Origin: Amoebidium appalachense
Taxonomy: Eukaryota > Protista > Ichthyosporea
Direction of reading: 5' to 3'
Length of the DNA: 64,000 nt
Assembly: GCA_963693365.1 (NCBI GenBank)
Contig: CAVNZM010000010.1
Span: forward strand, 7,007,794 to 7,071,793
The first letter of the stretch is position 1; every line of letters starts with the position of its first letter. Made by a program: the position numbers and the translations under genes. Below the pieces are notes generated by a model. That model saw nothing but the letters and a program-made list of their open reading frames with translations, did not search any database and was not told the origin of the DNA. Below are positions 1 through 64,000 of the stretch, one piece after another.

Positions 1-1242
1 AGGTGCCGGTGCCCCGGGGATGCACCCATGCAGGCGTCTGGGACAGGGCCACGATGCTGCTGCCCGGCACCTTGTGGCCAATCAGATGGGCCGCCTCTCT
101 CTCCGTCGCATCGCCCGCATTCACGGCGTGCCCCTGTGCCTTGAGGTAGGGGCCATAGGCATGCACAGTAGGCCCGTTGACATGCATATGCTCTGGCCTG
201 CTATCTGACCCCTCCGTGGCCTCCCGATGCCCCCGTGGCTCCCCTAACCCGTCTGCGGGCCACTTACCACGGTGGGCGATAATAACGCTCCGCCCTGTGT
301 CAAGCCTATTAAAGCACTGCTCTCCGACATCACCCACATGCTCAGCGTACGTATACACCACGTCTGCGTTGGCTGATCCAAGCTCAGTCTTGAAATCAAC
401 CACCGGCAGCTGGGAGCCAGTCAAGCCAATCATATTGAAGGCCACTGTGTACATGGACACCACGTCAGCAAACCACACCCCTGCCCATACCAGTTTACAC
501 ATCGACTCAGTGCACATCTTTCTTTTGGTGACAAAGCCCAACGGGGGATGGAAAGGGGGGATGGAGGGAGAGTTCAAAGGAAAAAGGCACCATCACATTC
601 ACTGAGTGCAACAACTTCTGGGTCATGTCAACTTTTCGATTTCCAGTTTGAATAATTGCCTGTATAAATGTTCACGTTTTATTTTGCCGCAGGGTTTATG
701 TGCACATGTGCACATGTGTCGGTCTGTGTGTCCTTCTTCTTTTCCCGTTTTCGACTCTCTCCCCCTCGTAATCCTAACCCCCCCCCTCCCCCTCCCCCCT
801 CCCCCTCCCTTTATCCACACCTCCCCTGTGTGTGTCAGTGTGTCCCTGGGTTATGGGTGAAGAACCAGCTAAGAGACACCAACCTCAGAAGCATGCCGTG
901 TCCTTCCCCCGAGCACTCTGATGTCTGCGGTGCATTGGAAGGGGCTTCAATTCCCGCACAATCGTGTCCCTCCTCCGAACACTCTGGTGTCTGCAGCTCT
1001 GCTGGCTTTGATAGCTGCGATAGCATGGAAGGGGTTTTAGTTCCTGCACATCACCAATAAAGCAGCCAGGTTTATGTCCAGATATATGTGCATTGCAATC
1101 AGTAGGTGCCAGCAAAGGTCCAAGCACCCAGGCAGCCGGGCAGGCAAGCAACATGCACGTGCAGCCATAAGCACGAGATGCACTGGGACCCCACAGGAGT
1201 GCAACACATTGTACACCGGCTGATGGCCATGCACATTCACAG

Positions 1243-1274
<32 letters not shown>

Positions 1275-1394
1275 CCCGCCCCATTTTCTCTCCCAAGAGC
1301 CTGCTGGCCCCATAGCGGCCTTCTAAAAATGTTCAGTATTCACCATTATCCCCCCCCCCCCCCCCCAAAAAAAAAAAAAAAAAAAAAAAAAAGG

Positions 1395-1434
<40 letters not shown>

Positions 1435-2581
1435 GGGGAAATAAGACCACTTCCACCACCCCCCCCAAAAGACGAAAATATAAAGTAAAATAGACTGCAT
1501 TTCTCCCTTTACCCCCCCCCCCTCCCCCCCCGTTCCCCCCTCCCCCCCTCCCCCTTTTCCCTAACCCCCCCTCCCCTCCCCCTTTTTCCTAAAACCCCCC
1601 TCCCCCCCCCCCCCCCCCCTCCCCCTCCCTTCCCCCCCCCCCCCCAAAAAAAAAAAAGAAAACAAAAACAAAAAAACCTAAACAACCAAGAAACTTACAC
1701 CGACACCCACAATGACACGCACACAAGGAGACACACACACACACACAAGCAAAAAAACAAAAAAACCTCTGCCATGCCCCTCCTCTCGCCCACAGACTAC
1801 CCCACTTACCCCTTACCCACTTAACTCTATAAGCAGTCAGACACGTGTGGTGGATGGCGTGACCGAGCGGGGCGTGCATGTTCTGTGGAGCCAACGACCA
1901 AACATTGCTCACCTCAACCACCAGCACGTCGTAATACACACACTGGTCAGAGACGTAGGAGACCTGCTGCTCCAGCACCCCGGCCCCCACCACCTCTCCC
2001 CCGGTGGTGCACTTGCTGGTCAGGCAGCCCCACTTGGCCATGTCCTGATCTCGGATGTACACACGCTTGTTGTGGCCTCTGTCATCGCCGTAGCGCGTAC
2101 GGAAACACTCACAGCCATTCCAATAGCTCCCTGCGAGCGTGTCGGGGAATTCGCAGAGGGTTTGACCGTTGCTGTTGCGCAGAACTGCGTGATACATATG
2201 CATCCACTCAACTTCTGCCAGCCGATAGTCGTCGATAGGTGCTTCCCACACACACTGCAGGGGGCAACACATGGTGTGAGCTACAGAACCAGTGTGCATA
2301 TGTCTGTGGATGCTGAATATCAAGCCCAATATCGGAATGGCCGGAAGAACAAGGCATCCAGCAACACTAGTCGTATAGGGGAGAAGGGGGGAGGGAGAGG
2401 GACACAAGGAGGGACAAACGGAGTGAGAGGGATGGATAACGAAAGAGGGCAAGGGAGAGAGTGAGGGCATGTGAAAGAGGAACAGAGGGAGGGACATGGC
2501 GACGGGGGGGGGGGGGGGGGGGGGGGTGAGAGAGAGAGATCACGAGGGGATGGGGGGAAAGAAATGGTCGGAAGTGGGAAG

Positions 2582-2618
<37 letters not shown>

Positions 2619-3170
2619 TGGACAGAAAGTGGCACCCCGGCTGCATTGCACAGTGTCCGTGCCACACATCATGGGTCCAGAGCCACAGGCATGCACAAGC
2701 ACGTGGGTACTCACAGGCAGGGGGCTGTTGCTGACGTCACCTGTGCTGAATGGCTGTGCCTGACAAGCAGGGTCCTGCAGCAACACAACATCAACATGCA
2801 GCCCAGCACACCCACCTTGCAGCACCACACCACTGCCCCCACCTTCATCCAACAACCCTGCACCACCCAGACCCCACAACCACAGGCACACCAGTGTGCA
2901 TACGTTGACTACACTATAAGCTATAGGCCCATACTGCACACTAACATTGGAACAGTAGAACTTAACTCAACCAATCGTAATAAAGCTTCAACAGTGTGTC
3001 TTCCCGTGCAAGGTACGTGCGGCGGATACACGCATGCAGCAGCAAGGCGGTGCAAACAGCCACACCATGCGGCCCAACCACTCACCCCTCCCGGCGGTGG
3101 CCACTGGCCCTGTGTCTGGCCCTTGGTCAAGGAATCTGGGCCGGGTGCAGGTGCAAAGCCCCCCTGCAGG
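1..3170 (-). CDS. Multi-exon gene of unknown function, runs off the window start; exon structure only partly resolved
   Basis: Non-repetitive open stretches bounded by AG/GT sites: about 1825-2255 (CVWEAPIDDYRLAEVEW...YDVLVVEVSNVWSL...), about 2742-2858, about 885-1043 (66-bp internal repeat) and 480 down to 1 (VWFADVVSMYTVAFNMIGL...). YDVLVVE..W weakly recalls PC-esterase/SGNH-like proteins. Exon phases not fully reconciled. Confidence 0.45.
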
Positions 3171-3587
3171 TGTGCATGCCATTAGAAGGGACCACCCCAA
3201 CAACACAGCGCATGCATTACACGAGTGTATGCATGTGCACTGTGCACGTGTTAGTGTTTGCACAGCCGTGCTTGCGCTTTCCACCATCTCTTTCCGTTCG
3301 TATTCTGTTCCCTGTGCATGCCAGACGGTCACGACAGCCATCAAGAAAAGACCTCGATGGATGTGTGCCTGCCTGCATGTGTGTGGAGGGTTTCCTCTAG
3401 TACTTTTTCTCTAAAAAAAAAAAAAAAAGGGCCCAAGGACGTGCTTGTGTGTATGTGTGTGCGTGCATGTGAGTGTGGGTATGTGCGCTTTTGTGTGTGC
3501 TTGTGTGTGTGCATGAATACGTGCATGTGTGTATGTGTGAGCGTGTGCATGTGTATATGTGCGTGTGTGCATGTGTGTACGTGCTTG

Positions 3588-3886
3588 GGCGCAGGTTGGT
3601 GAGTGTCGGTATGCATGACCACTCCAAGCCAGGCAAACGAGACCAAAGTTAGACAGGTCGGATATTGTGCCCCGACTGGGTGGCATTTCATTATCACCAC
3701 CATACAAAACAGGGTGCTGGTGGACACGGTGGTCGTCACGGTGGTGTTGGTGTGGGTATCTCTCTTTCGCTCCCTCCCTCCCTGTCACACACACACACTC
3801 TCTCTCTCTCTTTCTCCCCCGCCCCCTCCCCCCCCCCCCCTCCCCCACCTTCTCCTTACTCCCTCCCTCCCTCCCTCTCTCTCTCC

Positions 3887-3919
<33 letters not shown>

Positions 3920-4164
3920 TGTGTGTGTACGTGTGTGTGTGTGTCTGTGTGTACGTTCATGTAAACAAGGCCAGGGGGCAGGGGATACGGGAAGCTTGGG
4001 GTGGGGAAGGGGGGGGGGGGGGGGTGGGGGGCAGGGGGGAAAGGGAACGGACCGGGGAGAAAAAGCCGAACTTTTTGGGCTGGGGTTTGCAGTCTGCCTG
4101 CTGGCTGCCTGCATGTAGACTTGGAGGTGGCAAAAAGCCGGACAACTGTGGCCCCTGTTCCCCC

Positions 4165-4200
<36 letters not shown>

Positions 4201-4527
4201 CTTGTGTGTGCGTGTGTGAATGTGTGGGTGAGTGGGTGGGTGGGTGCCTGTGAGTGTGGGTATGTGTGTGCTGGTGTGTGCTTGTGAATGTTTGCATGAA
4301 TGTGTGCATGTGTGCATGTGTGCATGTGTGCATGTGTGTGCATGTGTGCCTGGGCGCAGGTTGGTGTGTGTCCCTATGCATGACCACTCCAAGCTAGGCA
4401 AACGAGACCAAAGTTAGACAGGTCGGATATTGTGCATTGAATGGCTGATACTTGATCATAACAGGGTGCTGGTGGACGAGATGGTGGTCACGGTGATGTT
4501 GGTGTGGGTCTCTCTCTTTCGCTCCCC
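3588..4527 (+). repeat. Diverged direct duplication of ~190 bp (about 3588-3775 and 4354-4527)
   Basis: Both copies share GCGCAGGTTGGTG...CATGACCACTCCAAGC...GGCAAACGAGACCAAAGTTAGACAGGTCGGATATTGTGC...ACAGGGTGCTGGTGGAC...TCTCTCTTTCGCTCCC. Confidence 0.85.
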
Positions 4528-4544
4528 CCCCCCCCCCCACTCTC

Positions 4545-4738
<194 letters not shown>

Positions 4739-4805
4739 CCTCTTCTCCTTACTCCCTCCCTCTCTCTCTTTCGTTTCCCCTTCTGCCTCCTCTTCTCTCT
4801 CTCTC

Positions 4806-5270
4806 TCACAGCTGAATAATTGCTCTTAAACGTGCTTGTTGTTTGTCTGTGGGTGCTTGTATTTCTCTTTTAGCAAGAGCTTTGTCTATGAGGGTGCCCA
4901 GCGCTTCTTTGCACAGTATGGTGGTGCGCACCCTCTCTTCAACAATCTTACAGCTGTTCTTTAGTAGCCTGGAAGTGTTATGGAGCTTGTCTGTGTACTC
5001 AAGTCCCAAAGTTTCAAAAACGCCCCGAACAGTGAGCCCTACGTCGCCTGTTTCAAAAACAAAGGCTTCAATACGAGTGTCGCCCTTGCTTTCAACCTCC
5101 GGCTCTACCAATACACGCCAACCATTTGGGGGCACCATGGTGGCTACTTTGCTAAACGCGAATGCGCCATGAGCCTTGAATCGGTGCACACACTAATAAT
5201 GGGACACCTGTACAAAGGACCGACCGGTGTACTCTTGCTGCCTTGTGAAGTTGTGAGAGAAGTTTTCATG
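4806..5270 (-). CDS. Orphan coding fragment, possibly a BRO-N/antirepressor-like DNA-binding domain
   Basis: 127-aa non-repetitive ORF; RIEAFVFETGDVGLTVRGVFETLGLEY...TTILCKEALGTLIDKAL resembles the BRO-N pattern by eye only. Confidence 0.3.
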
Positions 5271-6775
5271 AAAGTGATGACCTCATCATGGGCAATATTT
5301 CCCGCCAAAATAATATATGCACCAATTACTATCAACCACGGCCCCCCGGCACCGGGTTTCCCAACCTGAGCCCGGGGCCCCGGGGCCGTGACCAGGAGTT
5401 GGGACCCCGTTTTTTGAGCACGTCGCAATCCATCAATGGAGGGGAGGGGAGGGGGGTTGGGGTTGGATTCCTTGAGTATAGAGGTCAATCACCACTCTAC
5501 TCCCGTTTTCAACAGCCACCAGGATGACAATCTCTTCGGGCTGTTTTCAGAGAGAAGGTTGATTGTGCCCCCTCCATCATAGTTTGCGATGTGTCCCGTT
5601 TTGCACAACTACAGAAAATTGTCCGTTCCGCGTCCGTGCCACCTTCTGAACCCACTGTGGATGTTCTGTTCCCCGTTAGCATGCGCTCTGCTTGTGATGC
5701 ATACCCTTGATGTGTGCTCGGCCAGGTGCATGTTTTGTCCGTCGCAATGTGCACTTCGTACTCTGTTATGCATCCTAGCCTCCCCCCCCCCCCCCCCCCC
5801 CCCCCTCTCTCTCCCCCCCCCTTTCTCCCCCCCTTCCCCCCCCCCCCCTCCCCCCGTGCTACCACCAATCCCTTGTGCTACTACTGTTGCATTCTTTATG
5901 TTTGTACATTACATTATCTGCTGTGAATGTCTATTTCATACTGTTTACACTCTACCTCTCTTCCCCTCCCCCCCTCCACCCCAACCACCACCATCACCCC
6001 CAGCCACTACCCACACCCCAGATTGCTCTCCCGTGGCCTGTCGAACGTCAGCAGCCGAGAGAGGCTTGGGGGGACGGAGGGACAGAGGGCAAGGGTCTGG
6101 CCTGCCAGTTCATCACCTCAAAGAGGGTGTGTGTGTTTTAATCTTTCTCTCCCCCCCCCCCCCCCCTCCCCCCCCCCCCTCTCTGCCTGCCCTTTTTTCC
6201 CCCTTCCATGTTCCCATGTTTCTCTTTTTTTTTGCACATCTGCACTACGCCATTCCGCTGTAAATGTGCAGCACTTTCTACCGTGTTCCCCTCAACGTCA
6301 AGAATAAAGAAAACACGTTCAAACCTGCGCTCCCTACCTTCCATGCAATCACTAAAATGCAAAAAAATCATCCCTCATTCCGATTTTATTGCCAGCTGCG
6401 CCTCTACATCTCTCGAATTCATTACATTCTTCTTTTAAAAGCGTTGAGAGCATTCACAGTGACGTAGAACACACCTGGAAAAATACAGTCAAGGACCATC
6501 TTCCTCATAATACTTACAGCTGGATATTATTTAAAGATCGCGCTGAGCTGATAGACACAATCAACTTGATTAATCACATCCGTCCATTAAGTGTTCTAAA
6601 GATTTCTGGTGTGCATGTATGTGCTGTGTGTTTAAGTTCTCTTCAGTGTAGATGGGGAGCTGCCTCCCTCCCTCCGCCCCCCCTCCCTCTCTCCCTCCCT
6701 CCCTTCCCCTCTTACCCTACCCCTTACACCTTTTCGTTGCAGTATTCTTTTTGTCCGCGTGACCCTTTTCACTTG

Positions 6776-6834
<59 letters not shown>

Positions 6835-6839
6835 GCACG

Positions 6840-6942
<103 letters not shown>

Positions 6943-6995
6943 GCACACACACGCGCACGCGCACGCACACGCACGCACACGCACACGCACACACG

Positions 6996-7042
<47 letters not shown>

Positions 7043-7616
7043 GAGAAAAAGCCAGCGAAGGAACAAACGGTGAATGGGCCACCGCCAACAAACAGACACA
7101 GGCGATGGGTGGCGATGGCACGTGGTTGAATACGTTTGCAAAAGGAAAAGAAATTGGAGGCACAGGCAGCGAAAGCGGCGGTGTTACCACACCACTTCTA
7201 GAATCGACGGTCGGAAGCAAACAGAAGCGTATTTGGGATTTGGGCTCTGACTCTGAGAGAGTTAATGGGGAGGTGGGGAGGATTGTGGACCCAGGAGAGG
7301 AAGGCATCCCCACAAAGATCCGCAGCGCATAGTGCTGACATACAGGGACAGGTAGACTTATCCCCCCCCCCCCCCCCCCTTCCCCCCTATTGTGTTGTCT
7401 GTTGTGAATGTGTGTTTTGTACTTATGGCGCATTCAAACTATCCTTTTGTGTGTGTGGTTGCTGTTTTCTGGATGGGCTCTGCTTGGTAATCAGACTATG
7501 TGTAGTTTACACTCTGTATTTTGTTGTCCGTTATGAATTGTACTTCGTATTTTATAACACACTCTACCATCCCCCCCCCCAAAAAAAAAAAAAATAAAGC
7601 AATCCTTCTCCCCCCC

Positions 7617-7648
<32 letters not shown>

Positions 7649-7719
7649 CCGCCCCCGCTCCTCCCCTGCCTCCAAATTCTCAATAGCTTTTTTTTGTTTT
7701 TTTTTTCGCTTCGTTTCAG

Positions 7720-10074
<2,355 letters not shown>

Positions 10075-10548
10075 TTGTGACTCTACCTGGGTGCTCATAT
10101 ATCACAGTTACACAATGTGTAGCATAACCAAAATGTTATTAGTATGCAATTTAGGTCACTTGGTTAGCAATGAGTTCCTATAATGGTAGCAATTGTTCGG
10201 ATGATCCCTTTGGGCCTTAGTCTAAAACAATGTCCCTTTGTGTGTAGGTGAATGGGGTACGTGCGTGTGTGTGTGCGTGTGTAGCTGGGTGGGGTAGGGG
10301 AGGGATAGTTTTGGGAGGTGGGTGGGGGTGTGTTGTGTGTGTGTGGGGTGGGGGGGGGGGGGGGGGGGGGGGGGGAGGGGGAAGGGGGGGGGAGGGTGTG
10401 TGTGTGGGGAGAGGGGGGGGGGGGGGGGGAAGGGTGTGTGTGTGGGGAGGGGGGGGGGGGGGGAGATGGGGGTGGGTGGGGGTGGGTGGGTGGGTGTGTA
10501 GTTGAAGGTGTGTATAGGTCTAGTCGGTGGTATGTGCATGTCTCTTTT

Positions 10549-10661
<113 letters not shown>

Positions 10662-10833
10662 TTGTGGTGGTAGTGGTTGTGTGTGCGTGTTTGTGTGTAT
10701 CGGGGGAGGGGAGGGGGGGAAGGGTTTGGGGGAGGGGGAGGTTGGGGGATTGTGTCTGTGTCTGTGGTGTGTGTGGGGGGGGAGGAGGGGGGAAGAATTG
10801 TGTGTGTGTGTGTGTGTGTCTATGCGTACGTGT

Positions 10834-10870
<37 letters not shown>

Positions 10871-11934
10871 GTGTGCGTGGGTGTCTGTAATTGTGTGTGT
10901 GTGTGTGGATGGTGGGGGGGAGGGGGGGAGGGAGGTAAACATGATAGCAAAGGGTGGTTGAGCAAAGGACAGGACACGTGCATGCATGTGGGTATGAGAA
11001 TGAAGGGTGGAAAGAGGGGAGGGAGGGGGGGGGGGGGGAGGGGGGGGGGGGGATTTCATGTGCTTGTACTTCACATTTCCCCCCATATGCATGCCCCTTC
11101 CCTCCCCCCCCCCCCTCCCCCCCCTCCCTCTCCTCCCCCCGCACACACACACACCACCACCACCGCCACCACCACCACCACCACCACCAGCAGAGGGGGA
11201 GTTGGATGGGAACGGGGGAGAAGGGGGAGGGGGGACAGGGGAGGGTGAAGGGGGGAGGAGCTCTAGAGGGGAAGGCAACGAATACTGCTGTGGTTGTACC
11301 GTTTTCCCAATGCTTGTGTGTGTTTGTGGAGGTGGGAGTGTTATGCTTTCTTGTGTGCCTGTGCTTGGCCGTTAGATAGCACTGTGCCTGTGTTGGTGGA
11401 GGTTTAGCACCTACGATTGTTGTGTGTTTCCTGTTAGACACTTGTGGCACGAAAATCCACAAGCACACACTCTTACCCACACGTATATAGGCGCAAAAGC
11501 ATCACAGACACACGCATTATTTCCACACGCGCACGTGCTCCTGATGTTTCTGCATCCTAACCTCCTCTCTCCCCTCTATTTGATTGTTCCTCCTGACCCT
11601 TTCCCCCTCCCCCCCTTTCTCCCCCCTTCCCCCCTTCTTTCTCTCTCTCTCTCTCCCCCCCCCCCTCCCCCCCCCCCCCCCCCCCCCCCTTCCCCCTTCT
11701 TCCCCCCCATCCCCCCTTCCCCTTCCCGTGTGCAGAGGGCACTGAATTTGAACCGGTGATTCCCAGAAAGGTACCAAAGTGAGGAAGATCGGGTTTGAGG
11801 GTGAGGGTGAAGACGTGAGGGTATGTTCCAGTGGCAGCTCCATACACATGCACAGGCACACACATACTCAAACACACAAACACACACACAAACACAAACA
11901 CACAAACACAAACACAAACACAAACACACACACA

Positions 11935-12068
<134 letters not shown>

Positions 12069-12095
12069 TATGCACACAAGCAGACACTCATACAC

Positions 12096-12138
<43 letters not shown>

Positions 12139-12200
12139 ACGGGTACATACACACAAGCTTGCAGGCACAATCACACAGGCGTCCGCGCACGCAAACACGC

Positions 12201-12264
<64 letters not shown>

Positions 12265-12275
12265 AGACACAGACA

Positions 12276-12319
<44 letters not shown>

Positions 12320-12499
12320 GAAAGGGACGAGGGAAAGGGTTGGGTGTGTGGGTGGGCGTGAGTGTGTTGTTTGCAGTGTGTGGCTGTTGTTGAGTGTGTG
12401 TGTGTCTGTGTATGTGTATGTGTGTGTTTGTGTGTGTCTGTGGGTTTAAGTGTTTTTCGTTTCTTGTTCTGCTCTAAAATGCTTCGGCTTTCTTGCGTT

Positions 12500-12629
12500 C
12501 GGATTGTGCTAAAGTGGGTTGCAGAGTGCGGGGTACATAACCACGACGGACAACACAACACAATCTATGCAAAGCACACTCAAAAGATGATGAGTCATAA
12601 GTAGAGGCCATTTCCGCCGGAGTGTGTGT

Positions 12630-12662
<33 letters not shown>

Positions 12663-12886
12663 GGGGGGGGAGGGGGGAGGGGGAAAGGGGAGCGGGGGGG
12701 GGGGGGGGTGGCTGATTTTTAGGGCTCCAAAAAAGAAAGCAGAGACATGAAAAACATGAAAAATATGGGGTGGGGGGGGGGGGAAGGGGGTGGCACCTTT
12801 CCACGGATACGGCAAGCGATTCGTTGCTGGGAGGAAACCCCTTGAAGCGGAAAAGGGATCAGAAGTGGAAATATAGCAGCAGCATC

Positions 12887-12922
<36 letters not shown>

Positions 12923-13644
12923 CTTTACTTCCATGCAACCGGGCATGGTTGCTCTGTGTCGTGCCTCTGTAAGCACATACACATTTTTCGCTGCACTGCA
13001 TTAGTTTGCACACACATCTTCACCGTTTTGCTCACCTTGCTTGCATAAGCAACCCTGCTCGTCTTTGATCAAGACGGGTTGACCCTCCCAAGTGCAGTTG
13101 ATGCTGCTGTCTGAGTTGGAGAGTCGTATATACGCGGGCTAAGGGGTCGAAACTCAGACACAATTGATGACTTGGGCCCTCCCTGAGGATGGGCTCTGCT
13201 TATGACGCATACTGTGCGCATGGCTGATGTTGCATACTTGAATGTTTGCCTTTACATGTGTCCTGCACCATGGCTTCTCATCGTGTATGCGTACTTCGTA
13301 CCGTGTTCCGCATTCAAACCCCCCCCCCCCCCCCGCATTCAAACCCCCCCCCCCCCTCCCCACCCCCTTCCCCTGTCATATTTAACTTTTCGCACGTGCT
13401 CTTTTCCTTCAAGCTTAAAGTTTACCCTCGCAATTTAGTGACATGAGGTCAAAATATTATCAAGGCATACTGGCGGCAGAGTATATAATTGGCTTTACCA
13501 ATATGTGGGCAAAGTCCCTTTTTTAGAACTTGTGCGATTCCATATGGAAGAACCGGGAGAAATGTCAACACACAGACGTTCAGCCAACAGAGAGAAGCAG
13601 CACACAAATATTGACAGGGGCTGTCGTGACAGTTGGGGAGGGAG

Positions 13645-13700
<56 letters not shown>

Positions 13701-14033
13701 GGAGGAGGAGGGGAAAGGGGGAGGTAGTTCTTTGCTGCATAGTTCAGAGTCGATGAACGTTCACGACTTACACAACACAAACATGGAAACAGACAGGCAC
13801 ATGCACTGAGAGCCCATGGTCAGTGAGGGGGGGAGAGGGGTGGGGTGGGAGAGTGTCTGTGTGTGTCTTTGTGTGTGCGTGTGGGGGGGGGGGGGGGGGG
13901 GGGGGGGGGGGTCATCCGCAGCACCGTGGGAAGGGAAGGGGACGGGGGGGTGAAGGGGGGGGAAGAAGGGGCTGGGGGAGGTGGAGCGGGCTGGGAAGTG
14001 GAGAGTGGGAGGGGAGGAGGCAAGGAGGCGGCA

Positions 14034-14096
<63 letters not shown>

Positions 14097-14458
14097 CGTT
14101 ACTGTTGCTAAGGCATCTTGCAGTTGGCGCACATTAGACCAGTGCACAAAGTCCAACATGCTGCGACCGGTAAGACGACTGACTGGGGCCTGAAAACAGC
14201 ACATGGTGAGTGGGGTGTGTGTGCTGGGTGGAAAAGGAGGGAAAAAGAGGGGGGAGAAGGGGATGGGGAAGAGGTGAAGGGAGGGGGTTGGGAGGGGGGA
14301 GGGGGACTGCATGTAGTATGGGGTGCGCGTGGGTGTATGGGGCAGGCTTGGTTTTTTCCTTTTCCTTTTTTTTTTCCATTCTCTCTCTCTCTTTTTTTTT
14401 TTTTTTTGTTGTCCTGTTCTTCCTTCTACTTTTTTCTCTTCCTTATCCGAGAGAAGGG

Positions 14459-14491
<33 letters not shown>

Positions 14492-15060
14492 AAATGACAC
14501 GAATCCTGTTCACGGGCACGAGGTCATACAATCATGTAATCAATATGGAAATGGGATTTGGAAAGCGGGAAAGGAGAAAAAAAACAGTTCACACGGTCGA
14601 ATATCACAAAGGACCGTAATGATGTGTGCGTGGGTTGTGTGTCGTGAGTCACGTGCAGAAAAATGCTTTACGGGAGACTACAAACCTTCCTTCTTTGACA
14701 TTTTGTTGTGTGTGCTAGCCGGTCTATTTCGATATTCACCTGTGACCACCCACAGAAATATCGGTAAAAGAATAAATTATGCCAACTAAAAATCGAGTTA
14801 ATAAAATGGGTGTGTGGATGGGAGGGACATATTAATGAGGGGCGAGGTCCTGTGGGGGACTGGGGGAGGGTGGGGGTGGGGGTGGAGGCGGGGGGGAGGG
14901 GGGGGGGGGGGGGGGGAAGGCGGGGGGGAGGGGGGGGATAACACACCCCCATGAATCGCAGACAGGAAGGGGAGGCACGCTGTATGATGCCCCTCCGATC
15001 GACCAAAAACACCAAATCGCCAATCCACTCAACCGGCACTTGCGCCTGTGTAGGACGTGG

Positions 15061-15117
<57 letters not shown>

Positions 15118-15128
15118 TGTGGTGTGTG

Positions 15129-15167
<39 letters not shown>

Positions 15168-16593
15168 TGTGTGTGTGTGTGTGGTCTTTGTGTGCGTGCA
15201 CAGGAAACGTCGATCGTTTTTGGTTTTTTTCCCTTTTGCGGGTGTGTGGGTGGCCGGGTAGGTGTGTGTGTGTGTGTGTGTTTGTGTGTGTGTGTAGGGG
15301 AGGGGGGGGGGGGGGGGAGGGGGGGGGCAGAGCCTTTCGGTTAGTAAAGGATACTATTGATCCTAGAAGCAAAGTGAACCTTGTCCGTAAACACTATGTC
15401 CAACGGGCCCAAAGGGGGCCAAAATCCCCCCTCCCCCCCCCCCTCCCCACCAAAAAATTTTTTTGGTGGGGAGGGGGGAGGGGGGGATGATTGAAAACAG
15501 AAAAAAAAAAAAAAAAAAAAAAAACTGCACTTCATAGTAGCGTGAGAGAGAAACTAGGTGACCCAAAAGAAAATAGAAGCAGCAAATTTTCCTTCTTCTT
15601 CTCTCATGCTCTTCGCAAGGTTTCTTTCTTGCTTCATTTTGGGGAGAGGCCGTGGAGAAAAGAGAGGGGAAGAAAGAAAGGGGGGAGGGGGGGGGGGGGG
15701 GGGGGGGGGGGGACAATACGGAAATTCCAGTAGTCAAGGGGATCGGTTGAGGGGGTGTCCGTCTGTGTTTGCAGATAGCGGATGACGGTTTGGAGGAAAG
15801 TCGGAGAGGGGCATCTTGTTGTCCTGCATGGTGGGGGGGTCTAGGAGCTGGGGCAACACGGAAAAAAGGAAAATCAGGAAAAACGAAATGAGGACTCCTG
15901 AAACCCCGGCGACTCACACTTTCGGAGAAAACAGCGGGAATTTTTTCAAAAGGGAATAGGCAAAGAAAGCAGATATAAAAGATTGGGTTTGCATGATATC
16001 CGATAATCATTGCTGGAGTGGCGATCTGACCGCCGAGTCCTCCCCCCCCCCCCCCTCTCCCCCCCCCCCCCTCCCCCCCCCCCCCCCTCCCCCCCGGAGG
16101 AAAAAAAAGGGAAAAAAAAAGGGAAAAAAAAAAGAGAGGGAGAAATAAAGAAATAAAAGAAAACAGAAAACTAAACAAACTTTCTCGCCGAACGTGTTTT
16201 ATGAAAGGCATGAAATTTTATAACGGGCAACCTTGCAAGGCACCGTCACATAGTAAACTAGTTCGGTGGTTGCTCAGAGGATATCATGAATGATACTGTT
16301 GGACCCCTGGAGCGCTATAAACTTTGAGCGTAGAAAATAACGATGTTGCTCTCAGAGTGCCCACAGTGACTAGGGCAGCATTTAGATGTCGGCAAGGGCG
16401 GCGGTGGCAGGGACTCAAGTGCCAATTAAAAAGCCTCAGGCTGACGTGGGGTGAAACATACAGCTGCGACGGTTTTCATATAGTCAATACTGACTGATTT
16501 CACCTGGATGTCTTTTCCTTGTTTTCGATTCTTTTTTTTTTTTTTTTTTTCCCCTTTTTTCCTTTTTTTCTCTCTCTCTTCTCTCTCTCTTTT

Positions 16594-16624
<31 letters not shown>

Positions 16625-16957
16625 GGGGGCAGGGGGAAAAATTTACCTGCTTGAGCTCGGCAACTTTTTCGTTGAACTGAATGCGCCACTCTGTGAGGTG
16701 GGCCCTTTTCTGCCCACCCCTACCCTCCCCCTCGTCCCCACCCGCAAGTTCCGCTGTATCGATACTCTCCCCACCGCTTGAATTTCTACGCCTTTTTCTG
16801 GATTTTACTGCTGACGAAGAGCCAATCAGTGAGCGAAATTTGCTCCGGGTTGCCGTAATTTCGATCGTTGGGGGGTCTAAACCGTGAGGTGCCCAATCGA
16901 ATGTAGCTCTATGTTGCCGAATCGCCGTAGGGTGGTTGCCTTTGCCATAGTTTGGGC
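12500..16957 (-). CDS. bHLH-PAS transcription factor-like gene (CLOCK/ARNT-type architecture), possibly damaged or misassembled
   Basis: Exons: 16647-16957 (...[21 protein letters not shown], helix 1), 15720-15823 (...[10 protein letters not shown]..., helix 2), micro-exon 15380-15393, 14947-15045 ([33 protein letters not shown]), 14103-14189 ([29 protein letters not shown]), 13499-13553 and 12797-12840 ([11 protein letters not shown]). Phases are consistent from helix 2 onward; the helix1-helix2 junction is unresolved. The PAS-A pattern is clear. Confidence 0.7.
13044..13204 (+). ncRNA. Structured RNA family copy 1 (hammerhead-core motifs), inside a ~400-bp repeat unit (12923-13320)
   Basis: Near-identical to the copies at 62018 and 62467. 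Terminal stem CATAAGCA/TGCTTATG, hairpin CTCGTCTT/AAGACGGG, long stem CCAAGT..TGTCTGAGTT/AACTCAGACA..ACTTGG, and CTGAGGA. Confidence 0.6.
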
Positions 16958-17152
16958 CTAGCGGTCGGATTTATGTTTTCACGGTGGAGTGTCTGGCGAC
17001 TACAGAGGGGGCTGGGGGCAGTGTGACACTGGCTGAACTGCGGCAGGTATGATAGGAACATTGACGTGGACGTGTGTACATGGTGTGTGTGTGTTTGTGT
17101 TTGTTTTCTTTTTTGCCTTTTTTGGGGGGGGGGAGGGAGGCGGGGGGGGGGG

Positions 17153-17223
<71 letters not shown>

Positions 17224-17322
17224 CGTGTGCTTCTCAGGTGATCTTGTTGTGTATGTGTGAGAATCTAAGTGGAGAGAAGGTGGGAAGAGGGTTTGAGGGT
17301 GGTGGTGGCGATTGGGAGGAGA

Positions 17323-17395
<73 letters not shown>

Positions 17396-17565
17396 AGGGG
17401 GGGCAGGTATAGACAGCCCCTATCGGGACCGTAAACGATGGCAGTCAGGACCATTTCTTTCTCTTTGTAGTCAATAGTAGCGGTGGTAGAAATGCATGCT
17501 TTATCTGCGGCACAAATTGACGGGGGGTTGCCATCCCAGGCTCCCCCCGCCCTCTTTTTTGCCAA

Positions 17566-18938
17566 CGATATTCAGGGCTTATGTCATCCAATCCTATCGA
17601 ACTACGGCAATACATTCGTGTGGTTGAACATTGGTGCCAGCGCAACGATATGAAGGTTAATGTCAAAAAGTGTGCCCTTTTATCAAAATCGATACCGGCA
17701 TGGGACGATGTTTGTATTTTCAGCAGTCCCCTCCCTCGCCTAATCGAATACAAGTATTTGGGGATTCCGGTGGACGAATGGGGCATATGTTTCAAACGGA
17801 TGATCGACCGTCGGGTGGAGAGTGCAGGCAGGTGTCTTCGGTTATTTAGGGATGTGTATCTTGCTACTCTTTCTCATACTGTCCACCTATACAATCGTCT
17901 TAGGGCGAATATACTTTGTCTGAATACGGGTTGCCCTTACTAGCTATGGCACCCCCTGATACTGTTACTAATGTCCTTAAATCATTAGATGATTTCCACT
18001 ACACAACTTGTTGTACGTTTCTCACTGGTCTTTCCACACCTATCCCTAGACACCTTTTTGATTCTCTCTACGCACTCACACCACCATCACAACGCGTACA
18101 CGAATTAGCCCTTAAATTTCACGAGCACATCACCCGCCTGTCCGCTTGTGCCCCGGACCACCCGCTCTTCCGGCTACACGCATCCCCGCCGGACTCGCCC
18201 CTCTACCTCTTCCAATCCCCATCGTCTCTGCTCATTGCCGAGCGTTATGTGGAATGGCTGGCGACCCCACCGGAGGTACGGCTAGATCATAGTGTGAATA
18301 TGAATAGTTTCAAGTCTATGGCTGATATATATCTTTTTACTCTACGTGTTGAGTCCCTTCCCGTGTTAGGGCCGCAAAAACACCAACTACTAGTAGCCTA
18401 TATGGCGGATACGGTTAGAGAGTCTCGTTCATACATAGATTCGTTTATTCGTAATGTGGCGTGGTGTAAAAACGCAAAGATGATTATGGATTGGCGGTGT
18501 AGTCGGTTTCTGGTGTCTCCTGCTCGTATGTGTAATATATGTGGGGGGGCGGTTTACTCGCGGCTGCATATCTATCAATAAGTGCAACCTGTTAGCTAAC
18601 GTATTAGAACCGGAGGTTATTGGCGGTTTTATTCTCTTTTCTTCCTCTCTTCCTCAATATATCCGTTTTAAGATGACTATCCTAGATCACCTTATTAATG
18701 CTGCACAGTATGATATTGTGATCCGGTGCCTTAACTTTCTTTCGGAGCTACCGATGCTAGCCTCTGCTTACCCATAATATGTAATAGGGGTGTCATATAC
18801 TACGATGGCGCTCATTGTTGCCTAGCATGTACATATGTCACTGGCTGCATTTGATTGGCTGCGCTGGAAAACGCAGTAGGCCGTCGAATGTGGCTGGGCC
18901 TCCGGCAGTGTCCACGCGATAAAAAGTGTGTAAACCCC
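17566..18938 (+). mobile_element. 5'-truncated non-LTR retrotransposon (RT thumb, Cys-rich C terminus, 3' UTR), frameshifted
   Basis: WCQRNDMKVNVKKC...YKYLGIP is the RT C-terminal pattern; also EYGLPLL, CNICGG and LDHLIN. Homologous to 44597-45300. Confidence 0.85.
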
Positions 18939-19328
18939 TTTATCACCAACATGACTGTGTTTTTTACGAATGAACCATGACATGAGTGCCCCCCAGAGCT
19001 TTGGCAAGATGATGTGTGCAAACGGGGACCCGCCGCCTACCAGCGACAACATTGGCAGGTGGTCTCTGTTCTGGATGGCTTTTGACGGCATATTCCATGA
19101 CGCAGGTGTTTTGTGCATTAAGAACAAGACACAGTTTGCCCCTCACAACCACCTACATGTGTGTGCACATGTGCATGCAACACACGCACACGCACACGCA
19201 TGCACATGCCCTCCTCCCCCTCCTCCCCCCCCCCCCCCCCCCCTCCCCCTTCCCCCCCACCGCTTCTTTCCAACACACGCACAAGGACACACTACTATAC
19301 GACCACCTGATTTGCCCTGTCTCCTCGC

Positions 19329-19365
<37 letters not shown>

Positions 19366-19865
19366 CCTTTCAATCCATTTTGCTACTCTACATAGGCATT
19401 TTTCTATACATCTGTATGCGTGTTCCTGCATAGATGGATGCTTTGACGGGCTGCAGTTTGGACTAACGGTTACATATTCTGCTTTGCTAACCACAGTGCC
19501 TCTAATTGCAATAGATGAGAGACAACCAGTCTTTAAGGGTTGTTGGGACAATGCATGTGCGGGGTTGTTATGTGCGTGGGTGCGTGCGTGCGTGCGTGCG
19601 TGGGTGCGTGCGTGCGTTGCGTTGCGGTGCGGTGCGTGCATGCGTGCGTGCTTGAAGGAACTCTGTGTGAGTTTGTACACATTCACCAACATGCGCCTGC
19701 TCCCCTCCCCCAGGCCATCGCGTCCATCAGCTCGGCAGGCTGGACAAGGAGGAGCGGGTCCTCAGAGATGCAGTTGTATGTGCATTTCTCCCCTCCTCCC
19801 CCCCAACACACACAGACATGCATGCATGCACACACACACACGCACGCACGCACGCACGCACGCAT

Positions 19866-19912
<47 letters not shown>

Positions 19913-20149
19913 CATATGCATGCATGCATGCACACACACACCACTCCTCATTGTTCACCCCACCCCATCCATCGGCTTTGTGTTGCCCGTCGTGAATGTG
20001 TACTTCAGACTCTACAACACATTCTTATTTTTTATAACGTTCTCACCTCCTACATATGCGCACTTTCTGCGCTATCGTTGTGGCATGTATGCTGTACGCC
20101 CGTCCCTCCCCGGCAACCCCCCCCCCCCCTCCCTTCCCCCCCCTCTTCC

Positions 20150-20240
20150 CCCTCGTTAACGAGGTGAATAGGTCGAAACTCGGGTACTGTGGATGACGTG
20201 GGCCCCCCCTGAGGATGAGCTCTGCTTATTATGCATACTC
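20150..20240 (+). ncRNA. Partial diverged copy (3' half) of the structured RNA family
   Basis: GGTCGAAACTCGGG...GATGACGTGGGCCCCCCCTGAGGATGAGCTCTGCTTATTATGCATAC aligns to the 3' half of the family. Confidence 0.55.
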
Positions 20241-20244
20241 TTTA

Positions 20245-21247
20245 TGTTGTAGTACGTAGTATCTACTAGTAGTACATTAGGCCCTAAGATCTTTTCAGTT
20301 TGTGTTGTGTCTGTAAAATTGTACAAGTATTTGGGACGGAAGCAGAGACACAGTGGTGCAGTGTGAAAACACCACAGACACACAACGACAAAACACGGAA
20401 CGATCGGAGCAGTGTACACAACAGACATCAATGTTTAGACACGACTAAACTCAATTTATTTCGATCTCGCATATATACTTGAAATTCCCTTAAGTCAAAT
20501 CCATAAATGATTTTCGACAGTCGGAAATCAGAACTATGTCTAAAACAACCAATCACAATTAACTGATTATTTCCCGGATAGATCCGGAGACACAGGAACG
20601 CAAACCATAGGTCACAGCTATAAGAAAGTATTGAGGTGAAAAGTAACGAGGAAAGAGGTGATGTTTCTAACCTATCACCGGCTACAAAGACTCAGACATT
20701 TTCTGACTAAGTCTACTGATTGGATACAGTACGGCAACACACAAAACTAAAGTGGTTGACTAAGCAATGAATCATACATGACAAGCTAAAGTCACCCTAA
20801 GTGTTTTTCTACCAATCAAAACATAACGAGTAGTATAAATCTACTCAACGTATATTAGTGGAAAAGAAACATAATTATGTGAAACAAAACAAGGGAGAAA
20901 AGAAAGAGAAAAGAAAGAAGAAGTAGGAAGAAAGAGAAAAGAAGGCAGGACAGAAAACACGAACACAAAAACACAGTTGTAACCGTTAAGATACTCATGT
21001 ACACATAAACATGTGCACGTTTCTCCCTGAGTGGGTGGAAACGTGTACACACATATCATCATACTAACCAGTGATAAAATACACGATTAGAACCTGATCT
21101 ATTACGATTACATGTGTACAGATACATTGGAGATCGATGCCATCATTTTTCATGATGGGAGTGTGACATATGTACTAAGCACACGAACTGAAACATAACA
21201 TAAACTGAGAAGATCTTACCTAATAGTAGGTACTACGTACTACAACA
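20245..21247 (-). mobile_element. 3' LTR (1003 bp) of a Ty1/copia element
   Basis: TG...CA termini (TGTTGTAGTACG/CGTACTACAACA). Abuts a minus-strand polypurine tract AAGTGGGGA (21248-21256) and lies downstream of a copia RNase H. Confidence 0.8.
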
Positions 21248-21686
21248 TCCCCACTTAAGACTTTGAAGTTTGTGTTATCATATCCCCACTGAACTAGTGA
21301 AATCTCCCTACTTGAGAACAGAAACGAAAAATTGAAATTAAAGTGTGTACTTTTCCCGGGGGAGGCCAGGGGGGGGGGGGGGGGGAAGGGGGGGGTGAAA
21401 GGGGGGGGGGGGGGGGAGGGGGGGCAAAAACAACGAAGATGTATAACGATGGTGGTCGGGATGTTACTAACTGGGTTTTAAACCAGTAAAAGATAGAGCA
21501 GAATCGCGGTACAGGTCAAACCATCATATAAAAACCCTAAGTGGGCATACCCACAAAGGCAATATACATATGAAATAATGATGGTGGTAAACTAAGTAGT
21601 AATCATTCCAGCCGGGAGGCAGTGTAGATGCATCTGCTGTCCAGGGCCCCAGCCGTAGTAGAAGACCACACGTGAAGGAAGACGGT

Positions 21687-22062
21687 TCATTCGACAATGT
21701 CCGGCACACAAAGTCGGGCACGATGGGTGACGTGACTCGGGCCAGGGAGGGGCTTGGTGAGGATGTCGGCCAAGTTGTGAGCTGACTCAACGTAGTGGAC
21801 AACAACATCCCCACTGGCAATGTAGTCTTTGGTGTTATGGTACCGGACGGCAATGTGTTTGGTATGGTGCTTGATGCCGGTGGAGTTGACGATGGCAATG
21901 GTCGACTGGTTGTCACAATACACCGGAGTCGGAGCAAGCATGGGCAGCCGAGTTCCTTGAAGAGGTCACGGACCCAAGCAACTTCCTGGGTGCCGGCATT
22001 GAGGGCAATCAGCTCAGCTTCGGTGGTGCTGGTGGCCGTGATGGGCTGGAGCTTGGAGTACC
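21687..22062 (-). pseudogene. Ty1/copia RNase H C-terminal remnant, one frameshift near 21941
   Basis: SKLQPITATSTTEAELIAL...VYCDNQSTI...TKHIAVRYH...NLADILTKPL are canonical copia RNase H motifs. Confidence 0.92.
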
Positions 22063-22179
22063 TGTTGGAATGTGACGTCACCCACGTATGACAGCAAGAC
22101 TCCTTGAAGTATGTATGTGTCTTAGCTTTGTTTGTATTCGTGTCTGCTTTCCTTCTTTGTGCTCTTTCCCTTTTCTCTC

Positions 22180-22217
<38 letters not shown>

Positions 22218-22557
22218 CTCTCTCTCTCCCCATTTCTGTGAGCACAGATATCTGTAGATCTGTGCACACCTGGCTCTCCAAGGCTTGCCTGATAAGAACT
22301 TATTGTATTTTATTTCTGTTTGCTCTCTGTTTATCTGAGAGGTAGCGTGATTGGCTACATTCGTTGTCTTTCTTTTATTTCAAAGTGGCTAAGCTTTGTT
22401 CTCAATAGGATGGCTCGCCAATAGTCGCGAGCGAGTACATCTGTTTGCTTCGCTCTGTCCACTGGCAGTAGATCACTTCCAAATATCTATCACGTGACGA
22501 CCTTCTCGATTATTCTTTCAATGACATTTTCTATCACTACCAGGCAGTTCTCCAATA
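22063..22557 (+). mobile_element. LTR-like repeat (family 2) inserted at and truncating the copia pol
   Basis: Begins TGTTGGAAT where copia homology stops; about 380 bp shared with 52364-52780; possible degenerate end TCCAATA. Confidence 0.6.
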
Positions 22558-22739
22558 TTAGAACAGAAAACGGTTTATATACCCGGATGGCCAGATGGCC
22601 AGATCAAATTCAGTGTGTGAAAAGGGGTGGATAAAACGGGATAAAACTGGGAGTCAAAACGATCTGGCCATCGATCTGGCCATGTGGCCTTATAATAGCA
22701 AATCACTAGCATGTAAGACACTCACTGCCACCATATGCA

Positions 22740-23265
22740 TTGGGGCGCCTGGTTCCGGCAGGGCGGGAGGCAGAGGAGGCACTGAGGCTGGGACATGTGA
22801 GGCACACGCGCTGGGGAGTCGGGCGAGGCTGGCGAGACACCCACAGCGATAAATATTATGTATGCATAGTGTGACGGTGTTGGCTGTCAGTAGGTAGCGT
22901 CATGCGGCTGTTTGCGTAATAAGGGCGGAAGCCATTACACTGGGGGCGTGGTTCCGGCAGGGCGGGAGGCTGGGGGGACTGCCACCACTGGGGGCGTGGT
23001 TCCGGCAGGGCGGGAGGCTGGGGGGCAGAGGAGGCAGAGGAGGCACCGAGGCTGGGGCATGTGAGGCACACGCGCTGGGGAGTCGGGCGAGGCTGGCGAC
23101 TCGGAGACACCCACAGCGATAAATATTATGTATGCATAGTGTGTGCCAGTGTTGGCTGTGTAGGTAGCATCATGCGGCTGTTTGCGTAATAAGGGCGGAA
23201 GCCACTACACTGGGGGCGTGGTTCCGGCAGGACGGGAGGCTGGGGGGCATGTGAGGCACACGCGC
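22740..23265. repeat. GC-rich tandem repeat, period about 270 bp, with internal sub-repeats
   Basis: GAGACACCCACAGCGATAAATATTATGTATGCATAG occurs near 22833 and 23104; GGTTCCGGCAGG(G/A)CGGGAGGC occurs four times. Confidence 0.85.
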
Positions 23266-23304
23266 ATGTGTGTGGTGTGGTGCATGTGACTGAGAGACAC
23301 TGCG

Positions 23305-23346
<42 letters not shown>

Positions 23347-24235
23347 GGGGGGGGAGGCACACGTGGCACACCCAGCACGCACGGCACGGCGAGACTGGCA
23401 TTCTTGCTATCACACGGGGTGGGGGTGGGGGTGTGTGCACGTGACTGAGAGACACTGGGCCCGGGAGTGGTTCCGGGGGGCGGTCTTGCTATCACATGGG
23501 GGTGGGGGGGGTAGGTGTCATCTTCACTTAATTCTCAGCAAGACTTAGAAGTTGAGTTTGGTATTTATTTATTAGTTGTTGTAGTTTGTTTCCTTTTCCT
23601 TTCTTCATTTCTTTCTTTCTTTTCCGTTTCCGTGTACACGACATCTTAGATCTGTGTACGTATCGACATACTTAGCTCGCGCACACGTATTGTCGTTTGC
23701 GTCAAAATCTATATATGTCATCCAATCATATCTCGTTTGTATTTTCCCAAATATAGTAACTTACATTCCTTTCTCATTCCTTTCCCACGACGTAGCATTG
23801 TGCTATGTTCTTCAACTATTAGGAAAAATTATATTTAGACGTGTTATGATAAGAACATGTATAAATATATGTTATGAATTAATAGTTACATAAGTGGTTT
23901 CATTTTATTAAATGTTTCCGTGCTTTTATTAGAAGTTTCTTTCATTAGAGGATTGAGTTTTATATTCTAAATGTCGACAGACATTTTATTCGATATATTT
24001 TACACTCATAGTTTTCATTCTTTTGATTGGTTTATCGTTTCACATTCCCAAGTATAAAAGGGACCTCATCTTGAAATAAATCACAAGCAGTCGTATTCAC
24101 TTCCTATGGTTCCAGAAATCGTTCCTCCTCTCCGGTTGTGTTTTTCCCGTGTGTCTTTGTGTTGTGTTTTACATAACACCCATCTGTGCTCTCTGCTTCT
24201 CCGTTTACCCACACAAAATATCAGTAGGGGGGGGG

Positions 24236-26230
24236 GTGTGTTTTTGTGTGCTTTTGTGTGCTTTTGTGTTGTGCTAGTGTTCGGTGTGTGCGGTGCTTTT
24301 GTGCCGTGCTAACTAGTAGTGTTCGGTGTGTGGGGTGCTTTTGTGCCGTGCTAGTGTTCGGTGTGGGGGGTTTTTGTGCCGTTGACATATACTAATCCGT
24401 CTCAGCAGATCAGCCTAAGTCTACGATCGAGATCGGGGGGAGGCCTGGGGGGGGGGGGGGGGGGGGGGGGTGGCCCGGGTCCACATATCATCAAGATCAA
24501 GTCCGGGGCCTCAAGATAGCTGTACAGCTGCGTGCATCTTGCCTCTGTCGGCGCAGGGCAGGACCACGTCAGCTGGAGCAGCCGACCAATAGAATTCTAA
24601 TTAGTGTGTAGGATAGATCGTAGGAGGACTTTGGAATGTGATAAGTTCGGGCAGAAGCCCTTTGTAAATATTGGCAAGTTTTGATAGTGTATGCTGCCAA
24701 ACGTATTTATATATTTCGATGTAGAAGAAAGGGGGGAGGGAGGGGGGGGAGGGGATAGTATGAAATGTAGAATTAGATTCTGCAGTGCCACTAGGGGAAG
24801 GGAGAGGGGTGAGACATGGATAAATATATTAGTGTGAGCCGATCGACTTAGCTCGTGCAGGCGCACGATAAAGTAGATCGGAATGTATGGAATGTGGCAT
24901 CGTAGGGGGGCCAGGTGATGATGATCTTGTAGGGCACGGCCTTGATGGCCTCAGTTGTGACTTAGCCTCATTCCGTTCGGATCTAACTTAGGTTTGCCCG
25001 TCGGAGCCTGGTCTGAATAAACTTTACCGTTTTTCCGTACACGTTCGTTCCTTTCCGTGTGTGTACACTTAGTAGAGTGCCGCGTCTCTAATACATACAC
25101 GTTGGGATACGACAGCCGTGCTAGTGTTCGGTGTGTGGGGTGCTTTTGTGCCGTGCTAGTGTTCGGTGTGTGGGGTGCTTTTGTGCCGTGCTAGGTGTTC
25201 GGTGTGTGGGGTGCTTTTGTGCCGTGCTAGTGTTCGGTGTGTGGGGTGTTTTTGTGCCGTACTAGTGTTCGGTGTGTGGGGTGCTTTTGTGCCGTGCTAG
25301 TGTTCGGTGTGTCACAGTGGGGTGCTTTTGTGCCGTGCTAGTGTTCGGTGTGTGGGGTCACGGTGTTTTTGTGCCGTGCTAGTGTTGTGTTTTTGTGTGC
25401 TTTTGTGTCGTGCTAGGTGTTGTGTTTTTGTGTGCTTTTGTGTTGTGCTAGTGTTCGGTGTGTGGGGTGTTTTTGTGCCGTGCTAGTGTTGTGTTTTTGT
25501 GTCCTTTTGTGTCGTGCTAGTGTTCGGTGTCACGGTGTGGGGTGTTTTTGTGCCGTCCTAGTGTTGTGTTTTTGTGTCCTTTTGTGTCGTGCTAGTGTTC
25601 GGTGTGTGCCAGTGGGGTGTTTTTGTGCCGTGCTAGTGTTGTGTTTTTGTGTCCTTTTGTGTCGTGCTAGTGTTCGGTGTGTGGGGTGCTTTTGTGCCGT
25701 CACGGTGCTAGTGTTCGGTGTGTGGGGTGTTTTTGTGCCGTCACGGTGCTAGTGTTCGGTGTGTGGGGTGTTTTTGTGCCGTGCTAGGTGTTGTGTATTT
25801 GTGTATTTTTGTGCCGTGCTAGTGTTGTGTTCGGTGTGGGGTGTTTTGTGCCGAGCTAGGTGTTGTGTTTTTGTATTTTGTGCCGTGCTAGTGTTGTGTT
25901 CGGTGTGGGGTGTTTTTGTGCCGTGCTAGGTGTTGTGTTTTTGTGAATTTTTGTGCCGTGCTAGTGTTGTGTTCGGTGTGGGGTGTTTTTGTGCCGTGCT
26001 AGTGTTCGGTGTGTGGGGTGTTTTTGTGTGCTTTTGTGCCGTGCTAGGTGTTGTGTTTTTGTGTGCTTTTGTGTTGTGTTTTTGTGTCGTGCTAGTAGGT
26101 GTTGTGTGTTCGGAGCCATAGGCCCCCCCCCCCCCCCCCCCCCCAGGCCAGGCCGGCGGGTGCTCGTGTTGCTTTTGTGCCGTGCTAGGTGTTGTGCTTT
26201 TGTGGGGTGTTTTGTGTGCTTTTGTGTCGA
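24236..26230. repeat. GT-rich minisatellite, unit about 33-35 bp (GTGCCGTGCTAGTGTTCGGTGTGTGGGGTGCTTTT) with variant subunits
   Basis: Many visible units at 24236-24382 and 25115-26230, split by a solo LTR. Confidence 0.92.
24383..25114 (+). mobile_element. Solo LTR (732 bp) inserted in the minisatellite
   Basis: TG...CA ends (TGACAT...ACGACA), perfect 5-bp target duplication GCCGT (24378-24382, 25115-25119), AATAAA near 25016. Confidence 0.85.
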
Positions 26231-26505
26231 GAAAGATGGAATGGCACATAGTATACATTCAATCCAGATCGAAGCCTTATGCTTTATATAAACACACAAA
26301 AAATGTTGCCGTTTCGATCATCGCAAGCACAACAAATTTATAACAGTGCATAAAATATCAGCAGTTATACTCGAAAACATTTATTGCCGTCCCGTTCATC
26401 ACAATCATAACAAAAATATCTAAATCAGAACAGTCATTGAAATAGAATGAATTACTACTACTTCCAAAATCACCAGACATATACACTATTTCTGATTTGG
26501 ACCTC

Positions 26506-27360
26506 CTAAACACCCCCCACACACAACACACTACTTGCTGGGCGCGTGTCTCTTGGGGTCATGCTCAACATCATCACCGCCTCTCTTACCCTTCGGGGTG
26601 CCCGAGGTGCGAGGGGTAGCCAAAACCATGGGGGGGGCTCCCGGAACGACACGGATGGGCGGGGGGACGGGGGGCCGGGGGTCGAAGGTGGCCGGGGGGA
26701 CGGGGGGCCGGGGGTCGAAGGTGGACGGGGGGGAGGGGGACTTGCGGCCTTTGCGGGTCTCGTCCGGCGTGGCCCCCCCTCCCCCCCCCGGGGCGGGGCG
26801 TTAGCAGGCCGGTAAATAGCACTCATTGGGTTGTCGTCGACACGGGCAGACAGCCTGTCACGCTGAATCTTGTACTATTCAGCCGTGGCCCTCGCACTCG
26901 CCAACTCGACCTCCCTTGCCTCAAGAGCCGCCCGAGTCTCCTTCAGCTCCCGCACAAGCCCCCCAACATTACCGTACCCATGGGCCATACGTTGGTGCAT
27001 ATCTTCTACGTCCTTCGCACACGATGTTGCAGACTGTTGTAGAGCCTCGTTCTGGCGTGTCAGAGTTTCAAAGTTCGTTCTGGGAAAGAACTTTCTCCGA
27101 AACATTCTTCACGTTGCCGGACACCGACTCGAGCTGCTCCTCAACCACACCGGCCCGACTGCAAAGCCCGTCCCACATCTTGGCCCGGGTGACACCGACC
27201 CGACTGCAAAGCTCATCCCACATCTCGGGGGTAACACGGAAAGTCCTTCCCCCCCTTACCCCCCTCCCCCTCCACCCCCCTTCAATTGGCACGCCGGCAG
27301 GCAGGCGTCAGCCTGCGCGCAGCTGCCGGCCGTGCCGTTCTACAAGCTTAAGGGTCTATG
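26506..27360 (-). pseudogene. Degenerate coiled-coil plus Pro-rich ORF, possibly a transposon ORF1/gag-like remnant
   Basis: Adjacent frameshifted ORFs (VTPEMWDELCSRVGVTRAKMWDGLCSR..., LVRELKETRAALEAREVELASARATAE*) with an internal repeat and stops. Confidence 0.3.
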
Positions 27361-28935
27361 CGATAAAGTAGAAATACGGAAAGGAGGAAAAGTTGATCAA
27401 GGACTCGTACTGTGATTGGTTTGATTGATCGAGGAAAATTTAATAAAGTTTTGCGTAAAGCACATATTAATGTTTGCGTAAAACACATTATCTAAAGAAA
27501 AGAAGGAACTTCAAGTTGTGCCTAAAAAAGCTAATGAATAATAATGAAAATTACGCAAAAATACGTTAGCCGAGAATGGAAAAAGTTATATTTAGATGGG
27601 CCCCACAACAGAGGGCCAAGCGGCCACAACAGAGGGCCAAGCAACCGACGCGCAGCTGTTTGCGTACGTATATAGTGTTGCTCCAAGAAAGTTTCTGTTT
27701 TGTACTGTTCACGTCTGTTTGTTTCCGTAGCTACACTGCAGCTGCGGAAAAGTGTGCTATTATTATATTCTGCCTTTTTAAGTGAAAAGTTTGTGTGCGT
27801 ACGCTTTTGTAAGCATTACCAATAATATGGCTATGCAAAGAGGCCTTTTCCAAGGCAGCCATGGTGCTCACACATTTTCTTTCAGAAGAGAAGACGTAAG
27901 TGGTCTGAACTATGAATGTTACTTCAGAAGCATTGGAACAACGCGTTCCCAAGCTTGTATGCAAGTTGTCAGAACGCAGCGAGTTCGAGTTCGCAGGTGC
28001 GGTCGCTACTTGCACCAGAAATTTTAGTGCACTTTCTGGCGGAGTTTGATACCTTACCTCATGACCATCCACTGAAACACTCGTTAGAACAATACATGGT
28101 TACGCTTGACCAAACAACTCGTTTAGAACACAAGGTGAGGGTGCGGTTGGAAGGCAGAGTTGCGGGGACCTTTGAGCGGGAAGAAATGTAGTACTGTGTT
28201 TGTGTTCTGAGAACAGTCTCATTGAGGAATCCGAACTTGAGAATCTGCACACAATCGCTGATTCTTTTTGGGAAGAGGGACTTCAACACTGTGCAACATA
28301 CGAATTATGTGAACAGTACCTTTCCACTGTAATCGCGTGACCAATGGTGCAAGACTTAGTCGAAGTACTTCCAATTGTACAGGAAAACGGAGGGAATTGT
28401 AGGAAGGCAAGCACTGGCTTTATAGACGCACTTGCGTACGTACAGAACAACAAAATAGCAGTTAGGGAAGAGGTCAGTACCGGAAACCTAAGGCTTCGGT
28501 TCCACACGAAGGATTCTCCGCTTTGGCCACAAAATGGACTTCCCGTAATAGTATGCCTGCACTGTAATCGGATTTTGCTATTGTTTGGGCTTTTTGGTAC
28601 CACGGATATCCTGCAAACTTGTATTTCTTTGTCTTTATTGTCATACGTATTTGTGGTCTTGTCTCGTAGTTCATCCTTTTCATATTGCAAAAGATACCAG
28701 CATCCAGGGATGCTCAAGACATCTTTTTTTCCCTCCTTGCCTCTTCAACTTGTGTCCTGCAGCACCAACTTCCATTGGCATTACATCATTTATGTGCCAT
28801 GCTCTTAGCTTCAGGCACTTTTGTAACACATAAGGATATACTAGACATTATCACCAATATGTTTTCATGTACCAGTGGTCATGTGGACCAACCAATAAAC
28901 GGAATTTTCATAGTTTTAGGCACCGGCGAGCTTAT

Positions 28936-29040
28936 GGCAGTGTCCACGCAATAAAAAGTGTGTAAACCCTTATACGCAGTAGGCCGTCGAATGTGGCTGG
29001 GCCTCCGGCAGTGTTCACGCAATAAAAAGTGTGTAAACCC
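28936..29040 (+). mobile_element. Two tandem, extremely truncated copies of the LINE 3' terminus
   Basis: Matches 18871-18937: ACGCAGTAGGCCGTCGAATGTGGCTGGGCCTCCGGCAGTG...ATAAAAAGTGTGTAAACCC. Confidence 0.85.
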
Positions 29041-29779
29041 CCTTATGCATGCCGTAGGCAGAGCCTCAGTATTCCAAGCAAAACCCCCCCCATACCTGAG
29101 ACCGGTCTCGAGTAAACAGCGTAAACCCCATGACCATATACGGCATACACCAATCGTAATGAGAGCTCGCACAGTCTCCCAATACCACAATCAGAAAGTG
29201 ATAAGTACTCGCGGCCCTGCGCTCGGCCGCGGCGGCGCCTGCTCCCGAGTTATAAAGCATTTTCCGATTTGGCACACTCTCGGTAGAATCACCCTAAACT
29301 GTAATGTATATGCGCCATATAGGCGGATCCCCCCTGACCACGTACTATCACATATACATCTGATCGACTATGTATGTGTGTACGTACACCTGCCGGCTTT
29401 CTGTTTGCGTCTCTGTTATTCGCCATAATCAGCCATAATTACGCCAAGTTAGCGAAGTTTTTTAACACATAATGTTACATTTAACCAATATAAAGCCTCC
29501 TCATACGTTTACCAAACTACCCCCGCCACGCACACATCATGCATATGTAGCTAGCGTATATGTAGCCTACAGGTCAGCCGCGGCTCAAGAAATTGAACGT
29601 TCAAGTCCTTTTTTAATGAAATTTAATATTTTTAATGCATAATGTCTTTGCCGTCGACGCAACTATTGACGTTCTATAGTAGACTTGTAGAATTATAGCA
29701 GTTATAGTACGTGCATTTCTCTTCGGAAAGCATAATACTATTAACCCAACATGGATATCCTTGGAATACTAGGAACCCA

Positions 29780-30140
29780 ACATGGATATCCTTGATGACT
29801 TGGCAGAAGACCAGTTTGACCGTGGCATACAGGTGAGGTTTTGTGGGGATAGCTGGGGCATACAGGTGTATGCATGTCTTCGATGTACCCATTCTTCACA
29901 GTGTCACTCTAAGCAACAAGTGTTTTCTTCCTCCTGCAGAATACACACTATTGTGACGTGAAACTGTTGACTAAGAACACGCGCGGGTTTGTAAAGGCTA
30001 CATATATAACTAGCGCACACCACACACCCACACCCGCACACACGCACACACTCACCAACACAGACACACACACACACACACACGCGTTGCAGCACACACA
30101 CACACGTTGCAGCACACACACACACACGTTGCCGCACAAA

Positions 30141-30239
<99 letters not shown>

Positions 30240-30908
30240 GCACAAACACACACACACGCACACGTATGTCCAGACGTTTAGCACTTGTGCTGAATTTACA
30301 TCTCGGGCAGAAACAGGCACACCCACAAACACACAAACCACAAAAGGTCGGTTGCAAGCAGGGATCGTACAGCACCATAGGCATGCGTGTCCTCCAGAAC
30401 ACAACAGACTTATGTTCGTTTTTGACCACCGAGACTGAAATGCACACTTTGATGTGTTTGCTATTCATGTTCCAGGCACAACTGTGTACTCTGTCTCATC
30501 ATTCACTCATGGGCCCTCTTTTCTGTGTCCACCTTAACAGGCCTGGCGGGCTGCTTTAAGACCGAACCGGGAAGGCAAGTTTGAGGAGATGAAAGGGTTG
30601 GACCATTATCGGGATGAAGACAAGTCGTGCACGGAGGAGGGTGCACGGTCCTTTTTGGCCCAGTTTGCTTCTCGCCCTAGGGAGTGGCTTTCAACACCTC
30701 CGTTTATGCCGACTTCAGTGAGGCCCGAGACATTATCGGTTGGGGTGACTACTATCGCACAAGCGACCAATGGACCATTTGGGGTAAATTTGGCTCGCTT
30801 TTTCCTTTCTTTGACGACTACGGTTTCAACCTCACAGTTTCGGCAAAAAGAGCAGAGGGGGAAGGACGACCTGCCATTCGAAAACAAGCTTTGCCCCAAT
30901 GTCGCTAA
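29780..30908 (+). pseudogene. Small spliced gene fragment of unknown function
   Basis: ATG exon MDILDDLAEDQFDRGIQ|gtgagg; aacag|AWRAALRPNREGKFEEMK...; VAFNTSVYADFSEARDIIGWGDYY...|gtaaat. Confidence 0.3.
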
Positions 30909-31370
30909 TTTTTTCAGGCCTGTGTCCACTGAGGTCGGTGATGTAGTAAGAGCAATCAGTGACCGCTTGGTTGTTCGCTACCTTAAGGTTTTACCCCGTC
31001 CAGCCCCCCCCCCCACCCCCATTCACCCCCTCATCCCCCCCTCTAGCCCCCCCCCCCCCCCCCCCCCCCCCCACCGCTGCGACCATTAAAAAAACAGACT
31101 CACAAGCACACCTGGTGTTGACAAGTAGCTCTCCATTTCAACCCCCCCCCCTCACGCCTCCCTGCCCGATTCCCACCATCGCCTCTTTCCCTCACGCACA
31201 CATGTGTTTTATGTGATTGATGTGTCGCTCTCCTTTTCTTTCACCACACCACTTCTTCCCTCTTCTTCCCTCTCCTCCCCCCCACCTCCCTTCGTCCTTC
31301 CTTTCCCCTCACAACACCCTCTTTCTCTCTCTCCCTCTCCTTCTCCCTCCCTCCCTCCCTCTCTCCCTTC

Positions 31371-31414
<44 letters not shown>

Positions 31415-31548
31415 CCCCCCCACCCCCCCCCACCCCCCCCACTCCCGTTCCCCCCTCTCTACCCTCTAAATCTCTCCAACGTTTGTGCCTTCTCTTCCTC
31501 TCCCCCTCCCTTTCCCTCTCTACACCTCTCTCTCTCTCTCTCTCTCCC

Positions 31549-31609
<61 letters not shown>

Positions 31610-32399
31610 CTCCCCCCCCCCCCCCCCCTTGCCTCTCTTCCTCCCTCCCCCCTCACTCTTTCTGTCCCCCCCCCCCCCCCCCCCCCCCCCCTCTCTCTCC
31701 AGTACATACACACTATGTCTCCTTTTCCACTCCTCCAGCTGCGCTCTTTCTCTCTCATTCCCTCTACTACTCTATCTTCTCCCCCGAGGTATTTCCTCCC
31801 CTCTCCACTTTCCTTACATCCGTTAATCCCCTTTCCCCTCTATCCTTCACTTTTCACACCCCCTATTACCACTCTCTGACACCCCCCCCCCCCCCCCCCC
31901 CCCCCCCCCTTTTTCCGGTTCCTCCCGCTCATCATTTCATTGTTGTGTATAATTTCTCCTTTGATGTATGCTATCCCCCCCCCCCCCCCCCCCCCTTCAT
32001 GGTTCCTTACTCTCATCAGATCATGCTCTTTTATCGTTGTCTTCTATAATGTCCTTCTTTCATGTTTGCTTCCTAACCCCCTTCCCCCCCCCCCCCCCCC
32101 CCCCCCCCCCCCTTCCCATGGGCCTGCGTTGACCGATTGTCTTTCTCTTCTCTCAGACACTTGCTTTCTTGTTCCCCCCCCCCCGCCCCTCTTTCCCTAG
32201 CCATCCCTCTCTCCTCTTTCTCCTTTCCCACTCGTCTCTTATTATGTCTTACCTTCCCGTCCTCCCCCCCCCCCCCCTTCCCCCCCCCCCCCCCCTCCCC
32301 CCCTCCCCCCCCTTTCCTCTGGATCTTTCCCCCTTCTCCCTCTCTCCTCCCTTGTCTTCCTATCTCTCCATTGTCTTCCTCTCCCTGCCCGCGTGACGT

Positions 32400-34323
32400 T
32401 TTTTCTCACATCCTCCGGCCTTTTTTTCGCTGATGATATTGTCTTAGTCACTCACGATCCTTCTATCATGAATAACATGCTTTCTCGAGTAGATGACTGG
32501 TGTTTCCGAAATTTCATGAAAATTGGGATAGATAAATGCGGCACCTTTTCTTCCAATGCACAGTACACTCTGAACAATCAACCTATCCCAATCGTGTCCT
32601 CCTATGACTATTTAGGTATTCCTTTCACCTCTAAGGGTATCTGGTTTGAGCGCCTTTTGACTTCGCGCATTTCTCGTGCGCATGGTCGCTTACATATCTA
32701 TCAAGGAATATTCGTAAATATCTTTAATATTCATCCTGCAAATTTGCTCACTCTTTATAAAGTTTTTCTTCGTCCATGTTTCGAATATGGCCTCCCGTTA
32801 CTCTTGTGTGCCCCTCCACGGCAACAGTGCGCGGCTCTTCCGGAATTCGATTCCTTTCAGGGTGAATTCATCCAGTTTATTTCTCGAACCTCGCGTAGGC
32901 ATCCTTTGGCGGCTCCCTTGCTGAGTGTTTTTGGTCTCCCTCCGGCGCGCCAGTTGAATGAATTAGGACTTCGCGTTTGTTCTCATTTGGTTAGGCTTCC
33001 TTCTTATCATCCTTTGTTGCAATTCTTTCCTTCTTTAGCACCTGTTCCCGGCATTTCTAATGGTTCGGTTCGTGTGACAAGCCAGATTGCCAGATTGCCA
33101 GATTTTTGTTTACCGGTAAAATTCAGCCATTCAGATCGAGCCATTATAAAAATATATTTCGTATTAATGCCAGAAGGTTATCCACCCCCTTTCCAGATGC
33201 CGGATTTTAGAAAGGGGGGGGGGGGGGGGGGTTTCCAGATGACGGCCGTGCAGGGATTGGGTAACCCAGGCCGCCAGAATGCAAGCGTAACCAATCAGCA
33301 GGTGCCTCCACAAAGGCTGCTTGGCCGTGTGACACAGCGTACGACAAAACGACAAAACGATACCTGTCACAACCGTAGTGTTGACAAAAGAGACGATTCC
33401 CTCTTCCTTTCATCTGATTTATTTGTATTTTTATTTGCGGATAACTCTCTTTCGCCCTCGTCTGTACCTTGCCCTTTGTCTTTTCCTTGTAGGGTCTCTC
33501 TTGAGACAGGAAAATGGGCGACCCAGATGAACACCACCGGCGGGTTGTGGCTACTATATTGCTCCTAACGTGTTACTCCGCCGCATTTTTGGCCTATACG
33601 TCCATAAACGCAACCGCTCTGGATCACACGCCTGCGTACTACCTAACTCGACCCTCTTTACTCCATCCCAAAATCGAGGAAACGCCTTGGTCCCGTTTGT
33701 GGTAAGGATGCGCCAGACACAGTCATTCCACTTTTGGCCTTGTGTCTCTCCCACTGTCTCCATGCATCTTTCATTGACTAAGCATGCATGCATGCCAACA
33801 CAGGCTCAAACGCACATGTGCACCCATGCATCCACGCAAACCCAAACCCGCACACACACCCACATACAAGCTTGCGAGCGCAGCACACACACACAGACAC
33901 ACACAGACACACACACACACACGCACACACACACCCACACACTCAACATGCCTTAATGCGTGCACGCGAGCACACACGAACACACACGCACACATACACA
34001 CACACACGCCGTGACATCCACCTGCGCGCATGCGTGCACGCGCGCACACACACACACACGTATTCACACACACACACACTCTCTCTCTCCGACTCTCCCT
34101 CCCTCCCTGTCCCTCTCTCTCTCTGTCTCTTTCTCTCTGTCCTAACAGGCCTCTAGTTTATCTCACACGTGCACACACACACCCTTCAATACGCGCACAT
34201 AAGCGCACGCGAGCACACACACACACACACAAGCCCGCGCGCGCGCATGCACACATACACAAACACTCGTACGTGTGCACGCGTGATGTGGGCACCCACC
34301 CGCCCACACACACACACGCACAC

Positions 34324-34381
<58 letters not shown>

Positions 34382-34501
34382 CGTGCCACAGCCTGTGACA
34401 CACAAGCTCACTCTGAGACACACACACACACAGACACACACACACACGCACACACACATACACCCCCCCCCCCCCCCTTTCCACACACAAACACGATACA
34501 T

Positions 34502-34536
<35 letters not shown>

Positions 34537-34596
34537 CACACAAACAAACACACACTGTGACACACACAACACACACACACACACTGTGACACACAC

Positions 34597-34678
<82 letters not shown>

Positions 34679-34696
34679 TTAACACACACACACACG

Positions 34697-34755
<59 letters not shown>

Positions 34756-35673
34756 ACACACGCACTTACATGCCCCCCCTCCCCTCTCCCGGGCCCTTCG
34801 CCGTACGATTAGCTCCGTGGTGGTCTTTCAAGTGTAGAATGCACGGGGACCTTACCCAAGTATGGGGTGGAGTGTGTGGGTGTGTGGGGTGTCGGTGGGT
34901 CGGAATGTGTGCCAGTGGGGGTGTGGGAGCGCGTGCGTGTGTGTGCATGTGCGCTTTGTATGGGTATGTGTGTGCGTGTGTGCGTGCTTGCGTGCGTGCG
35001 TACCTGGTTGCCTGCGTGCGTGCGTGCTTGCGTAGCCTTCGCCAATTTGCGGTTCGTGTAGCTCGATGATTTTAGCAAAATCTGCGTAAAAATCACGGGG
35101 AAAATTCATGTTCGTGTTCTTCGTCTCGTTTTACACGCAGCCTTTTTCGGTGGCAAGAGGTTTTGTTGACCTTTTATGGGTCTTGTTTTTATGGAAGAGC
35201 AACTTTGGAATGCTGACGTGCGTATAAAAAGCATTCATTCTACATTCGCTGCTTCTCATATGTAACTGTGTCTTTTTTGTTAGTTTTGCAGACTGTTGAA
35301 GGAAGTAACTTTCCGTGTCCATCTTTCAACCATTTCGTTTCTAAAACATTGGGCGGAGAGAAAGTATAGGACGCATGAGGGCTAGCCTGTTCACATAAAA
35401 GTTTTATGGAGCTGTTTCGGCTTTTTATTGGCCGGGTATTCGAAGGCTTTTTAACGTGTGTAGTTGACAGTTTGACAGGCCGAAAAGAACGTGCTCTTTG
35501 CACCATTCTTGCATCTTTCGGGTTGTTTCCTGTCAAGTACGCTGTCAAGTACACATGCACGCACACTCGAAAGCACGCACGCACATACGCACAGACGCGC
35601 GGACGCACGCACGCACGCACACACACACACACACACACACACCACATACACACACACACACAAACACACACAC

Positions 35674-35718
<45 letters not shown>

Positions 35719-36530
35719 CGCACACACACAAGCACACACACACACACACATACATGTAGTAAGCACGCTCGCACGCACGCACGCACGCACGCACACACGC
35801 ACGCACACACGCACGCACCCATCCACCTTAAACAAAATTTGGCACCCTAAAAATCTGGCAATCTGGCAATCTGGCGTCACACGAACCGAACCAATGTTTG
35901 TGCGAAATGTCCTATGTCCTATCCCCAATCTCTCTCCCATTCCGAGATATCCTTTTAAATACTTATCTCCTTTATTTTTCTCTTCTACTAGTTATCAGCA
36001 GTATGTTATTTGGTTTCATACTCAATATCCTTTGCTTCATCGTTGTGATAAAGAGTATCATGGTAGGGCTCTTGAGCCTGTGCTTCTTTATATATTAGAG
36101 ACTCGTCTATTTTCTTAACAATCGTTGTGTAAATTAGCTACTTATATTTATCCTTCCTCTCGTAAACCTACCACACTTACCCATTTTGCAATTCTAACCC
36201 CTCCTTGTGGCATAGCTTGGAAATGTTTATTTTGGCGCTGTAACCATTGTTTTTATAAATGTTTGTGCCACTTTTGTGCAGAACCTTTTTCTCGTAAACA
36301 CTTAGATAGATGTATTATTTATCTCAGATTATTCCGTTAGAAATTAGAAGACTGGCTCATTTAGATAATCCTGCTATTACGTCTATTGACTATCTGTTGA
36401 ACCACGGTATGTTTAATGAATTTTCTAGGGTGTATGATTATTTAAGTCGTTATCTCCTCCGTATCCGAGAGTGAGGGCTTTTGTATTTTCTTCTCGAGAT
36501 ATCGGTGATATCTCGATGGCTTCTATTTTG
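32400..36530 (+). mobile_element. 5'-truncated non-LTR retrotransposon (second family) split by a DNA transposon
   Basis: FADDIVL RT catalytic motif, WCFRNFMKIGIDKC, YDYLGIPF, YKVFLRPCFEYG. Resumes after 35892 with the CHFCAEPFSRKHLDRC zinc knuckle and IDYLLN. A perfect hairpin TCGAGATATC/GATATCTCGA and AATAAA lie at the 3' end. Confidence 0.9.
33062..35892 (+). mobile_element. Non-autonomous PIF/Harbinger-superfamily (PHIS, Pangu-like) DNA transposon with a transposase relic
   Basis: About 45-bp TIRs GGTTCGGTTCGTGTGAC(AA)GCCAGATTGCCAGATTGCCAGATTTTT and a 3-bp AAT duplication. Internal exon 33514-33701 YYLTRPSLLHPKIEETPWSRLW|gtaagg resembles, from memory, the N terminus of fungal Harbinger-type (DDE_Tnp_4) transposases. 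Confidence 0.8.
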
Positions 36531-36589
36531 CTGAGCATATCAATAAAGTCATTATAAAAAAGTTCTTTTCAATGTGGGGGGATGACAAG

Positions 36590-36913
36590 AGGTTGGTTTG
36601 GGGGGGAAGGGGGGGGGGGGGGGGGGGGGGGGGGGGGGCTGATGAGGAATCTGATGGGGGGGAAGGGGTCTGATGGGGGGTCGGATGGGGAGAGGGGGGG
36701 GGGGGTCGGGGGTGTCTGATGGAGGGGGAGGAGTCTGATGAGGAGTCGGATGGGGGGTCTGATGGGACAAGGGGGTAGGGGGATGGGCTGATGGGGAGGG
36801 GGGTCTGATGAGGAGTCTGACAGGGTGTCAGATGGGGGTAGGGGTCTGATAAGTGGTCAGGTGTGGGAGGGTGGTCTTTTATGCGAATTGTAATGAAGGG
36901 CGTGGAGCCAAAT

Positions 36914-36946
<33 letters not shown>

Positions 36947-37564
36947 ACAATAGGACTAATGGGAGGAGGGGGGGCGGGGGGTGATTGGAGGTTGTATGAG
37001 AGGTGGGGGGTCTGATGAGGAGTCTGAAGGGGGGGGGGGGGGGGGGTCTGATGAGGAGTCTGATAGGGGGTCGAATGGGGGTGGAGGGTCTGTTGAGGGG
37101 TTTGATGGCGGGAGGGGGAGGGGGGGGGCTGACGAGTGATCTGATGACGTGTGGGATGGGGGTGGGGGGTCAGATGACAGGTTGAATGGGGGGGGGGGGG
37201 GGGTCTGATGAGGGGTCTGATGGGGGGAGGGGAGAGGGGGGTCTGATGACGTGTCTGACAGGGAATCGGATGGGGGTGAGGGGTCTGATGAGGGGGGGGG
37301 GGGGGGGCGAGGGGGGGTCTGATGAGGGGTCTGATGACGTGTCTGATATGGGGTCGGATGGGGCTGGGGGGTCTGATGATGGGTCTGATGAGGGAGGGGG
37401 GGGGGGGGGTGGGGGGGGTCTGGTGAGGGGTCTGATGGGGGGTCTGACGAGGTGTGTGGTAGGGGGAGGAATGGGGTAGAGGGTCTCTCATTGGTGGTCA
37501 GGTTGACGGATTCTCATGCGCATTGTCATGCAGGGTATGGAGTCGAAGGGTGGAGGGGGGGGGG

Positions 37565-37602
<38 letters not shown>

Positions 37603-38240
37603 CTGGGTGTGAGGTTGTCGTGTGGAGGGTGATTAGAGGTTGAGGGGTAAGGGGTATGATGAGGAGTTTTGTGGGGGGGGGGAAGGGGGGGGAGGGGGGG
37701 GGGGGAGGGGGTCTGATGAGGTGTCTGATAGGGGGTCGGATGGGGGTGGAGGGTCTGATGGGAGGGGGGGGGGGGGGGGGGGGAGGGGGTTCTGATGAGG
37801 GATCTGATGACGTGTCTGATAGGGGGTCGGATGGGGGTGGGGGGTCTGATGATGGGTCTAATGGGGGAGTCGGGGGGGGGGGGGGGGGGGGGGGGGTCGT
37901 GTGGGGGGTGATTAGAGATTGGATGAGGGGTGGGGGGTATGATGAGTTGTCTGATGGGGGGTCGTCGGATACGGGTGGAGGGTCTGATGAGGGGTCTGAT
38001 GGGAGAGAGAGGGGGGGGGGGGGGGGGGTTCTGATGAGGGATGAGCTGATGACGCGTCTGATAGGGGGTCGGATGAAGGTGGGGGGTCTGATGACAGGTT
38101 GGATGGGGGGGGGGGGTAGGGGGAGGGTCTGATGAGGGGTCTGATGGGGGGGAGGGGGGGGGGGGGGAGTCTGATGAGGGGTTGATGACCTGTCTGATAG
38201 GGGGTCGGATGGGGGTGGGGGGTCTGATGATCGGTCTGAT

Positions 38241-38274
<34 letters not shown>

Positions 38275-38790
38275 CTGATGAGTTGTCTGATGGGGGGTCG
38301 TCGGATAGGGGTGGAGGGTCTGATGAGGGGTCTGATGGGAGAGAGAGAGGGGGGGGGGGGGGGGGGGGTTTCTGATGAGGGATCTGATGACTTGTCTGAT
38401 AGGGGGTCGGATGGGTCTGTTAGGGGGTACGATGGGGGAGGGTGGAGGGGAGGGGGGAGGGGGGGCCCTGATCAAGGGTCTGATAGGGGGTCGGATGGGG
38501 GTGGCAAGTCTGGTGAGGGGTCGGCGGGGGGGGGGGGGGGGGGTCTGATGAGTTGTCTGGTAGGGGTTTGGATGGGGGAAGGGAGGCTGATTCGTGGTCG
38601 GGGGGGGGGGGGGGGGGGGTCTCATGCGGATTGTCATGAAGGGTGTGGAAAGGGGGACGGATCAGGGATAGGGGGTCGTTTTTTCTTTGTTTTTTTTTTT
38701 TTTTTTTTTTTTTTTGGGAGGGGGGGGGGGGAGGGGGGGGGGGGGGGGGGGGATCTGATAGGGTGTCTGATGGGCGGGGGGGTGAATGGG
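36590..38790 (+). repeat. G-rich satellite of GTCTGATGA(G)n / GGGGGTCGGATGGGG units, with a further remnant at 39900-40080
   Basis: Dozens of TCTGATG motifs separated by G-runs, with higher-order repetition. Confidence 0.9.
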
Positions 38791-40604
38791 GTTACTGACA
38801 AGGAGGAGGGGGGGGGGGAGGGGGGGGGGGGGGGGGGGATATGCAGGGGTTGCTCGACGGGCCCCAGGCAAAAAGCGTGGTGTTCAACGCTCCAGTGCTG
38901 ACCAGCAGATGATAAAAGAGGCGATTGATTACCAGCCAACCACGTAAACTGCGGAGTAGGATGATATCGTAGGACGTCGCAAGCTGCACCGTGGGTATTT
39001 CATCTTTGAGTTTGGAGGCATAGTCTAAGAGCAGAATGTAACGCCGTGCACTGTGAAAAATTGCATTTTGTATGCTTTGTAACCCCATTTTGTTTGGTTG
39101 TCATTATAAAGATCAAGACCGTGATGAGTTTGGGATACCGTACCGCCTCATAATATTGATTATTTGTTTTTTATTTTTTTTGTAAATTTTTTTATAATCA
39201 CGGCTGTTCCATTTTGATGGATAATTATTTTGCTTTTTCTTTTATTTTTCTTTTCTTTCCATTTTTTTTTTTTTCTTTCCTTTTTTTCCGGTTGGTAGAG
39301 CACACACACACACACACCCACACACCCACACACACGTGTACACATGACGCACTGCGGACACATACACCCTTGTTAGTTCGTGCTTATGCGGTGGATGTCA
39401 ATTCTTCACGGAAGGGTGTGTGTGGTGGTGGTGCAGCTGGTGTGTGTGTGTGTGTGTGGTGGTGGTGTGTGGGGGGGGGGGGGGGGGGGGGGGGAGGGGG
39501 GGGGGGGGGGGGGGGGGGGTTTCACATTATTTATGGGGTTACATGGGGCGCTACATGAGTGTGTAACGACCTGAAAGAGCTGTACGTGGTTGGGCACACC
39601 GGCTCGATTTGTCATACATCAACCATTCAAAGCTTCTTGGATCTCTATGCCCTTTTCTAGGTCTTTGTGTGCAACCATTGTTGGCACATTGTGTGTGTGT
39701 GCATGTGAATGTGTTTGAATGTGTGTGCCACAGTGCGTGTGTGTGTTTGTAGCGGTGAGTGTGTGTGTGTGCGTGTGTGCGTGTCATGGCTGCGTGTGCC
39801 CATCTGCGCGACACAAAGCATTTTCATGTTGCGTACCACGAAGAGTTGGATGTTACAGTAACACCGTGGCAAGTTACCAACAGTAATTAATGTGAGTGGG
39901 GGGGTATCATGAGGGGATCAGGTGTCTGACGTGAGTTGAATGGGGGTAGGGGGCCTGATATGTCGTCTGTTAGGGGGTGGGGTCTGATGTGGTTTGTCAT
40001 GAGCGATGTGGAGTCGAAAAGGGGGGGGGGGGGGGAGGGGGGGTATCTTAGGACTAATGGGGGCCCGGGAGGGAGGGGGGAGAATGGAGGGGCTGGGGTG
40101 GTGTGTGCCCATGCGTGCGCGCTGGTATTCGCGACTGTCTGTGTGGGTGTGCCTGTGTGTGCGCCGGTGTGTGCCCGTGTGTATGTGTATGTGTGTGTCT
40201 GTGTGGTTACTTATCTCACCTCCCCCCCCCCCCCCCCCCCCCCCAACCCTTCTCCCTCCCTTGCTTTTTCTGCTTCCACCTCTCGCCCTCCATGTCTCTC
40301 TCTCTCCCTCCCTTTCTCTCTCTGTGCGTGTGTGTTCGAGCATATACACACATGAACACCTGCCATGCACGCACTTGTGTGTGTGTGTATGTGTGTGTGT
40401 GTGTGTGTGGTGTGTGTCAGAGAGGGAGAGAGAAAAAGAGAGAGATGTGAGAAAGAGAGAGGGTCAATAGATGGTTGTGTGAGTTCGCAAGCACACATAA
40501 GCACACATGCGCTAGGAAATGGTTGTGTGTGTTTGCATGCACACGCACGAAGAGAGGGTTGTGTGTGTTCGCGTGCACACACACATGCCATGCATGCACT
40601 TGTC

Positions 40605-40684
<80 letters not shown>

Positions 40685-43600
40685 TGTGTATGTGTGTATG
40701 TGTGTATGCGTGTGTGTGTGTGTGTATGTTTGTGTGTGTGTGTGTGTGTCAGAGATAGAGAAAGCGAGGGAGGAGGGGGGAGGGAGAGAGCGAGAGAGAA
40801 AGAGGGAGGGAGAGAGAGAGAGAGAGAGAGAGAGTGTGTGTGTGTGTGTGTGTGCGCGCGCTTGTGTGTGTGTGTGTGTGTCAGAGATAGAGAAAGAGAG
40901 GGGGAGGGGGAGAAAGAGAGAGAGGGGGGGAGGGAGGGAGGGAGGGAGAGAGAGAGAGAGTGTGTGTGTGTGTGTGTCAGAGATAAGGAAAGAGAGGGAG
41001 AGGGAGAGAGAGAGAGAGAGGGAGAGGGGCAGGGGAAGAGGGTGGGGGGGGACGAAAGAGCAAATACAGAGAGAAAAATATCATGAAGGAGAGAGCTGGA
41101 CGAAGGGGGCAGGGGGTGGGGCATTGAGAGGGGGACAGAGGGGGAGGGGGGAGGGCGGGGGTAAAAGAGCAAACACAGAGAGAAAAAAATGATGAAGGAG
41201 AGAGCTGGACGATGGCGGCAGGGAGGGAGCTGCTGCGCGCAGCAAAGTCGCACAGCAAAGTGATGAGTTCGGAAAGACGGAAGCCCGGGTAGAAGGAAGG
41301 AATGAACGGAGGGGGGGAAGGGAGAAGAAAGATGGTGGAACCTTGAGAAGAGGCTGATGGAGATGTGGAGAGGGGAGAAGACAGATAGGGTTCGAGGGTT
41401 TCAGGAGTGAAGCAAAAGGGCTATGACCTGGTGAATAATTGGTTGGAGTGATGGAAAGACGGAGGTGCTTAAGGAGAAGCGAAGAAATTGTGTGTATGTT
41501 CGCACAAGTACAAACACGTATACACATGCTCAGAGATAGAGACATCTAATAGAAAGGGAAGGGGGGAGGGGGGGGGGGGGGGGGGTCAAAGGGCGTGTGG
41601 AGATGCAAAAAAAAGATAAAAAAGAGAGGGAGATAGGGGGGTTGATGAAAGGAACTGGGAGCAGGCTGCAACACACAGCAGAGTGAAGGGCGCCAAAACA
41701 GAAGGCTTGGAAAAAAAAAACGCTGATGATGATTTGACTTACGGGTGCACGACCGCAGAGGTTTATAAAGAGTGTTCGTCTCGTTTGGCGAAATGTCTGA
41801 CAGTTAACTATGGCTGTGTTAATCCGCCAAAAGGACCGGGCAGTGAATATTGCTCACTTTTGTATTCAATCCATATGAACCATGTGCAAGGTTTAGCTTA
41901 CGGGTGTGCATATGTAAACAAGGGTAACACGTAGCATTTGGGTGCAAGTGTACCATATGTAAGCGCTACCTTGTGCTCCTCCTCACTAAGGTATCAGTAG
42001 TGTTATAGTCCTATATAGTCGGTACTCAGTTACTATCAGTCGGGCCTACGGCACGTACGGCCGATGTCGACGTTTCTTTGGGCGGGAAAATGGCATTCTA
42101 GTGATGTCGATGCGAAATGCAATGCGAATTATTATGTCGGTACAAGCAACGCGTGATTTACTGAAGCAGGGATTTTAAAGCGGCGAACTTAACCCTACTA
42201 ACCCGAGTGGGCCATATATATGTTTTCAAGAGGTGCTGGTTGGGCGGAAAAGGCTCAAAAGTATGGAAAAAGCTGTATCCAAGTATTATGTGATGACATA
42301 GAAACGTTTTCTAACAGCTTTAGCCATGTTTATACGCCTCTTTTTATTTTTCTATAGGACCCTTTTTCTATATAACTGAGTTCCGGAAGCGTGCTTTCGG
42401 ATTTTCGAAAGCCATCATGAACAACCATGTGCGAGCGAGGGATGTGTGTGATTGGCTCAGCATGAAAGTGCGAGCTAAGAAATCGATTGGCCAAATGGCT
42501 TTGGCGTCACTGCGGCAACGTGTGATAAGCACTAGCGCACATGTACACGCCCTTTCCACTCGCATCATGCATGCCATTTTGCGAGATCACAAAAGGCGTA
42601 TGTATTGTACATGTAGGTAATACGTAAATCAGGGGCGTGCTGTATTCTGACTCTTTGTTTCGTGTTTCGTGTGTAGGGGCATGCCCCTATATCTCTGCAT
42701 TTCTAAATTCTTTTTCGTGGCCTGCAAGCTGTTGATTGGGTCGCGGGAGCAGGTCTTCCACATGTAAGATGCTGATGTAGACGTCATGCCTGTACGTACG
42801 TACGCGTATGTAGCTGGCGCGACGCTAGCGCTACGCACAACGGTAGTGTCGTGGAGCTCAATTTTATACCCTAATTTGCTTCTATAAAGAAAATGAAGTT
42901 TAGTAAAGGTGTTTGCATTATATGTGTGGATTTCGTCCGCAACCTTCAAGGTTTGCCCAATTGCACTTGGCTTGCAACGAAATCTTATAGAGGGAAAACT
43001 ATCTTGACCGACAACGATACATAAATGGCCCAGCGCTGCAAATGAGGGAACATAGTATACGTATACCTGTGTATACCTCGTACGTAAAGTACAAAACTCT
43101 CCCGTGTCATACGTAAATCCCTACGTACATGTTGCAAACGTCTACGTATACGTATATACAGTATGGATGCGCTTTGTAGGTCCGGGGCGAATCGGCCGCC
43201 CCTACCAACCGAGGCCTGGGCATGGGAACGTGTACTGAGCGAGATCAGCCTGGAGAAAGCTAGCCGTGATAGTGGACAAATCCGACAAGAGACCGCCAGT
43301 TTCACGGCACTCTAAGGCGTCTTTAGTTGCAAAATACTCTCACCTATAATAGTTACATGTGGTAATGCTATAAATATTTTTATACATTTATTTTTTTGCA
43401 TAAAATTAATGAGCAGTTGACACTATATAATGGGACAACCACGAAAAGCAGGCAACAAACAAATTGGCCGCATTCGCGTTACGTACTCTGATGACCAATG
43501 ATATTGGCGCCTTACACGAGCACACGAACTCGCCATTGCCAAACGGCTTCCTTCTCCGGTTGTCTGAAATCTCTGTGCTATATGAAAACCATGTTTTCTT

Positions 43601-44596
43601 TTTTTGGTTTTTTTTTACGGATTTACAGAAGTCCTTTGGGGTTTATAACAGTTGTTTCCGCATGACAGTAAAGTTACGTGTGCGATTGCTTCTGGATGCT
43701 CAATAGGATAGCTTCAACACTCAATAGATGGGACCTTCAAATGGACGTGAGTGCATGCATGCATTTGGCATCTTTTGTATCAGTCTTATCCGCGATGTAA
43801 AGGTGTACATTTTTGCCTCCCGTGCTCTTCAGTCACGTTATCCCAAGGCTGCGCAGCTGAAAAAAAGGTTTACTTTATTTTCACCGGTGTTCCGCCAGTT
43901 TTCGGATCATTTCGCGGACTTGACCTCGCTTGAGGTATACGCCTACAGGCGCATGTAGGCCGTCGCTCTGGTCAAAACAAGTTGGGATCCCATCGACAAA
44001 CTCACACGGCAAGCTCATCGCGATCTATCCCTGGAAAGAGCCGATAAAATCGACCAATCTGGATCGCTCGAAGTCTGGGAACATTTTTGTTCCCATCATC
44101 GATTGCGTAGGGTTAAAAGACTTGTGGAAGCAAGCCGATCGGCTAGCGGGGCTCTCATATGTGCTGCTCCGCGCGCCTGGGTATATAGACACGCTTTCAA
44201 GATGCTTTTGAGCGAGTAGGCAAAGGTGGTATTGTGCAGTAACATATAAAGAATGTTGATGTACTGCATTAAAGGTGTATAAATGTGCGTAGAAGGGAAA
44301 GTAGGGCCTTGAAGGCGAGATTAGAAGTGGGACGGCACATGTGTGCGGGCTAGGGGCGGTTCTCCCTAAAACTCTAGGGTGATTCTACCGAGAGTGTGCC
44401 AAATCGATTTATAAACGGATCTAGAAAAGAGGCAAGCAAAGTAGTAACGTCAACGCTGGTATGAAAAGTATTATCTTATGCAGGGCACTGCCGTGCCGTG
44501 ACCCGATGACTACATTTGATCCCGATACATACATCATCGGTATCGCGACATACAGCGCTTCGAAAATTCGCATAATATATTTGTACATGTGGATTC

Positions 44597-45300
44597 AAGG
44601 GTTTATGCACTTTGTATTGCTGCGGACATCGTCAGGGGCCCAGCCTCACTTGACGGCGCTAGTGACATATGTACACGATGCAATAAAACAACCCTAGTAT
44701 AGATTATGGATAAGCAGAAGCTAGCATTAATATTGGTAGCTCCGAGAGAAAGATACGACACCGTATTACAATATCATACTGTACAGCATTAATAAGGTGA
44801 TCTAACACGGTCTTTTTATAACGGATATACTGGGGGAGAGAAGTAGAAAAGAGAATAAAGCCGTCCATAACCTCCGGTTCTATAGCTACCGCATTAGCTA
44901 ACAGGTCACACTTATTGATGATAGATATGCATCCGCGAGTAAACCGTCCGCACACATATTACACATACGAGCAGGAGACACCACTGAAACCCGATTACAA
45001 CGCCATGACATAATCATCTTTGCATATTTATACGACACAACATCATGAATAAACGAATCTATATAGGAGCGAGATTGTCTCGGGTATCCGCCATATAGTA
45101 GTTGGTGTTTTTGCTGACCTAACACTGGGAGGGACTCGACACGTAAAGTAGAAAAGGTATCTATCAGCCATAGACTTAAAACTATTCTTAGTCACACTAT
45201 GGTCCAGCCGTGCCTCCGGTGGAGTTGCCAGCCACCCCGCATATCGCTCGACAATGGGCAGAGAGGATGTGGAAGGGAAGAGGTAGAGGGGCGATTCCGT
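44597..45300 (-). mobile_element. 3' fragment of the same LINE family as 17566-18938
   Basis: SPARMCNMC, RFTRGCI, VLDHLINAVQYDIVIRC...LASAYP, and a homologous 3' UTR ending TAAACCC. Confidence 0.9.
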
Positions 45301-46581
45301 GTATATGTTTACCGGAGTCTCGAGATCCCAATAACAAATTCATAAGCCTACAACAACCCTTTCACATCTGAGTTTTTTTTTAAAGTGTATTTTATTTAGG
45401 TACATAAAATCCCCTCCACCTGTAAGCCATCACTGCATAAAATAAATTGTATAGCTGCAAATTTGGCAGCAGCAACAGGCGTACTGCCAGTACACTGTTC
45501 AGTTGCCGGCGCGGCGGTTTGGGGAGTCTGAAGGGGACAATCCCTAGAACCAATCAAAATTGTTCACGCTTGTTTACAACTTTACACGTCTCTTTACACG
45601 ATGCCAGGAGGGCCATCTCCCAACACTCATAGGCCAAAATGTTTCTATTTAGATGGCAAAGTTTCAAAAGTTTCAAACGCCACTGACACTGGCAAAGACG
45701 TTTTTGCTTGTTACTGATAGCTAAGTGGCTAAAGTGGTAAATTTCACACATTAGGATAAATTACCTTAAATGTGATTAGTTGACTGTCAATATGTTAAGT
45801 AATTCTTACTGTGCCACTGTGCACTGGCAGCACTGCCACATTACCGTGAGTGCACTGTATTCTTGAGATCAAATTTGCAAATTCACCCCCACAGGAAGCC
45901 TTAGAGCCGGGGAGAACTTTACTCTGACGTACGTCTCCGCGCCGCTGAGACGCGCGTGGCGAGTGCACGTGACGTGAGTTGGCGAGTGATCATACTACAT
46001 GTTTTGTAACAAATACAACTTACCAGAATGAAACCAGTTGTTCTTTGTTCTATGAGAGCTTCGAGCTGCATCAGAGTCGCATTATGCACGCGCGCTCCGT
46101 GCATGAAGCACGCACTATTTCTGAGCCGACGCGCTCAAGTTTCACTTCAAAGGCTGATCGAGCTCGCCACGACATCGTGCCGAGCTCGCGCTAAATGGCG
46201 ATGAGTCATGCATTAGCCGGACCGTCCACGGTGACTCACACATTAGTCATAAATACGATACGTGATCATACACATGCATAGTCACAATAATAATTAAAAA
46301 AAAAAACCAAACAATTGTATAAGTACAATATTAGTGTATGCTAAGTGCTAACCCTATCTATAGCATTGTAGCGCTTCCTGGGGGCCAATACGTGACGTTA
46401 AACGTTGTAACATAAACCCTCACCAACCATCCCTCCTCTTGGTACAACAGTATGAAACGTCTTTTGCATAGTAATATTACGCATCACCGCCTCTGACACC
46501 AAGTCTCACTGCCGCAGTCCGCTGAAGTCCTATAGGTATAATATTAGCGTGCAAGCCGCAGGCAAATTACCCTCTACTTAA

Positions 46582-46879
46582 GGCGAGGTATGGAATGTGA
46601 TTTGGCGGCGGGGTCCAAAATGATTGCGCCCCGCAAGATCCGAATGCTGTGATCTGGCGAGCTATCGACGCGTTAATTTTTTTTTTGGGCCATTTAGTAA
46701 AATTTTCATTTCGCGGAAAACCGATGCCCGGCCTTTTCCGGAATAGCGCCAGCGATTTCCGCTGAAAATATCAAAATCGCCCAATTTACGCTTTAATAGC
46801 GAGCCAGATTGCAGCATTCAGATCTTGCGGGGCGCAATAAATTTGGACCCCGCCGCCAAATCACATACCGTATCTTGCC
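46582..46879. mobile_element. MITE (298 bp) with ~100-bp TIRs and a TTAA duplication, Kolobok-like
   Basis: GGCGAGGTATGGAATGTGATTTGGCGGCGGGGTCCAAA... is inverted at the right end; TTAA at 46578-46581 and 46880-46883; GG...CC termini. Confidence 0.85.
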
Positions 46880-47311
46880 TTAAGCTTGGGCGGTCTCAGC
46901 CTTGTGCCGGGAAAAAAAGTTGGATTCCCTATGTCCGTGATCATGAACTCAGTAGCAATGGAATACAGGGTACCGGTGGGCAGGGATATCTACAGTACTG
47001 TAGTCAAGTCAACTCTTCAGAACCTGGAAAAAACCGGATACAGTAAACACCCACACACACGTACACACACACGCCTGAAGCTGCAGTGCATAGTGTTGCA
47101 ACACGCTCACTACAAATCGAAAGCACTGTGGTCACGATTTTGAGTTACCGTAGTCGAACTACCGGCTCTGTCAGTGATATACCTTCACACACCACATAAC
47201 CATATTAGCAGAATCAAGAAACACCGACCATTTCGCCAGCTTCTCCTCTCAGCGGCCTTGCACCACTAAGAAAATCACCATGTGAACCACTCTTACACAC
47301 AGCGCAACATA

Positions 47312-49813
47312 ATGCCTATACGAACAAACACGCAGCAAGGCACTGGCCGCACTAAACCACCCAAAGACCGTGGGCGGTACACCCTGTGTCTTGGCGAGAG
47401 TCAATACTATGACAACGATGCAATCCAGGGCGTTTTCACGTGTCACATGAAAGAACGATTAACATGTCGTCGGCTCATTGCTCGGTGTACTGGTGTATGC
47501 AGGTAAGCACTTTGTTGCTAAACCATTCCTTGCTGCTCTTAGAGATCACCCGTGTTATGATGTCTTCTTTCGCTTTATAGATGAATTCCTGAGATTCGCT
47601 ATGTTACTGATGATCCACAAAAAGAACACACGGAAGTTCACTCACGTGTGATGTGACTGCCTGGGTCCCATGGATGCATTAGCATTGTCCTTACTAAGTG
47701 CTCGTTGTAAACTAAAGCTCCACCAGTGAGCCTTACCACACACTATTCAAAGTGCATAGTTATAATTGGTGTGCAACACAAGATACAACACAATGCTTCT
47801 ATAGAAGTAACCCTTGATCAGATTTTCAAGTTATAAGTGGTGTACTTCATCTGAAGCCCATCGATGATTACCGAACGCAGCTAATCGTCTTCTTTTTCTT
47901 GTTCCAGTGTGATGATGGAGGGCCTTCTCGTGCAGCGGTCTACCATCTATATGGCTGAGCAAACCCTCTGCACGAACATGACCTTATTTCCACGCACACA
48001 GATCGAATCATCTTTCTATTCACATTCACCCGTCACATCACCCACCGATAATCATAGTCAGGATGGCCGCTATGTGTTTGATATTTTTCTTCCCCTCGAA
48101 GGCTGCTTGCCCGACTCGCTCAAGCTGAGCACCCCTGAGTTTGTATCGGTGAGCATGGCGGTGTCATACCAGGTGCAGGTTTTTTGTGAGAAGCCGGCAT
48201 ACAGTGACGACGGGAAGGAGATATTGTTGCTGAGTCGTCTGGCTGTAGCCCGTGTCTTAAAGGTACGCATTAGTGCTTTCAATGTTGCTCAACAAGAGAT
48301 AGGGCAATATTATTACTAGAAAAGTGGGTTTTTGCTGTTTTACTACGAGGAAAAAAAAAGAAAGTAATAGCTTTGTGCTCATTTTAAGAATATTTTCTGT
48401 CACTGCGTGCACATCTTTAACATTCCAAGGCAACATTGCGATGTGCTAGGTCACGACATGTTCACCCCCGAGCCATATAGCTGGCAGCCCGATAACACTC
48501 CAATAATCCACACAGGGCACTGAGTATACACCAGACCCAGGCCTCCAACCACGGTCGTACGGTCACACAACGCCGCTGACACTTGTCCCACGCTGCTTGC
48601 GCCAAAACGACGTCGAGGACAGAAAAGTGCACATATACGCACAGCTCGGAAATAACGTATACAGCACGGCCCAAAACATAGATGTGATGGTGTGTGTGCG
48701 TGACCCAACGGGCGCAGTGAAGCAGGTTACCGCAGCGTTGAGGCAGACTTTCAACAACTTTCCTACGCAAGGGTCAAAGCCACTAGCACATCTCACGTCA
48801 AGTGTAGGTGTGCCAATACGAAGAGAGGACGATGGAAACTGGCGGATGTTTTCTCTTCATCTCGAACCTTCCCCACCGTCGTGCGACTGCCACGAACAAC
48901 ACACAACCACTTCACGGTGTGTGGGTATTGCACATGTGCCTGCAACAAGTACCTCCGAGGCAATTCTCGTGCCAACTACACACATACCGTTCAATTTAAA
49001 TGGATTGCGGCCTGGTTTGTTACAACCCAACACCCTCGGTCGGATAAGTGAGAATGTAACAACGCGTGTTAATGGTATTGCGAGAAACAGTGATAGCAAT
49101 ATGGGTGACCATTATGACGTAGGGGACCCGGTAGAGCCTGAGGGCTCTCATGGTGGGCAGAGCCACCAGCCGCAAAGGCCTGGGTTTAGGCGTGAAAATA
49201 CCGGAGGGATGAGGGTGAACTATATCGTCGAGGTGATTGTGTATGTAACCAGAGGCAGACGGGTACACCTACACCTTCCCGTCACGCTATCTAGCCCATT
49301 TTCCACACACCACATACCCGCGGATGGTGCGGGCATAGACAGCCTCTCCACATCGCAACGACAAGTGGTAGGGGGCCTGGGTGGAAAGCCCCACACGTCA
49401 CGGCACAGCCCTATACCATCATCTACAAACACCGTCAGATTACACGCGGTTCCTGCCCCCTCATGGCCCGACATGCTCCCAACATATGATGTGGCAATGG
49501 GTCGCGGTCGGAGCACCGCGTCGCGTGCACGGCAGCACACGGTGGTGCCAGACCCTTCTAGCATCATCGAGTACACTGAGGTCGCCCAATCAGAAAGCAG
49601 AACGGAGCAAGGTTCTGCACAGGAAGTCACGCTGGGTGCGAGGGTTATGAGGGTGATGGGGAGAGTTGGAAACGCTCTGCGTGCATGGAGATCAGGCCAC
49701 GGCACTTCCAAAGAGGGCAGTCGGCCCATCCCTGTTTTTGGCCGCAGTGGTACGGTGTGGCACCAGCCAAATAGAATTCAGCCGCGAAGTGTTGTGGCTA
49801 CATCGGTAACATA

Positions 49814-49814
<1 letters not shown>
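47312..49814 (+). CDS. Arrestin-family protein (3 exons: 47312-47502, 47908-48262, 48516-49814)
   Basis: Phase-consistent GT-AG introns. Arrestin N-domain features (YVFDIFLPLEGCLPDS, VSYQVQVF) and C-domain features (EYTPDPGLQP, VHIYAQLGNNVY, VKQVTAALRQ, VNYIVEV, LHLPVTL); LPTY motif in a disordered tail. Confidence 0.8.
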
Positions 49815-49846
<32 letters not shown>

Positions 49847-50799
49847 GGGGGTTTCTTTAACAAAGGTACCGTAACTTAGTAATGTTCCAACATGTCCTGT
49901 TGTGTTGAAAGTTGTTATTTGAACTTTGCTGATATATGAATGCATGTAGGTGACGTAAGCGGATCGCAATTAAGTGGATGAACCACTGATGATCTAATGT
50001 AAGATGATGTGTGGCGAAGTTCTCTTTATTGAGGATTGATGATGCACATGAAAACAGCTGTTGAGATATGATACATAATTGTAAGTATGTATACGTATGG
50101 ACATATGTATGATATTTTTAACAACTGAGTAGTGCCATACGGATACGATCAACTTCCGTTCGGATAGTTTTTCAAGTAACATAATCAGATAAATTTGTCA
50201 AAGCAGATATGCCTTTTACACATGGGATATCTGGAAAACGGACCTAGATATTAGGGGTTTTCTTTATCCTGGTGCCCTCTCACGTTTTCAGTGTGTGCCT
50301 GTGGGTTTTGAAAGTGTCGGAACAATGTGTTCAAGGTAACGTTTTCGTGTAAGTCAACTCCACCTCGTTTGGAATTCAGCGCTAATATAGTACTAATTAC
50401 GTTGAAAGTATTAGGGCTTGGGGTTTTATTTCTTGTGCCCTGCGAGATGCCGGTAAACCCAACCGGTGAGATAGTCTACGTTGTGAATTCAAGAGGGCAA
50501 AAAAAAACCCGGCCACGGGTGGTCTCTCGCAAAAAAAAATTCCACCTCGCACAAGTCTACTAAGGTTTACAACTATTTTTTTATTTTTTTTCGTTGATGA
50601 TAAACTCAAATATTGGGCCTGATTTGGACCCACCACCTTCAGCCCGGAGGACGGGTGGGTCCCAGTGGCCCCTGGCCAAAAATGAGCTGAGGAAGGATGG
50701 GAGGGAACTGAGGAGGGAGGGAGAGGGATGGGGGAGGTGAGGGGGAGGGCCCCCCCTTCCCCTTTCCGGCCCCCGGCGGGCCCAGAGAAGCGGGGGGAA

Positions 50800-50861
<62 letters not shown>

Positions 50862-52313
50862 TGAGCCTCCAATGATCCATGTTCCTCGCCCGGGGCGGGT
50901 TGGTACAATGGTAAGATCTCTGCGTGTTAAGCGTGTCAAGCTCCGAGTCGCAGGATCGATCCTGCCACTTCCGATTTTTGTCTGCTCGACGGTCCACCAG
51001 TCTGGCCGCCCCAGACCACGTCAAGCAGCACCACCAATTTGTTATCATCCGGCCGCAAGACATGACGTCATGAACACCACCATCCCTCTGACGTCGACGG
51101 CGCGCCGCTTGGGCATCCGGATCCCGGCCCAACGTTCAAGTGGGAGACCAATCCGAGTCACCGGCCACGGTTCGGGTCAGCGTCCTGGGCATGGGGTTTT
51201 CTTTTTCAAGTCTTTATTTTTGTGTATGTGTCCCGGGTCGCTCCCGGCTGGTGTTGTTAAAGTGAGCTGTGCTCACTTCCCCACTAGCGTTGCTGCGGCT
51301 AGAACTGTGGGATAAATAGTGCCAGTTGGGGTCAATTAGAATCCTGACTTATGAGTGTGCTATACAGTACGATCTGTGTAGGCGGAAGACGGTAAGCTCC
51401 CCTGAGGCAGTGCCTCGCTGGGAGTGAAACGGGATAAATAAATAAAAATTAAAAAAAATGTTCCTCGCCCCCAACCGTTCTCCGAATGCCCCCCTACAGC
51501 GTGCGAGCTGCGCTGTCTCCAGTAACTGGCAGCTGTCTCTCCACAGCACGTACGTACACACCGACACACTTCCACCCCGTATTTCACACAAGCCTACATA
51601 ATATACGCACACATGTGTGTTGCACACACACGTATGAGGTGCACAAAACTGGGGGTGGGCAGGTCCTGCACATGTACAACGTCATGCTGATACACTCGCC
51701 GTTTATTAAACGGCGAATTTATGGGACATATGTGTGACCTGGCCACATACATGTACGGTGGGTGAAGTGCCTGTGTACGCACGGTGACGCGCTCACACGA
51801 ATTCGAATAAAGAGCCGGATACTGTCAAGAGAGACAGTCACACACACACGTGCACGTGCACACATGCTGTGGTGTACACACCGGGGTGCACACACAATCA
51901 CGCAGGTCAACACACACACACCGTGCATGTGACAGTCCGTCATCGGACACACTCACTGATTAAAACACACGGGCACCTGCACATGCACGCACAACTTGAC
52001 ACACTCCTTAATCTGAGACTCTCCCTTCTCCCTTCTCTGAGTCTCAATCCCCATATTCCCCCCGGGCCCCTCAACAAGCCGGCTAGTCTTTCTCTTTATC
52101 TCCCCCCCTCCCCCCCCCCCCCCCCCCTCCCCCCCCTCCTAGCCCTCTAGTGCACACGCGCGCATGCACAAATCCGATAACAACACGCCGTACACGCATG
52201 CACATGCACACACACACACTGTCCAGAAAACACATACAAGTGTGTGCGTGGGCAAAATAATTGAGAGGGCCCACACAGGCAGGGGGTAGCTGGGCACACT
52301 CACGTTTCCACAC

Positions 52314-52357
<44 letters not shown>

Positions 52358-52363
52358 ACACAC

Positions 52364-52476
52364 TGTTGGAATACGTCACCACGTATGACAGCAAGAGCCT
52401 TGAAGTATGTATGTGTCTTAGCTTTGTTTGTATTCGTGTCTGCTTTCCTCCTTTGTGCTCTCTCCCTTTTCTCTTT

Positions 52477-52528
<52 letters not shown>

Positions 52529-52780
52529 CCCCCCCCCCCCCCCGTATCTCTCTCTCTCTCCCTTGTTTCTGTGTGCACAGATATCTGTAGATCTGTGCAC
52601 ACCTGGCTCTCTTGCCTGATAAGAACTTACTGTATTTTATTTCTGTTTGCTCTCCTCTGTTTATCTGAGAGGTAGCGTGATTGGCTAGCTACATTCGTTG
52701 TCTTTGTTTTATTTCAAAGTGGCTTAGTTTTAGTTCTCAATAGGATGGCTCGCCAATAGTCGCGAGCGAGTACATCTGTT
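52364..52780 (+). mobile_element. Second, truncated copy of LTR-like family 2
   Basis: Highly similar to 22063-22445 and starts TGTTGGAAT. Confidence 0.7.
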
Positions 52781-53576
52781 GTATATGTTGTGCATTCCTG
52801 TCTATTAATATACGTGTTGTGATTGGACACAATAGAGATGTATGGAATTCGGTTTAATGTAATGTGTCTTCACTTTGAGAGTGTCGACTATTAGGAAATA
52901 TATGTATTTAAATGAGTTTCTTTATAGAGACCAATATAAATATATATGTGTATTAATAGTGACTAGATGTATAATTACTTAATTTATTTAAGTAAGAGTT
53001 TATAAGCTTTAGTTAAGTCGGAAGTTGGAATGCGTATGCTCTGTCGGAATGTGTTTTTATATCTTCTGATAGAACCGATTGGTTCTCCCCCTTTAGTTGT
53101 GATAGGATGATAAGTCGCAAGTACAAAAAGAACCGAGAGCACAATAAAGGATCAGTTGTTGTTTGAAAGCTTTCAATGTCTCGTGAACAACTCCGATTGC
53201 CCTCTCTTTATTGTGTTAGTCGTGTTTTACATGACACCTCTGTGCACTCTGCTCCCTAAGACCCGTACAAAAATAACACACACACACACACCACAACGTG
53301 AGCACCGACACTGCGGCCACCGTACACGCGCGTGGCACACCCGCATCGCATGCATGCGTGCAAAAACACACACTGTGACAACAGGTGTGAGTGCATACTA
53401 TCCGGATTGCCCGCACACATACATAAGCATCATTAATATTCTGAATCGGGCATTTTGGTGCATTCGTCCGTTTGCAGCTATTGTATCAGTGTTCACACAC
53501 ACATGGCAGAGGACTTCGGGGCGCAGGGGCAAGCACACACACACGAGCACACGCTGGAACACCACAAACACTTACA

Positions 53577-53805
53577 GAGGCCGTCCGCCCTTAAGATTGT
53601 CCACCAACAAGATTCCGTCGACACCAATTTTGCCAAAATTTTAAGATTGTGCCAACGGGTCTATTTTAGGGACAATCTAATCGCTTATATGGGCAGAGGA
53701 GTTATGGGGGGCATATTTTCGAGCTGTATGACACCGTGATGGTTCCCCCAAAATGGCCTTTTCAGCATTTTGTTTAGGCTTCACATTACCTTTGCAATTT
53801 TTGCG

Positions 53806-53839
<34 letters not shown>

Positions 53840-54414
53840 TTCTCCCTCCTCCTCCTCAGAGGCCCCGTCCATCAATTCTAACTAACCCCCACAAACCGTG
53901 ACTCACGCGCAATCGTGCGCGTGCGCAAACACACATACACACACCACATACACACTACACGCACGTGCACACACACACACACACACACAAACATACGCAC
54001 ACACACACACACGTGTCACACGCACACACACACACACACATACACACTTGTGATGCAGGCACGCACATACACAGCTTCATTCTGGTAGCCCCCCCCCCCC
54101 CCCCCCCCCCCCTTATTATTGCGGTTACAGCCCCCCCCCCCCCCCCCCTCCTTATTACGGCTACCGTCCCCCCTCCCCCGCCCTCCACCACCGGTACCAT
54201 CAAGCGGATTCGTTACATCCCCTTCAAGTTGCAATGAATAGCTAACTAAGCCCCTCCTCCCCCTGTACCCCCCTCCCCCCCCCTCCCCCCCCCCCCCCCC
54301 CCCCCCCAACCACCACCAAGATTATGGACACGACCAAAATTTGACCCTCTAATTGAAAATAAGATTGTGTCCCCACCCCCCTAAAAGCGTAGGATCTTAA
54401 GGGCGGACGGCCTC
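53577..54414. mobile_element. Non-autonomous TIR element (838 bp)
   Basis: Perfect 21-bp inverted termini GAGGCCGTCCGCCCTTAAGAT and subterminal AAGATT(G/A)T repeats. Target duplication unclear. Confidence 0.7.
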
Positions 54415-54789
54415 ATATACATCCCCCCAATACATATACACGCACAGCGCGCGCACACACGAAGACAGCATGGTGATGATGATAAAGAATCGCCCCCTGT
54501 AATTCATAATTTCAAAACGCGGATTGTGCCGAATACGAAGTTGGTAGGTGGCGGGCCGGAGAGAGAGATGTTTGGCCATCGCGAGCGAGAGGAGGGGCCC
54601 CACGGGGGGAAGGGGGGGGGGGGGGGGGGGGGGGGAGAGGGGGGGGGGGAGCTTGCTCCCAACCACACCTGCATTTAGAGGAAGGTGTTGCCGGGAGGGG
54701 GAGGGAGGGGGATGGAAAACCACTAGGAGCGGGGGGGGGGGGGGGGGGGGGGGTGGTTAAATCAACAACGGAGACCCTGATGTTTGCTA

Positions 54790-54823
<34 letters not shown>

Positions 54824-55208
54824 CTCCCCCCCCGCTAGCCTAGTGTGGGTGATCTAAATGCTCTTACGTGCTTCTATGCCGGCATTCATTTGTGTTATCA
54901 CGATGCATAATCATGTGTGCGGTCACCACGGCTGCAAGCAACACCCACCACCATTCAGGACTGGGTCGGCAGGGGACTCTTCCCCAGGGACATCACCGTC
55001 CCACCCGTACTGGACCACCACCCCCGGGCCGAGGCACCCTATTGGCTAATCTGTCTGTAGGTATATCCGAGTTTTTGTTTCAGTATATATGGAAACCTAG
55101 ATATAGGGCATTACAACATGTACACCCAGGCCACAAGACAAAACACACACAAAAACCACAAACCTAGAGCCACCACCCGTAGGAAGAAACGAGTCATAAC
55201 ACCTAACA

Positions 55209-55256
<48 letters not shown>

Positions 55257-57045
55257 ACACATACACACCTTGCCGGCTTGCCCAAATGCAGACTCACACA
55301 CCGGAAAGTAGACTGCAACCCACAACACCTAAATAGACAAATAGCAGCCACCAGCACACTACATGTCGTGTGATATCATTCATGCCGTGTGATATCATTC
55401 ACACCGCACTTGCCCCCAGCCCCACAGCCCCTCCACACTACGTTAGACCCCCCTCCCCCGACAGGGGAAATTTCGTAACCGGACCCCCCTAGTTCTTGAA
55501 TTCTTTGAAAATCAGCACAAGCCCCCCTAGTCTGTGTGCAGATTATTTAGTCCCATCGTTCTAATATGTCTGTTTGGCAAGCTCTGCATAGAAAGTAGGC
55601 ATATTGGTCTCCTGGCTACGGTACATACCAAAACTTCGCTGAGCAGCGGCGCTGAAAATGGGGTTCCATAAAATAAAAATAAAAAATAAAAAAAAGTCAC
55701 CACAGCGATGCCTGCGTGTGCGTGCGTGTGTGTTTGTATACGTGTGTGAGTGTGCGCGTGTGGGAGCCTTCATGCCTGGCGGCCTGTGTGCCTCTGTGCT
55801 TGCGTTCCGTGTGCTGGCCAGTATCAGACGTACTGCATGACACTATACGTTAAACATGGGCGCTGGTGGGTGCGTAAACGTACACCACCACATTTCAGTA
55901 TTTCCGTATGTGCGGGTGTGTGCTTGTTGCATGTGTGCCATACTAGTACTGCCGGCAGTGCATAAATGTGTGCACTCGTGTGCCTGAGCGTACATAACTG
56001 CTCCAGGTTCGTGTGGGTGTGGGTATGCACGTATGCCACAGCCCCAGCATGCACTTTTACATTAGCACACATCTGTTTTCTGGAACTTTCTTGTTGCACA
56101 GAAGGCAACCCCCATAATATTCATGCGTGCCAAATTATACGGTTCGGGTTCATGCCCGCACAATGTGGATGCATGGTTGATGCAGGGATGCACGTAAAAA
56201 AAACCCGGTAAACAATCACTAATATTTGCAGGCAGCTAGGCCAAGCACACACGGGCGCCGGAATGACCATGTGTTGCGCAGTCAGCCACACCCACGTGCA
56301 CACACAGCAGGTAGAGTGTATGTAGGAGTGTATGAGTGGCGTATGTAGGTACTCAGTAGGTCACATACTATCGATGGACACTGATCATGATGGTGCGGTG
56401 AGACAGTGTTCGCAACCTTCTGAGGGCCTGAGAATCGTTATGATTGGAACTGGGTTCCCTCTCTACGCTGCCAGGTACACATGCACACCATCGTTAGAAA
56501 TCTCAGGGCCTCAATTCTGAGTTTTCGTCACCTCTGACCGTCCGATTCTCCGGTTCCGTCCAACCAGCTCAAGAGCTGCCACCTACTGAGGTGGCTCCTT
56601 ATTTTTCCTTACACATTCAGCGAACACTGGACTCTATCGAACCGTCGAGGCGCCGCGACAGAAAGCATGCACGCGGTCGCGAGAGTGTAAGGAAAAATCG
56701 CCTGCAGCGAACGTAAAGTTCATCGCAGCGCGTGCACACCGTCAGTACGTGTGAGGCTCAAGAGGGAGCTCGAGAGCTGAAGTGCTTTACAAAAACGTTT
56801 GGCGCCAAAAACCTAACTGGCCAATCCTTGCACGTAAAGGCATTTGCGTTAAATTTGCGCAACTCGATTCTTCGTCTTGTATCTCTTCTCGAGCTCACAA
56901 CTCGAGCTCAGTCAGAGTCGGAGCAAGGGAGCTATCTGTCTACGGCTTCATATGAGTAGCCTACGTTTGACTATTTCCAGTAGCCTAACGTTGACTGTTT
57001 TTGGAAGGCACCTAAGGCGTTTTTAGCTGCTAACGGAACACAAAA

Positions 57046-57148
57046 ATGGCTACTGAAACTGACGGGTTGTCAGGTGTGTGCTGCAACTTCCCACACTCCT
57101 AACTATTTTCACTTGCTCACGTCGGGGCAAAAACTACCAAAACAGACG

Positions 57149-57185
<37 letters not shown>

Positions 57186-58608
57186 CCCCCCCCCCCCCCC
57201 ACCCCCCACCCCCCCCTCCCTCCCCCCTTCCCCCCCCCCCCCCCCCCCTCTCCGCCCTCCCCTCCGCCCCTCCCCCCCCCCCCTCCCTCCCCGGTTGGCC
57301 CCCTGCGCGCACATGCCATGCCTTACTTCTTGGTAACACCATCGACCTCCCCGCCCCCCACCCTCCCCCACCACTATCACAAATTCTGTCCCTCCCTTCC
57401 CCCGCCCCTCCCTCCCGTTCACCCCCTCTACCTTTCTTCTCCCTACTCTCCCCCACCCTGCTCGTCTTTGGCCAAGACGGGTGGACTCGCCTATTGCTGT
57501 TGAAACAAAGTATGGGTTGGGAACCATGCGCGACAGGTTAAAGAGTCGAAACCCATGCTTTTGTGGAGGCATAGGAACCCCCCTGATGATGGGCTCTGTT
57601 CAAGTGTCTTCTGCCTGCACGCTTAAATTATTTGATTTTGGATTTCCCACCTTTGTGACGCTTTGTTGTTGCTCTTTGTTGTCTCCTCCATATTTCCAAC
57701 CCTCTAACGCATACATCACCCCCCCCCCCCCCCCCCCCCCCCCCACACACACCCACGCTCCGGTCTTTTTCAAGTTCCCTAAACTACTACCCTCTAATCT
57801 GTGTTGCTAATACATACTGCATGTTTGCCCTAGACCTACCTTCACTGCAGGTGCTGTGGCCAACTCGGCCTGCTTCCCCCAAACGTGCCTGAGCATCCTT
57901 GCTAGTGTGATAGCTTTAACGAATACCGTTTTATTTTCTAAAGGAACTGAAGTTCCAGAACCCCCCCTCTCCCCCCTCCCCTCTCCCCCCCCCTCCCCCC
58001 CCCCTCCCTTTCTTCCTTCTTTCTTCTCCCTAACTCCCTTCCCACCCACCCACATACACTCGGCTTGCACGGCTTGCACGCGTGTGAACCCATCCTCTCT
58101 TTGTTTCCGTATTTTTTTGTTTCCTCTTCTCGTCACGCGTTTTGAGAGCCATGCAGCCTCTCAACTCCATGTTGACTACTTGCCTCTTTTATCAGTGCCG
58201 GTCTTTTACATACTTCCTTACATTATTCCTCCGGGGACCTGGTTCTTAATAAAGAAACCCACTAAAATCGCCTATATCCGTTTCTTGCAGGGCTTGTCAA
58301 AGCGTTCCTGAGCAACCTAAAAAATGACCCGGACGTGCCCACGGCTGTGGCAGCCGTACAAGCACTAATCCAGTTTATTGAAACTTCGGAAGGTATGTTG
58401 AATGTGGGGCATCTGGGCACACACCCACGATATGGTGGTTGGTGTGATTTTGTAGAAGACTATGAGTAATGGGGTTAGCAACTATAAATCAGGAGTTGAT
58501 TGAAAGGCGTGGCGCATCAAGCCTTGAAAGTGGTGTGGGAACAATGGGGTGGTTTTTGACTTAGAGTTTAGGAGCACGGGGGAGCAGAGGGCAGGTGCAT
58601 CCGGGGGG

Positions 58609-58662
<54 letters not shown>

Positions 58663-58834
58663 GGCTAGGGGGCAGGGGCGCTTGGGATACATTCATAGGT
58701 TTGATGGCATATTCAAGAGGTGACAAGGTTCTATCAATACAATCGTAGGGCTAAAAGAACGATATAAGCATTTTGTTTTAATCCGTGCACACCAACCCCC
58801 CCCCCCCCAACACACACACACAGACACACTAACC

Positions 58835-58887
<53 letters not shown>

Positions 58888-59304
58888 CTTCTACCACTCA
58901 CGGGCTTTATCTCCTAATCCCTTTAAACCCCACGTGGCTTCCGACATAGCGTTTTGCATCCCCACTCCCCCTCCCTCCCCCATCCCCTCCCCCCCCCCCC
59001 CCCCCCCCCCTCTTCTCTCCTTCCTCTCCCCCGTCGGCCCCTCATCGTGCCATTATTCCTTGCCCGCCTTTGTCTACCCACCTGTAAAGTCTCCCATCCC
59101 CCCCTCCCCGTTCTTTTCCAACAGCTGTGCTTGTTGCTGCTTTTAAAGTCCCCCCCCCCCCCCCCCCCCTCCCTCCCCTCCCTCCCCCCCCCCCCCCCCC
59201 CGGGCTTTAAATTAAAAGACCCCCCCTCCCCGTGTTCGGCATGCTAACAATCCCCCCTCTCCCCCCCCCCACCCTTGCCCTCCCCCCTTCCCCCCTTTCT
59301 CCCC

Positions 59305-59370
<66 letters not shown>

Positions 59371-59874
59371 TCCCCCAGCCAAAACCATCATGGAGATCAG
59401 GCAGGACATGACCCGCATGGTCAAGGAGCTGACCACACATGCCCCCGAGCACATTGTGTCCCTGGCCTCTGGCTGCGAGCTGTTTATGCGATTTGTTACC
59501 CGCACGGGGTTTCTGAATGTGCAGGTGCGTACTGTGTGCATGCAGGGCGGGAGGAGGGCGTGTGTGTGGTGCAAAACGTGGGTGCTGATGTGGTGTAGTT
59601 GTGATAGAACATGGTACCACTTACTTGTGAAGATGTATTGCTGGGACATAAGTCGTGATTTGTGTGTATGCACGTGCAAACGTGTATGTGGACGTCTGCA
59701 CACACCCTGCATGCGCTCACACAGACGGACAGGGGTGGCACTGGCATTCCCAAACAGATGTAGTCACGTGCATGCATGGGATGTTGCTCCATTCCCCCTG
59801 TATGATATTTGCCGAGTTGTGTCAGCACCCAGAGGGAGGCACTGGTGATCACATACACATTTCTGACCCCCCCC

Positions 59875-59905
<31 letters not shown>

Positions 59906-60092
59906 ACGCACCTCCCCCTCCCCCCCCTTCTGCTCTCCACTCGCCCCCGTCCCCTTTTGTTCCCCCCTCCCCCTCCCCCTCTCCCCCCCCCCTCTCCCCC
60001 CCAACCCCGTCTGCCCCCAACTTTCTCCAAGCACACACGCGTGCGCGGCGGCACGCACACATGCAAGATCACACACACATGCACACACACAC

Positions 60093-60126
<34 letters not shown>

Positions 60127-60432
60127 GCACACACACATACACATATACACACACATCACACAAACACACACAAACGCACACACACACGCACACACACACA
60201 CACACAGCCCCCCCCCCCCCCCCCCCCCCCGCCCCCCCCCCCACACAAACACACACACGTTCCATTACCTTATAACCCACCCCGTACCGTGCCTGACGCT
60301 GTTCCTGCCACAGGACATTGCCGAGTGCAAACGAGTCATTATTGAGTGTGGGCGCCAGTTTGTCAAAAATGCAAACCACAGTCGTGACGTCATAGCATCA
60401 GTAGGCGACCCTTTTATCCGCGATGGTGCAGT

Positions 60433-60473
<41 letters not shown>

Positions 60474-60994
60474 CCCTGGCTCCCCCCTACCCTCCTCTCC
60501 CTCCCCCCTCCCCCCTCCCCTCCCCCCGCCCCCTCCTCCCCCTGGTTTGCCCTCTGCATCGTGTTATCCGTTGTTCATGTGTACTTCGTACATTATGACT
60601 CATTCAAACCCTCCTTCCCCCATCCCCCCAAACCGGTTCTGCTCGTCTTTGATGAAAACGTTTGACCCACAGACGTTTAAGCAAATCTGTGTCTGAGTTG
60701 GGTTTCGAGTTCAAGGTGAATGGCTGGAGACTCGAGTACTCTGGATGATTTACTCCCGTCTCCCCACCTCCCCTAACTCCAACCCCCCTCACCCCCTCCT
60801 CCCCCACCCCCTTCTCGTTGTAATCTGTTCAATGTTATATGTCTTGAGTGTGTAATTTGTACTATTTGTTTAACTCTGAGATGGATCTCCAGTTCAGCCC
60901 CCTCCTCCCTAAAGAAAAAGACGCACACACACACGCACTTATTCATGCAAACACACACACACCCACACCCACACCCACAAACACACACACGCAA

Positions 60995-61033
<39 letters not shown>

Positions 61034-61074
61034 AACACACACACACACACACACACACACATGCACATGCACAT

Positions 61075-61141
<67 letters not shown>

Positions 61142-61158
61142 CACATGCACATGCACAT

Positions 61159-61256
<98 letters not shown>

Positions 61257-61605
61257 ATACACACGCACACACTTTCCCCCCCTTTTCCCCTATCCACCTC
61301 TTTAAACACCGAGAGTTATCCCTCACCCCTCTGTTTCCCCTCTTCACCCCCTTCCCCCCCCCCTCTCCCTCTGTGGCCCCTCCCCCTGCCCCACCCTCCG
61401 CCTACTCCCCCTCTCTCCCCACTCCCCTCCCTCTTCTCACCCTCCTGCTCCCCTCCCCCCTCCCAAAACACACACACACACACAGACCATCCTCACACAT
61501 GCACGGTCCCGTGTAGTGGCCCAGCTGCTGCTCAAGTGTGCAGAGAAGAAACAGTTCCAGGTCTACGTCACAGAGTCACGCCCGGATTGCTCCGGGTATT
61601 AAGAG

Positions 61606-61660
<55 letters not shown>

Positions 61661-63895
61661 ACATACCCCCACCCCCACCTCTTCCTGTGGATGGGCTCTG
61701 CTTACTATGCATGCTCACACACAGACACATTCTCCACGTCTCCCCCCCCCCCCCCCCCCCCCCCTGCTCCCCAACAGCCCATATACACGTATTTCAGCAT
61801 ACCGACAGACACCCACACACACACGACCCCCTTGCTCTCCCTCCAACTTGTTCTTACCGAGGCCCTGACCTGCACACTTTGTCCCACTGTTCTCTATGTG
61901 TGCACTGCACAATCCCCCTTCCCCCTGCTCTGTGTCGTGCATCTGTAAGCACACGCGTTTGTCGCTGCACTGCATTAGTTTGCACACACATCTTCACCGT
62001 TTTGCTCACCTTGCTTGCATAAGCAACCCTGCTCGTCTTTGATCAAGACGGGTTGACCCACCCAAGTTCAGTTGATGCTGCTGTCTGAGTTGGAGCGTCG
62101 TATATACGCGGGCTAAGGGGTCGAAACTCAGACGCAATTGATGACTTGGGCCCTCCCTGAGGATGGGCTCTGCTTATGACGCATACTGTGCGCATGGCTG
62201 ATGCTGCATAGTTGAATGTTTGCCTTTGCATGTGTCCTGCACCATGCTTCTCATCGTGTATGCGTACTTCGTACTGTGTTCCGCATTCAAACCCCCCTGT
62301 CTTCTTTCAGAGGTGTCCTTTCAGGACAGACCACTGTGTGGAGACATCTTTACTTCCATGCAACCGGGCATGGTTGCTCTGTGTCGTGCATCTGTAAGCA
62401 CACGCGTTTGTCGCTGCACTGCATTAGTTTGCACACACATCTTCACCGTTTTGCTCACCTTGCTTGCATAAGCAACCCTGCTCGTCTTTGATCAAGACGG
62501 GTTGACCCACCCAAGTTCAGTTGATGCTGCTGTCTGAGTTGGAGCGTCGTATATACGCGGGCTAAGGGGTCGAAACTCAGACGCAATTGATGACTTGGGC
62601 CCTCCCTGAGGATGGGCTCTGCTTATGACGCATACTGTGCGCATGGCTGATGCTGCATAGTTGAATGTTTGCCTTTGCATGTGTCCTGCACCATGCTTCT
62701 CATCGTGTATGCGTACTTCGTACTGTGTTCCGCATTCAAACCCCTACCTATTTTCCCCAGCCCTACGTGCTATCGAAAAATTGGTACATGGTAGACTGAG
62801 TTTTCTTCTCGCTTCCCACACATACACACCGGTAGCTGATGTCCAATCTCCTTCATGCAATTTAGCCATAAAAGGCTAAAGTGACAATTTTCTGATTGGT
62901 GCAATGCAGATACTACATTGCCGAGCAGCTGAGGGCAGGGGGGATTCCCGTGACGATGGTTTTGGATGCGGCGGTTGGGTCTGTGATGGAGAAGGTGGAT
63001 CTGGTAGTGGTGGGGGCGGAGGGCATTGTGGAAAACGGCGGAATCATCAATAAGGTGGGTGGGTGTGGGTGGGTGGGGGGGGGGGGGAGAGGGGGGAGGG
63101 TTGGGATGGGGGGGGGGGGGGTGGGGGGTGGGGGACGGGGGACGGGGTAGGGTGGATTGGTGGCTGCGATGTGGGGAGGTGGGTGGGTGGATGGGTGTGT
63201 GGGCGGGTTGGTGGGTTGGTTGCTGGAGAGGCGGGGGGGGGTATTTGCATAGGGTTTGCTGGGCGTGGTCGTGCATGGGAGGAGCCAGTTTTGTGGGTAC
63301 TACGTGTTTGTAAGTGTCTATGTGCATTCTTGTTTTTTGTGTGTAAGAAAGAGAAAGAGAGAGACAGAGAGAGAGAATGTGCGTGAGGGGGAGGAAGGAG
63401 GGGGGGGGGGGGGGGGGGGGTTGCTAGTAGTGGAAGAGTCAGGCAAGAGCCAAGGAACTGGGCTGACTGGGTCATTGCCTAGTTTTCGGTGTACGGTTCG
63501 CTGTTTTCAATATGGGCTGTTTGCTTGTTTGCTGTACCTTTGCTCGGCAAGAGATGGGGGGGGGGGGGGGGGGGGGGGGGGGCATTTGCTGGGGACTCCA
63601 GACTCTCTGTGCATCTTACACCTTTTGAGTGTACAGGTCCGTGATCCTCCCCCCCCCCCCCCTCCCCCCCCCCCCCCCCCCCCCCCACCCTTCCCCCCCT
63701 TGCCTCTTGGCCCCCTTCCCTCCTCAAAAGACACCAAAGGTGTTCCTATCCACCCACCCACACATCCATCCATGTTCCATTGACTTCCACCCCCTTCTGA
63801 CCACGTACACAGATTGGCACGTACAATCTGGCCCTTGCTGCCCATGCTGCAAATAAGCCCTTCTATGCCGTCGCAGAGAGCTTCAAGTTTGCACG
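57046..63895 (+). CDS. EIF2B1: Translation initiation factor eIF2B alpha subunit, 7 exons visible, continues past the window end
   Basis: Exons 57046-57073, 58291-58392, 59379-59524, 60314-60430, 61486-61595, 62910-63054, 63813-63895, all GT-AG and in phase. [71 protein letters not shown] and [14 protein letters not shown] match GCN3/EIF2B1. Confidence 0.97.
57453..57600 (+). ncRNA. Divergent member of the structured RNA family in eIF2B-alpha intron 1
   Basis: Keeps CCCTGCTCGTCTTTG..CAAGACGGGT.GAC, GTTGG, GTCGAAAC and CCCTGA.GATGGGCTCTG, while the stems are replaced by different but still complementary sequence (AAAGTATGGGTT/AACCCATGCTTT). Confidence 0.65.
61926..62745 (+). repeat. Head-to-tail tandem of a 449-bp unit, each carrying the structured RNA (62018-62178, 62467-62627), in eIF2B-alpha intron 5
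   Basis: Identical ORF-track entries at 62043 and 62492 (offset 449); the same unit occurs at 12923-13320. Confidence 0.93.
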
Positions 63896-64000
63896 GTACT
63901 TATCTACCCCCCCCCCCCCCCCCCCCCCCCCCCCCTTCTCTCTCTCTCTCCCCCCTCCCCACCCCCTTTCCCCCTTTCCGGGGGAAGCGAAAAAAGAGGA

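Follow-up and report, generated by a model that had tools for sequence, protein, structure and literature searches.

The window, that is the whole 64-kb stretch of DNA analysed here (all features below lie on its + strand), contains hammerhead cores whose blocks follow the order cleavage site (S), GAAA (G) and CUGAnGA (C), and the presence of this core in S-G-C order is beyond chance. We propose, on the basis of modelling and with a confidence that falls just short of even, an S-G-C hammerhead that is likely open between A9 and G10.1, is braced by a predicted kink-turn, and resides in a high-copy repeat whose tandem transcripts would be cut into 449-nt units by neighbours that swap strands. 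The core bases, block order, stems, head-to-tail junctions, C-run 3′ ends and sense position in introns are the established part of this picture. The reversed order belongs to a known class, type SGC, and what is new is probably the split core together with the kink-turn bracing.

Using a descriptor of the core and its stems on both strands in all six block orders, we found four matches in the window (13116, 57517, 62090 and 62539), all S-G-C, and none for the other five orders. These four complete copies represent three sequence versions. At both stringencies applied, sets of 60 dinucleotide shuffles gave no S-G-C match, and a further 100 shuffles also yielded no motif. In the first tandem copy, block S (62083..62095) comprises the stem III 5′ strand, the GUU triplet and the stem I 5′ strand GGAG, with the predicted cut 3′ of 62091. 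A 22-nt S-G linker between stems I and II (62096..62117), predicted to form a hairpin that is clearest in the 57453 copy, leads to block G (62118..62133), which holds the stem II 3′ strand, C11.1-GAAA and the stem III 3′ strand. The stem I 3′ strand, CUGAGGA (C3-A9) and the next U occupy 62153..62164. All of the core positions C3-A9, G12-A15.1, U16.1, H17 and G10.1-C11.1 are present, and stems I, II and III form around them, with covariation drawn from three rows only. The 57453 and 62018 copies agree at 14 of 14 core positions with N7 excluded, compared with 59 of 111 positions elsewhere (Fisher p 3e-4), so an earlier sequence-only reading was right that the divergent copy leaves the core unchanged outside N7. 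Contigs mapped on one unit show no variant above 4% at the 17 core bases (p about 0.5), and a T62154C variant would cost stem I one pair if the opposite base stayed the same. A minus-strand ribozyme, as expected of a viroid-like symmetric replicon, was rejected with no match in seven wirings.

The sequence-only reading had located the core words correctly (GUU 62089-62091, GGAG 62092-62095, GGGGUC 62117-62122, GAAAC 62123-62127, CUCC 62153-62156, CUGAGGA 62157-62163), and the three pairings it proposed can form. It also saw that the arrangement fits none of types I-III, whose order (CUGANGA, GAAA, NUH) is absent here, but the order is not undescribed, as it is that of type SGC (HRIMA-1, SGC variant; Eckert, Friedrich, Weinberg and Weinberg 2023, PMC10085705), for which cleavage was shown. 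In that paper the order is known only from metatranscriptomes, six possible hammerhead orders are counted on the assumption that block C is unbreakable, and a helix joining stems I and II is required for SGC cleavage. Our element shares with type SGC the order of cleavage site, GAAA and CUGAnGA, the double pseudoknot, the U after A9 and a helix that bridges stems I and II at their far ends. The published SGC-variant rows include GUU triplets (4/33) and CUGAGGA (4/33), and the earlier caveat that GUU is a weak cleavage triplet is thus a mild one. It differs in that block C is probably split, with an upstream strand taking part in stem II, in that stem III continues via a kink-turn motif into the joining helix, and in its eukaryotic genome. 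Its S-G linker is a 22-nt hairpin, whereas the published linker has about 3 nt, and the element does not match the published descriptor, which requires CUGAUGAUG and linkers of at most 8 (S-G) and 15 nt.

It is highly probable that stem II uses an upstream strand, GACCC at 62055..62059 (G62055 = G10.1), paired with 62118-62122. All five pairs are Watson-Crick in both subfamilies A and B, which differ by one compensated pair (double change at 57484-57488), and loose ends of run X9 carry GACCUA and UAGGUC, which form 6/6 pairs and give a second double change (subfamily C) when two separate contigs of this one run (depths 273 and 229) are joined by inference. Stem III contains double changes as well. 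The duplex energies are -7.1 and -5.0 kcal/mol for the upstream stem II and -1.3 and -2.2 kcal/mol for GGGGUC/GGCUCU, the stem II of the sequence-only reading. That pairing is probably wrong: besides being weak, it varies only by G.U to A-U swaps and loses two of four outer pairs in the 20163 copy. The 2-nt insertion once noted after A9 is probably an artefact of it. The covariation score was reached in 18 of 500 shuffles (three window rows, two subfamilies) with a tool in which related sequences often reach such scores. Five-base partners also arise by chance when the upstream 60 nt are shuffled (273/2,000 and 154/2,000 shuffles), so the case for this stem II draws on position and covariation. 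An X1 loose-end consensus ending in UCCGUC showed no upstream partner. Given the perfect pairing of the upstream strand and its double changes between subfamilies, a backbone opening between A9 and G10.1 is likely, and the split-core wiring read from these sequences likely lies outside the six published block orders. An unbroken block C, with stem I, CUGAnGA and stem II in one run, can form and is more likely not used; the UG conserved after CUGANGA is also compatible with an ordinary U9a-G10.1 as in published SGC.

The distal helix bridges stems I and II at their far ends, as the joining helix of type SGC does, and keeps its pairing with different sequences in subfamilies A, B and C/D. Its 5′ strand, which also forms the kink-turn C-stem (62061..62070, bulged U at 62067), pairs with 62142-62150. 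The kink-turn motif follows at 62071..62076 with a 3-nt GUU bulge, G1b-A2b at 62074-62075 opposite 62140-62141, and a 3b.3n U.U. Folding assigns 62134..62152 to the 3′ arm, made up of the kink-turn partner strand, the distal helix 3′ strand and a 2-nt linker to stem I. Under the kink-turn definition of PMC4382518, in which a 3b.3n A.G marks the ion-folding type, C-stem, 3-nt bulge, tandem G.A/A.G and NC stem are present in both A and B, and in C the motif is read from an X9 loose end and window positions 20174-20203. Position 3b.3n is A.G in B and C and U.U in A, and the NC stem of A is irregular (U.U, G.U, C.A). We consider it quite probable from this model that the internal loop kinks as a kink-turn. 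A kink-turn with its bulge in the 3′ arm fits subfamily A only and was discarded, while the 5′-arm bulge fits all three subfamilies. Between the G.A pairs and the core, the arm measures 14-15 nt per strand in A and B, and the same for the 3′ strand in C. Outer helices (62018-62025/62171-62178 and 62027-62029/62165-62167, 5′ strand 62018..62029) are a predicted clamp on the opened core and show no covariation in the subfamily comparison, and a conserved 5′ hairpin of 8 bp (62032..62052) is identical in A and B. Kink-turn motif, distal helix and mobile element were all absent from the sequence-only reading.

The motif is carried by a non-coding repeat with a period of 449 nt. Subfamily A is represented by 1.8 tandem units at 61926..62744, in which self-comparison finds 370 identical bases (61926-62295 = 62375-62744) and which contain two complete ribozyme motifs spaced by 449 nt; the second (62467..62627) is identical to the first and has its predicted cut 3′ of 62540. 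These units are inserted in sense in a GT..AG intron (61596..62909) of an eIF2B-alpha host gene, and intron 1 of the same gene holds a divergent copy of subfamily B (57455..57722), which has a complete motif and a poly-C end. Additional copies are a 96% identical subfamily A copy with a head-to-tail junction and a poly-C end (12923..13323), a partial subfamily C copy with blocks G and C only (20163..20239), and a degenerate copy (60554..60753) in which the 3′ tail is followed by the 5′ hairpin, the upstream GACCC strand and block S. The copies listed earlier were an incomplete set, in which 12923-13323 and several partial copies were overlooked. A repeat profile search gave 10 matches in the window versus none in its reversed control. 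Sense-oriented copies are dense in introns of the window, and copies show partial tandems and variable 5′ ends. An internal C run (62292..62297) marks the 3′ end in most insertions: six of eight hand-picked 3′ ends enter C runs of at least 8 and two enter short or broken ones, and 47 and 115 contigs contain poly-C loose ends behind 62297. The flanks are C-rich, and target-site duplications are not callable there.

The two DNA runs contain 4,589 and 5,286 contigs related to the unit, whose depth there lies four orders above the flank, indicating a very high copy number, and contigs also contain head-to-tail joints from 62374 back to 61926-61933. The identical tandem units could be an assembly duplication; no contig among those mapped to the unit spans the tandem locus. 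Two reading frames of the unit contained no Pfam family above cut-off, and a coding role was set aside with a single CxC7 match far under cut-off. No autonomous partner element was found among 58 and 8 window frames, which yielded only an RVT_1 fragment.

The repeat RNA would very probably fold as a hammerhead, in a family selected for cleavage. The predicted cuts 3′ of U62091 and U62540 would release 449-nt units from tandem transcripts. The active form, a step that could equally well fail or hold, would consist of two antiparallel units: the upstream stem II strand, the stem I strand and CUGAGGA, which make up one hairpin's base, would dock on its partner's apical loop. A back-of-envelope geometry with an assumed helix arrangement gives a cis gap of 44-50 Å, a reach of 14-21 Å and a lateral offset of about 20 Å, near one helix width; by this crude model the arm lengths would speak against full pairing within a monomer and would suit a strand-swapped dimer. 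Because the proposed active form needs two units, lone intronic copies and monomer circles would stay uncut. We agree with the sequence-only reading that a pseudoknotted or dimer/trans-acting fold is required, and folding predicts the off state it had suspected as the ground state. The released unit would probably circularise or travel in multimers, with reverse transcription from the internal C run at nicked C/G runs, and the reverse-transcribing protein would, on balance, be Penelope-like of the Naiad/Chlamys type. We regard as rather doubtful the full conjunction of an A9/G10.1-open core, a kink-turn between stem III and the helix tying stems I and II together, tandem-sensing activity of a strand-swapped antiparallel dimer only, a role as the hidden ribozyme of Naiad/Chlamys-clade Penelope-like elements, a retrozyme-like family that is the first in a non-animal holozoan, and intronic copies without single-copy pre-mRNA cutting.

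The same split core and mobile element could instead cut in cis once the distal helix opens, with distal helix and kink-turn serving as an off state or as a site for an L7Ae/15.5K-type protein. Stems I and II taken together (-3.7 and -7.1 kcal/mol as duplexes) are comparable to the distal helix (-10.6), arm lengths in Naiad_Ovul nearly close in cis, and single-motif constructs of published SGC ribozymes cleaved (PMC10085705). However, published SGC cleavage needs the helix joining stems I and II, whose place the distal helix occupies here, and an off state alone leaves the conserved arm lengths unexplained; we consider cis cutting unlikely. The element could also be an ordinary type-SGC ribozyme with stem II at 62117-62122/62165-62171 (U after A9, one bulge) and a fourth helix at 62147-62151/62172-62176. 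The six pairs of that stem II all form in A and B, the U-G after CUGANGA agrees with the published descriptor, and the possible fourth helix has five pairs in A and four, shifted by one base, in B. Against this improbable reading, its stem II lacks any change on both sides and has the weaker duplex energies given above, the 20163 copy breaks two of its four outer pairs, and its fourth helix is in competition with the distal helix, which is stronger and covaries. It was demoted as first reading because distal helix and upstream strand covary.

The preferred S-G-C reading with a split core must also be set against the loss of catalysis. Nearest-neighbour folding sequesters block C and the surrounding strands, introns are dense in sense copies, and minimal Penelope-like hammerheads cleaved poorly in vitro (PMC4209133), as would suit a relic in which the fold is a retroelement passenger that no longer cuts or is only a protein-binding handle. 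A core identical at every scored position across subfamilies that have diverged so far elsewhere, together with the double changes of both stem II and stem III, makes a relic improbable. Very remote, finally, even taken together, are a motif formed by chance, an artefact of the assembly and membership of a different RNA class, for example an intronic snoRNA. Such readings could point to the identity of the two tandem units and to kink-turns being known from box C/D RNAs, but four complete copies in three versions with none in the shuffles speak against them, as do the related contigs, which number thousands across the two DNA runs. An Rfam match to another class had been named as a check; Rfam gave no match of any class at its gathering threshold for the window, and none for 61900-62800 up to an E of 10. 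The chance reading of the motif is already largely refuted.

The element likely behaves like a non-LTR retrozyme (Cervera and de la Pena 2020, PMC7229834; Li, Clavereau and Pollet 2026, preprint 10.64898/2026.07.22.740005) with a Penelope-like element as mover. Like retrozymes, it is a non-coding tandem unit of a few hundred bases with one hammerhead per unit, in very high copy as monomers and partial multimers, and it is a 150-450 bp tandem unit with at least two complete ribozymes. Retrozymes have been studied in animals and have type I hammerheads, whereas this ichthyosporean repeat has the SGC-order motif and no type I, 51% G+C and ends at C runs. Partial tandems, 5′ truncation and, in Chlamys, (C)n targets are shared with Naiad/Chlamys Penelope-like elements (Craig et al. 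2021, PMC8557442). In the supplement of that paper, the 3′ end of Naiad_Ovul and the preceding record have the same wiring. In Naiad_Ovul an upstream stem II strand, S-G-C order and a kink-turn motif lie about 90-100 nt from the element end, compared with 129-130 nt here. Our element differs from Naiad_Ovul in having no ORF, a stem III arm about 11 steps longer and the opposite kink-turn orientation. A short-word search of the supplement, weakened by line breaks and word choice, found the wiring in 2 Naiad records and 0 Chlamys. If the proposed form is true, it becomes testable why Naiad/Chlamys elements were reported without canonical hammerheads.

Dimeric (double) hammerheads are a precedent from Penelope-like elements and tandem repeats (Cervera and de la Pena 2014, PMC4209133), and here too cutting would be confined to multimers. 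Dimerisation of theirs is forced by a weak stem III, whereas stem III is strong here and arm geometry would be the force. If true, tandem-only cutting would explain the tolerated sense insertions in introns and would provide a ready-made dimerisation switch, the split-core, kink-turn-braced form would widen the range of folds known for the ribozyme that has been studied most, and non-circular permutations would gain a biological setting in a genome that has thousands of copies. A pseudoknot also supplies helix II in the PK hammerhead and pistol ribozyme (Zhan et al. 2024, PMC11300833), with a different connectivity and, in the sections of that paper compared here, no kink-turn arm described. 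Two patterns gave no match in viral_contigs, and a pattern scan of metagenome_contigs gave 5 stretches, all bacterial-looking coding DNA and none (0/5) similar to the element beyond the pattern. A circular RNA of the unit is a predicted feature by analogy; folded as a circle, the unit is 66% paired (z -1.3 relative to 40 shuffles).

The hammerhead-like feature at 62018-62627 is real, and all of its core words are present where the sequence-only reading had placed them, as is the tandem duplication (370 identical bases, period 449). Using a descriptor of core plus stems on both strands and in six block orders, we found four matches, all in the order S-G-C, where S holds the stem III strand, GUU and a stem I strand, G the GAAA and C the CUGANGA; no match occurred in 60 shuffles at each of two stringencies. 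Subfamily A (the 62018 copy) and subfamily B (the 57453 copy) agree at 14 of 14 core bases excluding N7, in contrast to 59 of 111 non-core positions (p 3e-4). Of 18 places variable at ≥4%, none lies in the 17 core bases, which is expected half the time. The Rfam search proposed earlier gave no match in the feature region or the window. Overall, the observation stands, and the interpretation only in part.

The reversed order had been read as undescribed; it was already named type SGC by Eckert et al. 2023 (PMC10085705), who defined the blocks S, G and C and measured SGC cleavage rates of 0.007-0.19 per minute. The same paper describes no SGC ribozyme from the genome of a known organism, takes block C to be unbreakable and shows that a fourth helix, which ties stems I and II together at their distal ends, is required. 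The caveats attached to the core are mild because GUU and CUGAGGA each occur in 4 of the 33 rows of the published SGC-variant alignment. The published SGC descriptor requires CUGAUGAUG and linkers of ≤8 and ≤15 nt, and the 449-nt repeat family fails it. The family shares the order of type SGC, but it exceeds the short linker limit and probably lacks an unbroken block C, and for these reasons it is not placed as a plain member of that type.

The wiring of the putative repeat ribozyme probably differs from plain SGC in stem II. In subfamily A, an upstream strand at 62055-62059 (GACCC) pairs 5/5 with 62118-62122; in subfamily B the two strands read GACUC and GAGUC, with both bases of one pair replaced. 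Loose ends in sequencing run X9 carry GACCUA behind 62053 and UAGGUC before GAAA, another double change with 6/6 pairs, on two contigs (depths 273 and 229) that are joined by inference only. The stem II proposed earlier, formed within the later blocks, varies only by swaps of G.U to A-U. Its stability is 3-6 kcal/mol below that of the upstream-strand version, and 2 of its 4 outer pairs are broken in the 20163 copy. Pair counts over three rows are proof for neither version: the split core has 74/74 cells paired with 3 double changes, a score reached by 18 of 500 shuffles, and the earlier version 77/77 with 2 double changes, reached by 53 of 500. When the upstream 60 nt were shuffled, a stem II partner arose somewhere in 273 and 154 of 2,000 trials, so it is the fixed position and the covariation that carry the upstream-strand case. 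A split-core descriptor recovers the same four copies, with none in 100 shuffles. With this wiring G62055 would be G10.1, and the backbone would be open after A9-U. Predicted outer helices, together with a 5′ hairpin that is conserved, would clamp the opened ends; we saw no covariation in them among the copies.

In the predicted structure, stem III continues into a motif that matches the definition of a kink-turn (k-turn), in which G.A and A.G pairs come directly after a bulge of 3 nt (PMC4382518). In subfamily A (+ strand), the bulge is GUU at 62071-62073, GA at 62074-62075 lies opposite GA at 62140-62141, and the C-stem is 62068-62070/62142-62144; the NC stem is irregular, and in the copy at 13044 the C-stem and the NC stem each have one broken pair. 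Subfamily B has the same bulge, A.G at 3b.3n and a C-stem of other sequence with 4/4 pairs, and in subfamily C, pieced together from window 20174-20203 and an X9 loose end, the bulge is AGU and the 3b.3n pair A.G. Along the arm, 14-15 nt of each strand separate the G.A pairs from the core in every case measured. Past the k-turn, a predicted distal helix stops 1 nt short of the upstream strand of stem II and 2 nt short of that of stem I; it joins the same two strands as the fourth helix of type SGC.

In the hammerhead, stem II is stacked on stem III. With this stacking and a k-turn included angle of 50 degrees (PMC5061560), simple arithmetic with no 3D model leaves a gap of 44-50 Å between the return arm and the top of stem II, for a linker reach of 14-21 Å; with the lengths of the Naiad_Ovul element the gap is 20-25 Å, near linker reach. 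Either the distal helix would open or two units would swap strands, and a lateral offset of 20 Å would set the long helices of two units side by side. Nearest-neighbour folding, which is blind to pseudoknots, sequesters block C, in agreement with the off state suggested earlier. Tandem repeats and Penelope-like elements offer precedents for hammerheads active only as dimers (PMC4209133). In the tested SGC-3 ribozyme stem III runs straight into the fourth helix, a geometry its authors found puzzling, and the part of PMC10085705 consulted describes no dimer test of it. We give a strand-swapped dimer an even chance of being the active form and regard cis cleavage within one unit as a less likely alternative.

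The tandem lies in sense within intron 61596-62909 of an eIF2B-alpha gene, whose transcription would yield a two-ribozyme RNA, releasing unit 62092-62540. One exon of this gene is 100% identical to a EukProt entry and 88% and 72% to entries prefixed Ihof and Clim, which we take to be ichthyosporeans, and this makes a non-animal holozoan the likely host. Four family insertions lie in introns of this gene (window 57046-64000), at 57455, 60554, 61681 and 61926, and a profile search of 21000 to 57000 found none.

Contigs matching 61840-62374 number 4,589 in run X1 and 5,286 in run X5. Their summed depth, which is not equal to copy number, is 1.0-1.7 million in X1 (flank 60.5) and 0.26-1.0 million over the ribozyme region in X5 (flank 12.7); we infer, with fair confidence, thousands of copies. 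A three-copy profile has 10 matches in the window and none in the reversed window. In both runs, joints return from 62374 to 61926-61933, and the 12923 copy includes a head-to-tail junction; no matched contig spans the local tandem as assembled. A poly-C exit behind 62297 is seen in 47 and 115 contigs, and 6 of 8 hand-picked 3′ ends lead into C runs of ≥8. Insertions thus vary at the 5′ end and have a common 3′ end, which lies not at the cut site but at an internal C run 129-130 nt past A9. This pattern matches what target-primed reverse transcription begun inside the RNA would leave, an internal start shown for one Penelope-like protein (PMC11167929), and it fits Chlamys elements, which have (C)n targets, form partial tandems and are truncated at the 5′ end (PMC8557442). 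The 12923 copy ends in a head-to-tail doubling (13308-13356) of its final 25 bases and C run, as expected of re-priming or slippage at an insertion end. No autonomous partner was found among 58 and 8 window frames, which gave only an RVT_1 fragment under the curated cut-off (32399-32620, E 2.7e-5), by eye a candidate LINE-like remnant. All 10 counted loci (5673-62745) are on the + strand, beside a doubtful 21-nt remnant on the - strand (13829-13809). C and G runs of ≥10 are equally common on the + strand (74 and 72). The bias (binomial p 0.002-0.012 if loci are independent) may reflect sense bias in introns.

The repeat would work like non-LTR retrozymes (PMC7229834; preprint 10.64898/2026.07.22.740005), but lacks their type I hammerhead. 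It also differs from the PK hammerhead (PMC11300833) and from the core variants of PMC3088659. By eye, the 3′ end of Naiad_Ovul (PMC8557442 supplement) has S-G-C order, a k-turn motif and an upstream strand complementary to the six bases that precede GAAA, as does the record just ahead of it. The k-turn of this split-core wiring is oriented opposite to that of the repeat, whose arm is about one turn longer. We found no description of a genomic SGC-order or split-core hammerhead in the consulted parts of the hammerhead, retrozyme, Penelope and k-turn literature, PMC13725137 included, although subscription papers, theses and supplements may hold one; among the matches listed, titles and abstract openings gave no ichthyosporean hammerhead or ribozyme. 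The repeat would newly add a host that is probably not an animal, a k-turn in reversed orientation with a longer arm, and the predicted dimer.

We also observed a frame at 21524-22309 (-) with no Pfam family at E 0.01, the middle of which presumably resembles a Ty1/copia RNase H remnant. A 12-base minisatellite at 36600-38600 is rich in CUGAUGA and CUGACGA words, and descriptors find no GAAA partner or stems in it. A second, GT-rich minisatellite lies at 25115-26028, with about 25 copies of a 35-base unit.
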